The notes under the pieces: model-generated | Seen by the model: the letters and a program-made list of their open reading frames with translations, nothing else | The model's database searches: none | What the model was told of the DNA's origin: nothing | Source of the DNA: Escherichia coli | Lineage (GTDB): Bacteria; Pseudomonadota; Gammaproteobacteria; Enterobacterales; Enterobacteriaceae | Reading direction: 5' to 3' (one strand) | Assembly: GCF_045037415.1 (NCBI RefSeq) | Contig: NZ_CP173438.1 | Length of the DNA stretch: 64,000 nucleotides | Shown here: positions 1-64,000 of the stretch, piece by piece | How positions within the stretch are numbered: the stretch's first letter is position 1 | How the letters are laid out: each line of letters opens with the position of its first letter | Program-made: the position numbers and the translations under genes

Positions 1-1281
1 ATTATGGTGGTGACAATCGGGTTAAGTTTCCTTGATTTCACCCTCGCCTTTACGCTGGGCGGCATTATGTTACTGACGCTTTTCCTGATGCCACCACTGT
101 TTTATCGTGCGGGAAAAAGCACCGGGCAAAATCTGACTCATCTTCGCGGGCAGTATCGCCAACAACTGACGGCCTGGCTGCAAGGGCAAGCTGAGCTGAC
201 CATTTTTGGTGCCAGCGATCGTTATCGCACGCAATTAGAGAATACAGAAATTCAATGGCTGGAAGCGCAACGCCGTCAATCTGAACTAACCGCATTGTCG
301 CAAGCGATAATGCTGCTCATTGGCGCGTTAGCGGTGATCCTGATGCTGTGGATGGCGTCTGGCGGCGTTGGCGGCAATGCTCAACCCGGCGCGTTAATTG
401 CCCTGTTTGTCTTCTGCGCGTTAGCCGCGTTTGAAGCGCTGGCACCAGTAACGGGTGCATTTCAGCATCTGGGGCAAGTCATTGCCTCTGCCGTACGGAT
501 CACTGATTTAACGGATCAAAAACCGAAAGTCACCTTCCCTGATACCCAAACTCGTGTTGCCGATCGCGTTTCGCTGACATTACGGGATGTTCAGTTCACT
601 TATCCGGAGCAATCCCAACAGGCACTTAAAGGGATTTATCTTCAGGTAAACGCCGGGGAACATATTGCGATTCTCGGGCGAACCGGATGCGGCAAGTCAA
701 CACTGTTACAACTGCTGACCCGCGCATGGGACCCGCAACAGGGCGAGATTTTGCTTAACGATAGTCCCATAGCCAGCCTGAATGAAGCGGCTCTACGACA
801 GACCATCAGCGTTGTTCCCCAGCGAGTGCATCTGTTTAGCGCCACGCTGCGTGATAATCTGTTACTCGCCTCGCCTGGTAGTAGTGATGAGGCTCTGGCG
901 GAGATCTTGCGTCGCGTTGGTCTGGAGAAGCTGCTCGAGGATGCAGGTCTCAACAGTTGGTTAGGTGAAGGCGGACGCCAGCTCTCCGGTGGTGAACTGC
1001 GCCGTCTGGCTATCGCCCGTGCGCTGTTACATGATGCGCCGCTGGTATTGCTGGATGAACCTACAGAAGGCTTAGATGCCACAACCGAAAGTCAGATCCT
1101 TGAATTGCTTGCAGAAATGATGTGCGAGAAAACGGTGTTAATGGTCACCCATCGACTTCGCGGGCTCTCTCGTTTCCAACAAATAATAGTGATGGACAAC
1201 GGGCAAATTATTGAGCAAGGTACTCACGCAGAACTGCTTGCCAGACAGGGGCGTTATTACCAGTTTAAGCAGGGTTTGTAA
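1..1281 (+). CDS. cydC: Cysteine/glutathione ABC exporter subunit CydC, 5'-truncated by window edge (C-terminal ~425 aa present)
   Basis: ORF 4..1281 stays open in frame to position 1; Walker A GRTGCGKST, ABC signature LSGGE, Walker B LLDEPT; followed by aat and infA as in E. coli. Confidence 0.9.
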   Translation: MMVVTIGLSFLDFTLAFTLGGIMLLTLFLMPPLFYRAGKSTGQNLTHLRGQYRQQLTAWLQGQAELTIFGASDRYRTQLENTEIQWLEAQRRQSELTALSQAIMLLIGALAVILMLWMASGGVGGNAQPGALIALFVFCALAAFEALAPVTGAFQHLGQVIASAVRITDLTDQKPKVTFPDTQTRVADRVSLTLRDVQFTYPEQSQQALKGIYLQVNAGEHIAILGRTGCGKSTLLQLLTRAWDPQQGEILLNDSPIASLNEAALRQTISVVPQRVHLFSATLRDNLLLASPGSSDEALAEILRRVGLEKLLEDAGLNSWLGEGGRQLSGGELRRLAIARALLHDAPLVLLDEPTEGLDATTESQILELLAEMMCEKTVLMVTHRLRGLSRFQQIIVMDNGQIIEQGTHAELLARQGRYYQFKQGL

Positions 1282-1322
1282 GCTATTATTGAACGATCCG
1301 ACTTGCGTGGAGTTTTGCGGTC

Positions 1323-2027
1323 ATGCGCCTGGTTCAGCTTTCTCGCCATTCAATAGCCTTCCCTTCCCCGGAAGGCGCATTACGTGAGCCTAACGGCCTG
1401 CTGGCACTGGGGGGCGATCTTAGCCCTGCGCGCCTATTAATGGCTTATCAGCGTGGTATTTTCCCGTGGTTTTCTCCTGGCGACCCCATCCTCTGGTGGT
1501 CGCCCGATCCCCGCGCGGTGTTATGGCCAGAATCACTGCATATCAGCCGTAGTATGAAGCGATTTCATAAACGCTCACCCTATCGTGTCACGATGAATTA
1601 CGCTTTTGGTCAGGTCATCGAAGGCTGTGCCAGCGATCGCGAAGAAGGAACCTGGATCACGCGTGGCGTGGTCGAAGCCTACCATCGCCTTCACGAACTC
1701 GGTCATGCCCACTCCATTGAAGTCTGGCGTGAAGATGAGCTTGTCGGCGGTATGTACGGCGTGGCCCAGGGAACACTATTTTGTGGCGAGTCCATGTTCA
1801 GCCGGATGGAAAATGCGTCCAAAACGGCGCTTCTGGTCTTCTGTGATGAATTTATCCGTCATGGCGGTAAACTTATCGACTGCCAGGTCCTTAACGATCA
1901 CACAGCATCGCTTGGTGCCTGCGAAATTCCCCGCCGGGATTACCTTAATTATCTCAATCAAATGCGCCTCGGACGATTGTCGAATAATTTCTGGGTACCT
2001 CGATGCTTGTTTTCACCACAAGAATGA
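1323..2027 (+). CDS. aat: Leucyl/phenylalanyl-tRNA--protein transferase
   Basis: 234-aa ORF recognised as Aat; conserved position between cydC and infA. Confidence 0.9.
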
Positions 2028-2308
2028 ATGTTTTCGGCACATTTCTCCCCAGAGTGTTATAATTGCGGTCGCAGAGTTGGTTACGCTCATTACCCCGCTG
2101 CCGATAAGGAATTTTTCGCGTCAGGTAACGCCCATCGTTTATCTCACCGCTCCCTTATACGTTGCGCTTTTGGTGCGGCTTAGCCGTGTGTTTTCGGAGT
2201 AATGTGCCGAACCTGTTTGTTGCGATTTAGCGCGCAAATCTTTACTTATTTACAGAACTTCGGCATTATCTTGCCGGTTCAAATTACGGTAGTGATACCC
2301 CAGAGGAT

Positions 2309-2530
<222 letters not shown>

Positions 2531-2568
2531 TTGTTTTACCGCCTGATGGGCGAAGAGAAAGAATGAGT

Positions 2569-2598
2569 AAAAGGTCGGTTTAGCCGGCCTTTTTATTT
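2569..2598 (+). terminator. Putative rho-independent terminator of infA
   Basis: Stem aaaaggucgg/ccggccuuuu (one U-G wobble) with 5-nt loop, followed by a T-run (ctttttatttt). Confidence 0.5.
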
Positions 2599-2713
2599 TG
2601 TGATATGTATGGAGTACTTTAGAAGTATAAGTCCGTAACTTGTCTCGATGTAGATATACTGCACAACTTGTTTACAGTATGAGCAAACAATAATTATCAT
2701 AAAAATTCTTCTT

Positions 2714-2742
2714 GACCGTTTTATTCCAACTCCCTATAGTAG
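2714..2742 (+). promoter_or_regulatory. Putative sigma-70 promoter of serW
   Basis: TTGACC, 17-bp spacer, TATAGT, followed by a GC-rich discriminator (gcgccccgttgcccccc) typical of stable-RNA promoters; about 40 nt upstream of the mature tRNA 5' end. Confidence 0.4.
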
Positions 2743-2783
2743 CGCCCCGTTGCCCCCCATGAGGTCAGGCAAAAAAACAATTT

Positions 2784-2871
2784 GGTGAGGTGTCCGAGTG
2801 GCTGAAGGAGCACGCCTGGAAAGTGTGTATACGGCAACGTATCGGGGGTTCGAATCCCCCCCTCACCGCCA
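2784..2871 (+). tRNA. serW: tRNA-Ser (anticodon GGA), class II tRNA with long variable arm, 88 nt, CCA encoded
   Basis: Acceptor stem GGTGAGG/CCTCACC, anticodon loop CTGGAAA (GGA), T-arm GGGGG-TTCGAAT-CCCCC, discriminator G plus CCA. Confidence 0.92.
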
Positions 2872-2883
2872 TATTTAAAGAAG

Positions 2884-2911
2884 AGCTCGTACGAAAGTAC
2901 GGGCTTTTTTT
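2884..2911 (+). terminator. Putative rho-independent terminator of serW
   Basis: Hairpin cgtac-gaaa-gtacg followed by gggc and a T8 run. Confidence 0.5.
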
Positions 2912-2922
2912 TCGCATTTTAT

Positions 2923-2943
2923 CTGCCTGTACGGCAGTGAACT
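2923..2943. repeat. Direct repeat copy 1 (21 bp, ctgcctgtacggcagtgaact) with internal palindrome CTGCC-N5-GGCAG
   Basis: Exact 21-bp match to copy 2, 60 bp downstream. Confidence 0.7.
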
Positions 2944-2982
2944 TGTCATTATTGGCAGACAGGATCCGCGGCAATTTCTAAG

Positions 2983-3003
2983 CTGCCTGTACGGCAGTGA
3001 ACT
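2983..3003. repeat. Direct repeat copy 2 (21 bp, ctgcctgtacggcagtgaact)
   Basis: Exact 21-bp match to copy 1. Confidence 0.7.
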
Positions 3004-3152
3004 CAAATACTACACGTTTAGCCCGTTGTTAATAAAGCAAAACCATCTCAATCTCCTGCTGCCACCCTTTTTTATCCTTACCTACCCGCAGCACTAATTA
3101 TCAATAACTTACCATCATCATCAAAAAAAGGGTCTGAACCTCCTCCCCCCAT

Positions 3153-3190
3153 AAATAAAAAGTCCGTAACCCCTGACGAGATTACGGACT
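3153..3190 (-). terminator. Putative rho-independent terminator of clpA
   Basis: Perfect 9-bp stem agtccgtaa/ttacggact with 12-nt loop; on the minus strand it is followed by a U-rich run (forward ataaataaaa), 25 nt downstream of the clpA stop. Confidence 0.5.
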
Positions 3191-3214
3191 TCACCAACCT
3201 ACCAGACAATCAGA

Positions 3215-5491
3215 TTAATGCGCTGCTTCCGCCTTGTGCTTTTGTGCACTCTGGAATCCGTAAGTCAGCTCATTTTTCTCTTTATCCAGCGCGACGGTGA
3301 CCTGACCGCCGTCCACCAGCGAACCAAACAGCAGTTCGTTGGCGAGCGGTTTTTTCAGGTTGTCCTGGATGACACGCGCCATCGGACGTGCGCCCATTGC
3401 CCGGTCGTAACCTTTCTCGGCCAGCCAGTTACGCGCTTCCTGGCTCACTTCCAGAGAAACACCTTTCTGATCCAACTGAACCTGCAACTCGACGATGAAT
3501 TTATCCACCACCTGATGGATCACGTCGGTTGACAGATGATCGAACCAGATAATGTTGTCGAGACGGTTACGGAATTCCGGTGTAAAGATCTTCTTGATCT
3601 CTTCCATCGCATCGGTGCTGTTATCCTGGTGGATAAGACCAATGGATTTGCGCTCAGTTTCCCGTACCCCGGCATTAGTGGTCATCACCAGCACCACGTT
3701 ACGGAAGTCCGCTTTGCGTCCGTTGTTATCGGTCAGCGTACCGTTATCCATCACCTGCAACAGAATATTGAACACGTCCGGGTGCGCTTTCTCGATTTCG
3801 TCCAGCAGCAGCACCGCATGTGGATGCTTGATGACCGCATCAGTCAGCAAACCGCCCTGATCAAAACCAACGTATCCCGGAGGCGCACCAATCAGACGGC
3901 TGACGGTATGGCGTTCCATATACTCGGACATATCAAAGCGCAGAAGCTCAATGCCCAACGCTTTCGAAAGCTGTACCGTCACCTCTGTTTTCCCGACCCC
4001 AGTAGGGCCGGCAAACAGGAACGAACCGACCGGTTTATGTTCGTGACCTAAACCTGCACGCGCCATCTTAATGGCTTCAGTCAGCGCCTCAATGGCTTTA
4101 TCCTGACCGAAGACCAGCATTTTCAGGCGATCGCCGAGGTTTTTCAGGGTATCGCGGTCACTCTGAGAAACACTCTTCTCTGGAATGCGTGCAATACGGG
4201 CCACCACGGATTCAATATCCGCCACATTAACGGTTTTCTTGCGTTTGCTTACCGGCATCAGACGTGCGCGAGCGCCCGCTTCGTCGATAACATCAATCGC
4301 TTTATCCGGCAGATGACGATCGTTAATGTATTTCACCGCCAGCTCTACCGCCGCACGCACCGCTTTTGCGGTATAACGCACGTCGTGGTGCGCTTCATAC
4401 TTCGGTTTCAGGCCATTGATGATTTGAACAGTTTCTTCGATTGACGGTTCAGTAATATCAATTTTCTGGAAGCGACGCGCCAGAGCACGGTCTTTCTCGA
4501 AAATGTTGCTGAACTCCTGATAGGTTGTCGAACCAATTACGCGGATTTTACCGCTGGAGAGCAACGGTTTAATCAGGTTAGCCGCATCGACCTGGCCACC
4601 AGACGCTGCACCCGCACCGATAATGGTGTGGATCTCATCAATAAACAGGATGCTGTTAGTGTCCTGCTCCAGCTGCTTGAGCAACGCTTTAAAACGTTTT
4701 TCAAAGTCGCCGCGATATTTTGTGCCCGCTAACAGGGAACCGATATCGAGAGAGTAAATCGTACAGTCAGCCATCACTTCCGGCACATCGCCCTGAACAA
4801 TTCGCCATGCAAGCCCCTCCGCAATCGCGGTTTTACCGACACCAGACTCCCCCACCAGCAGCGGGTTGTTTTTACGGCGACGGCAGAGAACCTGAATAGC
4901 ACGCTCCAGCTCCTTCTCACGACCAATTAGTGGGTCGATTCCGCCCACTCGCGCAAGCTGATTCAGGTTCGTCGTGAAATTCTCCATACGTTCCTCCCCA
5001 CCAGCTTGTTCTTCGCTGTTTGGCTGGCTGCCAGGATCAGAAGACTGTGTCGGCTCGTCTTTACGCGTGCCATGAGAGATAAAGTTCACCACATCGAGAC
5101 GGCTGACTTCATGTTTGCGCAACAGATATGCCGCCTGCGACTCCTGTTCGCTAAAGATAGCGACCAGAACGTTTGCACCGGTAACCTCATTGCGACCGGA
5201 GGACTGGACATGGAAGACCGCACGTTGCAGTACACGCTGAAAACTCAACGTCGGCTGTGTGTCGCGCTCCTCTTCACTGGCAGGCAGAACGGGTGTGGTT
5301 TGTTCAATAAAGGCTTCCAGTTCCTGACGGAGCGCAACCAAATCTACAGAACACGCTTCCAGCGCCTCCCGGGCAGATGGGTTACTGAGCAGCGCCAGTA
5401 ACAAGTGCTCGACGGTCATAAACTCATGACGGTGCTCGCGCGCTCTGGCGAAAGCCATATTTAAACTGAGTTCCAGTTCTTGATTGAGCAT
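3215..5491 (-). CDS. clpA: ATP-dependent Clp protease ATP-binding subunit ClpA (758 aa)
   Basis: ORF 3215..5506; known N-terminus [14 protein letters not shown] begins at ATG 5491; two AAA+ Walker A motifs GESGVGKT and GPTGVGKT. Confidence 0.95.
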
Positions 5492-5521
5492 AGGCACCTC
5501 CCCCAATTTTTATGCCTGCAT

Positions 5522-5842
5522 TCAGGCTTTTTCTAGCGTACACAGCAATGGATGCTCATTCTCCCTCGCGTACTTGTTCACCATCGCCACTTTGGTTTCT
5601 GCAACCTCAGCGGTAAAGACTCCGCAAATGGCCTTCCCCTGGTAGTGAACAGCGAGCATCAATTGCGTTGCACGTTCTACATCATAAGAAAAGAATTTTT
5701 GTAACACGTCAATAACAAACTCCATCGGAGTATAATCATCATTGACTAATATCACTTTATACATAGATGGCGGTTTTAGCGCGTCGCGAACTTTTTCTTC
5801 CGCCAGTTGATCAAAGTCCAGCCAGTCGTTCGTTTTACCCAT
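5522..5842 (-). CDS. clpS: ClpA adaptor protein ClpS
   Basis: 106-aa ORF recognised as ClpS; immediately upstream of clpA. Confidence 0.95.
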
Positions 5843-6164
5843 TGTCAGTTATCATCTTCGGTTACGGTTATCGGCAGAACGCCCTGCCGCTGACAAGAGC
5901 TTATTTGCCTGACCAATCTACTCCACATGATAGATAACTATCATCTATCGTTGGCATCAGCGACATCTGTCACATTCCTGTCAATAGCGTTAACTGCTTC
6001 AAATTTTTGATTCATACCTGCCCCCTGGCCCCTGTCAAATGCTTGACGGCTCGCCCTAATTCTCTAAATTGTATTTCTAGAGTTGGCGAGGTTTTGAACA
6101 GCCCCCTCTCTGACCCCGGTTTATTCCATCTTACTTGTATAAGATTTGCGAAGGATGTCGAAGC

Positions 6165-6389
6165 ATGGAAAAGGGTACTGTTAAGTGGTTCAACAATGCC
6201 AAAGGGTTTGGTTTCATCTGCCCTGAAGGCGGCGGCGAAGATATTTTCGCTCATTATTCCACCATTCAGATGGATGGTTACAGAACGCTAAAAGCTGGAC
6301 AATCCGTTCAGTTTGATGTCCACCAGGGGCCAAAAGGCAATCACGCCAGTGTTATTGTGCCCGTCGAAGTAGAAGCGGCAGTCGCATAG
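6165..6389 (+). CDS. cspD: Cold-shock-domain protein CspD (74 aa)
   Basis: ORF 6135..6389; CspD N-terminus MEKGTVKWFNNAKGFGFI at ATG 6165; divergent from clpS. Confidence 0.9.
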   Translation: MEKGTVKWFNNAKGFGFICPEGGGEDIFAHYSTIQMDGYRTLKAGQSVQFDVHQGPKGNHASVIVPVEVEAAVA

Positions 6390-6423
6390 CTCTTCTGTCT
6401 CATTGTGTACATCCTAAAGGCAA

Positions 6424-6452
6424 AATGCCAGCCCGATCGGCTGGCATTTTTA
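6424..6452. terminator. Bidirectional terminator hairpin between convergent cspD and macB
   Basis: 10-bp stem aatgccagcc/ggctggcatt with 5-nt loop, flanked by an A-run upstream and a T-run downstream. Confidence 0.55.
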
Positions 6453-6461
6453 TCTCAAAAA

Positions 6462-8408
6462 TTACTCCCGTGCCAGAGCATCTACTGGATCCAGTCGTGC
6501 CGCATTTCGTGCGGGTAACCAGCCAAATAAAATCCCGGTGACCGTCGAGCAGAGAAACGCCAGCAGCAGCGCTAACGGTGAAAAACCAATCTCCCAGCCG
6601 GGTAAGAAAAGCTGCAAGGTGAAAGCAATTAACAGTGACAGTGTTATTCCCAAAGCGCCACCAACCAGGCAAACCAGTACGGCTTCGATCAGAAACTGTT
6701 GCAAAACATCGCTTGCTCGCGCACCTACAGCCATGCGAATGCCAATTTCCCGCGTCCGCTCGGTCACTGACACCAGCATAATATTCATTACACCAATACC
6801 GCCCACCACCAGCGAAATCACCGCCACCAGCGTCAGAAACAGTTGTAAAGTACGTGTGGTCTTTTCAACGGTTTTCAAGACGCCATCCATGTTCCAGGTA
6901 AAGAAATCCTTCTTACCGTGGCGCAGTGAAAGTAAACGCGTGAGTTGCTGTTCCGCCTCAGCGCTGTCAAAGCCTTCTTTCACCCTGACAGTTATGGAGT
7001 TCAGCCACGACTGACCCATAACTCGCCCGGACATCGTGCTGTATGGCAGCCAGACACGCAGCACTTTACTGCTACCAAACATCGACTGTTTTTCTTCCGC
7101 CACACCAATGACTCTGGCGGGCATATTGCCAACCAGAATCACCTCGCCAACCACATCTGCTTTATGGGGGAAAAGCTGGCGGCGAGTATTACTGTCGAGA
7201 ACCACGACCTGCGCACGACCGTTCAGCTGCTCCTGATTAAAGGTGTTCCCTTCACTGAAAGTCATGCCATAGACATTAAAATAATCGCCGCTCACGCCAT
7301 TGGCACTGGCAGCCACATCAACATTGTTATAACGCAGGCGCAGGTTTTGCGAGACGGCAGGTGTGGCTGAGGCGACCCACGGTTGTTTTTGGATGGCGAT
7401 TAAGTCGTCGTACTTCAGCGCCTGCTGATATTGCGGATCGTCATCGCCAAAATCTTTCCCGGGATAGACATCAATAGTATTCGTACCAATAGAACGAATA
7501 TCCGCCAGCACCATTTGTTTGGCGGCGTCGCCCACCACGACAATGGAAACCACCGACGCAATACCGATAATAATCCCCAGCATGGTCAGTAAAGTACGCA
7601 TTTTATTCGCTGCCAGCGCCCGCCATGCCATCGTCAGCGCCTCGTTAAAACCGCTGACAAACTGCCGCCAGCCAGACGCCGTGTTGACAACAGGTTCCGT
7701 TCCGCCAGTAGCATTCACTTTTTCAATGGCGGGAGGATTGCGCACAATTTCGCCGTCGCGAATTTCGATCACCCGCTCGGCCTGAGCAGCAACCTGCGGA
7801 TCGTGTGTGACGATAATCACCGTATGCCCGCGATCGCGCAGCTGATGCAGGATCGCCATCACCTCTTCGCCAGAATGGCTGTCCAGTGCGCCGGTCGGTT
7901 CATCGGCAAGAATTACCTGACCGCCGTTCATCAATGCCCGCGCGATACTGACGCGCTGTTGCTGGCCACCCGAAAGCTGTGCCGGGTAATACTCTGTACG
8001 GTCTTCCAGCCCCAGTCGTTGCAGTAACTCCTGGGCGCGAAGCAGCCGCTGTTTCCACTCAAGACCGGCATAGACGGCGGGTACTTCAACGTTCTGCTCG
8101 GCGGTTAAATGCGAAAGCAAATGGTAACGCTGGAAAATAAAGCCGAAATGCTCGCGGCGCAGTTGCGCCAGCGCATCGGCGTCCAGCGTGGCAACATCCT
8201 GACCGGCGACGCGATAGGTGCCGCTGGTGGCCTTATCCAGGCAGCCGAGAATATTCATCAGGGTCGATTTACCAGAACCCGAAGCACCGACAATCGCTAC
8301 CATCTCACCGGCATAAATATCGAGGCTGATGCCCTTCAGCACCTCAACCTGCTCATCACCGGCAGGATAGCTGCGACGAATATCCTTTAATTCGAGCAAA
8401 GGCGTCAT
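6462..8408 (-). CDS. macB: Macrolide export ABC transporter ATP-binding/permease protein MacB
   Basis: 648-aa ORF; N-terminal ABC domain ([17 protein letters not shown]) fused to FtsX-like permease; start overlaps macA stop (ATGA). Confidence 0.95.
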
Positions 8409-9520
8409 TGCGCAGCTCCTGGTTTGGCCTCACCAATCACCACTTCATCGCCCGCTTCCAGCCCTTTGACAATCTCAACATCGGTATCGTTACGTGCGCC
8501 AATCGTCACTTCACGCTCGCGTGTTTCACCATTACGCAACAATTTGACTTTATAACGATTATCGCCAACCGGATCGCCTAACGCCGACAGAGGGATCGTC
8601 AGCACATTTTTCACATCGGTGAGCTGAATATGCACTTGCGCGGTCATATCCAGCCGCAGTAAACCATTGGGGTTGGGTACTTCAAAACGGGCGTAATAGA
8701 AAATAGCGTCGTTAATCTTTTCCGGCGTCGGTAGCACATCCTTGATTTGCCCCTCGTAGCGCGTCAGTGGATCGCCAAGCACCGTAAACCAGGCTTTTTG
8801 CCCCGGCTTCAGGTGGATTACATCCGCTTCAGAAACCTGCGCTTTTACCAGCATGGTGCTCATATCTGCCAGCGTCAGAATGTTCGGTGCTTGTTGTGCG
8901 GCAATCACCGTCTGGCCTTGCAGAGTGGTGATTTGCGTGACTTCCCCGGCCATCGGGGCAACGATGCGGGTGTAATCGAGATTGGTTTTAGCCGTATCGA
9001 GAGAGGCCTGATTGCGCTTGATTTGCGCGTCAATGGTGCCAATTTGCGCCTGTTTCACAGCCATCTCCGTCGCGGCGTTATCGAGATCCTGCTGTGAAAC
9101 CGCTTGCGTTTGTGCAAGACGTTGCTGACGGGAATACGTCACCCGCGCCAGTTTCAGCTCCGCTTCCGCCTGCTGCCGCTGCGCGCGTAGCTCCATCAGC
9201 GTTGCTTCCACCTCCTTGATCTGGTTTTCAGCCTGTTCAGGATCAATAACCCCTAAAAGCTGGTCTTTTTTTACTTTATCGCCAATCGCCACCGACAGCG
9301 TTTTCAACTGACCGCTGACCTGCGCGCCCACGTCAACCTTACGCAGCGCGTCCAGCTTTCCGGTCGCCAGCACGCTTTGCTGTAAATCACCGGGGCGCAC
9401 AATCAGCGTCTGATAAGTCGGCACGGGTGCGTTAAGAATTCTCCATAACGTAATCAGCCCGGCGATGACTATCACCATCGCAATAACGTAACGCTTCTTC
9501 ACGGTTTTCCGCTTTTTCAT
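8405..9520 (-). CDS. macA: Macrolide export periplasmic adaptor (membrane fusion protein) MacA (371 aa)
   Basis: ORF 8405..9547; [12 protein letters not shown]-terminus at ATG 9520; HlyD-family coiled-coil region. Confidence 0.9.
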
Positions 9521-9634
9521 AAATATTCTGAATACTCCATATGCCAATCCGGGTCATTAACTTCAACGAAATATCAACAAAACCCTAAAATTTACGTTAA
9601 TAATCACACTATTGATGTTTGGTTAAGATACGCA

Positions 9635-10627
9635 ATGGTTAAATCGACGTCATGTATAACCATTGATTTCATGAATATGTCGCAGCTAACTGAACGGACC
9701 TTTACGCCATCTGAATCTCTCAGCAGCCTGTCACTTTTTCTTAGTCTGGCACGAGGACAGTGTCGGCCGGGTAAATTCTGGCATCGCCGTAGTTTTCGCC
9801 AGAAATTTTTGCTGCGCTCGTTGATTATGCCGCGTTTAAGCGTTGAGTGGATGAACGAACTTTCCCACTGGCCTAATCTCAATGTGTTGTTAACGCGCCA
9901 GCCGCGACTGCCTGTACGTCTACATCGCCCTTACCTTGCGGCGAATCTTAGCCGTAAGCAATTGCTGGAGGCGTTACGTTACCATTATGCGTTACTCCGC
10001 GGGTGTATGTCGGCGGAAGAATTCAGCTTATATTTGAATACCCCCGGGCTGCAACTGGCGAAGCTGGAAGGCAAAAACGGCGAGCAGTTCACGCTTGAGC
10101 TGACCATGATGATCTCAATGGATAAAGAAGGTGACAGCACCATCCTGTTCCGCAACAGCGAAGGTATTCCTCTGGCAGAGCTCACTTTTACCCTGTGTGA
10201 ATATCAGGGGAAAAGGACGATGTTTATTGGCGGACTGCAAGGCGCAAAATGGGAAATTCCACACCAGGAAATCCAGAATGCGACGAAAGCCTGCCACGGG
10301 CTATTTCCCAAACGCCTCGTGATGGAAGCGGCCTGTCTGTTTGCCCAACGTTTGCAGGTAGAGCAGATTATTGCCGTCAGCAATGAAACGCATATTTACC
10401 GCAGCCTGCGTTATCGCGATAAAGAAGGCAAGATCCATGCCGATTACAACGCTTTCTGGGAATCGGTTGGCGGCGTATGTGATGCTGAACGCCATTACCG
10501 CCTTCCAGCACAGATAGCACGAAAAGAGATTGCCGAAATCGCCAGTAAAAAACGGGCTGAATACCGTCGGCGCTATGAGATGCTCGACGCTATTCAGCCA
10601 CAAATGGCCACGATGTTTTGTAGTTAG
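9635..10627 (+). CDS. ybjX: VirK/DUF535-family protein YbjX
   Basis: 330-aa ORF, length and position match YbjX. Confidence 0.8.
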   Translation: MVKSTSCITIDFMNMSQLTERTFTPSESLSSLSLFLSLARGQCRPGKFWHRRSFRQKFLLRSLIMPRLSVEWMNELSHWPNLNVLLTRQPRLPVRLHRPYLAANLSRKQLLEALRYHYALLRGCMSAEEFSLYLNTPGLQLAKLEGKNGEQFTLELTMMISMDKEGDSTILFRNSEGIPLAELTFTLCEYQGKRTMFIGGLQGAKWEIPHQEIQNATKACHGLFPKRLVMEAACLFAQRLQVEQIIAVSNETHIYRSLRYRDKEGKIHADYNAFWESVGGVCDAERHYRLPAQIARKEIAEIASKKRAEYRRRYEMLDAIQPQMATMFCS

Positions 10628-12282
10628 TCGGCCCGACCGCGCGCCAGCCACAGCACGCGTGAGAACATTTTTTTCAGCAGCGTCGGTACGGAGTCCACAC
10701 CACGACGTCCGGCCTCCATTGCCACTTCAATGGCAAGATCGGGTTTGGAAGAGCGATGGATCGCTTTCGAGATAATTTTGCGCAGATTCATCGGTATATT
10801 TTCCGGGATTTGCGCCACGCGGTGGAACACATCGGAAAATCCCTGGCGATACATAAAATGTTCCATATCCAGCGCCGGTAACGCCGTTAAATGTTCTCGT
10901 TCGGCTTCCCGATCATTATTCAACAGGCTGCGTACCGTAGCGGCATATTTCTTCCCTGCTTCATCGCCATCGACCAGTACATGCCATTCAATCCCCATTC
11001 GCCGGGCAAATTTAACCAGTGGCTTTAGCCCGGACTGGGCAAACTCAATGACCTTGATCCCTTCGGCATCAAAATGATGTCCGCACTGACGCGCCAGTTC
11101 ATTGATAACCCAGGTTTCCGTTTCCCCTTCCACCAGCAGCCAACAACGGGCAAACAGCGATGACGGACGGTTAAAACGAATGTGAAAGGAGATGCGTCGG
11201 CTATCTTCGGTACTCAAGCCACTCGGTCCCAGACGCCAGGCGGCAACGCGAGAGGACTCACGTACCAGTCGGCAAACATGCTCTACCGGCGTTAACGAAA
11301 GCAACTCTCCCGAGTTGGTAGTAGCGATGCGCTGCAATGGCAGAAGGTTCAACAGATGCCAGGCAACTGAAAGCATAATGGGGTGCAAACGGGTTTCTGG
11401 ATCTTCGATCAGCAACAATGGACGGGCGTCTTTATCCAGTCGCAATGTGCCTTTTGCCTGCAACAAAGTAGCAAACAGGCCGAGCAAAATAACCCGATAC
11501 GAGCGCCCTCCAGGTCGGTCAATCATCCGGTTGATGATATCCAGATAGCGCCAGCTTCGTTGCTCATTGCTGGCTCGCCGCCGCATTAAACGATATCGCG
11601 CCTGTCCAGCTCCCTGCTCAGAAAAATAATGCTCAAGCAGTTGCACCATTGCGGAAAGTCCCTGACGAATCTGTCCATCAGAGAGATTTTGCGGATGTGA
11701 GGACAACTCACGGGCGAGGAAATCGAGCTGGCGCGCGGTGACTTCCACATTGGGGACATTTGGCACCGTGCCGTTACGAATACGGCGCATAAAACGGGCA
11801 TCACGCAAGCGCAGCACCGGCATTAAACGCACCAGATGACGAGCCTGATCGTTAATATCCTCAACATCAATCGGATGTCCGTCTTTATCGAGAAAACTGC
11901 GCAGTGTCATCACGCTGCCGTCTTCCGCACTCTCCCCTTCCAGACGATAAAAAATACGGTGATAACCATCGGTGCATGGCGTCCAGCACGCTTCCAGCGG
12001 CCGATAGCGGCGAACCCGATGTCGGCCTGGCAGCGATTCGCGGAAGGTCAAAATAATATGCAGATGATGTTCTCGCCCGTTGATATCTCCCGGCGGGAAC
12101 CAGAAATCATCGCGCTCAAAATGGTAGAGATCTGATTCTGGCGATAGCAGCAGGGTTAAGGCGTCCAGCAAGCTGGATTTACCCCACGCGTTCTCCCCAA
12201 TCAGGACGTTGTTTTGTTCCAGCATCAACGACAAACGGTTGATACCGCGAAAACCCACAATTTCAACGCGCTCAAGAATCAT
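10624..12282 (-). CDS. ybjD: OLD-family ATP-dependent endonuclease homolog (N-terminal ABC-like ATPase, C-terminal Toprim)
   Basis: 552-aa ORF; Walker A GENAWGKSS near the N-terminus; C-terminal LVEGETE ... VDGDEAG resembles the Toprim acidic signature. Confidence 0.85.
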   Translation of the reverse strand: MILERVEIVGFRGINRLSLMLEQNNVLIGENAWGKSSLLDALTLLLSPESDLYHFERDDFWFPPGDINGREHHLHIILTFRESLPGRHRVRRYRPLEACWTPCTDGYHRIFYRLEGESAEDGSVMTLRSFLDKDGHPIDVEDINDQARHLVRLMPVLRLRDARFMRRIRNGTVPNVPNVEVTARQLDFLARELSSHPQNLSDGQIRQGLSAMVQLLEHYFSEQGAGQARYRLMRRRASNEQRSWRYLDIINRMIDRPGGRSYRVILLGLFATLLQAKGTLRLDKDARPLLLIEDPETRLHPIMLSVAWHLLNLLPLQRIATTNSGELLSLTPVEHVCRLVRESSRVAAWRLGPSGLSTEDSRRISFHIRFNRPSSLFARCWLLVEGETETWVINELARQCGHHFDAEGIKVIEFAQSGLKPLVKFARRMGIEWHVLVDGDEAGKKYAATVRSLLNNDREAEREHLTALPALDMEHFMYRQGFSDVFHRVAQIPENIPMNLRKIISKAIHRSSKPDLAIEVAMEAGRRGVDSVPTLLKKMFSRVLWLARGRAD

Positions 12283-12706
12283 ATCCCCTCCAGAAATATG
12301 TGACTTATTCTTTACGCTGGCAGTATAACGGGAAAGGCCTGCTAATACGTGATGGCATCACATTTAAGCATGGCAAATGTCTGAAAAATGAGCGAATAAT
12401 CGCGTTATACTCCCTCTTGCTGATAAGCCTGCAAAAACAACAAAATCAAATAATTAGCATGATAAATTATTTTTTATTACGCCTAAAGGATTAAATCTTT
12501 CGCTTGCACTACACTGTCAATCAGACAAATGACTATATGGGGCAACCCGCTGTTGCCCTAAATCAAATTTACTGGATTTATTTATCTGGCGAATGATTTG
12601 CCTTCGTTTTTAAAATAGCCGCGCATTATTTCCGTCGTCACTTTTTTACGACGACCCTATAAAACGACCATATTTTTCACAGGGTCAATTTTTAATTGAG
12701 GTGGAT

Positions 12707-13402
12707 ATGTTCAGAAAATTAGCAGCTGAATGTTTTGGTACTTTCTGGCTTGTTTTTGGCGGCTGTGGTAGTGCCGTACTGGCCGCAGGCTTCCCGGAAT
12801 TAGGCATTGGTTTTGCCGGCGTGGCGTTGGCGTTCGGTCTGACCGTTCTGACAATGGCCTTTGCTGTTGGTCATATTTCTGGTGGTCATTTTAACCCGGC
12901 GGTCACTATTGGTTTATGGGCTGGCGGACGTTTCCCGGCAAAAGAAGTCGTTGGCTACGTAATTGCCCAGGTTGTCGGCGGTATTGTTGCGGCGGCGCTG
13001 CTGTATTTAATTGCCAGTGGTAAAACGGGTTTTGACGCGGCAGCCAGCGGTTTTGCTTCTAACGGTTATGGCGAGCATTCACCAGGCGGTTATTCCATGC
13101 TTTCCGCGCTGGTAGTTGAACTGGTATTGAGTGCAGGTTTCCTGCTGGTGATCCACGGCGCAACTGACAAATTCGCTCCTGCTGGTTTTGCGCCAATTGC
13201 CATTGGTCTGGCCTTAACCCTGATTCACTTAATCAGTATTCCGGTGACTAACACTTCCGTTAACCCGGCGCGCAGTACTGCGGTTGCTATCTTCCAGGGC
13301 GGCTGGGCATTAAAACAACTGTGGTTCTTCTGGGTGGTGCCAATTGTCGGCGGTATTATCGGTGGTCTGATTTACCGGACTCTACTGGAAAAGCGTAATT
13401 AA
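12707..13402 (+). CDS. aqpZ: Aquaporin Z
   Basis: ORF 12701..13402 (GTG); known N-terminus [15 protein letters not shown] at ATG 12707 with RBS gaggtgga; two NPA motifs ([14 protein letters not shown]). Confidence 0.92.
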
Positions 13403-13412
13403 TTAACGCAGA

Positions 13413-13441
13413 AGGCCTGGCGCAATGTCAGGCCTTTTTTT
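13413..13441 (+). terminator. Putative rho-independent terminator of aqpZ
   Basis: Stem aggcctg/caggcct with 9-nt loop followed by a T6 run. Confidence 0.55.
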
Positions 13442-13520
13442 AAGATGTTGTTATATGTTGATTCATCATCTTGTTGCGCTCCTTTCATGAGCTAAGCCAC
13501 ATATTGCCACTGGCGCAAGG

Positions 13521-13645
13521 AGCGTGCAGGGGGCGGCCAATCGCCGCCGCCCCCTGCACCCCCGGGCTCTGGCGAACAAAATCGCCGCTGCGCGGTGCCC
13601 TCGACTTATCCCTTACGGCTACCGGGTCGGCGATTTTGACGCCAC
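13521..13645. repeat. GC-rich structured intergenic element: perfect 14-bp inverted repeat plus a flanking 10-bp long-range inverted repeat
   Basis: gtgcagggggcggc (13524-13537) / gccgccccctgcac (13546-13559) with 8-nt spacer; caaaatcgcc (13577-13586) / ggcgattttg (13629-13638). Confidence 0.5.
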
Positions 13646-13816
13646 CAACACCGGTGCGGTTTGTAATTAAAGCGCAAGAATATCTTTAAATGAAAATGAA
13701 TACCCTACCGATCCTTATGCATAACATTTCCTTTTAATTGCAACTTTACTCGTCCTTCCGCTTTCAGTAGTGTGTCATCGCGCATTTCGAATCTTCTTTG
13801 CAAGGACTGGGTTTTC

Positions 13817-14716
13817 ATGTTTTCTGGGCTGTTAATCATTCTGGTTCCCCTGATTGTGGGTTACCTCATTCCGCTTCGCCAAAAAGCTGCATTAAGAGTT
13901 ATTAATCAGCTCTTAAGCTGGATGGTTTACCTTATTCTCTTTTTTATGGGTATCAGTCTGGCGTTTCTCGATAACCTCGCCAGTAACTTGTTGGCAATTC
14001 TGCATTATTCTGCCGTCAGTACTACCGTTATTTTACTGTGTAATATTGCCGCCCTGATGTGGCTGGAGCGCGGCCTGCCATGGAGCAACCACCATCAGCA
14101 AGAAAAACTCCCGTCGCGTATTGCGATGGCGCTGGAGTCGCTAAAACTGTGCGGCGTAGTAGTGATTGGTTTTGCCATTGGTCTGAGTGGACTGGCTTTC
14201 TTACAACACGCGACCGAAGCCAGTGAATACACCTTAATTCTGCTGCTTTTCCTCGTCGGTATTCAGTTGCGCAATAATGGCATGACCTTAAAGCAGATTG
14301 TCCTTAATCGCCGGGGAATGATTGTCGCCGTGGTGGTGGTTGCCAGTTCATTAATTGGTGGTTTAATTAACGCCTTTATTCTTGATCTTCCCATCAATAC
14401 CGCGCTGGCAATGGCCTCCGGTTTCGGCTGGTATTCTCTTTCCGGTATTTTATTGACCGAATCTTTTGGTCCGGTAATCGGGAGCGCGGCGTTTTTTAAT
14501 GATCTGGCCCGTGAGCTGATTGCTATTATGTTAATCCCTGGGCTGATTCGCCGTAGCCGCTCTACTGCACTGGGCTTATGCGGTGCGACGTCGATGGATT
14601 TCACCCTGCCCGTTCTTCAACGTACAGGCGGGCTGGATATGGTCCCGGCGGCGATTGTTCACGGTTTTATTCTTAGTCTGTTAGTGCCGATTCTCATCGC
14701 CTTTTTCTCTGCATAA
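13817..14716 (+). CDS. lysO: Lysine exporter LysO (YbjE), 299 aa
   Basis: ORF 13772..14716; N-terminus MFSGLLIILVPLIVGY at ATG 13817; polytopic membrane protein. Confidence 0.85.
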   Translation: MFSGLLIILVPLIVGYLIPLRQKAALRVINQLLSWMVYLILFFMGISLAFLDNLASNLLAILHYSAVSTTVILLCNIAALMWLERGLPWSNHHQQEKLPSRIAMALESLKLCGVVVIGFAIGLSGLAFLQHATEASEYTLILLLFLVGIQLRNNGMTLKQIVLNRRGMIVAVVVVASSLIGGLINAFILDLPINTALAMASGFGWYSLSGILLTESFGPVIGSAAFFNDLARELIAIMLIPGLIRRSRSTALGLCGATSMDFTLPVLQRTGGLDMVPAAIVHGFILSLLVPILIAFFSA

Positions 14717-14749
14717 TACCTCTCTGGCGGTAGATCTCTGCCGCCAAAA

Positions 14750-14763
14750 TTGCGCTAAATCAA
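14750..14763. promoter_or_regulatory. Putative FNR-binding site in the hcp promoter
   Basis: TTGCGctaaATCAA resembles the FNR consensus TTGAT-N4-ATCAA (right half-site perfect); hcp is known to be anaerobically induced. Confidence 0.4.
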
Positions 14764-14822
14764 TCTCCCTTAAAGTTGCATTAAAAATCTCTTTTATCCC
14801 CGCGTTAAGCGTCTTAACCTTA

Positions 14823-14845
14823 AACATGTATATTAAATATAACTT
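14823..14845. promoter_or_regulatory. Putative NsrR operator in the hcp promoter
   Basis: AT-rich imperfect palindrome aacatgtatattaaatataactt resembling the NsrR consensus (AAGATGyATTT-n-AAATrCATCTT), just upstream of the hcp start. Confidence 0.4.
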
Positions 14846-14859
14846 TAAAAGGTGTGATC

Positions 14860-16512
14860 ATGTTTTGTGTGCAATGTGAACAAACTATCCGTACTCCGGC
14901 AGGAAACGGCTGCTCATACGCGCAGGGGATGTGTGGTAAAACGGCGGAAACCTCTGACCTTCAGGATTTACTCATCGCGACGCTGCAAGGGCTTTCGGCC
15001 TGGGCAGTGAAAGCACGTGAATACGGCATCATCAACCACGATGTAGACAGCTTTGCGCCACGTGCCTTTTTCTCAACCCTGACCAACGTTAACTTCGATT
15101 CTCCGCGTATTATCGGCTACGCTCGTGAAGCGATTGCCCTGCGCGAGGCGCTGAAAGCACAATGCCTGGCTGTAGATGCCAACGCCCGCGTCGATAACCC
15201 GATGGCTGACCTGCAACTGGTGAGCGACGATCTCGGCGAGCTGCAACGTCAGGCAGCAGAATTTACCCCTAACAAAGATAAAGCGGCGATTGGCGAAAAC
15301 ATTCTCGGCCTGCGTCTGCTGTGCCTGTATGGCCTGAAAGGTGCGGCGGCCTATATGGAACACGCGCATGTTCTCGGTCAATACGACAACGATATTTATG
15401 CCCAGTACCATAAAATCATGGCGTGGCTGGGGACCTGGCCTGCCGATATGAACGCGCTTCTTGAGTGTTCAATGGAAATCGGCCAGATGAACTTCAAAGT
15501 GATGAGCATTCTGGACGCAGGCGAAACCGGTAAATACGGTCACCCGACCCCAACCCAGGTCAATGTCAAAGCGACGGCAGGTAAATGCATCCTGATTTCC
15601 GGTCACGATCTCAAAGATCTCTACAACCTGCTGGAACAGACCGAAGGCACGGGCGTTAATGTCTACACCCACGGCGAAATGCTGCCTGCGCATGGTTACC
15701 CGGAGCTGCGTAAATTCAAGCATCTGGTCGGTAACTACGGCAGCGGCTGGCAGAATCAGCAAGTGGAGTTCGCTCGTTTCCCAGGCCCCATCGTGATGAC
15801 CTCGAACTGCATCATCGACCCAACCGTAGGCGCTTATGACGATCGTATCTGGACCCGCAGCATCGTTGGCTGGCCGGGTGTGCGCCATCTGGATGGCGAA
15901 GATTTCTCTGCGGTCATTGCCCAGGCGCAACAGATGGCGGGCTTCCCGTACAGCGAAATTCCGCACCTGATCACCGTGGGCTTTGGTCGCCAGACACTGC
16001 TTGGCGCAGCCGATACGCTGATTGATCTGGTGAGCCGTGAAAAACTGCGTCATATCTTCCTGCTTGGCGGCTGTGACGGCGCACGCGGCGAGCGTCACTA
16101 CTTCACCGATTTCGCCACCAGCGTGCCGGATGACTGCCTGATCCTGACCCTCGCTTGCGGTAAATATCGCTTTAATAAACTTGAGTTTGGCGATATCGAA
16201 GGTCTGCCGCGTCTGGTAGATGCTGGTCAGTGTAACGATGCTTACTCAGCAATTATTCTGGCGGTAACGCTGGCAGAGAAACTGGGCTGCGGAGTCAACG
16301 ATCTGCCGCTGTCGCTGGTGCTCTCCTGGTTTGAACAGAAAGCGATTGTCATTCTGCTGACGCTGCTTTCTCTGGGTGTGAAAAATATCGTCACCGGCCC
16401 GACTGCACCTGGTTTCCTGACACCAGACCTGCTGGCGGTGCTGAACGAGAAATTCGGCCTGCGTTCTATCACCACTGTTGAAGAAGACATGAAGCAACTG
16501 TTGAGCGCGTAA
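14860..16512 (+). CDS. hcp: Hybrid-cluster protein (hydroxylamine reductase / NO reductase) Hcp
   Basis: ORF 14854..16512; N-terminus MFCVQCEQT with the N-terminal Cys cluster at ATG 14860; 550 aa. Confidence 0.95.
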
Positions 16513-16523
16513 GGAGTTTGTCG

Positions 16524-17492
16524 ATGACGATGCCAACGAATCAATGCCCGTGGCGGATGCAGGTTCATCACATTACGCAAGAAACGCCGGATGTGTGGAC
16601 GATTTCCCTGATTTGCCACGATTACTACCCGTATCGCGCCGGGCAATATGCGCTGGTCAGCGTGCGAAACTCAGCAGAAACGCTGCGTGCTTACACCATT
16701 TCCTCCACGCCAGGCGTGAGTGAATACATCACCCTGACTGTGCGGCGGATTGATGACGGTGTCGGCTCCCGGTGGCTGACGCGCGATGTAAAACGCGGTG
16801 ATTATCTCTGGCTTTCGGACGCGATGGGGGAATTTACCTGCGACGATAAAGCAGAAGATAAATTCCTGTTGCTGGCGGCAGGCTGCGGCGTCACGCCGAT
16901 TATGTCGATGCGTCGCTGGCTGGCGAAGAACCGTCCACAGGCCGATGTGCAGGTGATCTACAACGTGCGTACGCCGCAGGATGTGATTTTCGCCGATGAG
17001 TGGCGTAACTATCCGGTAACGCTGGTGGCGGAAAATAACGTTACCGAAGGCTTTATCGCTGGTCGTCTCACTCGCGAACTGCTGGCAGGTGTCCCTGATT
17101 TAGCCTCACGTACCGTGATGACCTGTGGCCCTGCTCCATATATGGATTGGGTAGAGCAGGAAGTGAAAACGCTCGGCGTGACGCGTTTCTTTAAAGAGAA
17201 ATTCTTCACCCCAGTAGCGGAAGCGGCGACCAGCGGTCTGAAATTCACCAAACTGCAACCGGCACGAGAATTTTACGCTCCGGTTGGCACCACGCTACTG
17301 GAGGCGCTGGAAAGCAATAACGTTCCGGTTGTCGCCGCCTGCCGTGCGGGTGTTTGCGGCTGCTGTAAGACGAAAGTGATTTCCGGTGAATATACGGTGA
17401 GCAGCACAATGACGCTGACCGACGCCGAAATCGCTGAAGGTTACGTACTGGCCTGCTCATGCCATCCGCAGGGGGATTTGGTTTTCGCATAA
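16524..17492 (+). CDS. hcr: NADH oxidoreductase for Hcp (FAD/NAD-binding, 2Fe-2S ferredoxin domain)
   Basis: ORF 16518..17492; ATG 16524 preceded by aaggag; C-terminal CRAGVCGCC cluster; 5 nt after the hcp stop. Confidence 0.9.
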   Translation: MTMPTNQCPWRMQVHHITQETPDVWTISLICHDYYPYRAGQYALVSVRNSAETLRAYTISSTPGVSEYITLTVRRIDDGVGSRWLTRDVKRGDYLWLSDAMGEFTCDDKAEDKFLLLAAGCGVTPIMSMRRWLAKNRPQADVQVIYNVRTPQDVIFADEWRNYPVTLVAENNVTEGFIAGRLTRELLAGVPDLASRTVMTCGPAPYMDWVEQEVKTLGVTRFFKEKFFTPVAEAATSGLKFTKLQPAREFYAPVGTTLLEALESNNVPVVAACRAGVCGCCKTKVISGEYTVSSTMTLTDAEIAEGYVLACSCHPQGDLVFA

Positions 17493-17501
17493 TCGCCTGA
17501 T

Positions 17502-17533
17502 GCCCGATGATATTCCTTTCATCGGGCTATTTA
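17502..17533 (+). terminator. Putative terminator hairpin after hcr
   Basis: 9-bp stem gcccgatga/tcatcgggc with 8-nt loop followed by tattta. Confidence 0.4.
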
Positions 17534-17624
17534 ACCGTTAGTGCCTCCTTTTTCTCCCATCCCTTCCCCCTCCGTCAGATGAACTAAACTTGTTACCGTT
17601 ATCACATTCAGGAGATGGAGAACC

Positions 17625-19343
17625 ATGAAACAAACGGTTGCAGCTTATATCGCCAAAACACTCGAATCGGCAGGCGTGAAACGCATCTGGGGAGTCACGG
17701 GCGACTCTCTGAACGGTCTTAGTGACAGTCTTAATCGCATGGGCACCATCGAGTGGATGTCCACCCGGCATGAAGAAGTGGCGGCATTTGCCGCTGGCGC
17801 TGAAGCACAACTTAGCGGAGAACTGGCGGTCTGTGCCGGATCGTGCGGTCCCGGCAACCTGCACTTAATCAACGGCCTGTTCGATTGCCACCGCAATCAC
17901 GTTCCGGTACTGGCGATTGCCGCTCATATTCCCTCCAGCGAAATTGGCAGCGGCTATTTCCAGGAAACCCACCCACAAGAGCTATTCCGCGAATGTAGTC
18001 ACTATTGCGAGCTGGTTTCCAGCCCAGAGCAGATCCCACAAGTGCTGGCAATTGCTATGCGCAAAGCGGTGCTTAACCGTGGCGTTTCCGTTGTTGTGTT
18101 ACCGGGCGATGTGGCGTTAAAACCTGCGCCAGAAGGGGCAACTACCCACTGGTATCATGCGCCACAGCCGGTAGTAACACCGGAAGAAGAAGAGTTACGC
18201 AAACTGGCGCAACTGCTGCGTTATTCCAGCAATATCGCCCTGATGTGTGGCAGCGGCTGTGCGGGGGCGCATAAAGAGTTAGTTGAGTTTGCCGGGAAAA
18301 TTAAAGCGCCTATAGTCCATGCCCTGCGCGGTAAAGAACATGTCGAATACGATAATCCATATGATGTTGGAATGACGGGATTAATCGGCTTTTCGTCAGG
18401 TTTCCATACCATGATGAACGCCGATACGTTAGTGCTGCTCGGTACTCAGTTTCCCTACCGTGTGTTCTACCCGACCGATGCCAAAATTATTCAGATTGAT
18501 ATCAACCCAGCCAGCATCGGCGCGCATAGCAAGGTAGATATGGCGCTGGTCGGCGATATCAAATCAACCCTGCGCGCATTGCTGCCACTGGTGGAAGAAA
18601 AAACCGAACGCAAGTTTCTGGATAAGGCGCTGGAAGATTACCGCGACGCCCGCAAAGGGCTGGACGATTTAGCTAAACCGAGCGAGAAAGCCATTCACCC
18701 GCAATATCTGGCGCAGCAAATTAGTCATTTTGCCGCCGATGACGCTATTTTCACCTGTGACGTTGGTACGCCAACGGTGTGGGCGGCACGTTATCTAAAA
18801 ATGAACGGCAAGCGTCGCCTGTTAGGTTCGTTTAACCATGGTTCGATGGCTAACGCCATGCCGCAGGCGCTGGGCGCGCAGGCAACCGAGCCAGAACGCC
18901 AGGTGGTCGCCATGTGCGGCGATGGCGGTTTTAGCATGTTGATGGGCGATTTCCTCTCGGTAGTGCAAATGAAGCTGCCAGTGAAAATTATCGTCTTTAA
19001 TAACAGCGTGCTGGGCTTTGTGGCGATGGAGATGAAAGCTGGTGGCTATTTGACTGACGGCACCGAACTACACGACACCAACTTTGCCCGAATTGCCGAA
19101 GCCTGCGGCATTACGGGTATCCGCGTAGAAAAAGCGTCTGAAATCGATGAAGCCCTGCAACGCGCCTTCTCCATCGACGGTCCGGTGTTGGTGGATGTGG
19201 TGGTCGCCAAAGAAGAATTAGCCATTCCACCGCAGATCAAACTCGAACAGGCCAAAGGTTTCAGCCTGTATATGCTGCGCGCAATCATCAGCGGGCGCGG
19301 TGATGAAGTGATCGAACTGGCGAAAACGAACTGGCTAAGGTAA
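17625..19343 (+). CDS. poxB: Pyruvate oxidase (ubiquinone-dependent, TPP/FAD)
   Basis: 572-aa ORF; TPP-binding motif GDGGF...N. Confidence 0.95.
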
Positions 19344-19379
19344 AAAGGGTGGCATTTCCCGTCATAATAAGGACATGCC

Positions 19380-20381
19380 ATGATTGATTTACGCAGTGAT
19401 ACCGTTACCCGACCGAGCCGCGCCATGCTCGAAGCGATGATGGCCGCCCCGGTTGGGGACGACGTTTATGGAGACGACCCTACCGTTAATGCTCTGCAGG
19501 ACTATGCAGCAGAGCTTTCCGGTAAAGAAGCCGCCATTTTTCTGCCTACCGGCACTCAGGCCAACCTGGTCGCTCTGCTCAGTCACTGCGAACGCGGCGA
19601 AGAGTATATCGTCGGTCAGGCCGCGCATAACTATCTGTTTGAAGCCGGTGGCGCAGCAGTACTGGGCAGTATTCAGCCGCAACCCATCGACGCAGCTGCC
19701 GACGGTACGCTACCGCTGGATAAAGTGGCGATGAAAATCAAACCCGACGATATCCATTTCGCCCGCACCAAATTACTCAGTCTGGAAAACACCCACAACG
19801 GCAAAGTGCTGCCGCGTGAATACCTGAAAGAAGCATGGGAATTTACCCGCGAGCGCAATCTGGCGCTGCACGTTGACGGTGCGCGCATTTTTAATGCCGT
19901 GGTGGCTTACGGCTGCGAACTGAAAGAGATCACGCAATATTGTGACTCGTTCACCATTTGCCTGTCGAAAGGTCTTGGGACGCCAGTCGGTTCATTACTC
20001 GTCGGTAATCGTGATTACATTAAACGTGCCATTCGCTGGCGGAAAATGACAGGTGGCGGGATGCGTCAGTCCGGCATTCTGGCTGCCGCCGGGATGTATG
20101 CGCTGAAAAATAACGTCGCACGTTTGCAGGAAGACCACGATAACGCCGCCTGGATGGCGGAGCAGTTGCGTGAAGCAGGCGCGGATGTGATGCGTCAGGA
20201 CACCAATATGCTGTTTGTTCGCGTCGGGGAAGAAAATGCTGCCGCGTTAGGCGAATACATGAAAGCGAGAAACGTGCTGATTAACGCCTCGCCGATTGTC
20301 CGCCTGGTGACCCATCTTGACGTCTCGCGTGAACAACTGGCGGAAGTTGCCGCCCACTGGCGTGCGTTCCTGGCGCGTTAA
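19380..20381 (+). CDS. ltaE: Low-specificity L-threonine aldolase
   Basis: 333-aa ORF recognised as LtaE; directly downstream of poxB. Confidence 0.93.
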
Positions 20382-20391
20382 GGAGAGAGAC

Positions 20392-21822
20392 GTGCCGCAA
20401 CGCATTTTAGTTCTCGGTGCCAGTGGCTACATTGGTCAACATCTGGTGCACACACTCAGCCAGCAAGGGCATCAGATCCTGGCGGCGGCACGTCACGTCG
20501 ACAGACTTGCAAAACTGCAACTGGCTAATGTCAGTTGCCATAAAGTCGATCTCAACTGGCCGGATAACCTTCCGGTCCTGTTGCAGAATATTGATACTGT
20601 CTATTTTCTGGTGCACAGCATGGGCGAAGGTGGTGATTTTATCGCTCAGGAGCGCCAGGTGGCTCTCAACGTCCGCGATGCGCTGCGCGAAGTACCGGTA
20701 AAGCAAGTCATCTTTCTCAGTTCATTGCAGGCACCGCCTCATGAACAATCTGATCATCTGCGTGCTCGTCAGGCCACGGCGGATATTTTACGTGAAGCGG
20801 GTGTCCCGGTGACCGAACTACGTGCCGGAATTATCGTTGGCGCGGGTTCAGCGGCATTCGAAGTCATGCGCGATATGGTTTACAACCTGCCAGTATTAAC
20901 GCCACCACGCTGGGTACGTTCACGCACTACGCCCATCGCGCTGGAAAACCTGCTGCACTATCTTGTGGCGCTGTTAGATCATCCGGCTTGCGAACATCGC
21001 ATCTTCGAAGCCGCTGGGCCAGAAGTGCTCAGTTATCAGCAACAGTTTGAACATTTTATGGCGGTGAGCGGTAAGCGCCGCTGGTTGCTCCCCATCCCCC
21101 TCCCCACCCGCTGGATTTCGGTGTGGTTTCTTAATGTGATTACTTCAGTACCGCCCACCACCGCCAGAGCGTTGATTCAGGGGCTGAAACACGATCTGCT
21201 GGCGGATGACACCGCGTTACGTGCACTCATTCCACAACCGCTGATCGCTTTCGATGACGCGGTACGTAGCACGTTGAAAGAGGAAGAAAAACTGGTCAAC
21301 TCCAGCGACTGGGGATATGACGCGCAGGCTTTTGCTCGCTGGCGACCAGAATACGGTTATTTTGCCAAACAGGCGGGGTTTACCGTTAAAACGTCTGCCA
21401 GCCTTCAGGCGCTATGGCGGGTGGTCAATCAAATCGGCGGTAAAGAGCGTTATTTCTTTGGCAATATTTTGTGGCAGACACGGGCGTTGATGGACCTTGC
21501 GATCGGTCATAAGCTGGCAAAAGGCCGCCCGGAGCGCGAATATTTACAGACCGGCGATGCTGTGGATAGCTGGAAAGTCATTGTCGTTGAACCGGAAAAA
21601 CAACTTACGTTGTTATTTGGCATGAAAGCGCCGGGGCTGGGACGACTCTGTTTTACCCTGGAAGATAAAGGCGACTATCGTACAATCGATGTCCGTGCTT
21701 TCTGGCATCCGCACGGTATGCCGGGGCTGTTTTACTGGTTATTGATGATCCCCGCGCATCTGTTTATTTTTCGCGGAATGGCAAAACGAATCGCCAGACT
21801 GGCAGAACAAAGCACAGATTAA
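20392..21822 (+). CDS. ybjT: Putative NAD(P)-binding epimerase/dehydratase-family protein YbjT (476 aa)
   Basis: ORF 20317..21822; likely GTG start at 20392 preceded by aaggagag; Rossmann motif [13 protein letters not shown]. Confidence 0.8.
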
Positions 21823-21920
21823 TCGACAAAACCTGCGTTATTCTTTCATGTTTCCCATTGCATCAAGGGGGAAATCACGGAAGAATGCGCACGTCATTTT
21901 CTCAACAACAGTGGATTGAT

Positions 21921-22934
21921 ATGAAGGTACTGGTTACCGGCGCCACCAGCGGCTTAGGTCGAAACGCGGTAGAGTTTTTATGCCAGAAAGGCATCAGCGT
22001 GCGAGCGACCGGTCGCAACGAGGCAATGGGTAAATTGCTGGAAAAAATGGGCGCAGAGTTTGTTCCGGCGGATCTGACCGAGTTGGTCTCATCACAAGCT
22101 AAAGTGATGCTCGCGGGCATTGATACGCTGTGGCACTGCTCCAGCTTTACCTCGCCCTGGGGGACACAACAGGCTTTCGATCTGGCTAACGTTCGCGCCA
22201 CTCGCCGCCTGGGTGAATGGGCTGTCGCCTGGGGTGTGCGTAACTTTATTCATATCTCTTCTCCCTCCCTGTACTTCGATTATCACCACCATCGCGATAT
22301 TAAAGAAGATTTTCGCCCTCACCGCTTCGCCAACGAGTTTGCCCGCAGCAAAGCAGCCAGCGAAGAAGTGATCAATATGCTTTCGCAGGCGAATCCACAA
22401 ACGCGCTTTACTATTCTGCGCCCACAAAGTCTGTTCGGACCGCACGATAAAGTCTTTATCCCTCGTCTGGCGCATATGATGCATCACTACGGCAGTATTC
22501 TGTTACCGCATGGCGGCAGTGCGCTGGTCGATATGACCTACTATGAAAATGCCGTGCACGCCATGTGGCTGGCAAGCCAGGAAGCGTGCGATAAGCTACC
22601 TTCCGGGCGTGTGTACAACATCACCAACGGCGAGCATCGCACACTGCGCAGCATCGTGCAGAAGCTGATCGACGAGTTGAATATTGACTGTCGTATTCGT
22701 TCGGTTCCTTACCCGATGCTGGATATGATCGCCCGCAGCATGGAGCGTTTAGGCCGCAAGTCAGCAAAAGAGCCGCCGCTGACCCACTACGGCGTCTCCA
22801 AGTTGAATTTTGACTTTACGCTGGATATTACGCGTGCGCAGGAAGAGTTAGGTTATCAGCCAGTCCTCACCCTGGATGAAGGTATCGAGAAAACTGCCGC
22901 CTGGCTGCGCGACCACGGAAAACTGCCGCGCTAA
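21921..22934 (+). CDS. ybjS: Putative NAD(P)-dependent epimerase/dehydratase YbjS (337 aa)
   Basis: ORF 21858..22934; N-terminus [13 protein letters not shown] at ATG 21921. Confidence 0.8.
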
Positions 22935-23761
22935 TCCTGCCCGTATTTCTCCAGCAACGCTTCGGCAATCGCCTGAGTTTCTGCATCCGCTTCGCCGTTA
23001 TATAACGTCGGGCGGAAATGCATCTGGAACGCCATAATCACACGCCGCTGCTCGCGCGGAGTCATATCAGGCTTTACGTCATAACCATAACGCGCCAAAA
23101 GCTCCAGCAATGACGCGGTCTCTACCGGTGTGTGCGGCGCGCGCCCGGCAAGGTAAAAGTTCACCCGCTGCGCATCCGGCCAGGCACCAATCCCCTGCTG
23201 TGCCAGTTGCTGCCAGGGAAATAATGGCCCCGGATCGTCTTTGCGCTGTGGCGCAATATCCGCATGTGCTACTACGTTTTCCGGCTTGATGTGATAACGG
23301 GCAATAATATCTTTCGCCAGCGGAATAAGCGCCTGAATCTGTGCCGGTTCAAACGGGGCAAAATATTTCACTCCCGCCGATTTTTGCCAGCCACGGTTTT
23401 CCAGCTCAATGCCAATAGAGGTGTCGTTAAGACGCGTTGCCCCGCGCCAGGCGCTAATCCCCGCATGCCAGGCCAGTTCTTGTTCCGGCACCAGTTGCCA
23501 GATGCGCGGTTTACCGTTGTATCGCGGTGGCACCGCAGGGACCAGATAATGCGAGCTGACCTGCTTATCGGTCAGTGTCGCCAGCGAGCTATCAAAATCA
23601 TCTGCGGTGTAGTGGATCACCAGCACTTTAATGCGCGGATACGCCGCCTGCGCCTGGCGTCGGGTATCAAGCTGATATCCCTCTTTCTCGACAATGCCTT
23701 TTTCGCCTGTGCACCCTGCCAGTAACAGAGCGGCAGCGACCAGCCAGAAGACTCTTCTCAT
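22931..23761 (-). CDS. amiD: N-acetylmuramoyl-L-alanine amidase AmiD (lipoprotein, Amidase_2 family)
   Basis: 276-aa ORF with lipoprotein signal (LLLAGCTG); stop overlaps the ybjS stop convergently. Confidence 0.9.
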
Positions 23762-24081
23762 CGACGCGTTTTCACCGCCGTACCGCTGACGCTAACCATC
23801 AGCATACTGCCGTTTTGCCCGACCGTTTCGTAGTCGATATCAATACCGACGACGGCATCAGCCCCCAGCGCTCGCGCCTGGGAGCCGAGCTCCTCAAAGG
23901 CAATCTCCCGCGCTTTACGCAGTTCTTTTTCGTAGGCACCGGAGCGTCCGCCAACGATATCGCGGATACCGGCAAAGAAATCACGGAAAATATTCGCGCC
24001 TAAAATCGCTTCGCCAGTCACCACACCGCAATATTCAACGATGGTCTGGCCTTCCAGAGTTGGGGTTGTAGAAAATTGCAT
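23758..24081 (-). CDS. ybjQ: UPF0145/DUF74-family protein YbjQ
   Basis: 107-aa ORF; stop/start overlap with amiD. Confidence 0.85.
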
Positions 24082-24206
24082 GATCGATCTCCTTGTTTGC
24101 TAAGCCTTCGATCTTCAAAGCATTATCGGACTGATACGCTATTATTGAAAGGATATCATTATTATCGTAGAACGCTTTCAAGGTGTTCGCTTATAAGGAA
24201 ATCATC

Positions 24207-24722
24207 ATGCGCTATAGCAAATTGACCATGCTTATCCCTTGCGCACTGCTACTCAGTGCCTGTACCACCGTCACGCCAGCTTATAAAGATAACGGCCCCC
24301 GCACCGGTTCCTGTGTCCAGGGGGGGCCTGATAGTGTGGCTCAACAGTTCTATGACTACCGCATTCAACATCGCAGCAATGACATTACCGCTCTGCGCCC
24401 CTATTTGAGTGACAAACTGGCAACCCTACTTAGCGATGCCAGCCGCGATAATAGTCATCGTGAATTGTTAAGCAGCGATCCGTTCTCCAGTCGAACCACC
24501 TTGCCAGACAGCGCCCACGTAGCCAGTGCATCGACTATCCCTAATCGTGATGCCCGTAACATTCCATTGCGCGTGGATCTCAAGCAGGGTGACCAGGGCT
24601 GGCAGGATGAAGTGTTAATGATTCAGGAAGGCCAGTGTTGGGTCATCGACGATGTGCGCTACTTAGGCGGTAGCGTTCATGCCACGGCGGGTACGCTCCG
24701 TCAATCCATCGAGAATCGCTAA
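24207..24722 (+). CDS. ybjP: Putative lipoprotein YbjP
   Basis: ORF 24183..24722; N-terminus MRYSKLTMLIPCALLLSAC (lipobox) at ATG 24207. Confidence 0.8.
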   Translation: MRYSKLTMLIPCALLLSACTTVTPAYKDNGPRTGSCVQGGPDSVAQQFYDYRIQHRSNDITALRPYLSDKLATLLSDASRDNSHRELLSSDPFSSRTTLPDSAHVASASTIPNRDARNIPLRVDLKQGDQGWQDEVLMIQEGQCWVIDDVRYLGGSVHATAGTLRQSIENR

Positions 24723-24939
24723 CGTCTTGATCAACCAATAAACCCCGTAAATTGTCCGGCATTTCGTGAGGAATGCCGACATTTATGCTCGCCGACCACC
24801 GCCCCCGTTATTTTGTGCTATGTTTATTGAATAATGCGCTTTGCTTTTAACTTTTAAAGCAGAAATATTGCATAATTATTCTGTCAAAGGTACTATCTTC
24901 GACCTCAATAGCTATCAGACTGCCAGTATACGAGTGTCA

Positions 24940-25668
24940 ATGAGTATTCAATTAAACGGCATTAATTGCTTCTACGGCGCGCATCAGGCGCTGTTCGATA
25001 TCACGCTGGATTGCCCGCAGGGCGAAACGCTGGTGTTACTTGGCCCCAGCGGCGCGGGTAAAAGCTCGCTGCTGCGTGTACTCAATCTGCTTGAGATGCC
25101 GCGCTCCGGTACGCTCAACATTGCAGGCAACCATTTCGATTTCACCAAAACCCCCTCTGACAAAGCGATTCGCGATTTGCGTCGTAACGTTGGCATGGTG
25201 TTTCAGCAATACAACCTGTGGCCGCATCTGACCGTGCAGCAAAACCTGATTGAAGCGCCCTGCCGTGTACTGGGGCTGAGTAAAGATCAGGCGCTGGCCC
25301 GTGCAGAAAAACTGCTGGAACGTCTGCGTCTTAAACCTTATAGCGATCGTTACCCGCTGCATCTTTCTGGTGGTCAGCAGCAGCGTGTTGCTATTGCCCG
25401 TGCGTTGATGATGGAACCGCAGGTACTGCTGTTCGATGAACCGACCGCCGCACTGGACCCCGAAATTACGGCACAAATCGTCAGCATCATTCGTGAGCTG
25501 GCAGAAACGAATATTACCCAGGTGATCGTCACCCACGAAGTTGAAGTGGCGCGTAAAACCGCCAGCCGAGTGGTGTATATGGAAAACGGTCATATCGTAG
25601 AACAAGGCGACGCGAGCTGCTTTACCGAGCCGCAAACCGAAGCATTTAAAAACTATCTCTCTCACTAA
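24940..25668 (+). CDS. artP: Arginine ABC transporter ATP-binding protein ArtP (242 aa)
   Basis: ORF 24841..25668; N-terminus [13 protein letters not shown] at ATG 24940; Walker [10 protein letters not shown], signature LSGGQQQR. Confidence 0.92.
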
Positions 25669-25685
25669 GATTCGGGATAACAACA

Positions 25686-26417
25686 ATGAAAAAAGTTCTG
25701 ATTGCCGCGTTAATTGCAGGTTTTAGTCTTTCCGCCACAGCAGCCGAAACCATTCGTTTTGCCACCGAAGCCTCCTATCCTCCGTTTGAATCGATTGATG
25801 CAAACAACCAGATCGTTGGTTTTGATGTCGACCTGGCGCAGGCATTGTGTAAAGAGATTGATGCAACCTGCACTTTCTCTAACCAGGCGTTTGACAGCCT
25901 GATCCCAAGCCTGAAATTCCGTCGCGTAGAAGCAGTGATGGCGGGCATGGATATCACTCCGGAGCGTGAAAAGCAGGTGCTGTTTACCACCCCGTACTAT
26001 GACAACTCTGCCCTGTTTGTGGGTCAGCAAGGCAAATACACCAGTGTTGATCAGCTGAAAGGCAAAAAAGTTGGCGTTCAGAACGGGACGACACACCAGA
26101 AGTTCATTATGGATAAGCATCCGGAAATCACTACCGTGCCATATGACAGTTACCAGAACGCAAAACTGGATCTGCAAAACGGTCGTATCGACAGCGTATT
26201 TGGTGACACCGCAGTGGTAACTGAATGGCTGAAAGATAACCCGAAACTGGCGGCAGTGGGCGATAAAGTGACCGATAAAGATTACTTCGGTACTGGCCTC
26301 GGCATCGCAGTACGCCAGGGCAACACTGAACTGCAGCAGAAATTCAACACTGCGCTGGAAAAAGTGAAGAAAGATGGCACTTACGAAACCATCTACAACA
26401 AATGGTTCCAGAAGTAA
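25686..26417 (+). CDS. artI: Arginine-binding periplasmic protein ArtI
   Basis: 243-aa ORF with signal peptide; paralogous to ArtJ downstream. Confidence 0.9.
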   Translation: MKKVLIAALIAGFSLSATAAETIRFATEASYPPFESIDANNQIVGFDVDLAQALCKEIDATCTFSNQAFDSLIPSLKFRRVEAVMAGMDITPEREKQVLFTTPYYDNSALFVGQQGKYTSVDQLKGKKVGVQNGTTHQKFIMDKHPEITTVPYDSYQNAKLDLQNGRIDSVFGDTAVVTEWLKDNPKLAAVGDKVTDKDYFGTGLGIAVRQGNTELQQKFNTALEKVKKDGTYETIYNKWFQK

Positions 26418-26423
26418 TTCCTG

Positions 26424-27140
26424 ATGAATGAATTTTTTCCTTTAGCAAGCGCCGCCGGGATGACCGTCGGCCTTGCCGTTTGTGCATTGATTGTCGGGCT
26501 GGCGCTGGCGATGTTCTTTGCGGTATGGGAGTCTGCGAAATGGCGTCCTGTCGCGTGGGCAGGTTCAGCGCTGGTAACCATTCTGCGTGGCCTGCCAGAA
26601 ATTCTGGTGGTGCTGTTTATCTATTTTGGCTCCTCGCAGCTGCTGCTGACGCTTTCGGATGGCTTCACTATCAATCTTGGGTTCGTGCAGATCCCGGTGC
26701 AGATGGACATTGAGAACTTCGACGTTAGCCCGTTCCTTTGTGGTGTCATCGCTCTGTCACTGCTGTATGCCGCCTATGCCTCGCAAACGCTGCGTGGTGC
26801 ATTAAAAGCGGTGCCGGTGGGGCAGTGGGAATCCGGTCAGGCGCTGGGGCTGTCGAAATCGGCTATCTTTTTCCGTCTGGTGATGCCGCAGATGTGGCGT
26901 CATGCGCTGCCGGGTCTCGGTAACCAGTGGCTGGTGCTGCTGAAAGATACCGCGCTGGTCAGTTTGATTAGTGTGAATGATTTAATGCTACAAACCAAAA
27001 GCATCGCTACCCGTACCCAGGAACCGTTTACCTGGTACATTGTGGCGGCGGCGATTTACCTGGTGATCACCCTGCTCAGTCAGTACATTCTCAAACGCAT
27101 TGACCTGCGCGCGACACGTTTTGAGCGGAGGCCCAGCTAA
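26424..27140 (+). CDS. artQ: Arginine ABC transporter permease ArtQ
   Basis: 238-aa polytopic permease ORF in the art operon. Confidence 0.9.
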
Positions 27141-27808
27141 TGTTTGAGTATTTACCCGAACTGATGAAAGGGCTGCACACCAGCCTGACGCTAACCGTTG
27201 CCTCGCTGATTGTGGCACTGATTCTGGCATTGATTTTTACCATCATCCTGACGCTGAAAACGCCGGTGCTGGTGTGGCTGGTACGGGGCTATATCACGCT
27301 GTTTACCGGTACGCCGCTGCTGGTGCAGATCTTCCTGATTTATTACGGGCCGGGCCAGTTCCCGACGTTGCAGGAGTATCCGGCACTGTGGCATTTGTTG
27401 TCAGAACCGTGGTTATGTGCGCTGATTGCGTTGTCGCTGAACAGTGCGGCGTACACCACGCAGCTGTTTTACGGTGCGATTCGCGCGATCCCGGAAGGTC
27501 AATGGCAGTCCTGTAGCGCCCTGGGAATGAGCAAAAAAGATACGCTGGCGATCCTGCTGCCGTACGCGTTTAAACGCTCGCTCTCTTCTTATTCCAACGA
27601 AGTGGTGCTGGTGTTCAAAAGTACCTCTCTGGCTTACACCATTACGCTCATGGAAGTGATGGGATACAGCCAGTTGTTGTACGGACGCACCTACGATGTA
27701 ATGGTATTTGGCGCGGCGGGGATTATTTACCTGGTCGTCAACGGCCTGCTGACGCTGATGATGCGTCTGATCGAGCGTAAAGCACTGGCATTCGAACGGC
27801 GGAATTAA
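27140..27808 (+). CDS. artM: Arginine ABC transporter permease ArtM
   Basis: 222-aa permease; start overlaps the artQ stop. Confidence 0.9.
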   Translation: MFEYLPELMKGLHTSLTLTVASLIVALILALIFTIILTLKTPVLVWLVRGYITLFTGTPLLVQIFLIYYGPGQFPTLQEYPALWHLLSEPWLCALIALSLNSAAYTTQLFYGAIRAIPEGQWQSCSALGMSKKDTLAILLPYAFKRSLSSYSNEVVLVFKSTSLAYTITLMEVMGYSQLLYGRTYDVMVFGAAGIIYLVVNGLLTLMMRLIERKALAFERRN

Positions 27809-27821
27809 TGTAGCTGCATGC

Positions 27822-27860
27822 TGATGCCGGATGCGGCGTGGACGCCTTATCCGGCCTACA
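27822..27860. repeat. REP (repetitive extragenic palindromic) element
   Basis: tgatgccggatgcggcgtggacgccttatccggcctaca matches the canonical E. coli REP consensus; lies just after the artM stop. Confidence 0.75.
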
Positions 27861-27883
27861 TAGTGCATAAATTCTTATTATGA

Positions 27884-27918
27884 AGACGGACAACCCACTA
27901 AGCTGTCCGTCTTTTTTT
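27884..27918 (+). terminator. Rho-independent terminator of artPIQM
   Basis: Stem gacggaca/tgtccgtc followed by a T7 run. Confidence 0.6.
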
Positions 27919-27920
27919 AT

Positions 27921-27965
27921 TTCATATAAATTATTTACTCATATTTATTGCATATAAATTCACTT
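27921..27965. promoter_or_regulatory. Putative ArgR operator (ARG boxes) upstream of artJ
   Basis: ttgcatataaattcactt (27948-27965) resembles the ARG box wnTGAATwwwwATTCAnw; a weaker adjacent box is upstream; art genes are known ArgR targets. Confidence 0.35.
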
Positions 27966-28033
27966 AATGGCATTGTTATCCCATGCCGCAGACACGGCCA
28001 AAAATCATAAGATTGACAGACGGGAGTTCCATC

Positions 28034-28765
28034 ATGAAAAAGTTAGTTCTTGCCGCTTTACTTGCTTCTTTTACTTTCGGTGCTTCTGCCGCAGAGAAAA
28101 TCAATTTTGGCGTTTCAGCCACCTATCCACCCTTTGAATCTATAGGTGCTAATAATGAGATTGTCGGCTTTGATATCGACCTGGCAAAAGCCTTGTGCAA
28201 ACAAATGCAGGCAGAATGTACTTTTACTAATCACGCTTTCGACAGCCTGATCCCGTCACTGAAATTCAGAAAATATGACGCCGTAATCTCCGGAATGGAT
28301 ATCACGCCGGAGCGTAGCAAACAGGTATCGTTTACCACGCCCTACTACGAAAACTCAGCCGTCGTGATTGCCAAAAAAGATACCTACAAAACGTTTGCCG
28401 ATCTGAAAGGCAAACGTATTGGGATGGAAAACGGCACCACGCACCAGAAATATATTCAGGATCAGCACCCGGAAGTGAAAACTGTCTCCTATGACAGTTA
28501 TCAGAATGCCTTTATCGATCTGAAAAATGGCCGTATTGATGGCGTATTTGGTGACACCGCAGTGGTAAACGAATGGCTGAAAACCAATCCGCAACTGGGC
28601 GTTGCTACTGAAAAAGTGACCGATCCGCAATACTTCGGCACCGGCCTGGGTATCGCTGTACGTCCGGATAACAAAGCTCTGCTGGAAAAACTGAATAACG
28701 CGCTGGCAGCAATTAAAGCTGACGGTACATATCAGAAAATCAATGACCAGTGGTTCCCACAGTAA
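28034..28765 (+). CDS. artJ: Arginine-binding periplasmic protein ArtJ (243 aa)
   Basis: ORF 27983..28765; N-terminus MKKLVLAALLASFTFGASA at ATG 28034 with RBS gggag. Confidence 0.92.
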   Translation: MKKLVLAALLASFTFGASAAEKINFGVSATYPPFESIGANNEIVGFDIDLAKALCKQMQAECTFTNHAFDSLIPSLKFRKYDAVISGMDITPERSKQVSFTTPYYENSAVVIAKKDTYKTFADLKGKRIGMENGTTHQKYIQDQHPEVKTVSYDSYQNAFIDLKNGRIDGVFGDTAVVNEWLKTNPQLGVATEKVTDPQYFGTGLGIAVRPDNKALLEKLNNALAAIKADGTYQKINDQWFPQ

Positions 28766-28772
28766 GATTCAG

Positions 28773-28797
28773 AAAGCCGCACCTGCGGCTTTTTTAT
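28773..28797. terminator. Bidirectional terminator hairpin between convergent artJ and rlmC
   Basis: Stem aaagccgca/tgcggcttt followed by a T-run; overlaps the rlmC stop codon. Confidence 0.55.
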
Positions 28798-29921
28798 TGC
28801 TTCACCAGTAGCGTCAGCACTTCATAGTGCGCGGTGTGCGGGAACATATCAAAAAGCTGTACCCGTTCGATGCGATAACCAGGCAGTTCGCGGATATCTT
28901 TCGCCATAGTTTGGGCGTTACAGCTGGAGTAGATAATAAAACGCGGTGCCATCGTTGAGAGATAATCACACAGCGGTTTACCGATGCCGCGGCGCGGCGG
29001 GTTAACCAGCACCAGCTCCGGCACTTCCCCCTGAGCGGTGGCAAACTGCGTAGAGTCCAGCGCCTGAAATTGCAAACGCGTTAAGCCCAGTTCAGCGGCT
29101 GACTGCTTCGCACAGGCAATGGCCTCTGGTGCAATTTCGATCCCGGTTAACTGCATGTCAGGCGTCGCGCAGTGTAAACCAAAGCCACCCACACCGCAGA
29201 ACAGATCCCACATATGTTTAACCGGCAGCTGTCGTACCCAGTCGCGCGCGGTGGCGTACAGCTGGCTGGCGACCGCCGGATTAGTCTGGAAGAAACTTTG
29301 CGGACGGATCCACAGCGGTACGTCATTAAAACGCTCTGCCAGTGCCTGTTGTTCGGTCAGGTAGATCTCCGTCTCCCCTTCCATAATCGCCATATGTACC
29401 GGCTGAATATTGACGGTAATAACTTTCAGCTGCGGTAATTGTTCCTGTAACCACGGCAGCGCCTTACGCAATTGCGCCAGTTTGGTATCAGAACGCAGTA
29501 CAAAACGCAGCATCATGCCACCATCGCTCTGGCTTTCAGTCAGCAGAATGTATTTCAGTTCACCACGTTTACGCGCCACGTTGTAGGGCGTTAACCCCGC
29601 ACGGGCGATAAACGGTTTTAGCGCCGCAAAAACGGGCGCAAATGAGGCTGGATAAAGCGGGCAGTCACAAAGGTCTTCCGGTGTACCATCTCGATGCAGC
29701 ATACCGAGCAGTGGTTTTTCAACGCTACCACTCACCACCATTTTGGCTTTATTACGAAACCCTTGTTCCGGGCCTGACACCGGCGCACACCATTCCTCAA
29801 CCGGAAAATCGGCGAGCAGATTTTTAAGATCGGCAGTTTTAGCGGAGAGTTGCTCTGGAATCGGCTGCGTTATCCACTGACAGGAACGACAGCGACCCGC
29901 GTCGTAAAGTGCGCACTGCAT
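28794..29921 (-). CDS. rlmC: 23S rRNA (uracil747-C5)-methyltransferase RlmC
   Basis: 375-aa ORF; N-terminal Cys cluster ([14 protein letters not shown]) and SAM methyltransferase fold. Confidence 0.9.
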
Positions 29922-29961
29922 ACATTGACCTTCACATCATCAGGGGCGACGATTATACACA

Positions 29962-30450
29962 TTATTGCAACTGGAAGAACCGCCGACTGGTCGAGGGAAC
30001 GAACAGCAGCATCAGGATGAGCATATCCGGCAGCTTCTGCAGCATCAGGCTATGGAAGATTTCACGTTTTGATTCACCGGGAATGCTGAACAGCTCCGGA
30101 TAACCATACCCCAGCGAAGCCGCCCACAAGTAACTTGCGGCTGTGATTTGTGTCAACAGATACAGCCAGCGCGCCCAGCGACGCCCTTTCACCAGTGAAA
30201 ACGCACACCAGATCTCAATGAAAACCAGCACCAGACTGCTCAAAAAGACCAGCGTTAAACTCCAGGTTTGTACGCTGCGATGAATGAACTCGCCAATACC
30301 GCGCACGCCCAGCGTATTGAAAATCATCAGCACGTCGAGGCCACGGATCATAATAATGGCGAGCGCCGCCACCTGCACCAGCGCAGGCACATTCAGGCGA
30401 GCATGAGATGAAGATGTTTTCTTAAAAAATCCCAACGTTTCGTCTTCCAT
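29962..30450 (-). CDS. ybjO: Inner membrane protein YbjO (DUF2593)
   Basis: 162-aa hydrophobic ORF at the conserved position. Confidence 0.85.
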   Translation of the reverse strand: MEDETLGFFKKTSSSHARLNVPALVQVAALAIIMIRGLDVLMIFNTLGVRGIGEFIHRSVQTWSLTLVFLSSLVLVFIEIWCAFSLVKGRRWARWLYLLTQITAASYLWAASLGYGYPELFSIPGESKREIFHSLMLQKLPDMLILMLLFVPSTSRRFFQLQ

Positions 30451-30509
30451 GAAAACAATGCCGCGACATGCGCGGCATTATGTAGCCAGGTTGGCAAATT
30501 TTAGTGTCT

Positions 30510-31355
30510 TCAGCCACGTCTTGCACGCTGGATGTCGCGTATCCGCTGTTTTTCTGCGCGCGCCATCAGATACCAGGCGATAAATCCGACAATTCCGACC
30601 GCGCCGAGGATCAATGTTGCCAGGGCGTTGATTTCCGGATTCACCCCCATCCGCACGCTGGAAAAGACCAGCATCGGTAATGTGGTGGCTCCCGGCCCGG
30701 AAACAAAGCTGGCGATCACCAGATCATCAAGCGACAAAGTAAAAGCCAGTAACCAGCCAGAAATGATCGCGGGCATGATCATCGGTAGCGTAATGACAAA
30801 AAACACTTTCAGCGGCGTCGCACCGAGATCCATCGCGGCTTCTTCTATCGAGCGATCCAGTTCCCGCAGACGCGACGAAATAACGACTGCCACATAAGCC
30901 GTACAGAAAGTGACATGCGCCAGCCAGATGGTGAGCATACCGCGGTCCGCAGGCCAGCCAATAGCATGAGCAAGCGCGACGAATAACAACAACAGCGACA
31001 AACCCGTGATGACATCTGGCATTACCAGCGGTGCGGTGATCATGAAGGCAAAACCATTTGATCCGCGAAACCTGCCAAAGCGCACCAGCACGACCGCCGC
31101 AATAGTCCCGAGGATCGCCGCCGCCGTCGCCGCACAGGCCGCAATTGTCAGACTTAAAGCAACCGCACTCATCATCGCGTCATCGCGCAATAATTCGCCA
31201 TACCAGCGCGTTGACCAGCCGGCCCACACCGTCACTAGCTTCGAGCTGTTAAACGAATAGATAACAAGCATCAGCATTGGCGCGTAGAGAAAGGTGAAGC
31301 CCAACAGCAAAATCACAATCCGCCAGGGCGAACGAACCACCGGTAAATTATTCAT
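30510..31355 (-). CDS. potI: Putrescine ABC transporter permease PotI (281 aa)
   Basis: ORF 30510..31397; N-terminus MNNLPVVRSPW at ATG 31355, overlapping the potH stop (ATGA). Confidence 0.9.
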   Translation of the reverse strand: MNNLPVVRSPWRIVILLLGFTFLYAPMLMLVIYSFNSSKLVTVWAGWSTRWYGELLRDDAMMSAVALSLTIAACAATAAAILGTIAAVVLVRFGRFRGSNGFAFMITAPLVMPDVITGLSLLLLFVALAHAIGWPADRGMLTIWLAHVTFCTAYVAVVISSRLRELDRSIEEAAMDLGATPLKVFFVITLPMIMPAIISGWLLAFTLSLDDLVIASFVSGPGATTLPMLVFSSVRMGVNPEINALATLILGAVGIVGFIAWYLMARAEKQRIRDIQRARRG

Positions 31356-32296
31356 CCGTGTTCTCCCTCGCTTTTTTGCTGATGTTTGTGGAACCACATT
31401 ATCGGCATAATTAGCAGCAGCAACATGACGATCGCTACCGCTGAGGCCACCGGCCAGTCGCGGTTGTTAAAGAACTCCTGCCACAGCACGCGCCCGATCA
31501 TGATGCTGTCCGGGCCACCGAGCAGTTCCGGGATCACAAACTCGCCCACAGCCGGGATAAACACCAGCATCGATCCGGCAATAATCCCACCTTTAGTCAG
31601 CGGCACGATCACAGTAAAGAACGTTTTCAGCGGTCGTGCACCGAGATCCAGTGCCGCTTCTACCAGCGAATAATCAATACGAATCAACGCGGTGTAAATC
31701 GGCAGCACCATAAACGGCACGTAGGCGTAAACAATGCCAATATAAACCGCAAAGTTGGTATGCAGAATGGTCAGCGGTTGATCGATAATCCCCAGCCACA
31801 GCAGAAAATTATTCAGCACACCGTTGTTTTTTAATATTCCCATCCAGGCGTAGACACGAATCAGAAACGAGGTCCACGACGGCAGGATCACCAGTAGTAA
31901 TAAGATATTACGGGTCGAAGGCTTACTGTGCGCCACCGCCCACGCCAGCGGATAGCCGATCAGTAAACAGCAAATAGTCGAAATCGCCGCCACCTGTAAC
32001 GACTGGAGATAAGCATCAAAATAGAGCGGATCGTCGGTCAGTTGCAGAAAATTACCGAGATTAAGAGTGATAGAAAGTTGCCCGTCAGCCCACTCCATCA
32101 ATTCGGTATAAGGTGGAATAGCGCGCGCCATCTCCGCCAGGCTTATTTTAAAGACGATCAGAAATGGCAGCAGAAACAGCAAGATCAACCAGATATACGG
32201 CAACGCAATAACCAGTTTGCGCCCATGTTTCATTTGCAGCTGCGACAACCACAGCTTAAAGGGTTTTGGCTGGGCAGCAGGTTCAAGTGTACTCAT
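31352..32296 (-). CDS. potH: Putrescine ABC transporter permease PotH
   Basis: 314-aa ORF with ATG at 32296 preceded by aggagcaaag. Confidence 0.9.
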   Translation of the reverse strand: MSTLEPAAQPKPFKLWLSQLQMKHGRKLVIALPYIWLILLFLLPFLIVFKISLAEMARAIPPYTELMEWADGQLSITLNLGNFLQLTDDPLYFDAYLQSLQVAAISTICCLLIGYPLAWAVAHSKPSTRNILLLLVILPSWTSFLIRVYAWMGILKNNGVLNNFLLWLGIIDQPLTILHTNFAVYIGIVYAYVPFMVLPIYTALIRIDYSLVEAALDLGARPLKTFFTVIVPLTKGGIIAGSMLVFIPAVGEFVIPELLGGPDSIMIGRVLWQEFFNNRDWPVASAVAIVMLLLLIMPIMWFHKHQQKSEGEHG

Positions 32297-32305
32297 CTTT
32301 GCTCC

Positions 32306-33439
32306 TTAAACCGTCAGCACCACACAGCTGTCCACTTCCCAGCACAAACGCACTTCGTCGCCCCAGGTCGGTAACCCTTTACGATGACGATGGGCGTTTT
32401 GTAGCTGGGCGCTAATCATCTGCCCACTTTTCAGACGAACGTGATACACCGAAAGATCGCCGAGATAGGCAATGTGTATCACCTCCCCCACCGCGAAGTT
32501 ACAACCATTGGCGGGCGGTTCCTCGCAAAGCATGATTTTTTCCGGGCGAAGCGCCACATGCACCGGCACGTTATCGACCACTGAAGCATCCGCATCGACT
32601 TTCAGTGGATGCACCAGCCCCGGCGAATAAAGCACCAGACCATCTTCCTGACGCTCTTTGAGTACACCTTCAAAGACATTAACCGAACCGATAAATTCAG
32701 CACTGTAGCGAGTGGTCGGATGCTCGTAGATCTCTTCCGGCTCGCCAATCTGGACAAATTTCCCACGATTCATAATGGCGATGCGCCCCGCCATAGTCAT
32801 CGCCTCTTCCTGATCGTGAGTAACCATTACGCAGGTCACACCGACGCGCTCCAGAATATCCACCACTTCAAGCTGCATCCGGTCACGCAGCTTTTTATCC
32901 AGCGCGCCCATCGGCTCATCGAGCAGTAATAGTTTCGGGCGCTTGGCAAGGCTTCTGGCCAGGGCCACACGCTGACGCTGACCACCAGAAAGCTGATGCG
33001 GTTTGCGTTTGGCGAACTCCTGCATATGCACCAGCCCAAGCATCTCATTGACCCGGCTGGCAATTTCCGCTTTCGGTAGTTTGTCCTGTTTCAGGCCAAA
33101 AGCGATGTTCTGTTCCACGGTCATATGCGGAAACAGCGCGTAAGACTGAAACATCATATTGATGGGGCGCAGGTAAGGCGGCACCTGTGACAAATCGACG
33201 CCATCGAGCATAATCTGCCCGGCCGAAGGTTGTTCAAAACCTGCCAGCATACGCAGCAGCGTGGACTTGCCACAGCCGGATGCGCCCAGCAGCGCGAAGA
33301 TTTCACCTTTGTAGATGGTCAGGCTGACATCATCCACCGCATGTTGACCATCGTAGGATTTGGTCAGGTTACGGATTTCTAATAGCGGCGTCAGCGCCTT
33401 ACGGGTTTTCGCCTGCGGGCGAGGGATAGCGTCATTCAC
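32306..33439 (-). CDS. potG: Putrescine ABC transporter ATP-binding protein PotG (377 aa)
   Basis: ORF 32306..33520; known N-terminus (M)NDAIPRPQAK corresponds to a GTG at 33439 preceded by ggagag; Walker A GASGCGKST. Confidence 0.88.
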   Translation of the reverse strand: MNDAIPRPQAKTRKALTPLLEIRNLTKSYDGQHAVDDVSLTIYKGEIFALLGASGCGKSTLLRMLAGFEQPSAGQIMLDGVDLSQVPPYLRPINMMFQSYALFPHMTVEQNIAFGLKQDKLPKAEIASRVNEMLGLVHMQEFAKRKPHQLSGGQRQRVALARSLAKRPKLLLLDEPMGALDKKLRDRMQLEVVDILERVGVTCVMVTHDQEEAMTMAGRIAIMNRGKFVQIGEPEEIYEHPTTRYSAEFIGSVNVFEGVLKERQEDGLVLYSPGLVHPLKVDADASVVDNVPVHVALRPEKIMLCEEPPANGCNFAVGEVIHIAYLGDLSVYHVRLKSGQMISAQLQNAHRHRKGLPTWGDEVRLCWEVDSCVVLTV

Positions 33440-33533
33440 GGCTGCTCTCCGGCATTGAATGTGTGCAAGCGCACCATGATGGTGCGAATTGCCGGCGGGT
33501 GTGGTGCGCCCCTCCGGCATCTACGGCTGCGGA

Positions 33534-34646
33534 TTATTTTCCGCTCTTCACTTTGGTCCAGGCGCGGGTGCGCACACGGTCGATTTTCGGGTCCTGCACT
33601 TTCAGAGTGAACAGCTTCGCACGAACATCCGCAGGCGGATAAATACCCGGGTTATCACGGACTTCCGCACTCACCAGCGGCGTGGCTGCTTTATTGGCGT
33701 TAGCATAGAACACATGGTCAGAGATATGTGCCACCACATCAGGACGCAGCAGGTAATTCAGGAACTGATAGGCTTCGTCTTTGTTTTTGGCATCCGCAGG
33801 CATGGCGAATACATCAAAGAACGCCATCGCCCCTTCTTTTGGAATCGAGAACGAGACATTCACGCCATTCTTCGCTTCCTTCGCGCGGTTTGACGCCTGC
33901 CAGACATCGCCCGCCCAGCCAATAGCGACACAGATGTCACCATTCGCCAGATCATTGATGTATTGGGATGAATGGAAATAACGAATGTTCGGGCGCAGCT
34001 TTAACAGCAGATCGGTAGCCGGTCCGGTGTAATCATCCGCTTTAGTGCTGTTAGGATCTTTGCCGAGATAATTCAGCACGGTAGCAAACACTTCTTCTGG
34101 CGCATCCAGGAAAGAGACACCGCAGCTTTTCAGTTTTTCCAGATTTTCAGGTTTGAGGATCAAGTCCCAGCTATCGACGGGCGCGTTTTCGCCCAGCACC
34201 GCTTTAACTTTATCGACGTTATAGCCAATCCCGGTCGTCGCCCACATATAGGGCATAGCAAATTTATTGTCGGGATCGTGTTTGGCGACCAACTTCAGCA
34301 GCTCCGGATCGAGATTCTTCCACTCCGGCAATTTGCTTTTATCCAGCGGCTGGAAAACTCCCGCTGTCAGCTGGCGCTCAAGAAAGCTTGCTGACGGCAC
34401 CACCAGATCAAAGCCGGTGCTCCCCGCCATTAATTTGCCTTCCAGTACTTCGTTAGAATCGAAAACATCATAGACGACTTTAATACCGGTTTCTTTTTCA
34501 AAGTTGGCCACCGTGTCCGGGGCGATATAATCAGACCAGTTATAAATGTGGAGTGTTTTTTGTTCAGCCGCGAGCGTGCTGACAGAAACGGCCATCAGAG
34601 CACCCGCAACCAGACCCGATAGCCATTTTTTATTTAAGGCGATCAT
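33534..34646 (-). CDS. potF: Putrescine-binding periplasmic protein PotF (370 aa)
   Basis: ORF 33534..34790; signal-peptide N-terminus MIALNKKWLSGLVAGALMAVS at ATG 34646. Confidence 0.9.
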   Translation of the reverse strand: MIALNKKWLSGLVAGALMAVSVSTLAAEQKTLHIYNWSDYIAPDTVANFEKETGIKVVYDVFDSNEVLEGKLMAGSTGFDLVVPSASFLERQLTAGVFQPLDKSKLPEWKNLDPELLKLVAKHDPDNKFAMPYMWATTGIGYNVDKVKAVLGENAPVDSWDLILKPENLEKLKSCGVSFLDAPEEVFATVLNYLGKDPNSTKADDYTGPATDLLLKLRPNIRYFHSSQYINDLANGDICVAIGWAGDVWQASNRAKEAKNGVNVSFSIPKEGAMAFFDVFAMPADAKNKDEAYQFLNYLLRPDVVAHISDHVFYANANKAATPLVSAEVRDNPGIYPPADVRAKLFTLKVQDPKIDRVRTRAWTKVKSGK

Positions 34647-34995
34647 ATCTCTTTCCTTCTGAAAATTCGTTAACAAACGAACAAAAGTTGTCACACTGAA
34701 AGATATGCAATAAACGTGCATATTTTTATCGGCGCGGTGTAAGAAAAGAGAACTCTCTCCCGGCCTGCACTGCTCACTATATAAAAGCATCGCAAGAATA
34801 ACTTTAGCCAGGGTTTGAGACTATAGCTCGGATTAAAAAACGGTATTTAACAAATTTTTATGCGTATTTGCTCTATGTGATAAAGCCAAATCGGCACAAG
34901 AGAAGTGAATTAATCTTTAATAAAAGGTTAAAATCAGCGGATAATTTTGCGGCACGCAGTCACTGCGGCAGCGACTGCGTGCTCGAAAGAAGTTA

Positions 34996-35472
34996 TCAGT
35001 GGAGGAAATAGTTTTCGGTAACGTTATTTTGCCCTTCATCGTCAGTCGGTAACAGCAGTTGATGGGCATTAGCTTCAAGAATGACCATCGAAATCTGCTC
35101 TTCGCTCTGACGCACGAACCATGCAAACTGCTCATAGGTTACGCCCTGCATAACGGATAAAGACTGGCAAACCACCAGCTTTGGCAGATTATCATCCTGC
35201 ATATCAAGAAATGCTTTCACGGTCAGCGAACTGGCATTGATGGCTGATAAATCCGCCGCCAGCGGCAATACGGCTGAAGGTCGGACTTCCGCCATGGCAG
35301 AAAACAGGATCGTGTTATCGATCAGATCGATTTTAGCATCAAAGACACCGTCGAAATTCTGCATATGGGGCAGATGCAGAGCCTGACAGTTATCACATTC
35401 AAAAAAACTCATCCCCAGGTCATCGAGCCATTGACGCAACGTATCCAGACCAGGAACGACCAGCGATGTCAT
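34996..35472 (-). CDS. ybjN: YbjN-family protein (putative sensory transduction regulator)
   Basis: ORF 34996..35520; N-terminus MTSLVVPGLDTLRQW at ATG 35472; 158 aa. Confidence 0.85.
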   Translation of the reverse strand: MTSLVVPGLDTLRQWLDDLGMSFFECDNCQALHLPHMQNFDGVFDAKIDLIDNTILFSAMAEVRPSAVLPLAADLSAINASSLTVKAFLDMQDDNLPKLVVCQSLSVMQGVTYEQFAWFVRQSEEQISMVILEANAHQLLLPTDDEGQNNVTENYFLH

Positions 35473-35559
35473 AATTTTGTACAACCTCTTCCGATAAAAA
35501 GACCGGCACAGCTTACGCAAAAAGCGCAGGCAAAACCATGATCAGTAATGTGATTGCGA

Positions 35560-36462
35560 CTAACCACCCGTTTTCAGGCAATATTCTGTCGTAGCGTGGC
35601 GTTCGATCCAGCGGATCATTTTACCCGCGATGTCGATACCGGTGGTTTTTTCTATTCCTTCCAGCCCTGGCGACGCATTCACTTCCATCACCAACGGCCC
35701 GCGATTAGCACGCAGAATATCCACACCAGCAACGTCCAGCGCCATCGTTCGCGCGGCTTTTATCGCGATTTCACGCTCCTGTGGTGTGATACTGGCGACG
35801 CTTGCCGCGCCGCCACGATGCAAATTGGAACGAAAATCGCCCTCTTTCGCCCGCCGTTCAATCGCAGCGACTACTTCATCGCCAACAACCAGACAGCGGA
35901 TATCGCACCCTTGCGCCTCTTTGATATATTCCTGCACCAGAATATGCGCGTTCAGACCGCGGAAAGCGTCAATCACGCTTTCCGCCGCCTGACGCGTCTC
36001 CGCCAGCACGACGCCAATTCCCTGCGTGCCTTCAACCAGCTTGACCACCAGCGGCGCACCACCGACCATGTCGATTAAATCGCTGGTATCATCCGGCGAA
36101 TGCGCAATGCCCGTGACAGGCAGGTCGATGCCCTGACGCGCCAGCAGTTGCATGGAACGCAATTTGTCACGCGCCCGGGCAATGGCGACCGACTCATTGA
36201 GCGGATAGCTCCCCAGCATCTCGAACTGGCGCAGTGCCGCCGTCCCATAAAAGGTAATGGCGGTGCCAATACGCGGGATCACTGCGTCAAAATGGGGTAA
36301 CTTGCGGCCTTTGTAGTGAATAGAAGACGCCGCAGGATTTATGTTCATATAGCAAGAAAGCGGATCAAGAATTTCAACCAGGTGACCGCGCTGTATAGCG
36401 GCTTCACGCAGCCGCTTACACGAATAGAGCGTTCCATCCCGGGACAATATGGCAATTTTCAC
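35560..36462 (-). CDS. rimK: Ribosomal protein S6 glutaminyl ligase RimK (ATP-grasp)
   Basis: 300-aa ORF recognised as RimK. Confidence 0.92.
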
Positions 36463-36522
36463 CCTGCACCTCTCTGTCAGACCTGGTCAAAAGCCCGCGT
36501 ATCATACATCGACGTGGCAGTT

Positions 36523-37245
36523 TTAGCGCGTCGCCCAACCCTGTTTGTGCAAATAATCCAGAATAAATGGGCGGCTTTCTTTAATGATTGTTCGGCGGAT
36601 ATGATCGCTCCAGGTATCCCGGCGATTATTGCTGCCACGGGTGAGGTAATATTCCGCCAGTTGCTCGTCATACTGCGCCAGTGCGTCTTTATCCAGCGGT
36701 TGATAGCTGTTTTCATGCACCAAAATGGAGGCCGGTAAACGCGGCTTAAGATCCGGATTATCCGCAGGCCAGCCAAGGCACAGCCCAAACAGCGGCAGAA
36801 CATGCTGCGGTAATTTCAGCAGTTCCGTCACCGCTTCAATATTATTGCGCAGGCCGCCGATATATACCCCGCCCAATCCCAGCGATTCCGCTGCGGTTAA
36901 TGCATTCTGCGCCATCATTGCCGTATCAACGACACCGAGCAACAGTTGTTCCGCCAGGCCGAGCTGAGCATCCGGACAGATCTGTAAATGGCGGTTAAAG
37001 TCGGCACAGAACACCCAAAACTCTGCCGCTTGCGCTACGTGTTTTTGCCCGCCGGTCAGCGTCACCAGTTCTTCACGTAACGCTTTGTCGGTAATGCGGA
37101 TAATGCTACTGCACTGCAAAAAACTGGAACTGGACGTCGCACGGGCGCTGTTAATAATCGCCTCACGCTGCGCTTCGGAAATGGGTTCATCAGTGAAATG
37201 GCGAATGGAGCGATGGCCACAAATAAGTTCAATGGTTGGCGTCAT
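36523..37245 (-). CDS. nfsA: Oxygen-insensitive NADPH nitroreductase NfsA
   Basis: 240-aa ORF MTPTIELICGHRSIRHFTDEPIS... recognised as NfsA. Confidence 0.93.
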   Translation of the reverse strand: MTPTIELICGHRSIRHFTDEPISEAQREAIINSARATSSSSFLQCSSIIRITDKALREELVTLTGGQKHVAQAAEFWVFCADFNRHLQICPDAQLGLAEQLLLGVVDTAMMAQNALTAAESLGLGGVYIGGLRNNIEAVTELLKLPQHVLPLFGLCLGWPADNPDLKPRLPASILVHENSYQPLDKDALAQYDEQLAEYYLTRGSNNRRDTWSDHIRRTIIKESRPFILDYLHKQGWATR

Positions 37246-37516
37246 TATCTTTTTCTCTTTCTGAACGTGAATATTGCGGTGGATGGTTCATCAGCTGTGG
37301 GGCAAGACGTTTTGCCACCTGAAGAATAACCACCACCGCAGCGGGAAGCATGAGCAAAACACCGAGAAAAATCATCAGAATCTGCACTTCTGGCCGAGAA
37401 AATGGCTCAGGTAGCGACAGGGAGTCGCTTACCGACAGCAGCGCCACCGCCAGCAACATCATTCCGATAAATTCCAGTATCAACACGCTTTTAGGCAATT
37501 TACCGATCGCGCGCAT
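37229..37516 (-). CDS. ybjC: Small membrane protein YbjC
   Basis: 95-aa ORF with two hydrophobic segments; 3' end overlaps the nfsA start by 17 nt. Confidence 0.8.
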   Translation of the reverse strand: MRAIGKLPKSVLILEFIGMMLLAVALLSVSDSLSLPEPFSRPEVQILMIFLGVLLMLPAAVVVILQVAKRLAPQLMNHPPQYSRSEREKDNDANH

Positions 37517-37675
37517 ACGCTTCCCTCTGCAAAGTGAGCCTTCAGTCTAAAACTTTTCACTGTATTGTGTTTAACAGTTATAGCTTTTAGCAATTAATGC
37601 AACAGGTTAAACCTACTTTCAGCGAATACATTTTAGCGTGATCATTACAGGCATAAATCTATGAGGAGAGAAATA

Positions 37676-37933
37676 ATGCAAACCGTTATTTTTGGTCGTC
37701 CGGGTTGCCCTTACTGTGTGCGTGCAAAAGATCTGGCTGAGAAATTGAGCAATGAACGCGATGATTTCCAGTATCAGTATGTAGATATTCGTGCGGAAGG
37801 GATCACTAAAGAAGATCTACAACAAAAGGCAGGTAAACCCGTAGAAACCGTGCCGCAGATTTTTGTCGATCAGCAACATATCGGCGGCTATACCGATTTT
37901 GCTGCATGGGTGAAAGAGAATCTGGACGCCTGA
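37676..37933 (+). CDS. grxA: Glutaredoxin 1
   Basis: ORF 37661..37933; N-terminus MQTVIFGRPGCPYC (CPYC active site) at ATG 37676 with RBS aggagag. Confidence 0.93.
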   Translation: MQTVIFGRPGCPYCVRAKDLAEKLSNERDDFQYQYVDIRAEGITKEDLQQKAGKPVETVPQIFVDQQHIGGYTDFAAWVKENLDA

Positions 37934-37943
37934 TCGTCTGACA

Positions 37944-37976
37944 AGCCCTCGCATTGAGGGCTTTATTGATTTTTTC
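37944..37976 (+). terminator. Rho-independent terminator of grxA
   Basis: Stem gccctc/gagggc with 5-nt loop followed by tttattgatttttt. Confidence 0.55.
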
Positions 37977-38340
37977 TGTGCTGTGGTTTAAACAAACTAC
38001 TGATAAATAAGAAACACAATGCCCCCAGCGCACACCAGAACACCGCACTTAATAACCATGCCAGCTCTTGCCAGAATGAGCGCGTCGGTGAAAAAAACAG
38101 CCGCATAATGAGCATCGAGCAGGGTGCCGCCAGCATTGCGCCAAACAGAGGTTTCAGGACTTCTCTACGATGTGAAAAGAAGCTGGCAACTGCACCAGGA
38201 AGAATGAAAAATAGCAAACCGATTTCAGGATGCCCGGCAGCCCGAAAAGCGCCTTTCATGTGCGTCGCCAGAAAAAGACACACCACAATGAAGAGGACAA
38301 AACAGCAGATTGCCCCCGCCCAACGTTGTTTATGTTTCAC
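37963..38340 (-). CDS. ybjM: Inner membrane protein YbjM
   Basis: 125-aa hydrophobic ORF at the conserved position. Confidence 0.8.
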   Translation of the reverse strand: MKHKQRWAGAICCFVLFIVVCLFLATHMKGAFRAAGHPEIGLLFFILPGAVASFFSHRREVLKPLFGAMLAAPCSMLIMRLFFSPTRSFWQELAWLLSAVFWCALGALCFLFISSLFKPQHRKNQ

Positions 38341-38608
38341 TCGTTCCTCCTGACACTGCGTCTATCGAACACATTTTTCGCCAGTGTGGCGTTCAGTAAG
38401 ATAAAGCCGCTTCGCATTCCATGCTAATATAGGCCAACGCAATTCATATAGCCGTTGATACCTAATGTGATTACACTAGTAAAATATATTGTTACTTTAC
38501 TATCGTTTAGGTGCGCTGAATGAATCTGCGCCCTGAATTCTGGTAAAAACATTATCGTAAATTACCATTTCTTTCAACAGCTTACTAGTAAACAAGAAGT
38601 TAGCCTCC

Positions 38609-40294
38609 GTGAATATAAACGTCGCCGAATTGTTAAATGGGAATTACATTCTGTTATTATTTGTGGTCCTCGCGCTTGGGCTATGTCTCGGGAAATTACG
38701 ACTTGGTTCGATCCAACTGGGTAATTCCATTGGCGTTTTAGTCGTATCGCTGTTATTAGGCCAACAACATTTCAGCATTAACACCGACGCGCTTAATCTT
38801 GGCTTTATGCTGTTTATTTTCTGCGTCGGGGTCGAAGCCGGACCGAACTTTTTTTCCATTTTTTTTCGCGATGGGAAAAATTACCTAATGTTAGCACTGG
38901 TGATGGTTGGCAGTGCGCTGGTGATCGCCTTAGGGTTAGGTAAGCTGTTTGGCTGGGATATTGGCCTGACGGCCGGTATGTTAGCTGGCTCTATGACGTC
39001 GACACCGGTTCTGGTCGGTGCTGGCGATACACTGCGTCATTCCGGCATGGAAAGCAGGCAGCTCTCACTGGCACTGGATAATCTGAGCCTCGGGTATGCC
39101 TTAACCTATTTAATCGGTCTGGTGAGTTTGATTGTTGGTGCGCGTTACTTGCCGAAATTGCAGCATCAGGACTTACAGACCAGCGCCCAGCAAATCGCCC
39201 GCGAACGTGGCCTGGACACTGATGCCAACCGTAAGGTTTATTTACCGGTGATCCGCGCCTACCGCGTCGGCCCGGAGCTGGTGGCCTGGACCGACGGCAA
39301 AAATCTGCGTGAACTGGGTATTTATCGACAAACTGGCTGCTACATTGAACGTATTCGACGTAACGGGATTCTGGCAAATCCAGACGGTGATGCGGTGCTA
39401 CAAATGGGCGATGAAATAGCGTTGGTAGGCTATCCCGACGCCCACGCCCGACTCGATCCCAGCTTCCGTAACGGCAAAGAAGTTTTCGATCGTGACCTTC
39501 TCGACATGCGTATCGTCACTGAAGAAGTGGTCGTTAAAAACCATAACGCCGTTGGCAAACGTCTCGCACAACTGAAGTTGACCGATCACGGTTGCTTCCT
39601 TAACCGCGTCATTCGTAGCCAGATTGAGATGCCGATAGATGACAACGTCGTGCTTAACAAAGGTGACGTTTTACAAGTCAGCGGCGATGCCCGTCGCGTA
39701 AAAACCATCGCCGATCGCATCGGCTTTATCTCGATTCATAGCCAGGTCACTGACTTGCTGGCATTCTGCGCCTTCTTTGTTATTGGGCTGATGATCGGGA
39801 TGATCACCTTCCAGTTCAGCACATTCAGTTTCGGCATGGGAAACGCTGCCGGGTTGTTATTCGCCGGAATTATGCTGGGATTTATGCGCGCTAACCACCC
39901 GACCTTCGGTTACATTCCGCAGGGTGCATTAAGCATGGTGAAAGAGTTCGGCTTAATGGTGTTTATGGCAGGCGTTGGTCTGAGCGCCGGTAGCGGTATT
40001 AATAACGGCCTGGGCGCGATTGGCGGTCAGATGTTGATTGCCGGATTGATTGTCAGTCTTGTGCCAGTGGTTATCTGTTTCTTGTTCGGTGCTTATGTAT
40101 TGCGAATGAACCGCGCACTGTTGTTCGGCGCAATGATGGGCGCACGCACCTGCGCGCCGGCAATGGAGATCATCAGTGATACAGCTCGCAGTAACATCCC
40201 GGCGCTGGGCTATGCGGGCACCTATGCAATCGCCAACGTCCTGCTGACGCTGGCAGGGACAATCATCGTCATGGTATGGCCAGGATTAGGATAA
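38609..40294 (+). CDS. ybjL: Putative transporter YbjL
   Basis: 561-aa ORF; two membrane domains flanking a soluble central region; length matches YbjL. Confidence 0.88.
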
Positions 40295-40336
40295 AACTGA
40301 AGTTGCCCTGAAAATGAAATTTTTTTTGCACAACCG

Positions 40337-40366
40337 CAGAACTTTTCCGCAGGGCATCAGTCTTAA
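40337..40366 (+). promoter_or_regulatory. Sigma-E (RpoE) promoter of rybB
   Basis: -35-like gaactt (40339-40344) and -10-like tctta (40361-40365), 16-nt spacer, about 6 nt upstream of the RybB 5' end. Confidence 0.55.
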
Positions 40367-40371
40367 TTAGT

Positions 40372-40450
40372 GCCACTGCTTTTCTTTGATGTCCCCATTT
40401 TGTGGAGCCCATCAACCCCGCCATTTCGGTTCAAGGTTGATGGGTTTTTT
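40372..40450 (+). ncRNA. rybB: Hfq-dependent, sigma-E-controlled small RNA RybB
   Basis: gccactgcttttctttgatgtccccattttgtggagcccatcaaccccgccatttcggttcaaggttgatgggtttttt matches RybB as recalled; 3' terminator stem ccatcaacc/ggttgatgg plus T-run; in the ybjL-rcdA intergenic region. Confidence 0.85.
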
Positions 40451-40469
40451 GTTGCCTGAAATTTATCTA

Positions 40470-41006
40470 CTACCCAGCAATCCTCTCAACCATCCTCAAA
40501 ATCTCCTCGCGTGATAGCGGCTTACGGTCGGTGACAAAATGCAGCGTCATTCCCTCAATAAACGCATCAAGCGCGCGGGCGGTTCCGGGTTCAAACCATT
40601 GTTCGAGCGTTTGTTGACTGCGCTGCATCCAGTTTTGCATTACCGTTTTTAAGAGCGGTTTTCGGCTAGCCAGCGCGTAGAGCTGGTACATCAGCTCCAT
40701 ATTATCCGGCGTTGCGACCTGTGAGCTGTAGATCATATCGGTGATAGCCTGGCATGCGCCTGGAGCATCACTAACATCGCTAAAAAATGCCTGATATTGC
40801 CGGGACATGATCTCAGTAAAACGGCTGAACGCCTCCAGCAACAACTCATCAATTCCTGAAAAATAGTAGGTCATCGATCCCAACGGCACCCCGGCAAGGG
40901 TAGCAATTTTGCGGTGTGTAACAGCATGTATTCCGTAAAGTTTCACCGCCTCCAGCGTGGCCTGGATAATTTTTTCTCGTCGTTGCGGATCGTTAGCGCG
41001 ACGCAT
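40470..41006 (-). CDS. rcdA: TetR-family transcriptional regulator RcdA (YbjK)
   Basis: ORF 40470..41036; N-terminus [21 protein letters not shown] (TetR HTH) at ATG 41006. Confidence 0.85.
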
Positions 41007-41089
41007 GTCATTTCCTCTCTCTGCAATTGTGTACAAATGTACACAGTCTTGCTAATGTTGTCTTCCCTCTTCTTATTTTGACGTGGTCT

Positions 41090-42298
41090 ATGACCGTAAA
41101 TTCTTCACGTAATGCATTGAAACGCCGAACCTGGGCGCTGTTTATGTTCTTCTTTTTGCCAGGCCTGTTAATGGCGTCCTGGGCAACCCGTACGCCTGCT
41201 ATCCGCGATATTCTCTCTGTCTCGATCGCTGAAATGGGCGGTGTTCTCTTTGGTCTGTCGATCGGTTCGATGAGCGGTATTCTCTGCTCGGCGTGGTTAG
41301 TGAAACGCTTTGGGACGCGTAATGTCATCCTTGTCACGATGTCCTGCGCATTGATCGGGATGATGGTATTAAGTCTGGCACTCTGGCTGACATCGCCCTT
41401 GCTCTTTGCCGTTGGTCTCGGCGTCTTTGGGGCTAGTTTTGGTTCTGCGGAAGTGGCGATAAACGTTGAAGGTGCCGCCGTTGAGAGAGAAATGAATAAG
41501 ACGGTTTTACCGATGATGCACGGTTTTTATAGCCTGGGCACGCTGGCAGGCGCTGGTGTCGGGATGGCACTGACGGCCTTTGGCGTTCCGGCAACGATGC
41601 ACATTTTATTGGCGGCGCTGGTAGGCATCGCGCCTATTTATATCGCCATTCAGGCAATCCCTGATGGTACGGGCAAAAATGCTGCCGATGGCACCCAGCA
41701 TGGCGAAAAAGGCGTTCCTTTTTATCGCGATATCCAGTTGCTGTTGATTGGTGTTGTAGTGCTGGCGATGGCCTTTGCCGAAGGTTCTGCCAACGACTGG
41801 TTACCCTTATTAATGGTTGATGGTCACGGTTTTAGCCCTACTTCCGGCTCGCTGATTTATGCCGGTTTTACTCTGGGGATGACCGTTGGACGCTTTACCG
41901 GCGGTTGGTTCATTGACCGTTACAGTCGCGTTGCCGTGGTTCGGGCCAGTGCACTAATGGGGGCGTTGGGTATTGGGCTGATTATTTTTGTCGATAGCGC
42001 CTGGGTCGCTGGGGTGTCTGTTGTACTTTGGGGACTGGGTGCCTCGCTGGGCTTCCCGCTGACCATTTCTGCCGCCAGCGATACCGGCCCCGATGCACCA
42101 ACCCGCGTCAGCGTGGTAGCTACGACCGGTTATCTGGCTTTCCTCGTCGGGCCGCCGCTGCTGGGCTATCTCGGCGAACATTATGGATTACGTAGTGCAA
42201 TGATGGTTGTACTGGCGCTGGTTATTCTCGCGGCTATTGTCGCGAAAGCCGTCGCCAAACCCGATACCAAAACGCAGACGGCGATGGAGAATAGTTGA
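41090..42298 (+). CDS. ybjJ: Major facilitator superfamily transporter YbjJ (402 aa)
   Basis: ORF 41027..42298; N-terminus [21 protein letters not shown] at ATG 41090; 12-TM-type hydrophobic profile. Confidence 0.85.
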
Positions 42299-43113
42299 TG
42301 AGCATTAAATTAATTGCGGTAGACATGGATGGTACTTTCTTAAGCGATCAAAAAACCTATAACCGTGAGCGGTTTATGGCTCAGTATCAGCAAATGAAAG
42401 CACAAGGCATTCGCTTTGTGGTCGCCAGCGGGAATCAATATTATCAGTTGATCTCTTTCTTTCCTGAAATTGCTAATGAAATTGCCTTTGTGGCTGAAAA
42501 CGGCGGCTGGGTAGTGAGCGAAGGCAAAGATGTTTTTAATGGCGAGCTGTCGAAGGATGCGTTTACTACTGTCGTGGAACATTTGCTGACGCGCCCGGAA
42601 GTGGAAATTATTGCCTGCGGAAAAAATAGCGCCTATACCCTCAAAAAATATGACGATGCCATGAAAACGGTGGCGGAAATGTATTATCACCGTCTGGAAT
42701 ACGTCGATAACTTTGACAACTTAGAAGATATCTTCTTTAAATTTGGCCTTAATCTCTCTGACGAACTGATCCCACAAGTGCAAAAAGCATTACATGAGGC
42801 CATCGGCGATATCATGGTACCGGTCCATACCGGCAACGGCAGCATCGATCTGATTATCCCCGGTGTACATAAAGCCAATGGCCTTCGCCAACTGCAGAAA
42901 TTATGGGGAATAGACGACAGCGAAGTGGTGGTCTTTGGCGATGGCGGTAACGATATTGAGATGCTGCGTCAGGCAGGGTTTAGCTTTGCAATGGAAAATG
43001 CCGGCAGCGCGGTCGTCGCAGCGGCAAAATACCGGGCAGGCTCCAATAACCGTGAAGGCGTACTGGATGTGATCGATAAAGTGCTTAAACACGAAGCGCC
43101 ATTTAAGCAATAA
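42298..43113 (+). CDS. ybjI: HAD-family phosphatase YbjI (FMN/sugar-phosphate phosphatase)
   Basis: ORF 42295..43113; [15 protein letters not shown] (HAD motif I DxDGT) at ATG 42298, overlapping the ybjJ stop. Confidence 0.88.
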   Translation: MSIKLIAVDMDGTFLSDQKTYNRERFMAQYQQMKAQGIRFVVASGNQYYQLISFFPEIANEIAFVAENGGWVVSEGKDVFNGELSKDAFTTVVEHLLTRPEVEIIACGKNSAYTLKKYDDAMKTVAEMYYHRLEYVDNFDNLEDIFFKFGLNLSDELIPQVQKALHEAIGDIMVPVHTGNGSIDLIIPGVHKANGLRQLQKLWGIDDSEVVVFGDGGNDIEMLRQAGFSFAMENAGSAVVAAAKYRAGSNNREGVLDVIDKVLKHEAPFKQ

Positions 43114-43198
43114 AAAAGGCAGCACGCCCGGCAACACAATACCTGAATGAAGGCTGCATAATTCGCGGAAATTAACCCGCTGCATTATTTCAGGCGAA

Positions 43199-43483
43199 AT
43201 GATTATGAAAAATTGTCTACTGTTGGGCGCGCTTTTAATGGGCTTTACTGGTGTGGCGATGGCGCAAAGTGTCACCGTCGATGTGCCGAGTGGATACAAA
43301 GTGGTTGTGGTTCCTGATTCAGTCAGCGTTCCACAAGCGGTCAGCGTCGCGACTGTGCCGCAAACCGTCTATGTGGCTCCTGCGCCAGCTCCGGCTTACC
43401 GCCCGCATCCTTATGTTCGCCATCTTGCCAGCGTAGGTGAAGGGATGGTTATCGAACACCAGATTGACGACCATCACCATTAA
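43199..43483 (+). CDS. ybjH: Small secreted protein YbjH
   Basis: 94-aa ORF with signal peptide (MIMKNCLLLGALLMGFTGVAMA). Confidence 0.8.
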   Translation: MIMKNCLLLGALLMGFTGVAMAQSVTVDVPSGYKVVVVPDSVSVPQAVSVATVPQTVYVAPAPAPAYRPHPYVRHLASVGEGMVIEHQIDDHHH

Positions 43484-43489
43484 TTCGAC

Positions 43490-43526
43490 AATGCCTGATC
43501 GCACAAAGCAATCAGGCATTTTTTTA
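43490..43526. terminator. Bidirectional terminator between convergent ybjH and mdfA
   Basis: 10-bp stem aatgcctgat/atcaggcatt with 11-nt loop followed by a T7 run. Confidence 0.55.
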
Positions 43527-44756
43527 CCCTTCGTGCGAATTTCCCATCTGTTTATCTTTTAAAAAGATAACCATCAGCGACAGCCACAAAATGCCGTTGA
43601 CAAGGTTGAAGAGATTAAACAGTCCGTTGCCCCCGTTCAGCCAGGCATGTTTGCTGATTTCAATACCGACGGTAAAGATCAGCATTTGCAGCATCCCCAT
43701 CGCCGCAGAAACCGTACCTTTACTCATATCGCTGGCAAACAGGGTTAATCGCACCAGTCCCGCATTCGCCAGACCAATACCGAAAGCATAAATACTTAAC
43801 CCGGCGGTCATCCATAAATACGCGTGCGATGAGATAACCGTTGCCGCAGCAGCGACCAACAGACCAATCATAATCGGCCAGCCGCCCATAATAATCAGCG
43901 AACGTACGGTGCGGCGCGAGGTCAGACGCGCTAACAGCAAGTTACCCGCAATTAACGCCCCAAAAATAGGCACTTGCAGCAGGCCATATTCATAGCTGCT
44001 CAACTGCTCACCGGTAATAATGATAATCGGCGACTGGGCGATCCACGCCAGCAACGGCAGGCTAACGAATCCCAGCGCCAGCGCCCCCGCCACAAAGCGA
44101 CCGTTCTTCAGCACCAGCTTATAGTCACGACCGAGTTCTTTCAGCGACAGTTTCTCGCCTATACGCGTGGCGGTTTCAGGCATAGCTCGTTGCAGACCGA
44201 AAAAGGAGATCGCTGCCAATGCGGCAAACAAGACAAACATCCCTTCCCAGGGCAGCACATGGATCCACGCCGCGCCCACCAGCGGACCAAGTAGTGGAGC
44301 AATCAGCGCCACGTTCGCCATTAGCGCGGTGATCTTGATACAAACCGCCTCTTCGAAGGATTCCTGAATTGCGGCGTATCCCACAGCGCCAATGAAACAG
44401 AGGCTTATACCCTGCAAGAAGCGCAACAGGGTGAATTGTTCAATGTTTTGTGCCAGTAATATTGCCAGACAGGTGACGATAAACCACACCACTCCCGCCA
44501 GCATCACCGGACGGCGGCCAATACGATCCGACAACGGCCCCAGGAGCCATTGTAAAAACATCCCGCCCGCCAGATACGCAGTCATCGAAGTAGGAACCCA
44601 ATCAATGCCCGCCTGATATTGTTCCACCACGGCCAACATACCGGGTTGAATCATATCGTTGCCGATATAGGTTGAAAATTCGTAAAGCACCAGACAGAGA
44701 GGGAAAAGTAACGCCTGACGTCCAAGCCTGGCACCGGAAGCTAATTTATTTTGCAT
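43524..44756 (-). CDS. mdfA: Multidrug efflux MFS transporter MdfA (Cmr), 410 aa
   Basis: ORF 43524..44786; N-terminus [27 protein letters not shown] at ATG 44756. Confidence 0.92.
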
Positions 44757-45040
44757 GCAATTTCTTCGCCAATAATAATCGCGCAAAGTTTAATAAAAGC
44801 GCAGCTAACGAGAAAGCGAATTTTGTAGCTGAAACCACGGTTAAGCACATTCTTACATTATTGCGAGTATAGCTACGCTTTCTTTAAGTTTTATTTAACC
44901 TTTGCCCGTTACAATCACCTACCGTAAACAGGCCGCTTGAGGGAAATAAGACGATGCCGCTTTACCCAGTTTAACCTGCACTTTATTCTCAACGACTTGC
45001 CTGTATTGGCTCCCTTTTAATCACTTTGCGTCGGGAAGTT

Positions 45041-45637
45041 ATGCTGGAAAATTTGAATCTCTCTCTATTCTCTCTTATTAACGCAACGCCAGACTCTGCG
45101 CCGTGGATGATCTCGTTGGCGATTTTTATTGCTAAAGATTTGATTACCGTGGTGCCGTTGCTGGCCGCAGTACTTTGGTTGTGGGGGCTTACAGCACAAC
45201 GGCAACTGGTGATAAAAATCGCTATCGCGCTGGCGGTCAGCCTGTTTGTGTCCTGGACGATGGGACATCTTTTTCCGCACGACCGACCCTTTGTCGAAAA
45301 TATCGGCTATAACTTCCTGCATCATGCGGCGGATGACTCATTCCCGAGCGATCACGGTACGGTGATTTTCACCTTTGCACTGGCATTTTTATGCTGGCAT
45401 CGCCTGTGGTCCGGCTCACTTTTAATGGTGCTGGCCGTCGTCATTGCCTGGTCGCGCGTTTATCTTGGCGTCCACTGGCCGCTGGATATGCTCGGTGGAT
45501 TGCTGGCAGGTATGATTGGCTGCCTTAGCGCCCAGATTATCTGGCAAGCGATGGGGCATAAACTCTATCAACGTCTGCAATCGTGGTATCGCTTCTGTTT
45601 TGCATTACCGATCCGCAAAGGCTGGGTGCGTGACTGA
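45041..45637 (+). CDS. ybjG: Undecaprenyl-diphosphate phosphatase YbjG (PAP2 family)
   Basis: ORF 45026..45637; N-terminus MLENLNLSLFSL at ATG 45041; PAP2 motifs (PSDH, SRVYLGVHWPLD). Confidence 0.88.
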   Translation: MLENLNLSLFSLINATPDSAPWMISLAIFIAKDLITVVPLLAAVLWLWGLTAQRQLVIKIAIALAVSLFVSWTMGHLFPHDRPFVENIGYNFLHHAADDSFPSDHGTVIFTFALAFLCWHRLWSGSLLMVLAVVIAWSRVYLGVHWPLDMLGGLLAGMIGCLSAQIIWQAMGHKLYQRLQSWYRFCFALPIRKGWVRD

Positions 45638-45694
45638 TCTCTGCTAAAAAGTGTAGTATTGAGCGGCTCGCTTCAATAACTATTCAGAGGGATT

Positions 45695-46453
45695 ATGGAA
45701 ACACGTCGCGAAGAGCGTATCGGGCAGCTGCTGCAAGAATTAAAACGCAGCGATAAGTTACATCTTAAAGACGCCGCCGCCCTGCTTGGGGTTTCGGAGA
45801 TGACGATTCGTCGCGATCTGAACAACCACAGTGCGCCCGTCGTTTTGCTCGGCGGCTATATTGTTCTGGAACCACGCAGCGCCAGCCATTACCTGTTAAG
45901 CGATCAAAAATCCCGCCTGGTGGAAGAAAAACGCCGGGCGGCAAAACTGGCTGCGACGCTGGTAGAACCCGATCAGACCCTCTTTTTTGACTGTGGCACC
46001 ACCACGCCGTGGATTATTGAAGCAATTGATAATGAAATCCCTTTTACCGCCGTTTGTTATTCGCTAAATACTTTTCTGGCGCTGAAAGAGAAACCCCATT
46101 GCCGCGCGTTTCTTTGCGGTGGTGAATTTCACGCCAGCAACGCCATTTTCAAACCCATCGATTTTCAGCAAACACTGAATAATTTTTGCCCGGATATCGC
46201 TTTTTATTCCGCTGCGGGCGTGCATATCAGTAAAGGCGCTACCTGTTTTAATCTTGAAGAGTTGCCGGTAAAACACTGGGCCATGTCGATGGCGCAAAAG
46301 CATGTGCTGGTTGTCGACCACAGTAAATTTGGCAAGGTGCGTCCGGCGCGCATGGGTGACCTGAAACGCTTTGATATTGTTGTGAGCGATTGTTGCCCGG
46401 AAGATGAGTATGTGAAGTACGCGCAGACGCAGCGTATTAAGTTGATGTATTAA
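45695..46453 (+). CDS. deoR: DeoR-family transcriptional repressor of the deo operon
   Basis: 252-aa ORF with N-terminal HTH (LLGVSEMTIRRDL) and DeoR-type C-terminal domain. Confidence 0.9.
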   Translation: METRREERIGQLLQELKRSDKLHLKDAAALLGVSEMTIRRDLNNHSAPVVLLGGYIVLEPRSASHYLLSDQKSRLVEEKRRAAKLAATLVEPDQTLFFDCGTTTPWIIEAIDNEIPFTAVCYSLNTFLALKEKPHCRAFLCGGEFHASNAIFKPIDFQQTLNNFCPDIAFYSAAGVHISKGATCFNLEELPVKHWAMSMAQKHVLVVDHSKFGKVRPARMGDLKRFDIVVSDCCPEDEYVKYAQTQRIKLMY

Positions 46454-46461
46454 TGACGTAT

Positions 46462-46490
46462 AACCGGATGACGTTTCGCGCCATCCGGTT
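46462..46490. other. Hairpin between convergent deoR and dacC (possible terminator)
   Basis: 9-bp stem aaccggatg/catccggtt with 11-nt loop; no clear U-run on either strand. Confidence 0.3.
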
Positions 46491-46499
46491 ATCAGAAGA

Positions 46500-47702
46500 T
46501 TAAGAGAACCAGCTGCCGAACCACTGATGGAATTTCATCATCACGAAATCCCACATCCGACCAAAGAATCCGCCCTCTTCCACATTTTCCATCACGATCA
46601 GCGGACGCTGCTCAATGGATTTACCGTTAAGCTGGAAATCAATGGTGCCGACAACCTGACCTTTTTTCAGCGGTGCGGTAAGCTGCGGTTCCGTTAACGT
46701 ATAACTCGCCTTCAGGTTTTTCAGCTGCCCACGCGGTATGGTCACTGAGCCCGCTTCGCCTGCCCCGAGATTCACTTCGCTCTTATCACCAAACCAGACG
46801 CGCTGAGTCACAAATGTGGCATCAGGTTTAATTGGCGTCACGGTTTCAAAGAAGCGGAAACCCCAGGTCAATAATTTCTCAGACTCATTAAAACGGATAC
46901 GGTCAGTTTTCGCCCCCAGCACTACGGAGATTAAACGCATATCGCCCTGGGTAGCCGAAGCAACCAGATTATATCCCGCGCCTGCCGTGGTTCCTGTCTT
47001 CATGCCATCAACATTCAGATTGCTGCTCCACAGCAGACGATTACGGTTAGGCTGACGAATTTTGTTGAAGGTGAACTCTTTCTCTTTATGAATGGCGTAC
47101 TCTTCCGGCACATCGTGGATCAATGCTTTACCCAGCAATGCCATATCGCGCGCGGTACTGAACTGCCCCGGCGCATCCAGGCCGTGCACCGTCTGGAAGG
47201 TAGTGTTGGTCAGACCCAGTTTTTTGGCATAACCATTCATCAAACCAATAAATGACTCCTGGCTCCCGGCAACGTAATCAGCCAGCGCAATACAGGCGTC
47301 ATTACCGGACTGGATAATCACACCTTTGTTCAAGTCTGCCACCGAAACCTGATCGCCCGGTTTGAGGAACATTACCGATGAACCACGCAGTGCCGGATTT
47401 CCCGTCGCCCAGGCATCTTTACCGACCGTCACCATATCGGTGAGTTTAATTTTATCGGCCTTAAGCGCCTGCCCAACCACATAGCTGGTCATAATTTTAG
47501 TCAGGCTCGCGGGATCCAGTTTCTCATCCGCATTGCCTTCTGCCAGCACTTTACCGCTGGCGTAATCCATTAAAATCCATGCACGGGCATCCACGCTCGG
47601 CGCTTCAACGGTTTGTTCCGCCGCGAATGCCGTTGGGGCAAAAAGGAATAAAAATGCAGAACCCGCTGCAAGACCACGAAGGAGAGAGGAGTATTGCGTC
47701 AT
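46500..47702 (-). CDS. dacC: D-alanyl-D-alanine carboxypeptidase DacC (PBP6), 400 aa
   Basis: ORF 46500..47723; signal-peptide N-terminus [19 protein letters not shown] at ATG 47702; active-site SLTK. Confidence 0.92.
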
Positions 47703-47948
47703 AAATGCCACCCGAGTATCCATTCAAAAAAAATACGTTATATCGCCGTATGATAAGTTCGGTGATTAATAACGCACACACAAACTTAAAGAAACCGTAA
47801 GTTGGTAAAGTTTTTAAAGTTTATGCAATATCCTGCCGCTTCGCTGCTTCTGGTGTCATTTTTTTGCCAGCTGTTGCTTAAAAGTTAACTTTACTTCACC
47901 ATCGGAGTCCTGTTTAGCCTGTGGCTGCCTGTCGGAAAAGGGGTGAGT

Positions 47949-48575
47949 ATGATTACGCTGTGGGGTCGGAATAATTCAACCAACGTAAAAAAAGTATTGC
48001 TGACGCTCGAAGAACTGGAACTACCTTATGAGCAAATTCTCGCGGGCCGTGAGTTTGGGATAAATCACGATACTGATTTTCTGGCGATGAACCCTAACGG
48101 GCTGGTGCCGTTGTTGCGTGACGACGAAAGTGATCTCATTCTTTGGGAATCAAACGCCATTGTCCGCTATCTGGCGGCACAGTACGGGCAAAAACGCCTG
48201 TGGATCGACTCACCGGCACGTCGTGCGGAAGCAGAAAAATGGATGGACTGGGCAAACCAGACGCTCAGTAATGCTCATCGCGGGATCCTGATGGGATTAG
48301 TCAGAACACCACCGGAAGAGCGCGATCAGGCCGCCATTGATGCCAGTTGCAAAGAGTGCGACGCCCTGTTTGCCCTGCTCGATGCGGAATTGGCAAAAGT
48401 AAAATGGTTCTCAGGCGACGAGTTTGGTGTGGGCGATATCGCTATCGCACCGTTCATCTACAATTTGTTTAACGTTGGCCTGACCTGGACACCGCGTCCA
48501 AATCTGCAACGCTGGTATCAGCAACTCACTGAACGCCCCGCAGTGCGCAAAGTGGTGATGATTCCCGTTAGCTAA
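47949..48575 (+). CDS. gstB: Glutathione S-transferase GstB (YliJ), 208 aa
   Basis: ORF 47943..48575; N-terminus [16 protein letters not shown] at ATG 47949. Confidence 0.9.
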
Positions 48576-49687
48576 TTGCGTGGGCTAACTTTAAGTAATT
48601 CCCCACTGGACTCGTCGGTGAGAACGTATAAATAACCGTCGGGTCCAGTGCGAACATCACGAATTCGTTGCCCTCTGTCCGTTAAAATACGGCCATCTTC
48701 TGTCACTTTGTCGCCGTTGACGCTCATCACAATGACATCTTTATCTTTCAGCGCGCCAATAAATAATTTTTGCTGCCACTGGGGGAATTTGTCGCTGTTA
48801 TAGAAAGCCATGCCGCTCACGGCGGGCGAATCTTTCCAGTAAAAAACAGGTTGCTCGGTCCCGGCGACGATCTCCCCTTTCGCTTCCGGTATCTTAAAGC
48901 CCGAATAGTTGATTCCCCAGGTTGCCAGCGGCCAGCCGTAGTTTTTGCCTTTTTGCGGAATATTAATTTCATCACCACCGCGCGGGCCATGTTCATTCAG
49001 CCATAGTGCATTACTCCACGGATTCATCGCCATTCCTTGCGGATTACGAATGCCATAAGACCAGATCTCGGCGCGCACACCGGATTCCTTTATAAAAGGA
49101 TTATCATCCGGGATTTCTCCCAGGTCGGTCAGACGCACCAGTTTGCCCTGTAATTTATCCAGATCCTGCGCCGTCGGGCGCTGATTGTTTTCGCCCAGAG
49201 CAATAAAAAGATAACCTTTACCGTCAAATACCATCCGCCCGCCAAAATGGTTGCCGGTAGACAGTTTTGGCATCTGACGAAAGACGGTGCGGAAGTCGGT
49301 CACTTTTGAGAGATCATCACTTAAGCGACCATAACCCACAGCAGTTCCGGCTTTGCCATCATCGCCAACTTCGGAATAACTTAACCAGATGCGGCGCGAC
49401 TGAGCAAAATCGGGCGCTAAAACCACGTCCAGCAGGCCGCCCTGCCCGTGCGCCCAAACGTCCGGCACTCCGGAAAGCGGCGCAGATAATCCTTTTCCTG
49501 CTTGCCAGTGACGCAACTCGCCGCCGCGCAGAGTGATTAACATACCGTGATTATCGGGTAAAAAGGCCAGCGCCCAGGGATGGTCGAGTTTGTCTTGCAG
49601 TACTTCGACATTTACCGTTGCAGGAGCCGCCCAGAGAGCGGAAGAAAGACAAATAAGGGGCACAAGGAAAAAGGATTGTCGATGCAT
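48572..49687 (-). CDS. yliI: Soluble aldose sugar dehydrogenase YliI (PQQ-dependent beta-propeller)
   Basis: 371-aa ORF with signal peptide; stop overlaps the gstB stop convergently. Confidence 0.9.
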
Positions 49688-49797
49688 AACGCCTCCGGAT
49701 TGACTCTGGCTTAAAGCGTAGTCAGTGGAGGAGAGAACAAATTCATTTTTACAAAAACTTAAACATGAAGGGGGAGACGCTTTCTCCCCCTTAGTTT

Positions 49798-50181
49798 TCA
49801 GGCCTTCTCAAGCATGGCGTGCTTCTGCAGGCTCTGGATACTCAGCGTTAAGCTCATCAGACAATTTTCAAGCTTATCGGCGTTGACGGTAATAACAGTC
49901 GGGCAATCATGGTGCCCACTCATCAAACATACTGCGGCTGTCGCTAATGCTTCTTCAGCATGATGAAGAGCACTCCACTCTTCCTGATCCAGATGAAGAT
50001 TCAACCGCAGCGATTTATCGTGCAGTTCGCGATTCAGTTTAAAAAAGTTATCTCGTAGATGATTGCTTTCGCTGACGGACATGTATCCTTTTGCCTTCCT
50101 CAGTTGCACGTATGCGGCGAGGTCAACGCGTGCGTCGATCAACCGGTTCAGCAGGTCGATTCGCTGTCTGTCAACGAACAT
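49798..50181 (-). CDS. bssR: Biofilm regulator BssR (YliH), 127 aa
   Basis: ORF 49798..50214; N-terminus MFVDRQRIDLLNRLIDARV at ATG 50181. Confidence 0.85.
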   Translation of the reverse strand: MFVDRQRIDLLNRLIDARVDLAAYVQLRKAKGYMSVSESNHLRDNFFKLNRELHDKSLRLNLHLDQEEWSALHHAEEALATAAVCLMSGHHDCPTVITVNADKLENCLMSLTLSIQSLQKHAMLEKA

Positions 50182-50393
50182 ACTTCGATCCTCCTCTTTC
50201 CAGCCTTGTTGCAATTAAATAGTATGGCTGTTTTTTGAGCAAAATGCTGTCCAGGATCAATTCTTCACGCCGAATTAACAAAATTTACATTTCCTTCAAC
50301 TCCGCCAGCGAATGAGATTGCGATACAAATTTTATCCAGAACTCTGTAGAATCCCTGCCCTGACCTTTCCTGTAACTGAATATTTTTTAAGCT

Positions 50394-51719
50394 ATGAGCA
50401 AAGTAACTCCCCAGCCGAAAATCGGCTTTGTTTCCCTTGGCTGCCCGAAAAACCTTGTCGATTCAGAGCGTATTCTCACCGAACTACGCACTGAAGGTTA
50501 TGACGTGGTACCGAGCTATGACGATGCGGACATGGTGATCGTCAACACCTGCGGCTTTATTGACAGCGCGGTACAAGAATCACTGGAAGCCATTGGTGAA
50601 GCGTTGAATGAAAACGGCAAGGTAATTGTGACCGGTTGTCTGGGGGCAAAAGAAGATCAGATCCGCGAAGTCCACCCGAAAGTGCTGGAAATCACCGGGC
50701 CTCATAGCTATGAGCAGGTTCTGGAGCACGTTCATCACTACGTGCCAAAACCGAAACACAACCCGTTCCTGAGCCTGGTGCCAGAACAAGGTGTGAAACT
50801 GACGCCGCGTCATTATGCTTATCTGAAAATTTCTGAAGGCTGTAATCACCGCTGCACCTTCTGCATTATTCCGTCTATGCGCGGCGATCTGGTGAGCCGT
50901 CCGATTGGCGAAGTGTTAAGTGAAGCGAAACGTCTGGTTGATGCGGGCGTTAAAGAAATTCTGGTGATCTCGCAGGATACTTCCGCGTATGGCGTCGATG
51001 TTAAACATCGTACTGGCTTCCACAACGGCGAGCCGGTAAAAACCAGCATGGTCAGCCTGTGCGAACAGTTATCGAAACTGGGGATCTGGACACGTCTGCA
51101 CTACGTTTACCCTTATCCGCATGTGGACGACGTCATCCCACTGATGGCAGAGGGCAAAATCCTGCCGTATCTGGACATTCCGTTGCAGCACGCCAGCCCG
51201 CGCATTCTCAAACTGATGAAGCGTCCGGGTTCTGTAGATCGCCAACTGGCGCGCATCAAACAGTGGCGCGAAATCTGCCCGGAACTGACCCTACGCTCAA
51301 CCTTTATTGTTGGCTTCCCTGGCGAGACGGAAGAAGATTTCCAGATGCTACTCGACTTCCTGAAAGAAGCACGTCTGGATCGCGTTGGCTGCTTTAAATA
51401 CAGCCCGGTTGAAGGTGCAGACGCCAATGCCCTGCCTGACCAGGTTCCGGAAGAAGTGAAAGAAGAACGCTGGAACCGTTTCATGCAGCTGCAGCAGCAG
51501 ATTTCCGCCGAGCGCCTGCAAGAGAAAGTGGGTCGTGAAATTCTGGTGATTATCGACGAAGTGGACGAAGAAGGCGCGATTGGTCGCAGCATGGCAGATG
51601 CACCGGAAATCGACGGCGCGGTTTATCTCAATGGTGAAACCAACGTTAAGCCGGGTGATATCCTGCGAGTGAAAGTCGAGCACGCCGATGAGTACGATTT
51701 GTGGGGTAGCCGGGTTTAA
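50394..51719 (+). CDS. rimO: Ribosomal protein S12 methylthiotransferase RimO (radical SAM)
   Basis: 441-aa ORF; radical-SAM motif CNHRCTFC; N-terminal MTTase domain. Confidence 0.95.
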
Positions 51720-51725
51720 TTAATT

Positions 51726-51756
51726 CAGGCCGGGCAAAATCATTTGTCCGGCCTGC
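51726..51756 (+). terminator. Terminator-like hairpin after rimO
   Basis: Stem caggccgggcaaa/tttgtccggcctg (one mismatch); weak U-run. Confidence 0.35.
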
Positions 51757-51765
51757 GAATAATGA

Positions 51766-53094
51766 TTACTGCCAGCTAATCTGCGCCCTGCCGTTTTTCT
51801 TACTCTTATACAGCCGCTCATCCGCCAGCATTTTCAATCGTTCGACGGTAGTACATTCATTTGAATGCGCTACACCGATACTGGTGCTTAAATTAATGCT
51901 TCCCACCTGGAAATGAACGATTTCTTTTAGAATCGATAGCAACTCTTCCAGCGTGCCGCCAGTATAAATCACCGCAAATTCGTCACCTCCGAAGCGGTAG
52001 ACTTTACCTTTATCTACCGGGATCTGTGATTTAAGGATTTTCACCACTTTCATCAACACTTCATCGCCCAGCAAATGACCGAAGGTGTCGTTAATGTTTT
52101 TGAATTTATCGACGTCAAACAGGCACAAATAACCGCCTTTTTCCGGCAGCGCTTTTAAATCTTCGTCAAAGGATTTTCTGCCCATCGCTTTGGTCAGGTC
52201 GTCCAGGAATGCCGAGTTATACATACTGTAGAGTTTTTTGACATCGGCAGCCGAAAAGAAAAGCCCGCCATCCAGTACGCGTTCAAAATGGTTATTAATA
52301 ATGGCTTCTTTCTCCACAATACCACGATTAATCACTCTGCGTACCAGATAGAGGCAACTGGCACCCGATATCACTGCCACCAATGCGGCAAAGAAAATAA
52401 TCAATGTACATACCTGAAAATAAACGTCTTTTTTATAAGCAAATACGTACAATCCGGTCGGCAAATAGGAGAAGTGCTCCATTGCTTCCGAAACGGTGAA
52501 GATGGCGTTTTTAGCGTTATATTCATCACCGGTCACCGATTTACCGTTCTTGAACAGGGAGAACATCAGGTTCTCGCTATCCATCGCCAGCGATTTTGAC
52601 AGTAAAGAAAAACGTTCCAGACCAAGCAAAAATATCAGACTACGATTGTGAGTTACCGGATAGAGGTAATAGACGAAGGTTTTACCATCAAAAGAGATAA
52701 ACCCTGTATTTTTGACATGTCGATACTTAACAACCTGCATAATATCTGCACAATAATTTTTCTCAAACTCCTTTACCTGAATACATTCGTCACTGGAAAT
52801 CAGATAAGGACCGACATCGTACAAATAAGAGGGTGAAACCGAGTCGGCGTAAGCTGTGCGTAAGCCAACCAACAGCTGTTCCTCCGTAGGATTTAGCGTG
52901 TTGATCAGATCAATTGCCACACTCCGCCGATATTCAGCAATATTTGCCACCGCAAAAGCAGTATCAATAACGGACTGTTTCAGGCCATACACCCGTTCCT
53001 TTACCATTTGAGTGTAGATCCCGCAGGCAACTGCTGAAATCATGATAAAAATCAGCAGACTGACTGTAAGTACGAATTTATTGATTCTGGACAT
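51766..53094 (-). CDS. dgcI: Diguanylate cyclase DgcI (YliF), membrane-anchored GGDEF protein
   Basis: 442-aa ORF; GGDEF active site (RFGGDEF); N-terminal TM segments; 8 nt downstream of pdeI. Confidence 0.9.
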
Positions 53095-53101
53095 ACGTAA
53101 A

Positions 53102-55450
53102 CTACTCTTTTACTAATTTTCCACTTTTATCCCAGGCGGAGAATGGCATGGGTTTCTGGTACAGATACCCCTGAGCCTGAACACATCCTAATTTGATTAA
53201 TTCACGCGCAACGTCTTCGCTCTCTACGCCTTCCGCAATCACCGGGATCCGGTTATAGCGTGCCAGATCGAAAATAATGCGCACAATTTTTCCCGCAGTA
53301 CCGAAAATATCGCCGGTAAATTGCGAATCCACCTTTATACTGTCTGGATTAATTTCATAAAAACGTTTCAGGTTTGACAAACCGGTGCCAAAGTCATCAA
53401 TCGATACCCGTACCCCTTGTTTACGCAGTTGTTCAATATTGAGATAGAAATGTTCATTAATTCGCTCGATCACGGTTTCGGTGATCTCAACACAAAGGCT
53501 GTTCGCCTTCAGGCCATTTTCTTTCATGATGGTAGTAAAACGCTCATGAAAGTGTGGTTCGTTTAACTGCCAGGGCGAAACATTAATATGCAGTAAGAAA
53601 TCATCCTTCAGCGACGCACGCTGACTAAAATGTCTGAATTCACCCATCGCGGTTTTAATAATTTGATAGCCCAGCTCATTGATAAACCCGATATCTTCAG
53701 CAATGGTAATGAACTTCAGCGGTGAAATAATCCCCCGCTCCGCAGACACCCAACGGCACAACGCCTCCGCGCCCAAAATGGTGCGGGTGTTAATATCAAC
53801 AATCGGTTGATAGACCAGGAATAGTTCGCCAATTTCCATTGCATGGCGAATATTACGCGCAATCCAGATATTCTCTTCTATTTCGTTGAGTTTCGCATCA
53901 TCACAGAAAATAAACTCTGAGAACATATGGTTGCGGATACTGGAAATCGCCAGTTTCAGCTTTTCTGCGTAACTCCAGGCGTTTTCCCCCTGCAAAGGTT
54001 CACAAATAGCAGACTTATGGATGCGCAGATTGCGGTAGCCAAAACTGCTGTCAAAATCGTTTACCGTCGCTATCTTACGGGTAAACGTCTGTACATTTTC
54101 CCGGCACAGGAGTAAATAGAGATCGGCATTAAATGTCACGATATCGCAGCATTGCGCATATTTCTCGGCAATTCGCTGACACAATTTCCTGACGATTTTA
54201 TTGCGTTCATCAACACCAAACACCGCTTCCACAGCTTCCAGACCACACAGTTTGATGATCCCCACAGCCAGATACTGATTATTGTTGGACTCAATAATCG
54301 CCATATTTTTAATAAAACCGCTTTCCTGATCGTAAGAGATCAGCGAGAGCAATTTATTTGCCCGTTCAATTTCAGCATCTTTCATTTCCGCGATCGAATT
54401 TTTGATGCTGATAATCTCTTTCGCATCGCCTTCACGAATCTTCAGGGCCTCGATTTGATCCGTAGAGTCAGGCAAAAACGCCAGCGTATTGACCAAATCT
54501 GTCATTTCAGAAAATTGACGACGGAAAACTCGAGTGGTCATTAAATAAACCACCAGCAATACGATAATAATGAAAGCAAACGGCAGATAAAAAAGTTTAT
54601 CTGATGCGTTCAATAAATTACCACCAGGATAATAAAAATAGATTTCGAATAATGCGTTGTTTGGCACCGCTGATGTTTTTTCAATATATTCCGTATCGAC
54701 AGAATCAATAATATTATAATTACCTTCGCTATTATAAATAATCAATTTTTCACGAGCGAGTTGATTCTTAGCAATGATCTCATGACCTTGCTTTAAAAAT
54801 AGAACTTCATCATTAGCGCTGATGTGATCAAGATACTCGTTCAGATATCGCCAGTTTAAATCGACATGAATTTTATCTACCGCTAACAAATCATGATCTT
54901 TGCCGTTGATGTGTAGCGTAAAAGAGATACATTTTTTACCCGGACGATCAAAGCAATTGTATGCCGGGTTCCAGCTGTTGTTAGAGTCATCTGAAGCCAT
55001 CGACCACGGTCGTTTCGATGGGTTAAAATCGGCAAAAATAACCCGCCCTGACTCGTCGACAAGCGGTCCATTTACTTGTTCCTGATGATAAACAACGATT
55101 TTATCATTCGCCCTCCGCGAAAAGAGATAATATTTATTATCATCAAGTACCAGTCCCACCGAGTCTAAAAATGGCATCATTTCCATTTTCAGAATCACGG
55201 CACGTTGAATCTCCTCTGTATTTTTTAATAAATACAGTGAGTCCTTTAATGTCAGGGCCGAACGTTCAATATCTTTAAAGAAATAGCCAACGTTTTTCTG
55301 AATAAGTTCAAAGCGGCTATCGGCACGTTTTACCGCGCGTTCCGATACCAGTTGATAGTTAATGATGAAAAAAAGACCAATAAATGACAATGCTGCCAAT
55401 AAAAATAAAATTATCAGCCTTATCTTTATCTTTTCGTATAAACTCAGCAT
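53102..55450 (-). CDS. pdeI: c-di-GMP phosphodiesterase PdeI (YliE), membrane-anchored EAL protein
   Basis: 782-aa ORF; N-terminal TM segments with periplasmic region; C-terminal EAL domain (GAEALCRW). Confidence 0.9.
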
Positions 55451-55487
55451 GTTAATACATTTAAAAAAATAACTGTCTGAACGCTGT

Positions 55488-55521
55488 GCCGCTGCAAAAT
55501 AGTCCCTTGCTGCGGCTTTTT
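55488..55521 (+). other. Terminator-like hairpin with T-run in the gsiD-pdeI intergenic region, plus-strand orientation
   Basis: gccgctgcaa/ttgctgcggc stem (one mismatch) followed by ttttt; no plus-strand gene ends here. Confidence 0.35.
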
Positions 55522-55626
55522 AACCAAATTACCCGATTCTACAAAATCAGCAGAAAGTTACAACACTTGCTTAGGGCAATAATTTCCTGTGAGGTGATTA
55601 CCCTTTCAAGCAATATTCAAACGTAA

Positions 55627-56538
55627 CTATCCTTTAATTTTCGGATCCAGCGCATCGCGTAAACCATCGCCCAACAAATTGAACGCCAGTACGGTCAGAA
55701 AAATAGCCAGGGCCGGAAATACAGCGACATGCGGCGCGATAACCATATCCGCTCGTGCCTCATTGAGCATTGCACCCCACTCTGGTGTCGGCGGCTGCGC
55801 ACCGAGGCCGAGAAATGACAGGCTGGCGGCAGAGATAATCGAGGTGCCAATGCGCATGGTGAAAAACACCACGATAGAAGAGACGGTCCCAGGCAAGATA
55901 TGACGCAACAAAATGGTCATATCGCTGGCACCAATACTGCGTGCTGACTCGATAAAGGTTTGCTGTTTCAACACCAGCGTGTTGCCGCGCACCAGCCGGG
56001 CAAACGCGGGGATGGAAAAAATGGCGACTGCGATAATCACGTTAGCAATGCCGCTTCCCAACACCGCAACAACAGCGATCGCCAGTAAAATACCCGGGAA
56101 GGCAAACAGCACATCGCAAATGCGCATGATCAGCCGATCCCACCAGCCTTCATAATATCCAGCCAGCAAGCCCAGCAACGTCCCGATCGCCGCACCGATA
56201 AACACGGCAAACACGCCCGCCGCCAGCGAGATTTGCGCACCAACCAGGACACGGCTGAAAATGTCGCGCCCCAGTGAATCGACACCAAACCAGTGCTGCA
56301 AAGAAGGTCCGTTATTCAGATTGTCATAATCAAAATAATTTTCGGCGTCATAGGGAGCGATCCAGCGTGCAAAAATGGCCACCACAATCAATAAAATAAC
56401 GAACAATGCGGCGGTCATCGCCATATGCTGACGGCGAAATCGTCGCCAGAATTCATGCCACGGTGTACGTACCTGGTCAGGTTTGACCAGTGGCATGGCG
56501 TTTAACACCGCCTGACGTCGCCAGTTAAATAGTCGCAT
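55627..56538 (-). CDS. gsiD: Glutathione ABC transporter permease GsiD
   Basis: 303-aa ORF, DppC/OppC-type permease. Confidence 0.9.
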
Positions 56539-56540
56539 CC

Positions 56541-57461
56541 TTACTTGTACCTGATAGCCGGGTTAATGGCGGCGTAAAGCACATCCACCACTAAGTTGAT
56601 AAGAATAAATTCCAGCGAGAAAAGCAGAATTTCCGCCTGAATCACTGGGTAATCGCGCATTTCTACGGAGTCAACGAGTAAGCGTCCAAGTCCGGGCCAG
56701 TTGAAAACTTTCTCCACCACGATGGAACCACCGAGCAAGAAGCCAAACTGTAAGCCCATCATGGTCACTACCGGGATCATCGCGTTGCGTAGCCCGTGTT
56801 TGAGGACAACCCAGGTTTCGCTCACCCCTTTCGCCCTCGCGGTACGCATATAATCTTCGCTTAAAACGTCGACAAACGACGCGCGGGTAAAGCGCGCCAT
56901 CACGGCGGCCACTGCCGCGCCGAGCGTCAGGGAGGGTAAAATGTAGTGCTGCCAACTGTCTGCTCCCACGGTAGGCAGCCAGCCCAGTTCAACGGAGAAT
57001 ACCTGAATTAAAAGTATCCCCAGAGCAAATGCCGGAAACGAGATCCCCGACACCGCAATGGTCATACTCAATCGATCCGGCCAACGGTTACGCCAGACGG
57101 CGGCGATAATTCCCGCCGCCATACCAAATATCACCGCCCAGACCATACTGGTTATGGTCAGCCAGAGCGTTGGCATAAAGCGGCTGGCAATCTCATCGGC
57201 AACCGGACGACGCGACACCATCGACAGGCCAAAATCCCCCTGCACAGCATTGCTGATATAGTGCCAGAACTGGTGATACAGCGGCTGATCCAACCCCAAC
57301 TGCTGACGCACCAGTTCTATAACCTGCGCATCAGCTTCGGGCCCGGCAATCAATCGCGCCGGATCGCCGGGCAGCATATGGACAAATAAAAACACCAGCA
57401 CCGAGACGATAAACAGCGTCGGAATCAACCCCAGTAAGCGTTTGATAACGTAATTAAGCAT
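56541..57461 (-). CDS. gsiC: Glutathione ABC transporter permease GsiC
   Basis: 306-aa ORF, DppB/OppB-type permease. Confidence 0.9.
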
Positions 57462-57478
57462 TCCACTCCCTGCGTTGC

Positions 57479-59017
57479 TTATTGCAAATCCGCGTCTTCA
57501 AAGCTGAAGCCGGTGTCTGGCATGATCCAAAAACCGGTCAGGTTTTTACTGTGTGCCGACACCAGTTTTTCTACCACCAGCGGGATCCACGGCGACTCTT
57601 GCCAGATGATATCCTGCGCCGCCTTATACAAGCGGGTCTTTTCCGCCGGATCATTAGTTTTCAGTGCCTGAGCCAGGAAGTCATCCACCTGTTTATTGCT
57701 GTAAAACGCGGTATTAAACAGCGTTGGTGGCCAGTTCTGCGAGGCAAACAGCGGCGATAGAGCCCAGTCGGCTTCGCCGGTTGAAGCCGACCAGCCAGTG
57801 TAGAACATCCGCACGCAGCTCTCTTTTTGCCCTTTACCTTCAACTTCTGCCGCCCGCTGTCCGGCATCCATCGCAGTCACCTGGGCTTTAATCCCAACCT
57901 GCGCTAACTGCTGCTGGGTAAATTGCAGCACTTTCTGCGCGGTGCTGTGGTTATGTGACGACCACAGCGTGGTACTGAAACCGTTGGGATATCCCGCCTC
58001 TTTCAGTAATTCGCGCGCTTTCACTGGATCGTAAGGCCACGGTTTATAACTTTGCGCGTAGGCGATACTCGGCGGTACCACACCAGTAGCTGGCGTTGCA
58101 TAGCCCGCGAAGGCCACTTTCACCAGCGCCGGGCGGTTAATGGCGTAATTCAGCGCCTCACGGACCTTCGGGTTATCGAACGGCTTTTGCGTCACGTTCA
58201 TACTGATATAACGCTGCATAATTGACGGACTGGCCATCAACTCGATATTTTTGTTTTTCTCCAGCAGTGCGGCCTGCTCGTAGGGAATGGGGAAAGCAAA
58301 CTGCGCTTCACCGGTTTGCAGCATTGCCGCGCGGGTGTTGTTATCCGCCACCGGACGCCAGGTTATGCTGTCCAGTTTGGGCAATCCTGGCTGCCAGTAA
58401 CCCGCGAATTTTTTCACCTTCACAAAATCGGTCTGATTCCAGGTATCCAGTTCATACGGCCCGGTTCCCACCGGATGAAAACCAATCTCCTTGCCATATT
58501 TTTCCAGCGCTGCCGGTGATATCATCGCGGTCGCCGGATGGGCAAGAATATTAATAAACGCTGAGAATGGCTGTTTGAGGGTAATCTTTACCGTTGTCGG
58601 ATCGATCGCTTCCGTTTTGGCGATATTCTTATACAGGTTATAGCGTTTAAGATGATTCGCCGGATCGCTGGCCCGGTCCAGATTCGCTTTCACCGCCGCT
58701 GCGTTGAAATCGGTGCCATCCTGGAATTTAATGCCTTCCCGCAATTTCACGGTGTAAGTAAGGCCGTCATCGGAAACGGTGTAACTCTCCGCCAGCACGT
58801 TTTTCAGTTTCATCTCTTTATCCAGACCGAACAGCCCCTGGTAAAACGATTTCGCTACGGCCTGAGATAACGTGTCATTTGCGTCATACGGATCGAGCGT
58901 GGTGAAGTTCGATCCCACCGCCACCACCACCTCTTTGGCAGCGAATGCACAAGATGCCATCAACGCTGTCGCAATGCCCAGCGCCACTAACCCACTACGG
59001 TGTACAGCTCTTGCCAT
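57479..59017 (-). CDS. gsiB: Glutathione-binding periplasmic protein GsiB (512 aa)
   Basis: ORF 57479..59284; signal-peptide N-terminus [26 protein letters not shown] at ATG 59017. Confidence 0.9.
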
Positions 59018-59036
59018 TTTATTCTCCGCCTGAATG

Positions 59037-60908
59037 TTATCTACGCATGAATGCGTATTCTGATTGTGGTTGTGCGACGTAATGCCCCGGCCCGACGCAT
59101 TGCAACGAGACGGCTGCAACCTCTTCGCCACGCAGATGAATATTGCTGGGAAGATCGTCCGACAGCAGTACACGCTGCGGTCGTTGTCGGGACGGTTCAG
59201 CGACCGGAACTGCCGCCAGTAATTTACGCGTATAAGGATGCTGCGGATTTTCAAAGACCGCGCGCCGTGGACCAATTTCAACAATTTGCCCGAGATACAT
59301 CACCGCCACACGATGACTAATCCGCTCAACCACGGCCATATCGTGGGAGATAAACAGATACGCAATGCCGAAATCACGCTGGAGATCGAGCAACAAGTTG
59401 ATAATCTGCCCGCGAATAGAAACATCCAGCGCCGAGACGGCTTCGTCGGCAATGATCACTTTTGGATTCAATGCCAACGCGCGAGCAATGCAGATGCGCT
59501 GGCGCTGACCGCCGGAAAACTCATGTGGGTAACGCCAGGCATGTTCCGGTAACAGGCCCACGCGCTCCAGCAACCACGCAACGCGTGCAGCCGCTTCTTT
59601 ACCTGGCAATAAACCGTGTACGCGCAGCGGTTCGAGAATCGAATCACCGATAGTCTGACGTGGGTCCAGCGAAGCGTAAGGGTCCTGAAAAATAAACTGA
59701 ATATCGCGGCGCAATGCCTGAAGTTTACCGGGTGACAAGGTATCGATTCGCTGACCGTTAAAGATAATTTCGCCGCCCTGCGATTCGACCAGGCGCAACA
59801 ACGCCCGCCCGGTAGTGGATTTACCGCTGCCAGACTCGCCCACCAGCGATAGCGTTTCGCCAGGCCAGAGATCAAAACTGACTTTCTCAACGGCATGCAC
59901 TTCCCGCGTTACGCGATTCAACAAACCGCTGCGCAAAGGGAAACGGGTGACCAGATTACGCACCCGTAAAACAGGTTCGCCATCCACCACCGTTTTCTGC
60001 TCGATGGATGACTCCTGTTTCGCTGGATGTTCAAGCGATATCAATGGGAAACGTCGGGGATAATCTAACCCTTTCATCGCACCAAGTTGCGGAACAGCAG
60101 CTAACAGCGCACGGGTATAAGGATGTTGCGGTGCATGAAAAATCTGTTCGACGCTACCCGTTTCCACCGCCTCGCCCTGATACATCACCAGTACCCGATC
60201 GGCAATCTCTGCCACCACACCCATATCGTGAGTGATAAAGATAACGCCCATCGACATCTCTTTTTGCAATACTTTGATTAATTGCAGGATCTGCGCCTGA
60301 ATAGTGACATCCAGCGCGGTGGTTGGCTCATCGGCAATCAGCACCGCCGGGCGGCATGACAGCGCCATCGCAATCATCACTCGCTGGCGCATCCCGCCAG
60401 AGAGTTGATGCGGATAACGTGAAAGAATGGTTTGTGCCTCCGGAATGCGTACCTGATCCAGCATCCGCTTCGCCTCGACCATCGCTTCTTCACGACTGGC
60501 GTTCTGATGCAGACGAATAGATTCAGCAATCTGTTCACCCACAGTAAATACCGGGTTCAGCGATGTCATCGGCTCCTGAAATATCATCGCCATATCCGCA
60601 CCGCGCACATGGCGCATTTGTGCAGCGCTCTGCTCGCTAAGTTCAATTACTTCGCGACTGCGCCGCTGCAACAGCATTTTATCGCACTGCACTAAACCGC
60701 CCGCCTGTTCCAACAGGCGCATCAATGCCAGCGCAGTCACTGACTTACCGGAGCCGGATTCGCCAACAATTGCCAGCGTCTCACCACGTTGCAGGCTAAA
60801 AGAGAGATTGCGGACCGCAGCTATTTTCTGCTGCTCCTGCATAAAGGCAATATTCAGATTTTCAACCGCCAGCACATCACCGGCATCAAGTTCATCACTG
60901 TGTGGCAA
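59037..60908 (-). CDS. gsiA: Glutathione ABC transporter ATP-binding protein GsiA (two ABC domains), 623 aa
   Basis: ORF 59037..61016; known N-terminus (M)PHSDELDAG corresponds to a TTG at 60906-60908 preceded by aaggggac; two Walker A motifs GESGSGKS; overlaps the iaaA 3' end. Confidence 0.82.
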
Positions 60909-61860
60909 CGGTGTCCCCTTTTTCACGGTAGATACCGGTGGTTGGCGTATCGCCTGCGTAGCCCCAGGCGCGATACATTCCTTCGGTGTTAAACGGTAGC
61001 GCGACATTCCCTTCATGGTCGATAGCGATTAAGCCACCGCTACCGCCAAGCGCAGGGAGTTTTTCCATTACTACCCGCTCGCAGGCTTCCGCGAGACTTA
61101 ATCCGCCGTAATCCATTAACGCGGCGATATCATATGCCGCCAGCGCGCGGATGAAGACTTCGCCCGTACCGGTACAGGAAACCGCCACACTGGCGTTATT
61201 GGCATAGCATCCGGCCCCCACTAAGGGACTATCGCCAACTCGTCCGGGTAATTTATTGGTCATTCCGCCCGTGGACGTGGCTGCCGCCAGATTGCCGTCT
61301 AAATCCAACGCCACGGCCCCTACGGTGCCCATTTTCTGTTTTTCATCCAGTGGCGCACCGCTATGGTCGAGGACTGTTGCCCCTTCCTCGCGCGCTGCCA
61401 TTAGTTGTTCATAACGCAAAGGTGTGGAGAAAATCTCCGGCGAGACGCGCTCCATGCCATGAGCAAACGCAAAATTTTCTGCCCCTTCGCCAATCATCAT
61501 CACATGCGGGCTTTGCTCCATCACCAGCCGGGCGGCAAGAACCGGATTACGCAGATGACTAACGCCCGCCACCGCACCGGCTTTCAGGGTGTTACCATCC
61601 ATCAGACAGGCGTCCAGTTCATGGGTTTCATCACGCGTAAAGACAGCGCCAATTCCGGCGTTAAACAGTGGACACTCTTCCAGCAGACGCACCGCTTCCG
61701 TCACCACATCCAGCGCACTTTCGCCCGCTACCAGCATTTTCTGCCCGGTTTCAACAATGGCAGACAACGCCTCGATGTAGCGTAATTCCTGTTGCAGACT
61801 CATCTGCGCGCGGCTAATTGCACCTGCGCCACCATGAATTGCAATGACTGCTTTGCCCAT
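60895..61860 (-). CDS. iaaA: Isoaspartyl dipeptidase / L-asparaginase family protein IaaA
   Basis: 321-aa ORF; Ntn-hydrolase with nucleophile-Thr motif region GTVGAVALD. Confidence 0.9.
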
Positions 61861-62063
61861 AGTATTCGTCCATTAAGAGTGGCTCGCCACTTTTGCTATA
61901 AATATCAGAATTTTTATGAATGACTCATTCAATTTTTGAATATAGAAAGATGGATATGGCATGTAAAGGCAGGAGCCAGCGCTACGCCCGAGGTGGCATA
62001 CAGTCTGTGGCGTTTTTCTGACATAATAGGCAAATTCGATTTTGCCTCCGCAGGAGTGTTTTC

Positions 62064-63299
62064 ATGGAATTTACCACCGGATTGATGTCGCTCGACACCG
62101 CGCTTAATGAGATGCTTTCTCGCGTTACCCCACTGACCGCCCAGGAAACGCTGCCACTGGTTCAGTGTTTTGGCCGTATTCTGGCGAGCGATGTCGTTTC
62201 GCCACTGGATGTCCCGGGGTTTGATAACTCCGCTATGGACGGCTACGCGGTGCGTTTAGCCGATATTGCCTCCGGGCAACCGCTGCCCGTTGCTGGTAAA
62301 TCCTTTGCCGGTCAGCCGTACCATGGTGAATGGCCTGCGGGTACCTGCATTCGTATTATGACCGGTGCGCCGGTGCCGGAAGGCTGCGAAGCGGTGGTGA
62401 TGCAGGAGCAGACTGAACAAACGGACAATGGCGTGCGTTTTACTGCTGAAGCGCGTAGCGGGCAAAATATTCGCCGTCGCGGTGAAGATATCTCTGCAGG
62501 TGCGGTTGTTTTCCCGGCGGGGACTCGCCTGACTACCGCTGAACTGCCAGTGATTGCTTCGCTAGGGATTGCCGAAGTTCCGGTGATTCGTAAAGTGCGT
62601 GTAGCGCTTTTTTCTACCGGTGATGAACTCCAGTTGCCCGGTCAGCCGCTGGGCGACGGCCAAATCTACGATACCAACCGTCTCGCCGTACACCTGATGT
62701 TAGAACAGTTGGGATGCGAGGTAATCAACTTAGGGATTATCCGCGACGATCCCCATGCCCTGCGCGCCGCATTTATTGAAGCCGACAGCCAGGCGGATGT
62801 GGTGATCAGTTCCGGCGGTGTTTCAGTGGGTGAAGCGGATTACACCAAAACGATTCTTGAAGAGCTGGGGGAGATCGCCTTCTGGAAACTGGCGATTAAA
62901 CCGGGTAAACCGTTCGCGTTCGGTAAACTTTCTAATAGTTGGTTCTGCGGCCTGCCGGGCAACCCGGTTTCAGCGACGCTGACCTTCTATCAACTGGTAC
63001 AGCCTTTGCTGGCAAAACTAAGCGGCAATACCGCCAGCGGCCTGCCCGCGCGCCAGCGTGTACGCACGGCATCGCCTCTGAAGAAATCGCCAGGACGCCT
63101 TGATTTCCAGCGCGGCGTGCTGCAACGCAACGCCGATGGCGAACTGGAAGTGACGACCACCGGACATCAGGGTTCACATATATTTAGCTCCTTTAGCCTC
63201 GGCAACTGCTTTATCGTGCTGGAACGCGATCGCGGCAATGTGGAAGTGGGCGAATGGGTGGAAGTAGAACCGTTTAACGCGTTGTTCGGAGGCCTGTAA
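62064..63299 (+). CDS. moeA: Molybdopterin molybdenumtransferase MoeA
   Basis: 411-aa ORF recognised as MoeA. Confidence 0.95.
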
Positions 63300-64000
63300 T
63301 GGCGGAACTCAGCGATCAGGAGATGCTGCGCTACAACCGGCAAATCATTCTGCGCGGTTTTGATTTTGACGGTCAGGAAGCATTGAAAGATTCTCGCGTG
63401 CTGGTCGTCGGCCTTGGTGGACTCGGCTGCGCAGCTTCGCAGTATCTGGCAAGCGCCGGTGTCGGCAACCTGACGCTGCTCGACTTCGACACGGTTTCGC
63501 TCTCCAATCTGCAACGCCAGACGCTGCACAGTGATGCCACGGTCGGGCAACCAAAGGTGGAATCCGCCCGTGACGCCCTGACGCGGATCAACCCACATAT
63601 CGCGATTACGCCAGTCAATGCGCTGCTTGATGACGCTGAACTTGCTGCGATGATTGCAAAACACGATCTGGTGCTCGACTGTACGGATAACGTTGCAGTA
63701 CGTAATCAACTGAACGCAGGCTGTTTTGCCGCGAAGGTGCCGCTGGTTTCCGGCGCGGCAATTCGTATGGAAGGGCAAATCACGGTCTTCACTTATCAGG
63801 ACGGCGAACCGTGCTATCGCTGCCTTAGCCGTTTGTTTGGCGAGAACGCGTTAACCTGCGTAGAAGCAGGCGTGATGGCACCGTTAATCGGCGTAATTGG
63901 TTCGTTGCAGGCAATGGAAGCGATCAAACTGCTGGCAGGTTATGGCAAACCAGCCAGCGGGAAAATCGTGATGTACGATGCGATGACCTGTCAGTTTCGC
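63299..64000 (+). CDS. moeB: Molybdopterin-synthase adenylyltransferase MoeB, 3'-truncated by window edge
   Basis: ATG at 63299 overlapping the moeA stop (TAATG); my translation gives [44 protein letters not shown] (ThiF/MoeB Rossmann); open to the end of the window. Confidence 0.9.
   Translation, partial: MAELSDQEMLRYNRQIILRGFDFDGQEALKDSRVLVVGLGGLGCAASQYLASAGVGNLTLLDFDTVSLSNLQRQTLHSDATVGQPKVESARDALTRINPHIAITPVNALLDDAELAAMIAKHDLVLDCTDNVAVRNQLNAGCFAAKVPLVSGAAIRMEGQITVFTYQDGEPCYRCLSRLFGENALTCVEAGVMAPLIGVIGSLQAMEAIKLLAGYGKPASGKIVMYDAMTCQFR

Follow-up and report, generated by a model that had tools for sequence, protein, structure and literature searches.

The ybjC/nfsA overlap of Escherichia coli: a known operon junction whose length is set by NfsA codons 5 and 6

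Introduction

Three described systems come closest to the junction between ybjC and nfsA. The first is the E. coli K-12 unit ybjC-nfsA-rimK-ybjN (b0850-b0853) of the mar/sox/rob regulon, which is the same locus as the one described here. In RegulonDB (PMC4207228), SoxS (paraquat) is recorded as the activator of the unit and OxyR as its repressor. The ybjC promoter controls the operon containing nfsA and serves as a reporter of oxidative stress (PMC6375286). The second system comprises the gene pairs that overlap by four nucleotides (ATGA, spacing -4) or by one (TAATG or TGATG, spacing -1) and are translationally coupled. It was reported that such coupling peaks at spacings of -4 to +3, falls with longer overlap and, in one systematic series, is absent at -25 (PMC12548453). 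The third is the coat/lysis pair of phage MS2 (-50), in which the upstream ribosome crosses the downstream start before it terminates (PMC12548453).

The sequence analysed here, called the window, is a stretch of 64,000 nt from E. coli (NCBI RefSeq assembly GCF_045037415.1, contig NZ_CP173438.1). A 3.2-kb query taken around the junction matched several complete genomes at 100% identity and was found in 5402 of 5426, which places this part of the window in the E. coli chromosome. When it is set against the K-12 unit, the gene order, the overlap coordinates, the MarA/SoxS site, the 21-nt leader and the divergent grxA all agree, and there is no difference of substance; the E. coli of the window is not K-12, and its NfsA differs from the sequence of PDB 1F5V at three residues. 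Like the -4 and -1 coupled pairs, ybjC and nfsA are co-directional and leave no space between them, and the downstream Shine-Dalgarno (SD) sequence lies in the upstream gene. Unlike them, ybjC/nfsA has a spacing of -17, outside the -4 to +3 range, and the stop codon is set by codons 5-6 of the downstream gene rather than by its start codon. The resemblance to MS2 lies in the order of events, since a ribosome on ybjC would likewise pass the nfsA start before terminating; the difference, which concerns RNA structure, is taken up below.

The ybjC-nfsA-rimK-ybjN locus

Open reading frames, Pfam matches and RefSeq annotation agree on ybjC, nfsA, rimK and ybjN in this order on the minus strand, divergent from grxA (Table 1). 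The first-pass annotation had described a 17-nt same-strand overlap between ybjC and nfsA, followed by rimK and ybjN after short gaps, and both statements are borne out by the coordinates. The same boundaries are given by RefSeq in a 100%-identical E. coli genome (L001), where ybjC occupies 2085-2372 and nfsA 2356-3078. The 111-nt ybjC/nfsA junction is present in 5374 of the 5426 complete E. coli genomes. The overlap, with a junction shared across genomes, is thus not a chance feature of a single genome.

Table 1. Features of the locus, listed in the direction of transcription of ybjC (positions in the window)
Feature	Position	Strand	Basis and remarks
grxA (glutaredoxin 1), divergent from ybjC	37676..37933	+	ORF, RefSeq, lineage comparison
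MarA/SoxS/Rob site of the ybjC promoter, marbox core gcattaattgctaaa	37586..37600	-	exact match to the published MarA ChIP-seq site
Likely -10 hexamer of the ybjC promoter, TAGACT	37544..37549	-	position from sequence; -10 assignment inferred
ybjC Shine-Dalgarno, TGCAGAGG	37524..37531	-	sequence and table in PMC5230787
ybjC CDS, 95 aa, DUF1418	37229..37516	-	ORF, RefSeq, Pfam PF07214; stop TGA 37231..37229
Weak SD-like AAGAG for nfsA, within the ybjC tail codons	37255..37259	-	sequence; 9 nt 5' of the ATG, surroundings A-rich and unstructured
ybjC/nfsA overlap, 17 nt, different frames, ATGACGCCAACCATTGA	37229..37245	-	sequence, ORFs
nfsA CDS, 240 aa, oxygen-insensitive NADPH nitroreductase A	36523..37245	-	ORF, RefSeq, Pfam Nitroreductase, PDB 1F5V; ATG 37245..37243
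rimK CDS, 300 aa, GTG start, ribosomal protein S6 glutamate ligase	35560..36462	-	ORF, RefSeq, Pfam; 60 nt past nfsA
ybjN CDS, 158 aa	34996..35472	-	ORF, RefSeq, Pfam; 87 nt past rimK
Candidate 3' end or stabiliser, hairpin with perfect 10-bp stem GCACGCAGTC and 11-nt loop, GACTGCGTGC	34952..34982	-	sequence; role inferred

Within the overlap, the nfsA frame reads M-T-P-T-I-(E) and the ybjC frame reads (N)-D-A-N-H-stop. There is no intergenic leader for nfsA, the ribosome-binding site and the ATG of which both lie inside the final ybjC codons. A terminator scan found no intrinsic terminator between ybjC, nfsA, rimK and ybjN, and both the promoter and the terminator scans returned matches at chance level. 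The scan also missed the hairpin that begins 14 nt past the ybjN stop and has no U-tract. An Rfam search of 34700..38000 gave nothing above threshold.

Overlap length across lineages

The junction was compared in 13 nfsA-linked lineages, which were collected from a search of YbjC representatives and from exact-protein look-ups; a scan of genome contigs with YbjC returned five Escherichia loci only. The 17-nt overlap was found in 11 of the 13, from Escherichia to Erwinia: E. coli, E. albertii, E. whittamii, Salmonella, Citrobacter amalonaticus, Mangrovibacter, Erwinia amylovora and four metagenomic lineages. The arrangement is therefore old, being common to the Enterobacteriaceae and Erwiniaceae. 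The two exceptions are Pantoea, where TAATG gives a 1-nt overlap (the -1 form of the canonical coupled pairs), and Tatumella, where the genes are separated by a 34-nt gap with a strong AAGGAG.

All 11 lineages with the 17-nt overlap carry ATT GAN at NfsA codons 5-6 (Ile5-Glu/Asp6), which creates a TGA in the ybjC frame; in E. coli, the stop is made from Ile5 (ATT) and Glu6 (GAA). Ile5 is encoded by ATC in both Pantoea and Tatumella. As the 11 lineages are related, this association between ATT and the overlap does not represent 11 independent events. A computed change of ATT to ATC at Ile5 of E. coli would extend the overlap to 56 nt and YbjC to 108 aa. The third frame of E. coli, neither that of nfsA nor that of ybjC, would end at TAATG with a 1-nt overlap.

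The YbjC side of the junction is far less constant. Among the 11 overlap lineages, YbjC is 89 to 102 aa long and its tails can barely be aligned. About 13 divergent YbjC clusters (50%-identity representatives) have tails of differing length and nevertheless all end in D-x-[D/N]-H, an ending that is not seen in YbjC clusters without nfsA downstream. As the 13-lineage comparison shows, both the length of the overlap and this ending are fixed by the conserved N-terminus of NfsA, M-T-P-T-I-[E/D]. The ybjC frame runs open across the nfsA ATG and closes at the first stop available, the TGA supplied by ATT GAA. That NfsA codons 5-6 dictate the overlap length is a small new point and a tidy explanation rather than a discovery.

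Initiation of nfsA translation

A motif resembling an SD sequence lies 6-9 nt 5' of the nfsA ATG in every lineage compared. This motif sits within the ybjC tail; its E. coli and Salmonella forms (AAGAG/AGAG) are the weakest, and strong forms (AGGAG, AAGGA) occur in other lineages. A hairpin that masks the nfsA start was sought by folding the E. coli junction RNA (37310..37196) and was not found. The minimum free energy was -11.2 kcal/mol, whereas shuffled sequences averaged -15.97 (z = +1.52); of 200 shuffles, 190 folded at least as well. Here the junction departs from MS2 coat/lysis, for which RNA unfolding is the model: with no inhibitory structure predicted at the nfsA start, an unfolding mechanism would be without a substrate.

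Since published coupling falls steeply once overlaps exceed -4, coupling at -17 would be modest at most. Taken together with the SD motifs of nfsA and its open, A-rich site, this distance dependence suggests that nfsA initiates mainly independently, and it is most likely that nfsA does not rely on the translation of ybjC, to which it would be coupled weakly at most. Ribosomes would bind directly to the unstructured initiation region of nfsA and account for most of its translation, and those that finish ybjC, 14 nt downstream of the nfsA ATG, would add a modest contribution at most. Such an arrangement would bring tight co-expression of the two genes, make insertions in ybjC polar on nfsA and let the initiation region of nfsA double as coding sequence.

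An alternative is that translation of nfsA depends on that of ybjC, in which case ribosomes at the TGA would back up 14 nt and reinitiate at the AUG, with the ybjC frame kept open by selection. The frame does reach the same stop in the 11 lineages and in the roughly 13 divergent clusters, with tails of 89 to 113 aa, and Ile5 remains ATT in all overlap lineages while adjacent synonymous sites vary. Coupling without RNA structure has also been documented for other gene pairs (PMC12548453). The weak SD of E. coli and Salmonella, together with a ybjC frame that stays open in all sampled Enterobacteriaceae despite indels in the tail, could reflect selected read-through and real coupling; as the lineages are related, the open frame and the fixed ATT are suggestive only. 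However, published spacing series show coupling to drop sharply beyond -4 and to vanish at -25 (PMC12548453), nfsA has an SD of its own in every lineage (several of them strong), Tatumella manages with no overlap and Pantoea with -1, and an A-rich, unstructured initiation region favours direct binding of the 30S subunit. Dependence of nfsA on ybjC is therefore regarded as unlikely. The wider proposal that the -17 geometry is itself under selection, with ribosomes that finish ybjC gating the start of nfsA translation through coupling or through occlusion, is held to be decidedly unlikely. If it were true, ribosome gating would set the dose of NfsA relative to promoter activity and would create a translated target site for control by small RNAs (SdsN137, FnrS).

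The ribosomes on ybjC might instead act negatively. About 30 nt of mRNA are covered by an elongating ribosome, and the SD and AUG of nfsA lie entirely within translated ybjC sequence; ribosomes that elongate through the last ybjC codons could therefore cover both and cap NfsA relative to ybjC translation. For the sRNA SdsN137, repression of both nfsA and ybjC has been reported, so that the region is a regulatory target (PMC10953011). Yet many positively coupled gene pairs share this geometry (PMC12548453), and the sequence offers nothing to tell occlusion from neutrality. Occlusion is accordingly given little credence, and mainly independent initiation is retained as the preferred reading.

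Promoter and transcription unit

The first-pass annotation had read the four genes as one transcription unit, and on this point the literature bears it out: besides the RegulonDB unit, there are the coordinate regulation by SoxS and the effect of a ybjC insertion on nfsA, both described below. Co-transcription and joint regulation of ybjC-nfsA-rimK-ybjN are in this sense already curated knowledge.

A 5' UTR of 21 nt that carries the SD TGCAGAGG was reported for ybjC (PMC5230787). By our own calculation, a leader of this length puts the transcription start near 37537 and the centre of the marbox at about -56, in keeping with class I. The MarA ChIP-seq site gcattaattgctaaa is listed for grxA<>ybjC, with strong binding in vitro (PMC5684230), and is identical to the marbox in the window, which lies upstream of the -35 region, as in mar/sox/rob class I promoters. 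The site was recovered only through this match to the published ChIP sequence. A scan of the whole window with a degenerate marbox consensus gave 16 matches against 17.2 expected and missed the true site. According to the literature, transcription starts about 21 nt 5' of ybjC; the -35 element of the promoter is poor, MarA, SoxS or Rob activate it from the marbox, and repression by OxyR is reported.

If nfsA had a promoter inside ybjC, the overlap would be uninformative about co-transcription. There is indeed a sigma-70-like match at 37271..37244 (TTCACG, a 16-nt spacer, GATAAT). Its -10 element, however, covers the nfsA ATG, so that the transcript would be without the start codon, and the three promoter-like matches in the region are fewer than the shuffle mean of 4.4. 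The experimental literature points the same way. A ybjC::kan insertion raised the nitrofurantoin MIC 2.25-fold, which the authors explained by lower expression of the downstream nfsA (PMC2680486). As summarised in PMC11936445, Paterson et al. (2002) located the transcription start and a class I site for SoxS, and found ybjC and nfsA to be coordinately regulated. In Salmonella, ybjC and nfsA change in parallel in response to RamA, by -2.9-fold and -3.2-fold (PMC3139621). An internal nfsA promoter is for these reasons considered highly improbable, and transcription from the ybjC promoter remains the preferred reading.

An in vitro gSELEX peak of the RpoN-holoenzyme was reported in the nfsA-rimK spacer (PMC8743547); the sequence of this spacer contains only a poor match to sigma-54. 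A further promoter may therefore serve rimK-ybjN, and the four genes need not always form one unit. At the RNA level, FnrS as well as SdsN137 are sRNAs with reported repression of nfsA. Duplex prediction between SdsN137 and the operon RNA gave unrealistic and non-specific energies, and a complementarity search with SdsN137 returned one perfect 10-mer at nfsA codons 15-18, outside the initiation region; no conclusion is drawn from either.

Gene boundaries and reading frame

Long same-strand overlaps are sometimes mis-annotations, which raises the question of whether nfsA was given a wrong start or whether ybjC is non-coding. Both ends of the overlap proved to be well supported. The start codons of ybjC and nfsA are each the first past an in-frame stop. 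NfsA aligns over residues 1-240 with PDB 1F5V (E = 2.4e-160; Pfam PF00881) and, again over residues 1-240, with Vibrio Frp (1BKJ), and NfrA1 (3N2S) is aligned from residue 1 too. NfsA thus has full-length homology to the NfsA/Frp (group A) oxygen-insensitive nitroreductases. In the 13-lineage alignment, strong nucleotide conservation starts exactly at the nfsA ATG. YbjC, for its part, matches DUF1418 end to end, its gene has a dN/dS of 0.2-0.3, and a YbjC-GFP fusion was found to be membrane-bound (PMC4888631). An annotation artefact is excluded on these grounds.

The last alternative, a programmed +1 shift on the A-run (GAA AAA G) that would yield a YbjC-NfsA fusion and hence a membrane-anchored nitroreductase, can draw on the +1 position of the nfsA frame relative to ybjC, the lack of a stop between the A-run and the ATG, and eight consecutive A just before the ATG in Salmonella, but it is rejected as scarcely tenable because the A-run is not conserved (it is missing from Mangrovibacter, Erwinia and two metagenomic lineages), while folding of the junction RNA gave no stimulatory structure and fusion ORFs were seen only in P0102, P0121 and P0187, where they resemble sporadic frameshift or assembly variants.

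The YbjC protein

YbjC matches Pfam DUF1418 (PF07214) over residues 1-92 with 142.6 bits against a cut-off of 22 (3.5e-42) and so belongs to this family. The family is very small: 91 clusters, many of them fragments, were found at E <= 1e-3 among 1.84 billion representatives, and every member to which a name could be given belongs to the Enterobacterales. AlphaFold2 predicts a helical hairpin with helices at residues 9-29 and 42-76 and a charged C-terminal tail of low confidence (mean pLDDT 84). Against E. albertii, Salmonella and Citrobacter, dN/dS was 0.19-0.29 for ybjC and 0.04-0.06 for nfsA, which indicates that ybjC is under purifying selection 4-5 times more relaxed than that on nfsA. 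From the model and these rates, YbjC is probably a small, fast-evolving, two-helix protein of the inner membrane.

The first-pass annotation had stated that the function of YbjC is not established, and this point holds. In the family alignment, P8, E15, G18, M56, P58, A59, P73 and L75 are nearly invariant, whereas no Cys or His is conserved and a cofactor motif is lacking; the terminal His is a by-product of the overlap. YbjC has been labelled a 'membrane-bound oxidase' (PMC10953011). This label has no support in the sequence; the predicted bare hairpin and the lack of conserved Cys and His argue against an enzyme, although they are no proof. The phenotype of a ybjC deletion, which had been proposed as a check, is available in part: in the study that located YbjC-GFP at the membrane, the ybjC knockout showed a higher tolerance to n-butanol (PMC4888631), and this answers only a portion of what was proposed.

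In every lineage examined, ybjC is next to grxA, with the exception of one (L010), which has ybjM at this place and no grxA; in nearly all lineages ybjC is the first gene past the grxA-divergent promoter. This synteny is in agreement with an earlier description (PMC3181261). Where nfsA has been lost (L015), ybjC stays by grxA and rimK follows directly. Yersinia aldovae (L017), which has neither nfsA nor rimK, also keeps ybjC, followed by ybjN. The retention of ybjC by grxA in lineages without nfsA makes it unlikely that the function of YbjC is specific to NfsA.

Significance

The overlap is real and the reading of the genes as one unit is right; both were already known, and the junction is an ordinary, documented one in a stress-induced operon. 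What is new here is minor throughout: the overlap whose length NfsA codons set, the exceptions of Pantoea and Tatumella with ATC, and the finding of an SD for nfsA in every lineage together with the low-folding junction of E. coli. The explanation as a whole, that is, a known operon junction with an overlap set by NfsA codons, mainly independent initiation of nfsA and a role of YbjC apart from NfsA, is held to be very probable.

Nitrofuran antibiotics are activated mainly through nfsA, the gene downstream of the junction, and its loss is the first step to nitrofurantoin resistance. Whatever sets the level of NfsA has, through this role in activation, some clinical relevance. The cases in point include polar ybjC mutations and junction insertions, of which the IS1 in strain 21EVA is an example. 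As the ribosome-binding site of nfsA lies inside ybjC, mutations recorded under 'ybjC' may be ones that alter nfsA expression and should be interpreted with this in mind.

Potential control sites at nfsA and in the spacer

The early coding region of nfsA contains a 10-nt stretch, CGCCAUUUCA, whose Watson-Crick complementarity to nt 90–99 of the sRNA SdsN137 is perfect. The SdsN137 sequence was taken from K-12 (locus L019, 2422–2558), and about 0.2 such 10-nt complements would be expected by chance in the search space.

A sigma-70-like match at the start of nfsA was excluded as its promoter, since the -10 element overlaps the ATG. A promoter scan of this region gave a count of sigma-70-like matches no higher than chance. 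In Salmonella, eight consecutive A residues directly precede the nfsA ATG, within the tail codons of ybjC. The run comprises seven in C. amalonaticus and five in E. coli, and it is not conserved more broadly. Slippage or phase variation might take place at the Salmonella run.

The spacer between nfsA and rimK contains a poor sigma-54-like motif, and an RpoN gSELEX peak has been reported at its location (K-12 position 891170; PMC8743547).

Positions of features in the window and in comparison loci
Feature	Locus	Position	Strand	Detail
SdsN137 complement (10 nt)	window	37194–37203	minus	nfsA codons 15–18
Sigma-70-like match	window	37244–37271	minus	TTCACG, 16-nt spacer, GATAAT
Sigma-54-like motif	window	36504–36519	minus	TGCCAC-N5-TGTAT
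CTGTCG direct repeats	window	37415–37438	minus	two copies, 18 nt apart
Inverted repeat	window	34952–34982	minus	10 bp, perfect; 11-nt loop
C0299 match	window	34885–34980	plus	ybjN-potF intergenic region
A-run	L007, Salmonella	~4260–4274		5' of nfsA ATG
IS1 insertion	L020, E. coli 21EVA (NZ_CP138427.1)	2584–3280		ybjC/nfsA overlap
Frameshifted nfsA	L002, E. albertii NBRC 107761	4272–4994		near codon 210
Short nfsA	L014, Erwinia amylovora-type contig	3378–3971		197 aa
ybjC without nfsA	L015	3501–4720		next to grxA, then rimK
ybjC without nfsA and rimK	L017, Yersinia aldovae	3501–4399		next to grxA, then ybjN

Possible 3' end of the operon

The inverted repeat lies 14 nt past the ybjN stop and is not followed by a U-tract; judged from its sequence, it may form the 3' end of the operon transcript or stabilise it. 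The Rfam match to the C0299 sRNA reaches 21.5 bits (E = 0.66), below the gathering score of 40, and is probably due to chance.

Disrupted and missing nfsA

In E. coli 21EVA, an IS1 element sits in the ybjC/nfsA overlap, and the alignment to the window is interrupted at position ~37233. The insertion lengthens ybjC to 101 aa and cuts nfsA off from its promoter and start; it has probably inactivated nfsA, a type of event associated with nitrofurantoin resistance. The frameshift in E. albertii nfsA leads to premature stops (…RRDNLERPYSPDDY, then stop), and this copy represents a pseudogene or else an error in the draft assembly. The Erwinia contig keeps the 17-nt overlap with its short nfsA call and lacks rimK, in agreement with the reported absence of rimK from Erwinia (PMC3181261). 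In the two genomes that lack nfsA (L015 and Y. aldovae), YbjC is without the D-x-[D/N]-H end.

Length variation of YbjC

Loop-deleted YbjC variants are common in E. coli. The 89-aa variant P0044, an in-frame loop deletion without LSVSDS, was found on 720 contigs, and forms of 86, 91 and 92 aa with in-frame loop deletions also occur. The ybjC segment that encodes the loop carries CTGTCG twice as a direct repeat, and slippage from one copy to the other could account for the 89-aa form. Length change in this loop, be it periplasmic or cytoplasmic, appears to be tolerated. Four frameshifted variants (P0014, P0052, P0073 and P0079; 117–151 aa) were seen in Shigella flexneri and some E. coli; they continue in the third frame far into nfsA and end in …PTKRYVKNW. 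The annotation of P0073 on 10 contigs of Shigella flexneri suggests that ybjC is decaying in this species.

Follow-up and report, generated by a model that had tools for sequence, protein, structure and literature searches.

The window, the whole 64,000-nt stretch of DNA analysed here, is a piece of Escherichia coli chromosome presented in reverse-complement orientation relative to MG1655. The interval under study lies between ybjL and rcdA, as the preliminary description of this sequence had proposed, and comprises a sigma-E-type promoter, the small RNA gene rybB with its terminator, and an unoccupied prophage attachment site that overlaps the end of the RNA (Table 1). The upstream neighbour, ybjL, is co-directional with rybB and ends 77 nt upstream of the RybB +1. 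The downstream neighbour, rcdA, is convergent, and 19 nt separate the RybB 3' end from its stop codon.

Table 1. Features of the ybjL-rybB-rcdA locus, with positions in the window.
Feature	Position	Strand	Description
ybjL	38609-40294	+	561 aa, aspartate:alanine antiporter family; NCBIfam NF003440, 1178 bits, full length; RefSeq name
A-tract then T-tract (AAAATGAAATTTTTTTT)	40311-40327	+	About -61 to -45 from the start site; putative UP element
Sigma-E -35 element AGAACTTTT (core GAACTT, 40339-40344)	40338-40346	+	8/9 consensus positions
Sigma-E -10 element GTCTTA	40360-40365	+	4/6 consensus positions
RybB sRNA	40372-40450	+	79 nt, GCCACUGC...GGGUUUUUU; RF00110 match and identity to K-12 b4417
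5' seed / target-recognition domain, nt 1-16, GCCACUGCUUUUCUUU	40372-40387	+	ompC/ompW complementarity; seed role, PMC6694218
Rho-independent terminator	40406-40450	+	12-bp outer helix (40406-40417 with 40435-40446), 3-bp inner helix, U-run 40445-40450
Unoccupied attB core of P2-like (Felsduovirus) prophages, ATGGGTTTTTTGTTGCCTGAAATTTA	40440-40465		26 bp; duplicated in ATCC 8739
Conserved flank past the U-run, GTTGCCTGAAATT	40451-40463	+	13 nt; 97 distinct flanks
rcdA (ybjK)	40470-41006	-	178 aa, TetR-family regulator; RefSeq annotation, TetR-family matches

A cmscan search of the whole window returned a match to the Rfam family RF00110 (RybB) at 40375-40453 (+), with 105.3 bits (E = 1.3e-20) against a gathering score of 40 and with all of the model covered (positions 1-79 of 79); the model begins 3 nt inside the RybB RNA. 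The preliminary description had made its assignment hinge on such a covariance-model match, and the match was obtained. The curated K-12 gene (b4417, NC_000913.3 887979..888057, 79 nt) aligns to window positions 40372-40450, and the alignment is base-for-base identical throughout the RNA and the core promoter. The identity of the RNA, its length of 79 nt, its strand and the interval 40337-40450 had thus all been given correctly. We consider it all but certain that the segment at 40372-40450 (+) is rybB, which encodes an envelope-stress sRNA of 79 nt that is Hfq-dependent and acts in trans, and that this explains the interval as a whole; none of our data speaks against it. Since 2006, RybB has served as a textbook example both of sRNAs that pair through a seed and of the sigma-E envelope stress response. 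The gene in the window is therefore an already known and well-studied E. coli sRNA gene, real but ordinary, and finding it carries little weight as a discovery.

The 271 nt around rybB are 100% identical in several sequenced strains. Of 5426 complete E. coli genomes, 5422 contain a match to this stretch and 5418 contain the promoter together with the RybB RNA, the latter pair with at least 99% identity in 5254 records. Between seven and eleven of the matches to this region are on E. coli records labelled as plasmids, which may be mislabelled chromosomal contigs or phage-plasmids with the att core. The gene is annotated as an ncRNA (b4417) in the curated K-12 record, and among the records listed, PGAP-annotated RefSeq E. 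coli genomes carry no feature over the promoter and rybB. The earlier remark that an ORF-only annotation misses rybB is therefore true in practice: in ORF-only or PGAP-based analyses, a highly conserved regulator and a prophage integration hotspot are read as empty spacer.

Orthologous loci were collected by scanning species-representative genomes with RybB nt 4-23 as the search pattern, which yielded 120 loci ranging from Escherichia to Yersinia, Serratia, Proteus, Providencia, Xenorhabdus and Sodalis. From these we used 116 RNA sequences, 24 diverse orthologues for covariation, 112 distinct upstream sequences drawn from about 115 Enterobacterales species, and 97 distinct downstream flanks. 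The invariance of nt 4-23 in this collection is an effect of ascertainment through the search pattern and is not independent evidence. Nucleotides 1-3 and 24-25, which lie outside the pattern, are invariant in all 116 sequences.

Folded as a single sequence, the whole 79-nt RNA reaches -25.2 kcal/mol (z = -3.48), and none of 200 shuffled sequences folds as well. The fold contains a long 3' hairpin (40406-40446) and then six U ending at 40450, the terminator hairpin and U-tail that characterize the RybB family. In the 24 diverse sequences, the outer helix carries compensatory changes at 7 of its 12 pairs, with 94.9% of cells paired; none of 500 shuffles reaches the observed covariation score, and slid-partner controls pair at 27-47%. 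RNAalifold recovered the same terminator helix. A simple terminator scan made no call at RybB, which reflects its loop limit (3-8 nt) and is not evidence that a terminator is absent. Since folding and covariation both support the helix, we regard the question of the terminator as settled; the hairpin and U-run noticed in the preliminary description are borne out by the fold, by the compensatory pairs and by the six U at 40445-40450. According to published work, which describes RybB as a seed joined to an Hfq-binding 3' scaffold (PMC6694218), the hairpin and U-tail would double as the Hfq-binding module. We also considered a 5' helix (nt 2-5 with nt 31-34) that would bury the seed, and rejected it: its A4:U34 pair is broken in 17 of the 24 sequences and the helix shows zero covariation. 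Because this helix is unsupported in the 24 orthologues, the RybB 5' end is best read as single-stranded.

The same comparative data bear on whether the region codes for a small protein. Two mechanically called open reading frames do exist here in the window, at 40386-40514 (+, 42 aa, TTG start) and at 40269-40424 (-, 51 aa). Across 114 orthologous loci, however, the plus-strand frame varies from 5 to 96 codons, with 5, 24 and 9 as its commonest lengths, and the start of the minus-strand frame is ATG in only 16 loci, with ACG, AAG or GAG in most others. The RNA itself varies in length from 76 to 84 nt through indels of 1-2 nt, and the hairpin changes by compensatory substitutions, not in a codon-like pattern. 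Both frames over rybB were rejected as coding, as their lengths or starts are not conserved in the orthologous loci. The small-protein reading is effectively refuted, and we give it practically no chance of being correct.

Upstream of the RNA, the core GAACTT is followed by a 16-nt spacer (40345-40360), by TCTTA (40361-40365) and, after a further 6 nt, by the +1 G at 40372. Both the spacing between the two elements and their distance to +1 are those of a sigma-E-type promoter, as expected for RybB; the published sigma-E consensus is GGAACTTTT at -35 and GTCAAA at -10 (PMC1804206). Among the 112 distinct upstream sequences, GAACTT is kept at -33 to -28 in 110 (about 1.9-2.0 bits per position) and GTCnnA at -12 to -7 in all 112, as GTCATA (50), GTCTTA (29) or GTCTGA (28), so that the -10 variant of the window is the second commonest among the orthologues. 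The T at -1 is invariant in this set, and the spacer between -35 and -10 varies freely and is nearly uninformative (about 0-0.8 bits). The promoter that had been read from the sequence as gaactt, a 16-nt spacer and tctta is accordingly present at 40339-40365 and conserved in orthologues. GAACTT-N15-GTCNNA occurs once in the 64-kb window against about 0.15 occurrences expected, and at least once in 14 of 100 shuffles; by itself, the pattern is only mildly unlikely. What gives the promoter its evidential weight is that it keeps a fixed position and is conserved across orthologues. No sigma-70-like promoter was found on the plus strand in 40000-40800.

Published experiments point in the same direction. 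In a Salmonella delta-rpoE strain, rybB promoter activity is near background, and the promoter motifs fit the sigma-E consensus (PMC1804206). In E. coli, expressing rpoE induces a rybB-lacZ fusion (PMC12249550), and rybB is listed among the strongly competing sigma-E promoters (PMC3326320). By analogy with this literature, which concerns the identical K-12 sequence and the Salmonella orthologue, rybB in the window is expected to be sigma-E-dependent.

The position of the promoter also decides against the view that the hairpin serves only to terminate ybjL and that RybB is a by-product of the ybjL 3'-UTR instead of an independent gene. The local arrangement invites such a view: in 90 of 109 species loci rybB is preceded by a ybjL homologue, the position typical of RybB, no other terminator-like site occurs between the ybjL stop (40294) and the hairpin, and ybjL transcripts probably also end at the RybB hairpin. 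A by-product would not, however, account for a promoter motif whose spacing to the RNA 5' end is constant in 110-112 of the 112 sequences, nor for the 19 loci (in Proteus, Providencia, Xenorhabdus and others) that lack an upstream ybjL and retain both promoter and RNA. Reporter fusions, moreover, show autonomous sigma-E-dependent promoter activity (PMC1804206, PMC12249550). We judge the by-product reading to be very improbable and treat rybB as a gene with its own promoter.

Farther upstream, the A-tract and T-tract of Table 1 fall in a region of raised conservation and A/T content: in the 112 distinct upstream sequences, positions -54 to -45 carry 0.5-1.45 bits, and the AT content of -62 to -39 averages 76%. 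Distal UP subsites are centred near -53 and have an A-tract running into a T-tract as their hallmark (PMC3326320). From its sequence and placement, the tract at 40311-40327 is likely to be an UP element, corresponding to the distal alpha-CTD subsite. The T-tract (40320-40327) has 8 T in the window and 7 T in K-12.

The seed stands at the very 5' end of the RNA, is unpaired and is identical to that of K-12, as expected of a RybB RNA. Its nt 1-8 (GCCACUGC) are perfectly complementary to GCAGUGGC at -48 to -41 of the K-12 ompC leader. The predicted pairing of the seed with ompC reaches -17.4 kcal/mol, an energy attained by none of 56 background leaders and by 10 of 1000 shuffled seeds. For nt 1-16 against ompW codons 2-7, the value is -15.5 kcal/mol, as low in 1 of 56 background leaders and in 22 of 1000 shuffled seeds. 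The background consisted of the 56 gene leaders of this window. Complementarity is what was computed here; the Hfq dependence of the RNA and the repression of omp mRNAs would follow from the literature (PMC6694218, PMC1804206).

The best match of the seed to a non-target in the window (-17.1 kcal/mol) lies upstream of the ORF at 61016-59037 (-), gsiA, and was rejected as a target. It consists of 9 bp, including one G-U pair. The true GsiA start lies 36 codons downstream of the mechanically chosen ATG, leaving the match about 130 nt ahead of it. Given this distance and the G-U pair, we treat the match as probably due to chance.

Taken together with the published model, the features of the locus suggest the following course of events. 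RNA polymerase carrying sigma-E would recognise AGAACTTTT at -35 and GTCTTA at -10, probably assisted by the upstream A/T tract acting as an UP element, and transcription would run from the G at 40372 to the intrinsic terminator at 40450. Hfq would bind the 3' hairpin and U-tail, leaving the unstructured seed GCCACUGCUUUUCUUU to pair with OMP mRNAs such as ompC and ompW, in the leader or early in the coding region. Such pairing would block translation and hasten mRNA decay, the load of unfolded porins would drop, and sigma-E activity would in turn be fed back downwards. Sigma-E-driven transcription, the role of Hfq, seed-mediated repression of OMP mRNAs and feedback on sigma-E are together the established model of RybB action (PMC1804206, PMC6694218, PMC12249550); for the window, the steps of mRNA decay and sigma-E feedback are taken over from that literature by analogy.

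The closest relatives of the gene are RybB of K-12 (b4417) and its Salmonella orthologue. The 79-nt RNA, the core promoter, the flanking genes and their orientation are the same as in the window (with identity in the case of K-12), and the sigma-E motifs, seed and terminator architecture are shared. Compared with K-12, the window has an extra T in the T-tract and a different allele at 40454-40463, both of which leave the RNA untouched. MicA and MicL resemble RybB in having a sigma-E promoter, in depending on Hfq and in repressing mRNAs of abundant envelope proteins (PMC1804206, PMC4102768, PMC6694218), but differ from it in sequence, locus, seeds and target sets; the window contains no Rfam match to MicA or MicL. 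In Vibrio cholerae, MicV and VrrA have the seed motif CRCUGCUUUU in common with RybB, which can functionally replace them (PMC6694218). These RNAs are absent from enterobacteria and are not homologous to RybB beyond the seed, so that the likeness is an analogy of mechanism and not membership of one family.

On the downstream side, the convergence with rcdA had been put forward as a reason for interest in the locus. The arrangement itself is real, with its 19-nt gap, but adjacency of the two genes proved to be restricted to certain lineages: only 16 of 106 species loci have an rcdA homologue in the 500 nt downstream of rybB. It could nevertheless be argued that rcdA transcription runs antisense through rybB and that convergence thereby couples a biofilm regulator to an envelope-stress RNA. 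The short distance between the RybB 3' end and the rcdA stop would favour such coupling, as would the minus strand, on which the hairpin is followed by CUCCACAAAAUGGGG and not by a U-run; rcdA would then lack a canonical terminator before rybB. Against this stand the same 16 of 106 loci and the prophage of about 35 kb that separates rybB from rcdA in about 12% of E. coli genomes, and our literature search found no report of transcriptional coupling between RybB and rcdA. We consider coupling through convergence quite unlikely. As adjacency is found in so few species loci, a conserved functional link between RybB and rcdA is likewise judged unlikely.

The prophage just mentioned uses the 3' end of rybB as its attachment site. 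The attB core of Table 1 spans the final 11 nt of RybB together with the 15 nt that follow. In strain ATCC 8739, this 26-bp core is duplicated, with 23 of 26 positions identical, at the two ends (attL and attR) of a P2-like prophage of about 35 kb that lies between rybB and rcdA. There, ogr and gpD adjoin RybB, the integrase adjoins rcdA, and rybB is restored intact at attL. ATCC 8739 thus displays both a duplicated core and an integrase at one end, as expected of an attachment site in use. In the window, rcdA follows RybB directly after the 19-nt gap, and the site is empty.

The match to the rybB region breaks just past the RybB terminator in about 670 of 5422 E. coli genomes (about 12%). In 9 species loci, belonging to Escherichia, Raoultella, Enterobacter, Lelliottia, Shimwellia and Serratia, a homologue of Ogr or gpD was found at 84-1125 nt beyond rybB. 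This near-side search told more than one with the ATCC 8739 integrase, which gave a single match in the species loci, most of them having little sequence on the integrase side. Searching a phage collection with RybB and its flank returned 5 records, all prophages with host DNA at their ends, and was of little use for attP. The use of the rybB 3' end as a prophage attachment site is already published: Felsduovirus prophages integrated in rybB have been described as hotspot #29 (PMC10121019), and a Klebsiella island is named Kpn38RybB (PMC4048246). In this respect, rybB resembles the tRNA and tmRNA genes that serve as attB, in which a gene for a small structured RNA offers its 3' end as the site and a copy carried by the phage restores the gene (PMC10121019; PMC4048246). 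It differs from them in that the target is a regulatory sRNA, and in the window the site is unoccupied.

Conservation continues beyond the U-run for a short distance. Among the 97 distinct flanks, T stands at +2 and +3, counted from the U-run, in 98-100%, and positions +4 to +7 (GCCT) are kept in 68-86%; the information falls to about 0 by +15, fading near the right edge of the att core (40465). That the flank should be conserved across Enterobacterales, regardless of the downstream gene, was unexpected. The window differs from K-12 in this flank at 40455, 40456, 40459 and 40463, and two main alleles of 40454-40463 are found in E. coli: the window type, GCCTGAAATT (at least 99% identity, 2172 records), and the K-12 type, ATCTAAAACT (90-95% identity, 2734 records). 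In lysogens, the window-type, phage-like allele is present on the attL side up to the junction. One tentative explanation, of which we are doubtful, is that P2-like phages, which carry this core themselves, keep the flank uniform, since each integration and excision could overwrite the host copy with that of the phage by a form of gene conversion; alternatively, the flank may belong to an extended terminator or to a longer RybB isoform.

Elsewhere in the window, a tRNA-Ser (GGA) gene occupies 2784-2871 (+), and some 100 nt away, at 2975-3002 (-), there is one perfect type I-F CRISPR repeat (Rfam CRISPR-DR4, 50.1 bits). No second copy of the repeat occurs in the window with up to 3 mismatches allowed, so that the repeat stands alone and forms no array. 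We take it to be, possibly, a CRISPR remnant near serW of the kind present in many E. coli strains.

Follow-up and report, generated by a model that had tools for sequence, protein, structure and literature searches.

The gsiD-pdeI spacer and its hairpin

The window analyzed here is a stretch of 64,000 nucleotides of Escherichia coli DNA. At the locus of interest, a spacer separates two genes: gsiD (55627-56538), the last gene of the iaaA-gsiABCD operon, and pdeI (also called yliE; 53102-55450), which encodes a CHASE9-EAL protein of 782 amino acids. A hairpin is located in this spacer at 55488-55516, and on the plus strand its stem is directly abutted by a run of five Ts (55517-55521). An earlier note on this DNA had remarked on a terminator-like hairpin that has no gene of its own orientation to terminate, and the annotation bears this out: gsiD and pdeI both lie on the minus strand, with no plus-strand gene annotated at the site. 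The 281-bp stretch around the hairpin is present as one copy in 5,424 of 5,426 complete E. coli genomes, always between these two genes. The hairpin site itself is single-copy in ~5,415 of the 5,426 genomes (median of one place per genome), and thus a repeat element of the REP or BIME-like kind can be rejected.

On the plus strand, positions 55488-55521 read GCCGCTGCAA-AATAGTCCC-TTGCTGCGGC-TTTTT. The hairpin and the T-run are present as the earlier note described them, but the arms that it gave as a GC stem are imperfectly complementary, with one central mismatch. The stem consists of five base pairs (GCCGC/GCGGC), a T.T mismatch (A.A on the other strand), and four further base pairs (GCAA/TTGC), with a plus-strand loop of 9-10 nt. 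On the minus strand, which is the gene strand, the hairpin reads GCCGC-A-GCAAGG GACUA UUUUGC-A-GCGGC, and the run of five Ts becomes the A5 of a single-stranded leader start, AAUUUGGUUAAAAA. The same note held that no U-run follows the hairpin on the minus strand, and this is correct: the sequence there is ACAGCGUUC, and the nearest U-run begins 18 nt farther on.

Folding of the plus-strand RNA gives -12.6 kcal/mol (z -3.5), with pair probabilities of ~1 in a hypothetical antisense RNA. For the minus-strand RNA, the value is -16.1 kcal/mol (z -5.5), and none of 200 shuffled sequences folded as well. The minus-strand fold is the stronger of the two because its GG/UU bases add two G.U pairs, which are A.C mismatches on the plus strand. 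When the whole pdeI leader is folded, the pair probabilities of the hairpin are 0.86-1.0. A search with the covariance models of Rfam 15 at a permissive threshold returned chance-level matches only (E > 1), none of them over the hairpin, and a known RNA family was rejected on this ground.

The spacer also carries the means to transcribe the hairpin. A consensus scan finds a sigma-70-like promoter, TTGTAA-16-TAGAAT, on the minus strand at 55563-55536 (-35 element at 55563-55558, -10 element at 55541-55536), and its core, GATTTTGTAGAATC, is invariant in E. coli, E. albertii, Escherichia lineage L094, and E. fergusonii. We take the coordinates of U00096.2 and U00096.3 to differ by 776-778 nt in this region. 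With this offset, the transcription start at U00096.2 872123 (+) in the Cappable-seq list for MG1655 (score 2.287; PMC4782308) maps to 55527-55529 of the window (+/-1-2 nt), on the minus strand, 7-9 nt downstream of TAGAAT. In addition, a 250-bp upstream fragment drives pdeI-BFP fusions (PMC11651652). These data show that pdeI is served by a promoter of its own within the gsiD-pdeI spacer, with a start 12-14 nt upstream of the hairpin. The SMRT-Cappable-seq data contain no pdeI entry.

Given the positions of the promoter and the start, the hairpin begins 12-14 nt into the pdeI mRNA and occupies approximately +12 to +42. Because transcription begins ahead of it, the hairpin is produced as gene-strand RNA. 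One of the two suggestions of the earlier note, a structure in the pdeI 5' UTR, is therefore supported by the conserved promoter, the mapped start, and the active 250-bp fragment. The element is transcribed downstream of the pdeI start, and its fold is more stable than expected by chance. The 5' UTR as a whole (55451-55529, minus strand) is ~78-80 nt long and AU-rich 3' of the hairpin, with no recognizable Shine-Dalgarno sequence.

Several other features of the spacer and leader can be recorded. Upstream of the transcription start (55530-55626, minus strand), the spacer is ~90% conserved between E. coli and E. albertii, far above the hairpin region. It includes a conserved block, CACAGGAAATTATTGCC, that is recognizable in E. 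fergusonii as TGTGAAATAATTGCA. This pattern suggests binding sites for regulators of the pdeI promoter. In the predicted leader fold, CAGCGU (55481-55486), just 3' of the hairpin, pairs with AUGCUG, the start and second codons (55445-55450), leaving the AUG bases with a predicted unpaired probability of 0.1-0.4. Neither L094 nor E. fergusonii conserves this pairing, and the leader as a whole folds with a weak z-score (-1.4). Immediately before pdeI there is also a mini-ORF of two codons, AUG-UAU-UAA (55460-55452, minus strand), which ends one base before the pdeI AUG. Its counterpart is GUG-UAU-UAA in E. albertii and AUG-UAG in L094, and it is absent in E. fergusonii. The leader is U/A-rich at the mini-ORF, with U7 in the window strain and UUUUGUU in most others. 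A gene-strand attenuator on this U7 run (55463-55469) was considered and rejected, as no hairpin abuts the run.

Variation of the hairpin within Escherichia

Spacers were compared among four lineages: E. coli (eight haplotypes), E. albertii (L003 and the metagenome sequences L097 and L098), L094, and E. fergusonii. PdeI identity is 87% for L094 and 69% for E. fergusonii. E. marmotae was left out of the spacer comparison, its contigs breaking inside pdeI. A metagenome pattern scan for additional Escherichia lineages yielded only E. albertii copies and unrelated DNA, and no alleles resembling those of E. albertii or L094 occur among the E. coli genomes.

The outer GC stem is present in six of the seven aligned sequences, representing three of the four lineages: E. 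coli, L094, and E. fergusonii have it, and E. albertii has lost it. Both arms are exact in E. coli, where the changes among the eight haplotypes fall in the loop and flanks and none affects the 22 stem bases. L094 retains AAAAA and GCCGCU...AGCGGC around an unrelated 18-nt interior. The E. fergusonii stem, CGCCGC/GCGGUG, is 6 bp long, includes a G.U pair, and has the same spacing from the -10 element. In E. albertii, no hairpin is found in three independent samples, although the promoter is retained, and therefore the hairpin is dispensable there.

A covariation test on the alignment found no compensatory changes; the one pair with a double change was matched in 191 of 500 shuffles. The conservation of the stem is thus conservation of sequence only, and it speaks neither for nor against pairing. 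As judged from these alignments, the stem probably dates from the common ancestor and is under mild constraint, although one species dispenses with it.

Two single-strain variants were encountered in the course of these comparisons. In E. coli ECONIH5 (NZ_CP026202.1; L104, ~170-325), the 5' arm of the hairpin is interrupted by an IS1 element (AAAAAGCCG|GGTGATGCTGCC...), which parts the pdeI promoter from pdeI. In E. albertii NBRC 107761 (L003, ~5170-5206), pdeI is apparently frameshifted at a T-run near codon 28; the long ORF resumes with a GTG at 5206, and the tblastn match begins only at residue 31. Other E. albertii strains encode the full 782-amino-acid PdeI (P0002), and the NBRC 107761 frameshift would represent either a strain-specific pseudogene or an assembly error.

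Much of this variation could be accommodated by a quasi-palindrome that is transcribed in the leader, has no function on either strand, and persists because E. coli is young. The lack of covariation, the rewriting of the hairpin interior between lineages, and the tolerance of IS1 in the 5' arm in ECONIH5 are all compatible with neutrality, as is the complete loss of the hairpin from E. albertii while promoter and gene remain. Furthermore, E. coli diversity is <2% in this region, so intact stems are weak evidence of selection. However, neutrality does not readily account for the recurrence of a GC-rich stem of 5-6 bp at the same position in the AT-rich, ~60%-identical spacer of E. fergusonii, for a fold z-score of -5.5, or for the clustering of E. 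coli polymorphism in the loop, which spares the stems. On balance, a functionless palindrome seems rather unlikely, but it deserves to be taken seriously.

Resemblance to intrinsic terminators

On the plus strand, this hairpin has features of an intrinsic terminator: a GC-rich stem base followed by a T-run, with a folding energy of about -12.6 kcal/mol. A standard terminator scan, which limits loops to 8 nt, missed the hairpin because its loop is 9 nt. A relaxed scan of both strands of the window (hairpins of <=32 nt with dG <= -12 whose 3' base abuts TTTTT) identified five sites, compared to 0.3 +/- 0.5 in 30 dinucleotide shuffles, an enrichment of ~17-fold. The other four sites are directly 3' of cspD, aqpZ, ybjH, and clpA, which argues that the class consists of real terminators. 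The gsiD-pdeI hairpin is the sole orphan among the five. Although the class as a whole is far above chance, one orphan against an expectation of 0.3 is not significant, and the true chance expectation must exceed the shuffle estimate because real DNA carries hairpins for other reasons.

A working plus-strand terminator could stop antisense transcripts just short of the pdeI promoter and gsiD. Such transcripts might start inside pdeI or result from read-through from rimO, and one possible product is a cis-antisense RNA of ~100 nt that covers the pdeI leader and start codon. Certain attributes of the site fit this role. It belongs to an enriched class whose other four members are genuine gene terminators, and a T5 run directly against the base of a GC stem is seldom expected by chance (245 such runs in 128 kb). 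The pairing probability of ~1 calculated for the antisense RNA is likewise compatible with termination, and the T5 run is retained in 93% of E. coli genomes and in L094.

The architecture is nevertheless weak for an intrinsic terminator. Along with the 9-10 nt loop and the internal T.T mismatch, the tract that follows the hairpin, UUUUUAACC, has five Us only and then AACC, compared to the ~7-9 nt of the U-rich tract of terminators. Nor is the tract well conserved, as T5 reads TATTT (UAUUU in RNA) in 336 of 5,416 E. coli genomes, those of the O157:H7 type, and E. fergusonii has UUAAUC even though its stem persists. No 3' end is mapped at MG1655 8728xx-8729xx on either strand in the Term-seq tables of Adams 2021, which report abundant ends only, and none is placed at the hairpin among the entries listed in the TERMITe tables.

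A candidate source of antisense RNA also fails to track the hairpin. The sequence ATGACA-16-TAAAAT on the plus strand (55384-55411, inside pdeI codons 14-23) matches the promoter consensus at 10 of 12 positions and is located ~100 nt upstream of the hairpin; it would yield an RNA of ~100 nt ending there. Six sites of this class occur in the region, compared to 4.4 expected, and no transcript evidence was found for ATGACA-16-TAAAAT. E. albertii, which lacks the hairpin, retains the promoter-like sequence, whereas in the hairpin-bearing L094 and E. fergusonii it is degraded. With this opposite pattern of retention, the two have not been conserved as one unit. A plus-strand ORF of 36 amino acids (55362-55472) ends 15 nt before the hairpin and was rejected as a small protein gene. 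E. albertii and E. fergusonii lack its ATG, L094 lacks its stop codon, and its apparent conservation is a shadow of the pdeI reading frame.

The other suggestion of the earlier note, a terminator or terminator remnant for a plus-strand transcript, therefore has nothing positive in its favor except how the sequence looks. The hairpin is not found at the end of a transcription unit: it has no co-oriented gene or known transcript, no conserved plus-strand ORF, no co-conserved promoter, and no Rfam match. Termination of antisense transcription at this site is accordingly considered unlikely. Less probable still is the specific proposal that the hairpin and T5 terminate a ~100-nt cis-antisense RNA that starts from ATGACA-16-TAAAAT in the early codons of pdeI. 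Such an RNA would end within a few bases of pdeI +1, and therefore it would be complementary to the whole leader and the start codon. If it exists, it could contribute to the cell-to-cell heterogeneity of PdeI in biofilms (PMC11651652).

Among 80 GsiD loci from other species, pdeI and the spacer are found only in E. albertii, and the 78 non-Escherichia loci have no pdeI near gsiD. Fourteen other genera were inspected, and most of them have gsiD and rimO as immediate convergent neighbors, frequently separated by REP elements. The spacer after gsiD in other genera has REP elements or hairpins unrelated to the one in E. coli. Atlantibacter, for example, has a classical AAAAAGGCTGCC...GGCAGCCTTTT terminator site in its gsiD/rimO spacer. 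A remnant of an ancestral bidirectional terminator between gsiD and rimO is unsupported, as no sequence similarity to the E. coli hairpin is evident and the pdeI promoter is located between gsiD and the hairpin.

The genes pdeI and dgcI (51766-55450) together form a two-gene, AT-rich insert (35-45% GC, vs 50-55% in the flanks) that is restricted to Escherichia among the 80 GsiD loci. This base composition was counted in favor of antisense starts within the insert. At the far end of the insert, the 46-nt convergent spacer between rimO and dgcI carries a strong 13-bp hairpin (51726-51755; CAGGCCGGGCAAA-AUCA-UUUGUCCGGCCUG) of about -23 kcal/mol. This hairpin lacks a U-tract along the rimO strand, and along the dgcI strand it is followed by no more than a weak tail rich in U, AAUUAAUU. 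Lacking proper U-tracts, it is a noncanonical terminator for both genes, and some read-through from rimO toward pdeI is therefore conceivable.

Candidate roles in the pdeI message

The considerations above indicate that the hairpin is real and resides in the leader of the pdeI mRNA, and that it probably looks like a terminator on the opposite strand only by coincidence. In favor of a leader stem-loop, the extra G.U pairs exist only on the gene strand, and the 6-bp stem of E. fergusonii likewise has a G.U pair. Moreover, E. coli, L094, and E. fergusonii all hold the GC-rich outer stem at a constant spacing from the -10 element, although the interior has been rewritten. The reading we prefer is a stem-loop with a cis-acting role in the pdeI message, its terminator-like look being a by-product, although our confidence in this reading falls a little short of an even balance. 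The resemblance to a plus-strand terminator would then be incidental or would reflect, at most, weak termination of stray antisense transcripts from the AT-rich pdeI gene.

Stem-loops in 5' UTRs that govern mRNA decay are well known, and they include the 5' hairpin of ompA and structural obstacles to scanning by RNase E. The pdeI hairpin would most likely act as an obstacle of this type, lying after the 5' end and ahead of the highly AU-rich stretch that precedes the start codon. Since this stretch resembles RNase E cleavage sites, the hairpin would slow decay that depends on the 5' end. The pdeI hairpin is like the ompA-type elements in that it is stable, close to the 5' end, and upstream of an AU-rich, RNase E-like stretch. 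It is unlike them in that it is not 5'-terminal and follows a single-stranded tail of 12-14 nt. With such a tail, it cannot protect the message in the way that the 5'-terminal ompA hairpin does.

In E. coli, the same hairpin may also present a binding site to the protein CsrA. The sequence AAGGGAC, which matches A-R-GGA, is located at the apical loop and is invariant in the eight E. coli haplotypes, placing a GGA in a hairpin loop as looked for in a CsrA site. The motif is specific to E. coli, being absent in L094 and E. fergusonii. Consistent with a connection to CsrA, yliE mRNA is increased in a csrA51 mutant (PMC4844966). However, neither yliE nor its synonyms pdeI and b0833 appear among the entries listed in the supplementary tables of the Potts 2017 CsrA CLIP-seq study. 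Hairpins that bind CsrA occur in the leaders of the c-di-GMP genes ycdT/dgcT and ydeH/dgcZ, as attributed to Jonas et al. 2008 in the citing paper (PMC4549057). The pdeI leader shares with them an A-R-GGA in or at the apical loop, and pdeI is itself a c-di-GMP gene, with the mRNA increase in csrA51 given above. The leader differs in having a single GGA from the transcription start to codon 10; no second GGA is found near the Shine-Dalgarno region or start codon, and thus none lies over the ribosome-binding region.

A further explanation assigns the hairpin to the preceding operon. It could mark the 3' end of the iaaA-gsiABCD mRNA as a protective stem-loop that remains after Rho-dependent termination and 3'-5' trimming. 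In the account given by Dar and Sorek (2018; PMC6061677), as far as it concerns the protective 3' stem-loops of Rho-terminated transcripts, exactly such ends are described. The hairpin shares their stability, their lack of a following U-tract, and their position downstream of the last gene of an operon, ~110 nt past the gsiD stop codon, and there is no canonical terminator between gsiD and pdeI. Rho also acts nearby, as a bicyclomycin-sensitive 3' end has been mapped inside pdeI at MG1655 873644 (window ~54785, ~665 nt into the gene; Adams 2021). Unlike those described ends, however, the hairpin is inside the transcription unit of the next gene, downstream of the pdeI promoter and start. No gene-strand 3' end is reported at 8729xx in Adams 2021, and the SMRT-Cappable-seq operon reads ended earlier. 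Given the position of the hairpin downstream of the pdeI start and the lack of a reported 3' end there, we regard this explanation as highly improbable.

The Rho-dependent end within pdeI is accompanied by a weak sense-strand transcription start, also inside the gene (U00096.2 872536, window ~55116; Cappable-seq, PMC4782308). Together they fit a gene that is AT-rich, poorly expressed, and policed by Rho.

The preferred reading, a stem-loop acting in cis in the pdeI leader, would place the hairpin among known kinds of elements. Nothing about it departs from such kinds, and the finding is an ordinary one. The stakes are correspondingly modest, in that neither a leader element nor a terminator would change the current understanding of leaders or terminators. 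If the hairpin also stopped antisense transcription, it would represent one more terminator embedded in a 5' UTR. There is nonetheless a practical value for studies of pdeI control, as a hairpin at +12 to +42 after an Escherichia-wide promoter is a defined element to mutate. Persister-prone biofilm cells have been linked to heterogeneous expression of PdeI under the control of its native 250-bp upstream region (PMC11651652), and this region contains the hairpin.

One observation concerns the opposite end of the window. Positions 1-2871 hold genes for hypothetical proteins and for a Mor-family transcription activator (Mu-like phage), which adjoin a tRNA-Ser gene at 2784-2871. Judged by its gene content, this segment resembles the border of a prophage or other integrated element of the window strain.

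Follow-up and report, generated by a model that had tools for sequence, protein, structure and literature searches.

Translational coupling in bacterial operons proceeds by termination-reinitiation or by ribosome-mediated unfolding, for example in trpE-trpD and in the coat-replicase pair of phage MS2. The junction between iaaA and gsiA, which we analyse here in a stretch of Escherichia coli DNA of 64,000 nt (the window), resembles such coupled pairs in several respects. Both genes lie on the same strand, the Shine-Dalgarno (SD) sequence of gsiA lies inside the upstream coding sequence, the gsiA start falls within about one ribosome footprint of the iaaA stop, and a consensus scan of the junction gives neither a promoter-like nor a terminator-like signal. 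The overlap between the two genes is 14 nt, whereas overlaps of 1 or 4 nt are commoner in coupled pairs. Unlike in coupled pairs of the unfolding type, a conserved occluding structure was not found.

The closest described locus is gsiA of E. coli K-12 (yliA, b0829, ECK0819; GenBank U00096.3/RefSeq, 623 aa), which has the same TTG start codon, SD sequence and 14-nt overlap. The window comes from an E. coli lineage other than K-12, but the junction sequence is identical in K-12, and the few substitutions between the two GsiA proteins, such as D11 for N11, are irrelevant to the start. The gsiA start in the window is the annotated K-12 start itself and not a variant of it.

The start of K-12 gsiA has been mapped experimentally. 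Nakahigashi et al. (2016) used tetracycline-inhibited ribosome profiling (TetRP) to map initiating ribosomes in K-12 (PMC4909307). Row 8 of their Table S2 (ECK0819, yliA) gives a new initiation site at position 866743, a TTG located at -33 nt from the start of the 2006 gene model, which is U00096.2 with a GTG start (PMC4909307). In the three samples the TetRP signal was 46.3/140.5/70.6 at the TTG versus 0/0/2.98 at the 2006 GTG (PMC4909307). The difference between the mapped site and the 2014 annotation (U00096.3) is zero, and gsiA/yliA is one of the genes for which TetRP matches the re-annotation made between 2006 and 2014 (PMC4909307). In U00096.3 coordinates gsiA starts at position 867520. 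In the same row the 'confirmation' column reads '6. nt' and the 'N'-peptide found' column is empty. These values were taken from the published K-12 table and not recomputed, and they refer to a strain other than that of the window. UUG starts annotated earlier numbered only 81 (PMC4909307). The supplements of a start-site paper on Salmonella (PMC5576327) do not contain gsiA/yliA. The TTG start of gsiA was thus already known, both from the current annotation and from the published re-mapping of start sites.

Anatomy of the iaaA-gsiA junction

The identity of the two proteins is clear from their Pfam domains. GsiA matches ABC_tran (E = 8.1e-64) and oligo_HPY (E = 1.9e-19) in two stretches each, and it is an ABC ATPase of the Opp/Dpp type whose two nucleotide-binding domains are fused, each ABC_tran domain being followed by a C-terminal oligo_HPY region. 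IaaA matches the Ntn-hydrolase family Asparaginase_2 at residues 5-310 (E = 5.7e-116). IaaA has 321 residues and the match stops at residue 310, so that the overlap with gsiA codes for a part of the IaaA tail outside the domain. There is no solved structure of GsiA. Its nearest solved relatives are Rv1281c (OppD) of Mycobacterium tuberculosis and DppD, and their structures are uninformative on the native N-terminus of GsiA.

The reading frame of gsiA is +1 relative to that of iaaA. At its 3' end iaaA reads ...GAA AAA GGG GAC ACC GTT GCC ACA CAG TGA, and the same bases in the +1 frame read ...AAA AAG GGG ACA CCG TTG CCA CAC AGT GAT GAA CTT GAT GCC GGT, with the GsiA peptide PHSDELDAG encoded directly after the TTG. 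The iaaA stop codon follows 11 nt downstream of the gsiA start codon. At its first base the TTG coincides with the middle base of the iaaA codon GTT for Val318, so that exchanges of the gsiA start codon alter IaaA as well, within its non-conserved tail. Within the SD-like AAGGGGAC the GGGG occupies positions 60918-60915 and leaves a spacer of 6 nt to the TTG. A UUG codon preceded at this distance by a purine-rich AAGGGG fits SD-led initiation, for which about 5-9 nt are expected. The coordinates of these and of the other features discussed below are collected in Table 1.

Table 1. Features of the iaaA-gsiA locus in the window, with predicted anti-SD duplex energies for the five candidate start codons; single positions are those used to designate a candidate.
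Feature	Position	Strand	Anti-SD duplex (kcal/mol)	Basis and remarks
iaaA coding sequence	61860..60895	-		321-aa isoaspartyl/beta-aspartyl peptidase; ORF list, Pfam, RefSeq position in SK1144
iaaA stop codon TGA	60897-60895	-		Sequence
gsiA coding sequence from TTG	59037..60908	-		623 aa, 1872 nt; RefSeq and Pfam
gsiA start codon TTG	60908-60906	-	-7.8	Sequence, TetRP at the homologous K-12 codon, 26/26 aligned species
Shine-Dalgarno-like AAGGGGAC	60920-60913	-	-7.8	Within the iaaA coding sequence; predicted duplex with the 16S 3' end
iaaA/gsiA overlap	60895..60908	-		14 nt, with TTG and TGA both included
ATG, start of the longest ORF (rejected)	61016-61014	-	-1.5	659 aa; 36 residues more than the TTG model
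ATG candidate	61007		-4.8	
GTG candidate	60926		-3.0	
GTG at Val12, 2006 K-12 start (rejected)	60875-60873	-	-3.0	612 aa
Predicted RNA hairpin enclosing SD and TTG	60864..60950	-		MFE -44.2 kcal/mol, z = -3.2; prediction only
Promoter-like site 5' of iaaA	61939..61967	-		TTTACA, 17 nt, TATATT; consensus scan, 10/12 matches; weak evidence
Terminator-like sites inside iaaA	61660-61647; 61195-61183	-		Consensus scan; weak evidence

Start codon of gsiA

We consider it very probable that gsiA starts at the TTG within the 3' end of iaaA. This is supported by the RefSeq annotation, by TetRP in K-12, by the alternation of start codons at the homologous position in 26 other species and by upstream stop codons in 12 of these. 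A sequence-only reading of the window had arrived at the same start and preferred it to the ATG at 61016 given by the ORF list, which would lengthen the protein from 623 to 659 aa. All of the elements that this reading described are indeed present: the N-terminal peptide following the TTG in frame, a sequence upstream that resembles a ribosome binding site, and a start located exactly 14 nt inside the end of iaaA. It had also called the start non-canonical. The codon is TTG as stated, but this wording goes too far, because TTG belongs to the standard start codons of bacteria, if as a minor one, and was already annotated at this gene. The reading of the start is correct yet ordinary, and it rediscovers the current annotation.

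The annotation of the TTG is consistent within E. coli. In all three RefSeq records examined (SK1144, K-12 NEB 5-alpha and 6EVA) gsiA starts at the TTG and codes for 623 aa, with the start at locus position 1793, the iaaA end at 1806 and a coding sequence of 1872 nt. SK1144 and the window are 100% identical across the 601 bases compared. Of 5426 complete E. coli genomes, 5425 contain this 601-nt junction, and a 36-nt stretch centred on the TTG, comprising the SD, the TTG and the stop, matches 5353 of the 5426. When ATG, GTG or CTG was put in place of the TTG in this stretch, there were no matches among the 5426 genomes. Exact-sequence look-up finds the 623-aa protein model in at least 1000 public contigs.

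From the upstream stop to the first conserved beta-strand the gsiA frame has five NTG codons, and we took all of them as candidates for the start codon. Among these, only the TTG has a good predicted duplex with the anti-SD sequence (Table 1). With this duplex, and with a start codon at the homologous position in every aligned species (see below), the arrangement goes beyond coincidence.

A start at Val12, used mainly or in addition to the TTG, would give a protein of 612 aa. The GTG at this codon was the start of the U00096.2 gene model, which persists in 3 contigs found by exact-sequence look-up (e.g. BAI54293.1), and the GGTGAT directly 5' of it resembles the 3' part of an extended SD. Dual starts have moreover been found by TetRP in some genes (PMC4909307). 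Against this stand the TetRP values at the two codons given above and the weaker predicted anti-SD duplex of the GTG. In a divergent E. coli (L004), in Citrobacter FP75 and in an Enterobacter MAG, furthermore, the codon for Val12 is GTA or GTT and not a start codon. The PHS[DE]EL peptide upstream of Val12 is conserved, and no overlapping gene explains this conservation where iaaA ends before the gsiA start. Taken together, we regard a start at Val12 as highly improbable.

The TetRP peak itself lies in a position that calls for care in its interpretation. The TTG is located within translated iaaA, a ribosome that terminates iaaA translation has its P-site 8 nt away from it, and the authors of the method point out that peaks within upstream coding regions can be ambiguous (PMC4909307). 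The peak might then reflect ribosomes pausing at the end of iaaA, with its stop codon so close downstream, and not initiation, in which case the experimental support for the TTG would be spurious. We think that this is improbable. In three samples the peak was attributed to an NTG in frame with gsiA (PMC4909307), and the annotation and the comparative data independently indicate the TTG, even if the peak were spurious.

The TetRP screen was further restricted to in-frame NTG codons no more than 60 nt from the 2006 start (PMC4909307). The ATG at 61016 lies 108 nt 5' of the TTG and was therefore never scored, so that its exclusion comes entirely from the comparison of species.

Comparison of the junction across species

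For the species comparison we used one genome per species, which resulted in 80 loci, and an iaaA homologue is found upstream of gsiA on the same strand in 71 of these. The alignment was anchored on the first conserved beta-strand, VLAVxNLNIAF, and the codon homologous to the TTG lies 11 positions upstream of this anchor. In all 26 other species with an aligned N-terminus, this codon is a start codon, namely GTG in 11, ATG in 9 and TTG in 6 species. TTG is found in Escherichia, including E. albertii, and in Citrobacter, Superficieibacter and Pseudocitrobacter; GTG in Enterobacter, Lelliottia, Phytobacter, Pluralibacter gergoviae and Siccibacter; and ATG in Leclercia, Cedecea, Rahnella, Serratia oryzae and others. 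In the alignment this codon varies at its first base and hardly at all at the second and third, between flanking codons that are constrained as protein, a pattern that we read as the signature of a start codon. An AAGGGG or AAGGAG motif is kept at the place of the SD across Enterobacteriaceae.

The same comparison bears on the longest reading frame, in which translation would begin at the ATG at 61016 and the first 36 residues of the 659-aa protein, beginning MKGMSRYR, would come from the +1 frame of iaaA. This ATG opens the longest ORF as its first start codon, the resulting model is used by a few database entries (2 contigs by exact-sequence look-up, ANK06194.1 and EGI16927.1), and the TetRP screen stopped short of it. 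Its predicted anti-SD duplex, on the other hand, is the weakest of the five candidates (Table 1). At the matching codon E. albertii has ACC, Leclercia GCG and Superficieibacter GGG. Where the ATG is kept, it shares bases with the iaaA codons for His and Glu (cAT Gaa), and constraint on iaaA could explain its presence. Similarity along the 36-residue extension is confined to the overlap with iaaA. Of the 26 species, 12 have an in-frame stop codon 3-13 codons upstream of the conserved start, and a longer GsiA is therefore impossible in these species. We regard a start at the ATG as close to refuted and give it hardly any probability.

With the start at the TTG, the geometry of the junction can be compared between genera. 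Enterobacter, Leclercia, Lelliottia, Cedecea and others share with E. coli the start position, the M-P-H-S-[DE]-E-L peptide and the place of the SD. They differ in that they mostly use GTG or ATG as the start codon and lack the 14-nt overlap. In these other Enterobacteriaceae iaaA either ends 9-13 nt before the gsiA start, at a TAA within the SD, or overlaps gsiA by 1-4 nt. The TAA inside the SD is the iaaA stop in most Enterobacteriaceae and is seen in Enterobacter, Leclercia, Lelliottia and others as GAA TAA GGGGG. Escherichia and Citrobacter have AAA in place of this TAA (Lys314 in the window), and iaaA runs on for eight further codons, coding for KGDTVATQ. Only these two among the sampled species have the 14-nt geometry, and the alignment presents it as recent and lineage-specific.

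The proximity of the two genes is more widespread than this overlap. We located the iaaA stops in the orthologous loci by in-frame scanning, using the 23 loci of the 26 aligned species that have a near-full-length iaaA match upstream. Measured from the first base of the gsiA start, the iaaA stop in all 23 loci lies at most 19 nt upstream and at most 14 nt downstream.

Possible coupling to iaaA and meaning of the start site

We take gsiA to be the second gene of the iaaA-gsiABCD transcription unit. The operon is stated in a secondary source (PMC10355420), and our full-text search of the literature for ybiK/CysB gave no match. The consensus scan shows no promoter-like or minus-strand terminator-like site at or beside the iaaA/gsiA junction, which is weak evidence, and the number of such sites is not above that in shuffled sequences. 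The minus-strand terminator-like sites are all found well inside iaaA (Table 1), and the nearest of them is about 290 nt 5' of the TTG.

On this transcript, gsiA is very probably translated from the UUG, guided by the AAGGGG in the last codons of iaaA, to give a 623-aa GsiA with fMet-Pro-His-Ser-Asp-Glu-Leu-Asp at its N-terminus. Ribosomes ending iaaA pass over the initiation region of gsiA and terminate beside it. A part of GsiA synthesis may in this way be coupled to iaaA translation, either through re-initiation by the terminating ribosomes or through the opening of local structure by ribosomes in transit. The weak UUG would at the same time hold the output of the ATPase low.

Coupling, which the sequence-only reading had taken the overlap to imply, is plausible as the two genes overlap here and stay tightly juxtaposed in other species, and we see an even chance that a functionally meaningful translational coupling of iaaA and gsiA exists. 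It is also quite possible, if short of an even chance, that the TTG start is real and that initiation there is ordinary, SD-driven and independent, with the overlap being a by-product of the loss of a stop codon. The recent origin of the overlap would agree with this, given the TAA inside the SD elsewhere and the AAA with eight more codons in Escherichia and Citrobacter, as would the position of these extra codons outside Asparaginase_2. The SD could suffice for independent initiation at its predicted duplex energy, and no occluding structure is conserved. E. coli 6EVA has an internal stop in iaaA, 172 nt upstream, and yet retains an intact gsiA. There are arguments on the other side. The iaaA stop is no more than about 20 nt away from the gsiA start in all 23 loci, a geometry that generally permits coupling, and a weak UUG start would gain from ribosomes delivered by iaaA. 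A hairpin is also predicted around the start region in E. coli, with z from -2.4 to -3.2.

This hairpin has a predicted core of a 10-bp stem, in which positions 60940-60931 pair with 60887-60878. The less extreme of the two z values is that of K-12. In E. albertii the hairpin disappears (z = -0.1), and Citrobacter, Enterobacter, Leclercia and others show unrelated and non-significant folds with z from -1.9 to +1.0. A conserved RNA structure at the start was rejected, as strong folding of this hairpin is confined to E. coli and conservation is lacking in its 3' arm. There is a narrower proposal, in which the loss of the ancestral iaaA stop in Escherichia, by a change from TAA to AAA that moved iaaA termination to 11 nt downstream of the UUG, and the E. 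coli-specific hairpin together would render GsiA synthesis dependent on iaaA translation. We consider this unlikely.

For annotation, the consequences of the TTG start are direct. Under the longest-ORF rule gsiA becomes 36 codons too long, and the 2006 K-12 model erred in the opposite direction, with a start 11 codons too far downstream. Legacy models of 612 and 659 aa persist in public databases for the same protein. The 623-aa TTG model is the right choice for expression constructs, translational fusions and the quantification of GsiA peptides. Beyond such annotation hygiene the significance of the start site is small. Coupling between iaaA and gsiA bears on the stoichiometry of a sulfur-scavenging operon, which is a small question and not a long-standing problem. 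If GsiA synthesis did depend on iaaA translation, the ratio of the importer ATPase to the peptidase would be fixed by translation and not by independent initiation.

Conserved neighbourhood of iaaA and gsiA

The pairing of an Ntn-hydrolase with a glutathione importer is a deep synteny. When we scanned one genome per species and fetched a 2.5-kb flank, an iaaA (Asparaginase_2) homologue was found upstream of the gsiA match and on the same strand in 71 of the 80 loci (L004-L083). In most of these loci the homologue directly adjoins gsiA, and in Budvicia the spacing is about 300 nt. The taxonomic range of the arrangement takes in the Burkholderiales genera Bordetella, Achromobacter, Paraburkholderia and Variovorax, and also one alpha-proteobacterium, Methylobacterium. 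In a separate search of E. coli genomes for the iaaA-gsiA junction, five matches were on plasmid-typed records and one genome carried two copies.

Origin of the 14-nt overlap

In Escherichia and Citrobacter the C-terminus of IaaA has 8 additional codons, KGDTVATQ (60895-60921 on the minus strand of the window; loci in the comparison: L008, L010, L012-L017 and L021). The iaaA stop codon of other Enterobacteriaceae lies within the gsiA Shine-Dalgarno sequence (GAA TAA GGGGG), whereas Escherichia and Citrobacter have AAA at this position. The 14-nt overlap between iaaA and gsiA is due to this single change, TAA versus AAA.

Predicted signals around the two genes

The predicted sites and structures are collected in the table below. 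The sigma-70-like site precedes the iaaA ATG by about 80 nt, and on the basis of its sequence we consider it a candidate operon promoter. The predicted hairpin at the gsiA start has a core of 10 bp, in which 60940-60931 is paired with 60887-60878; we looked for its conservation outside E. coli and did not find it. The T-run of the antisense terminator-like hairpin is no more than the A-run of the Shine-Dalgarno region read on the opposite strand, and the number of terminator-like sites in the region is not above that in shuffled controls.

Predicted features at and upstream of the iaaA-gsiA junction
Feature	Position	Strand	Basis
Sigma-70-like site (TTTACA, 17 nt, TATATT)	61939-61967	-	consensus match only, 10/12
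Long predicted hairpin around gsiA Shine-Dalgarno and start	60864-60950	-	z = -3.2 in window, -2.4 in K-12
Terminator-like hairpin, then T-run, antisense to junction	60896-60913	+	site scan

Strains with altered iaaA or gsiA

In one further strain (L084, NZ_CM172609.1, locus 432-860), the gene in the place of gsiA has the same TTG start. It is only 1533 nt long and is annotated generically as an ABC-domain protein, and gsiA is therefore truncated in this strain. E. coli 6EVA (L003, NZ_CP138428.1, locus 841-1806) has an intact gsiA, but its iaaA carries a pseudogene annotation: an internal stop interrupts it 172 nt before the gsiA TTG. This strain is a natural test case for the question whether gsiA expression requires the translation of iaaA.
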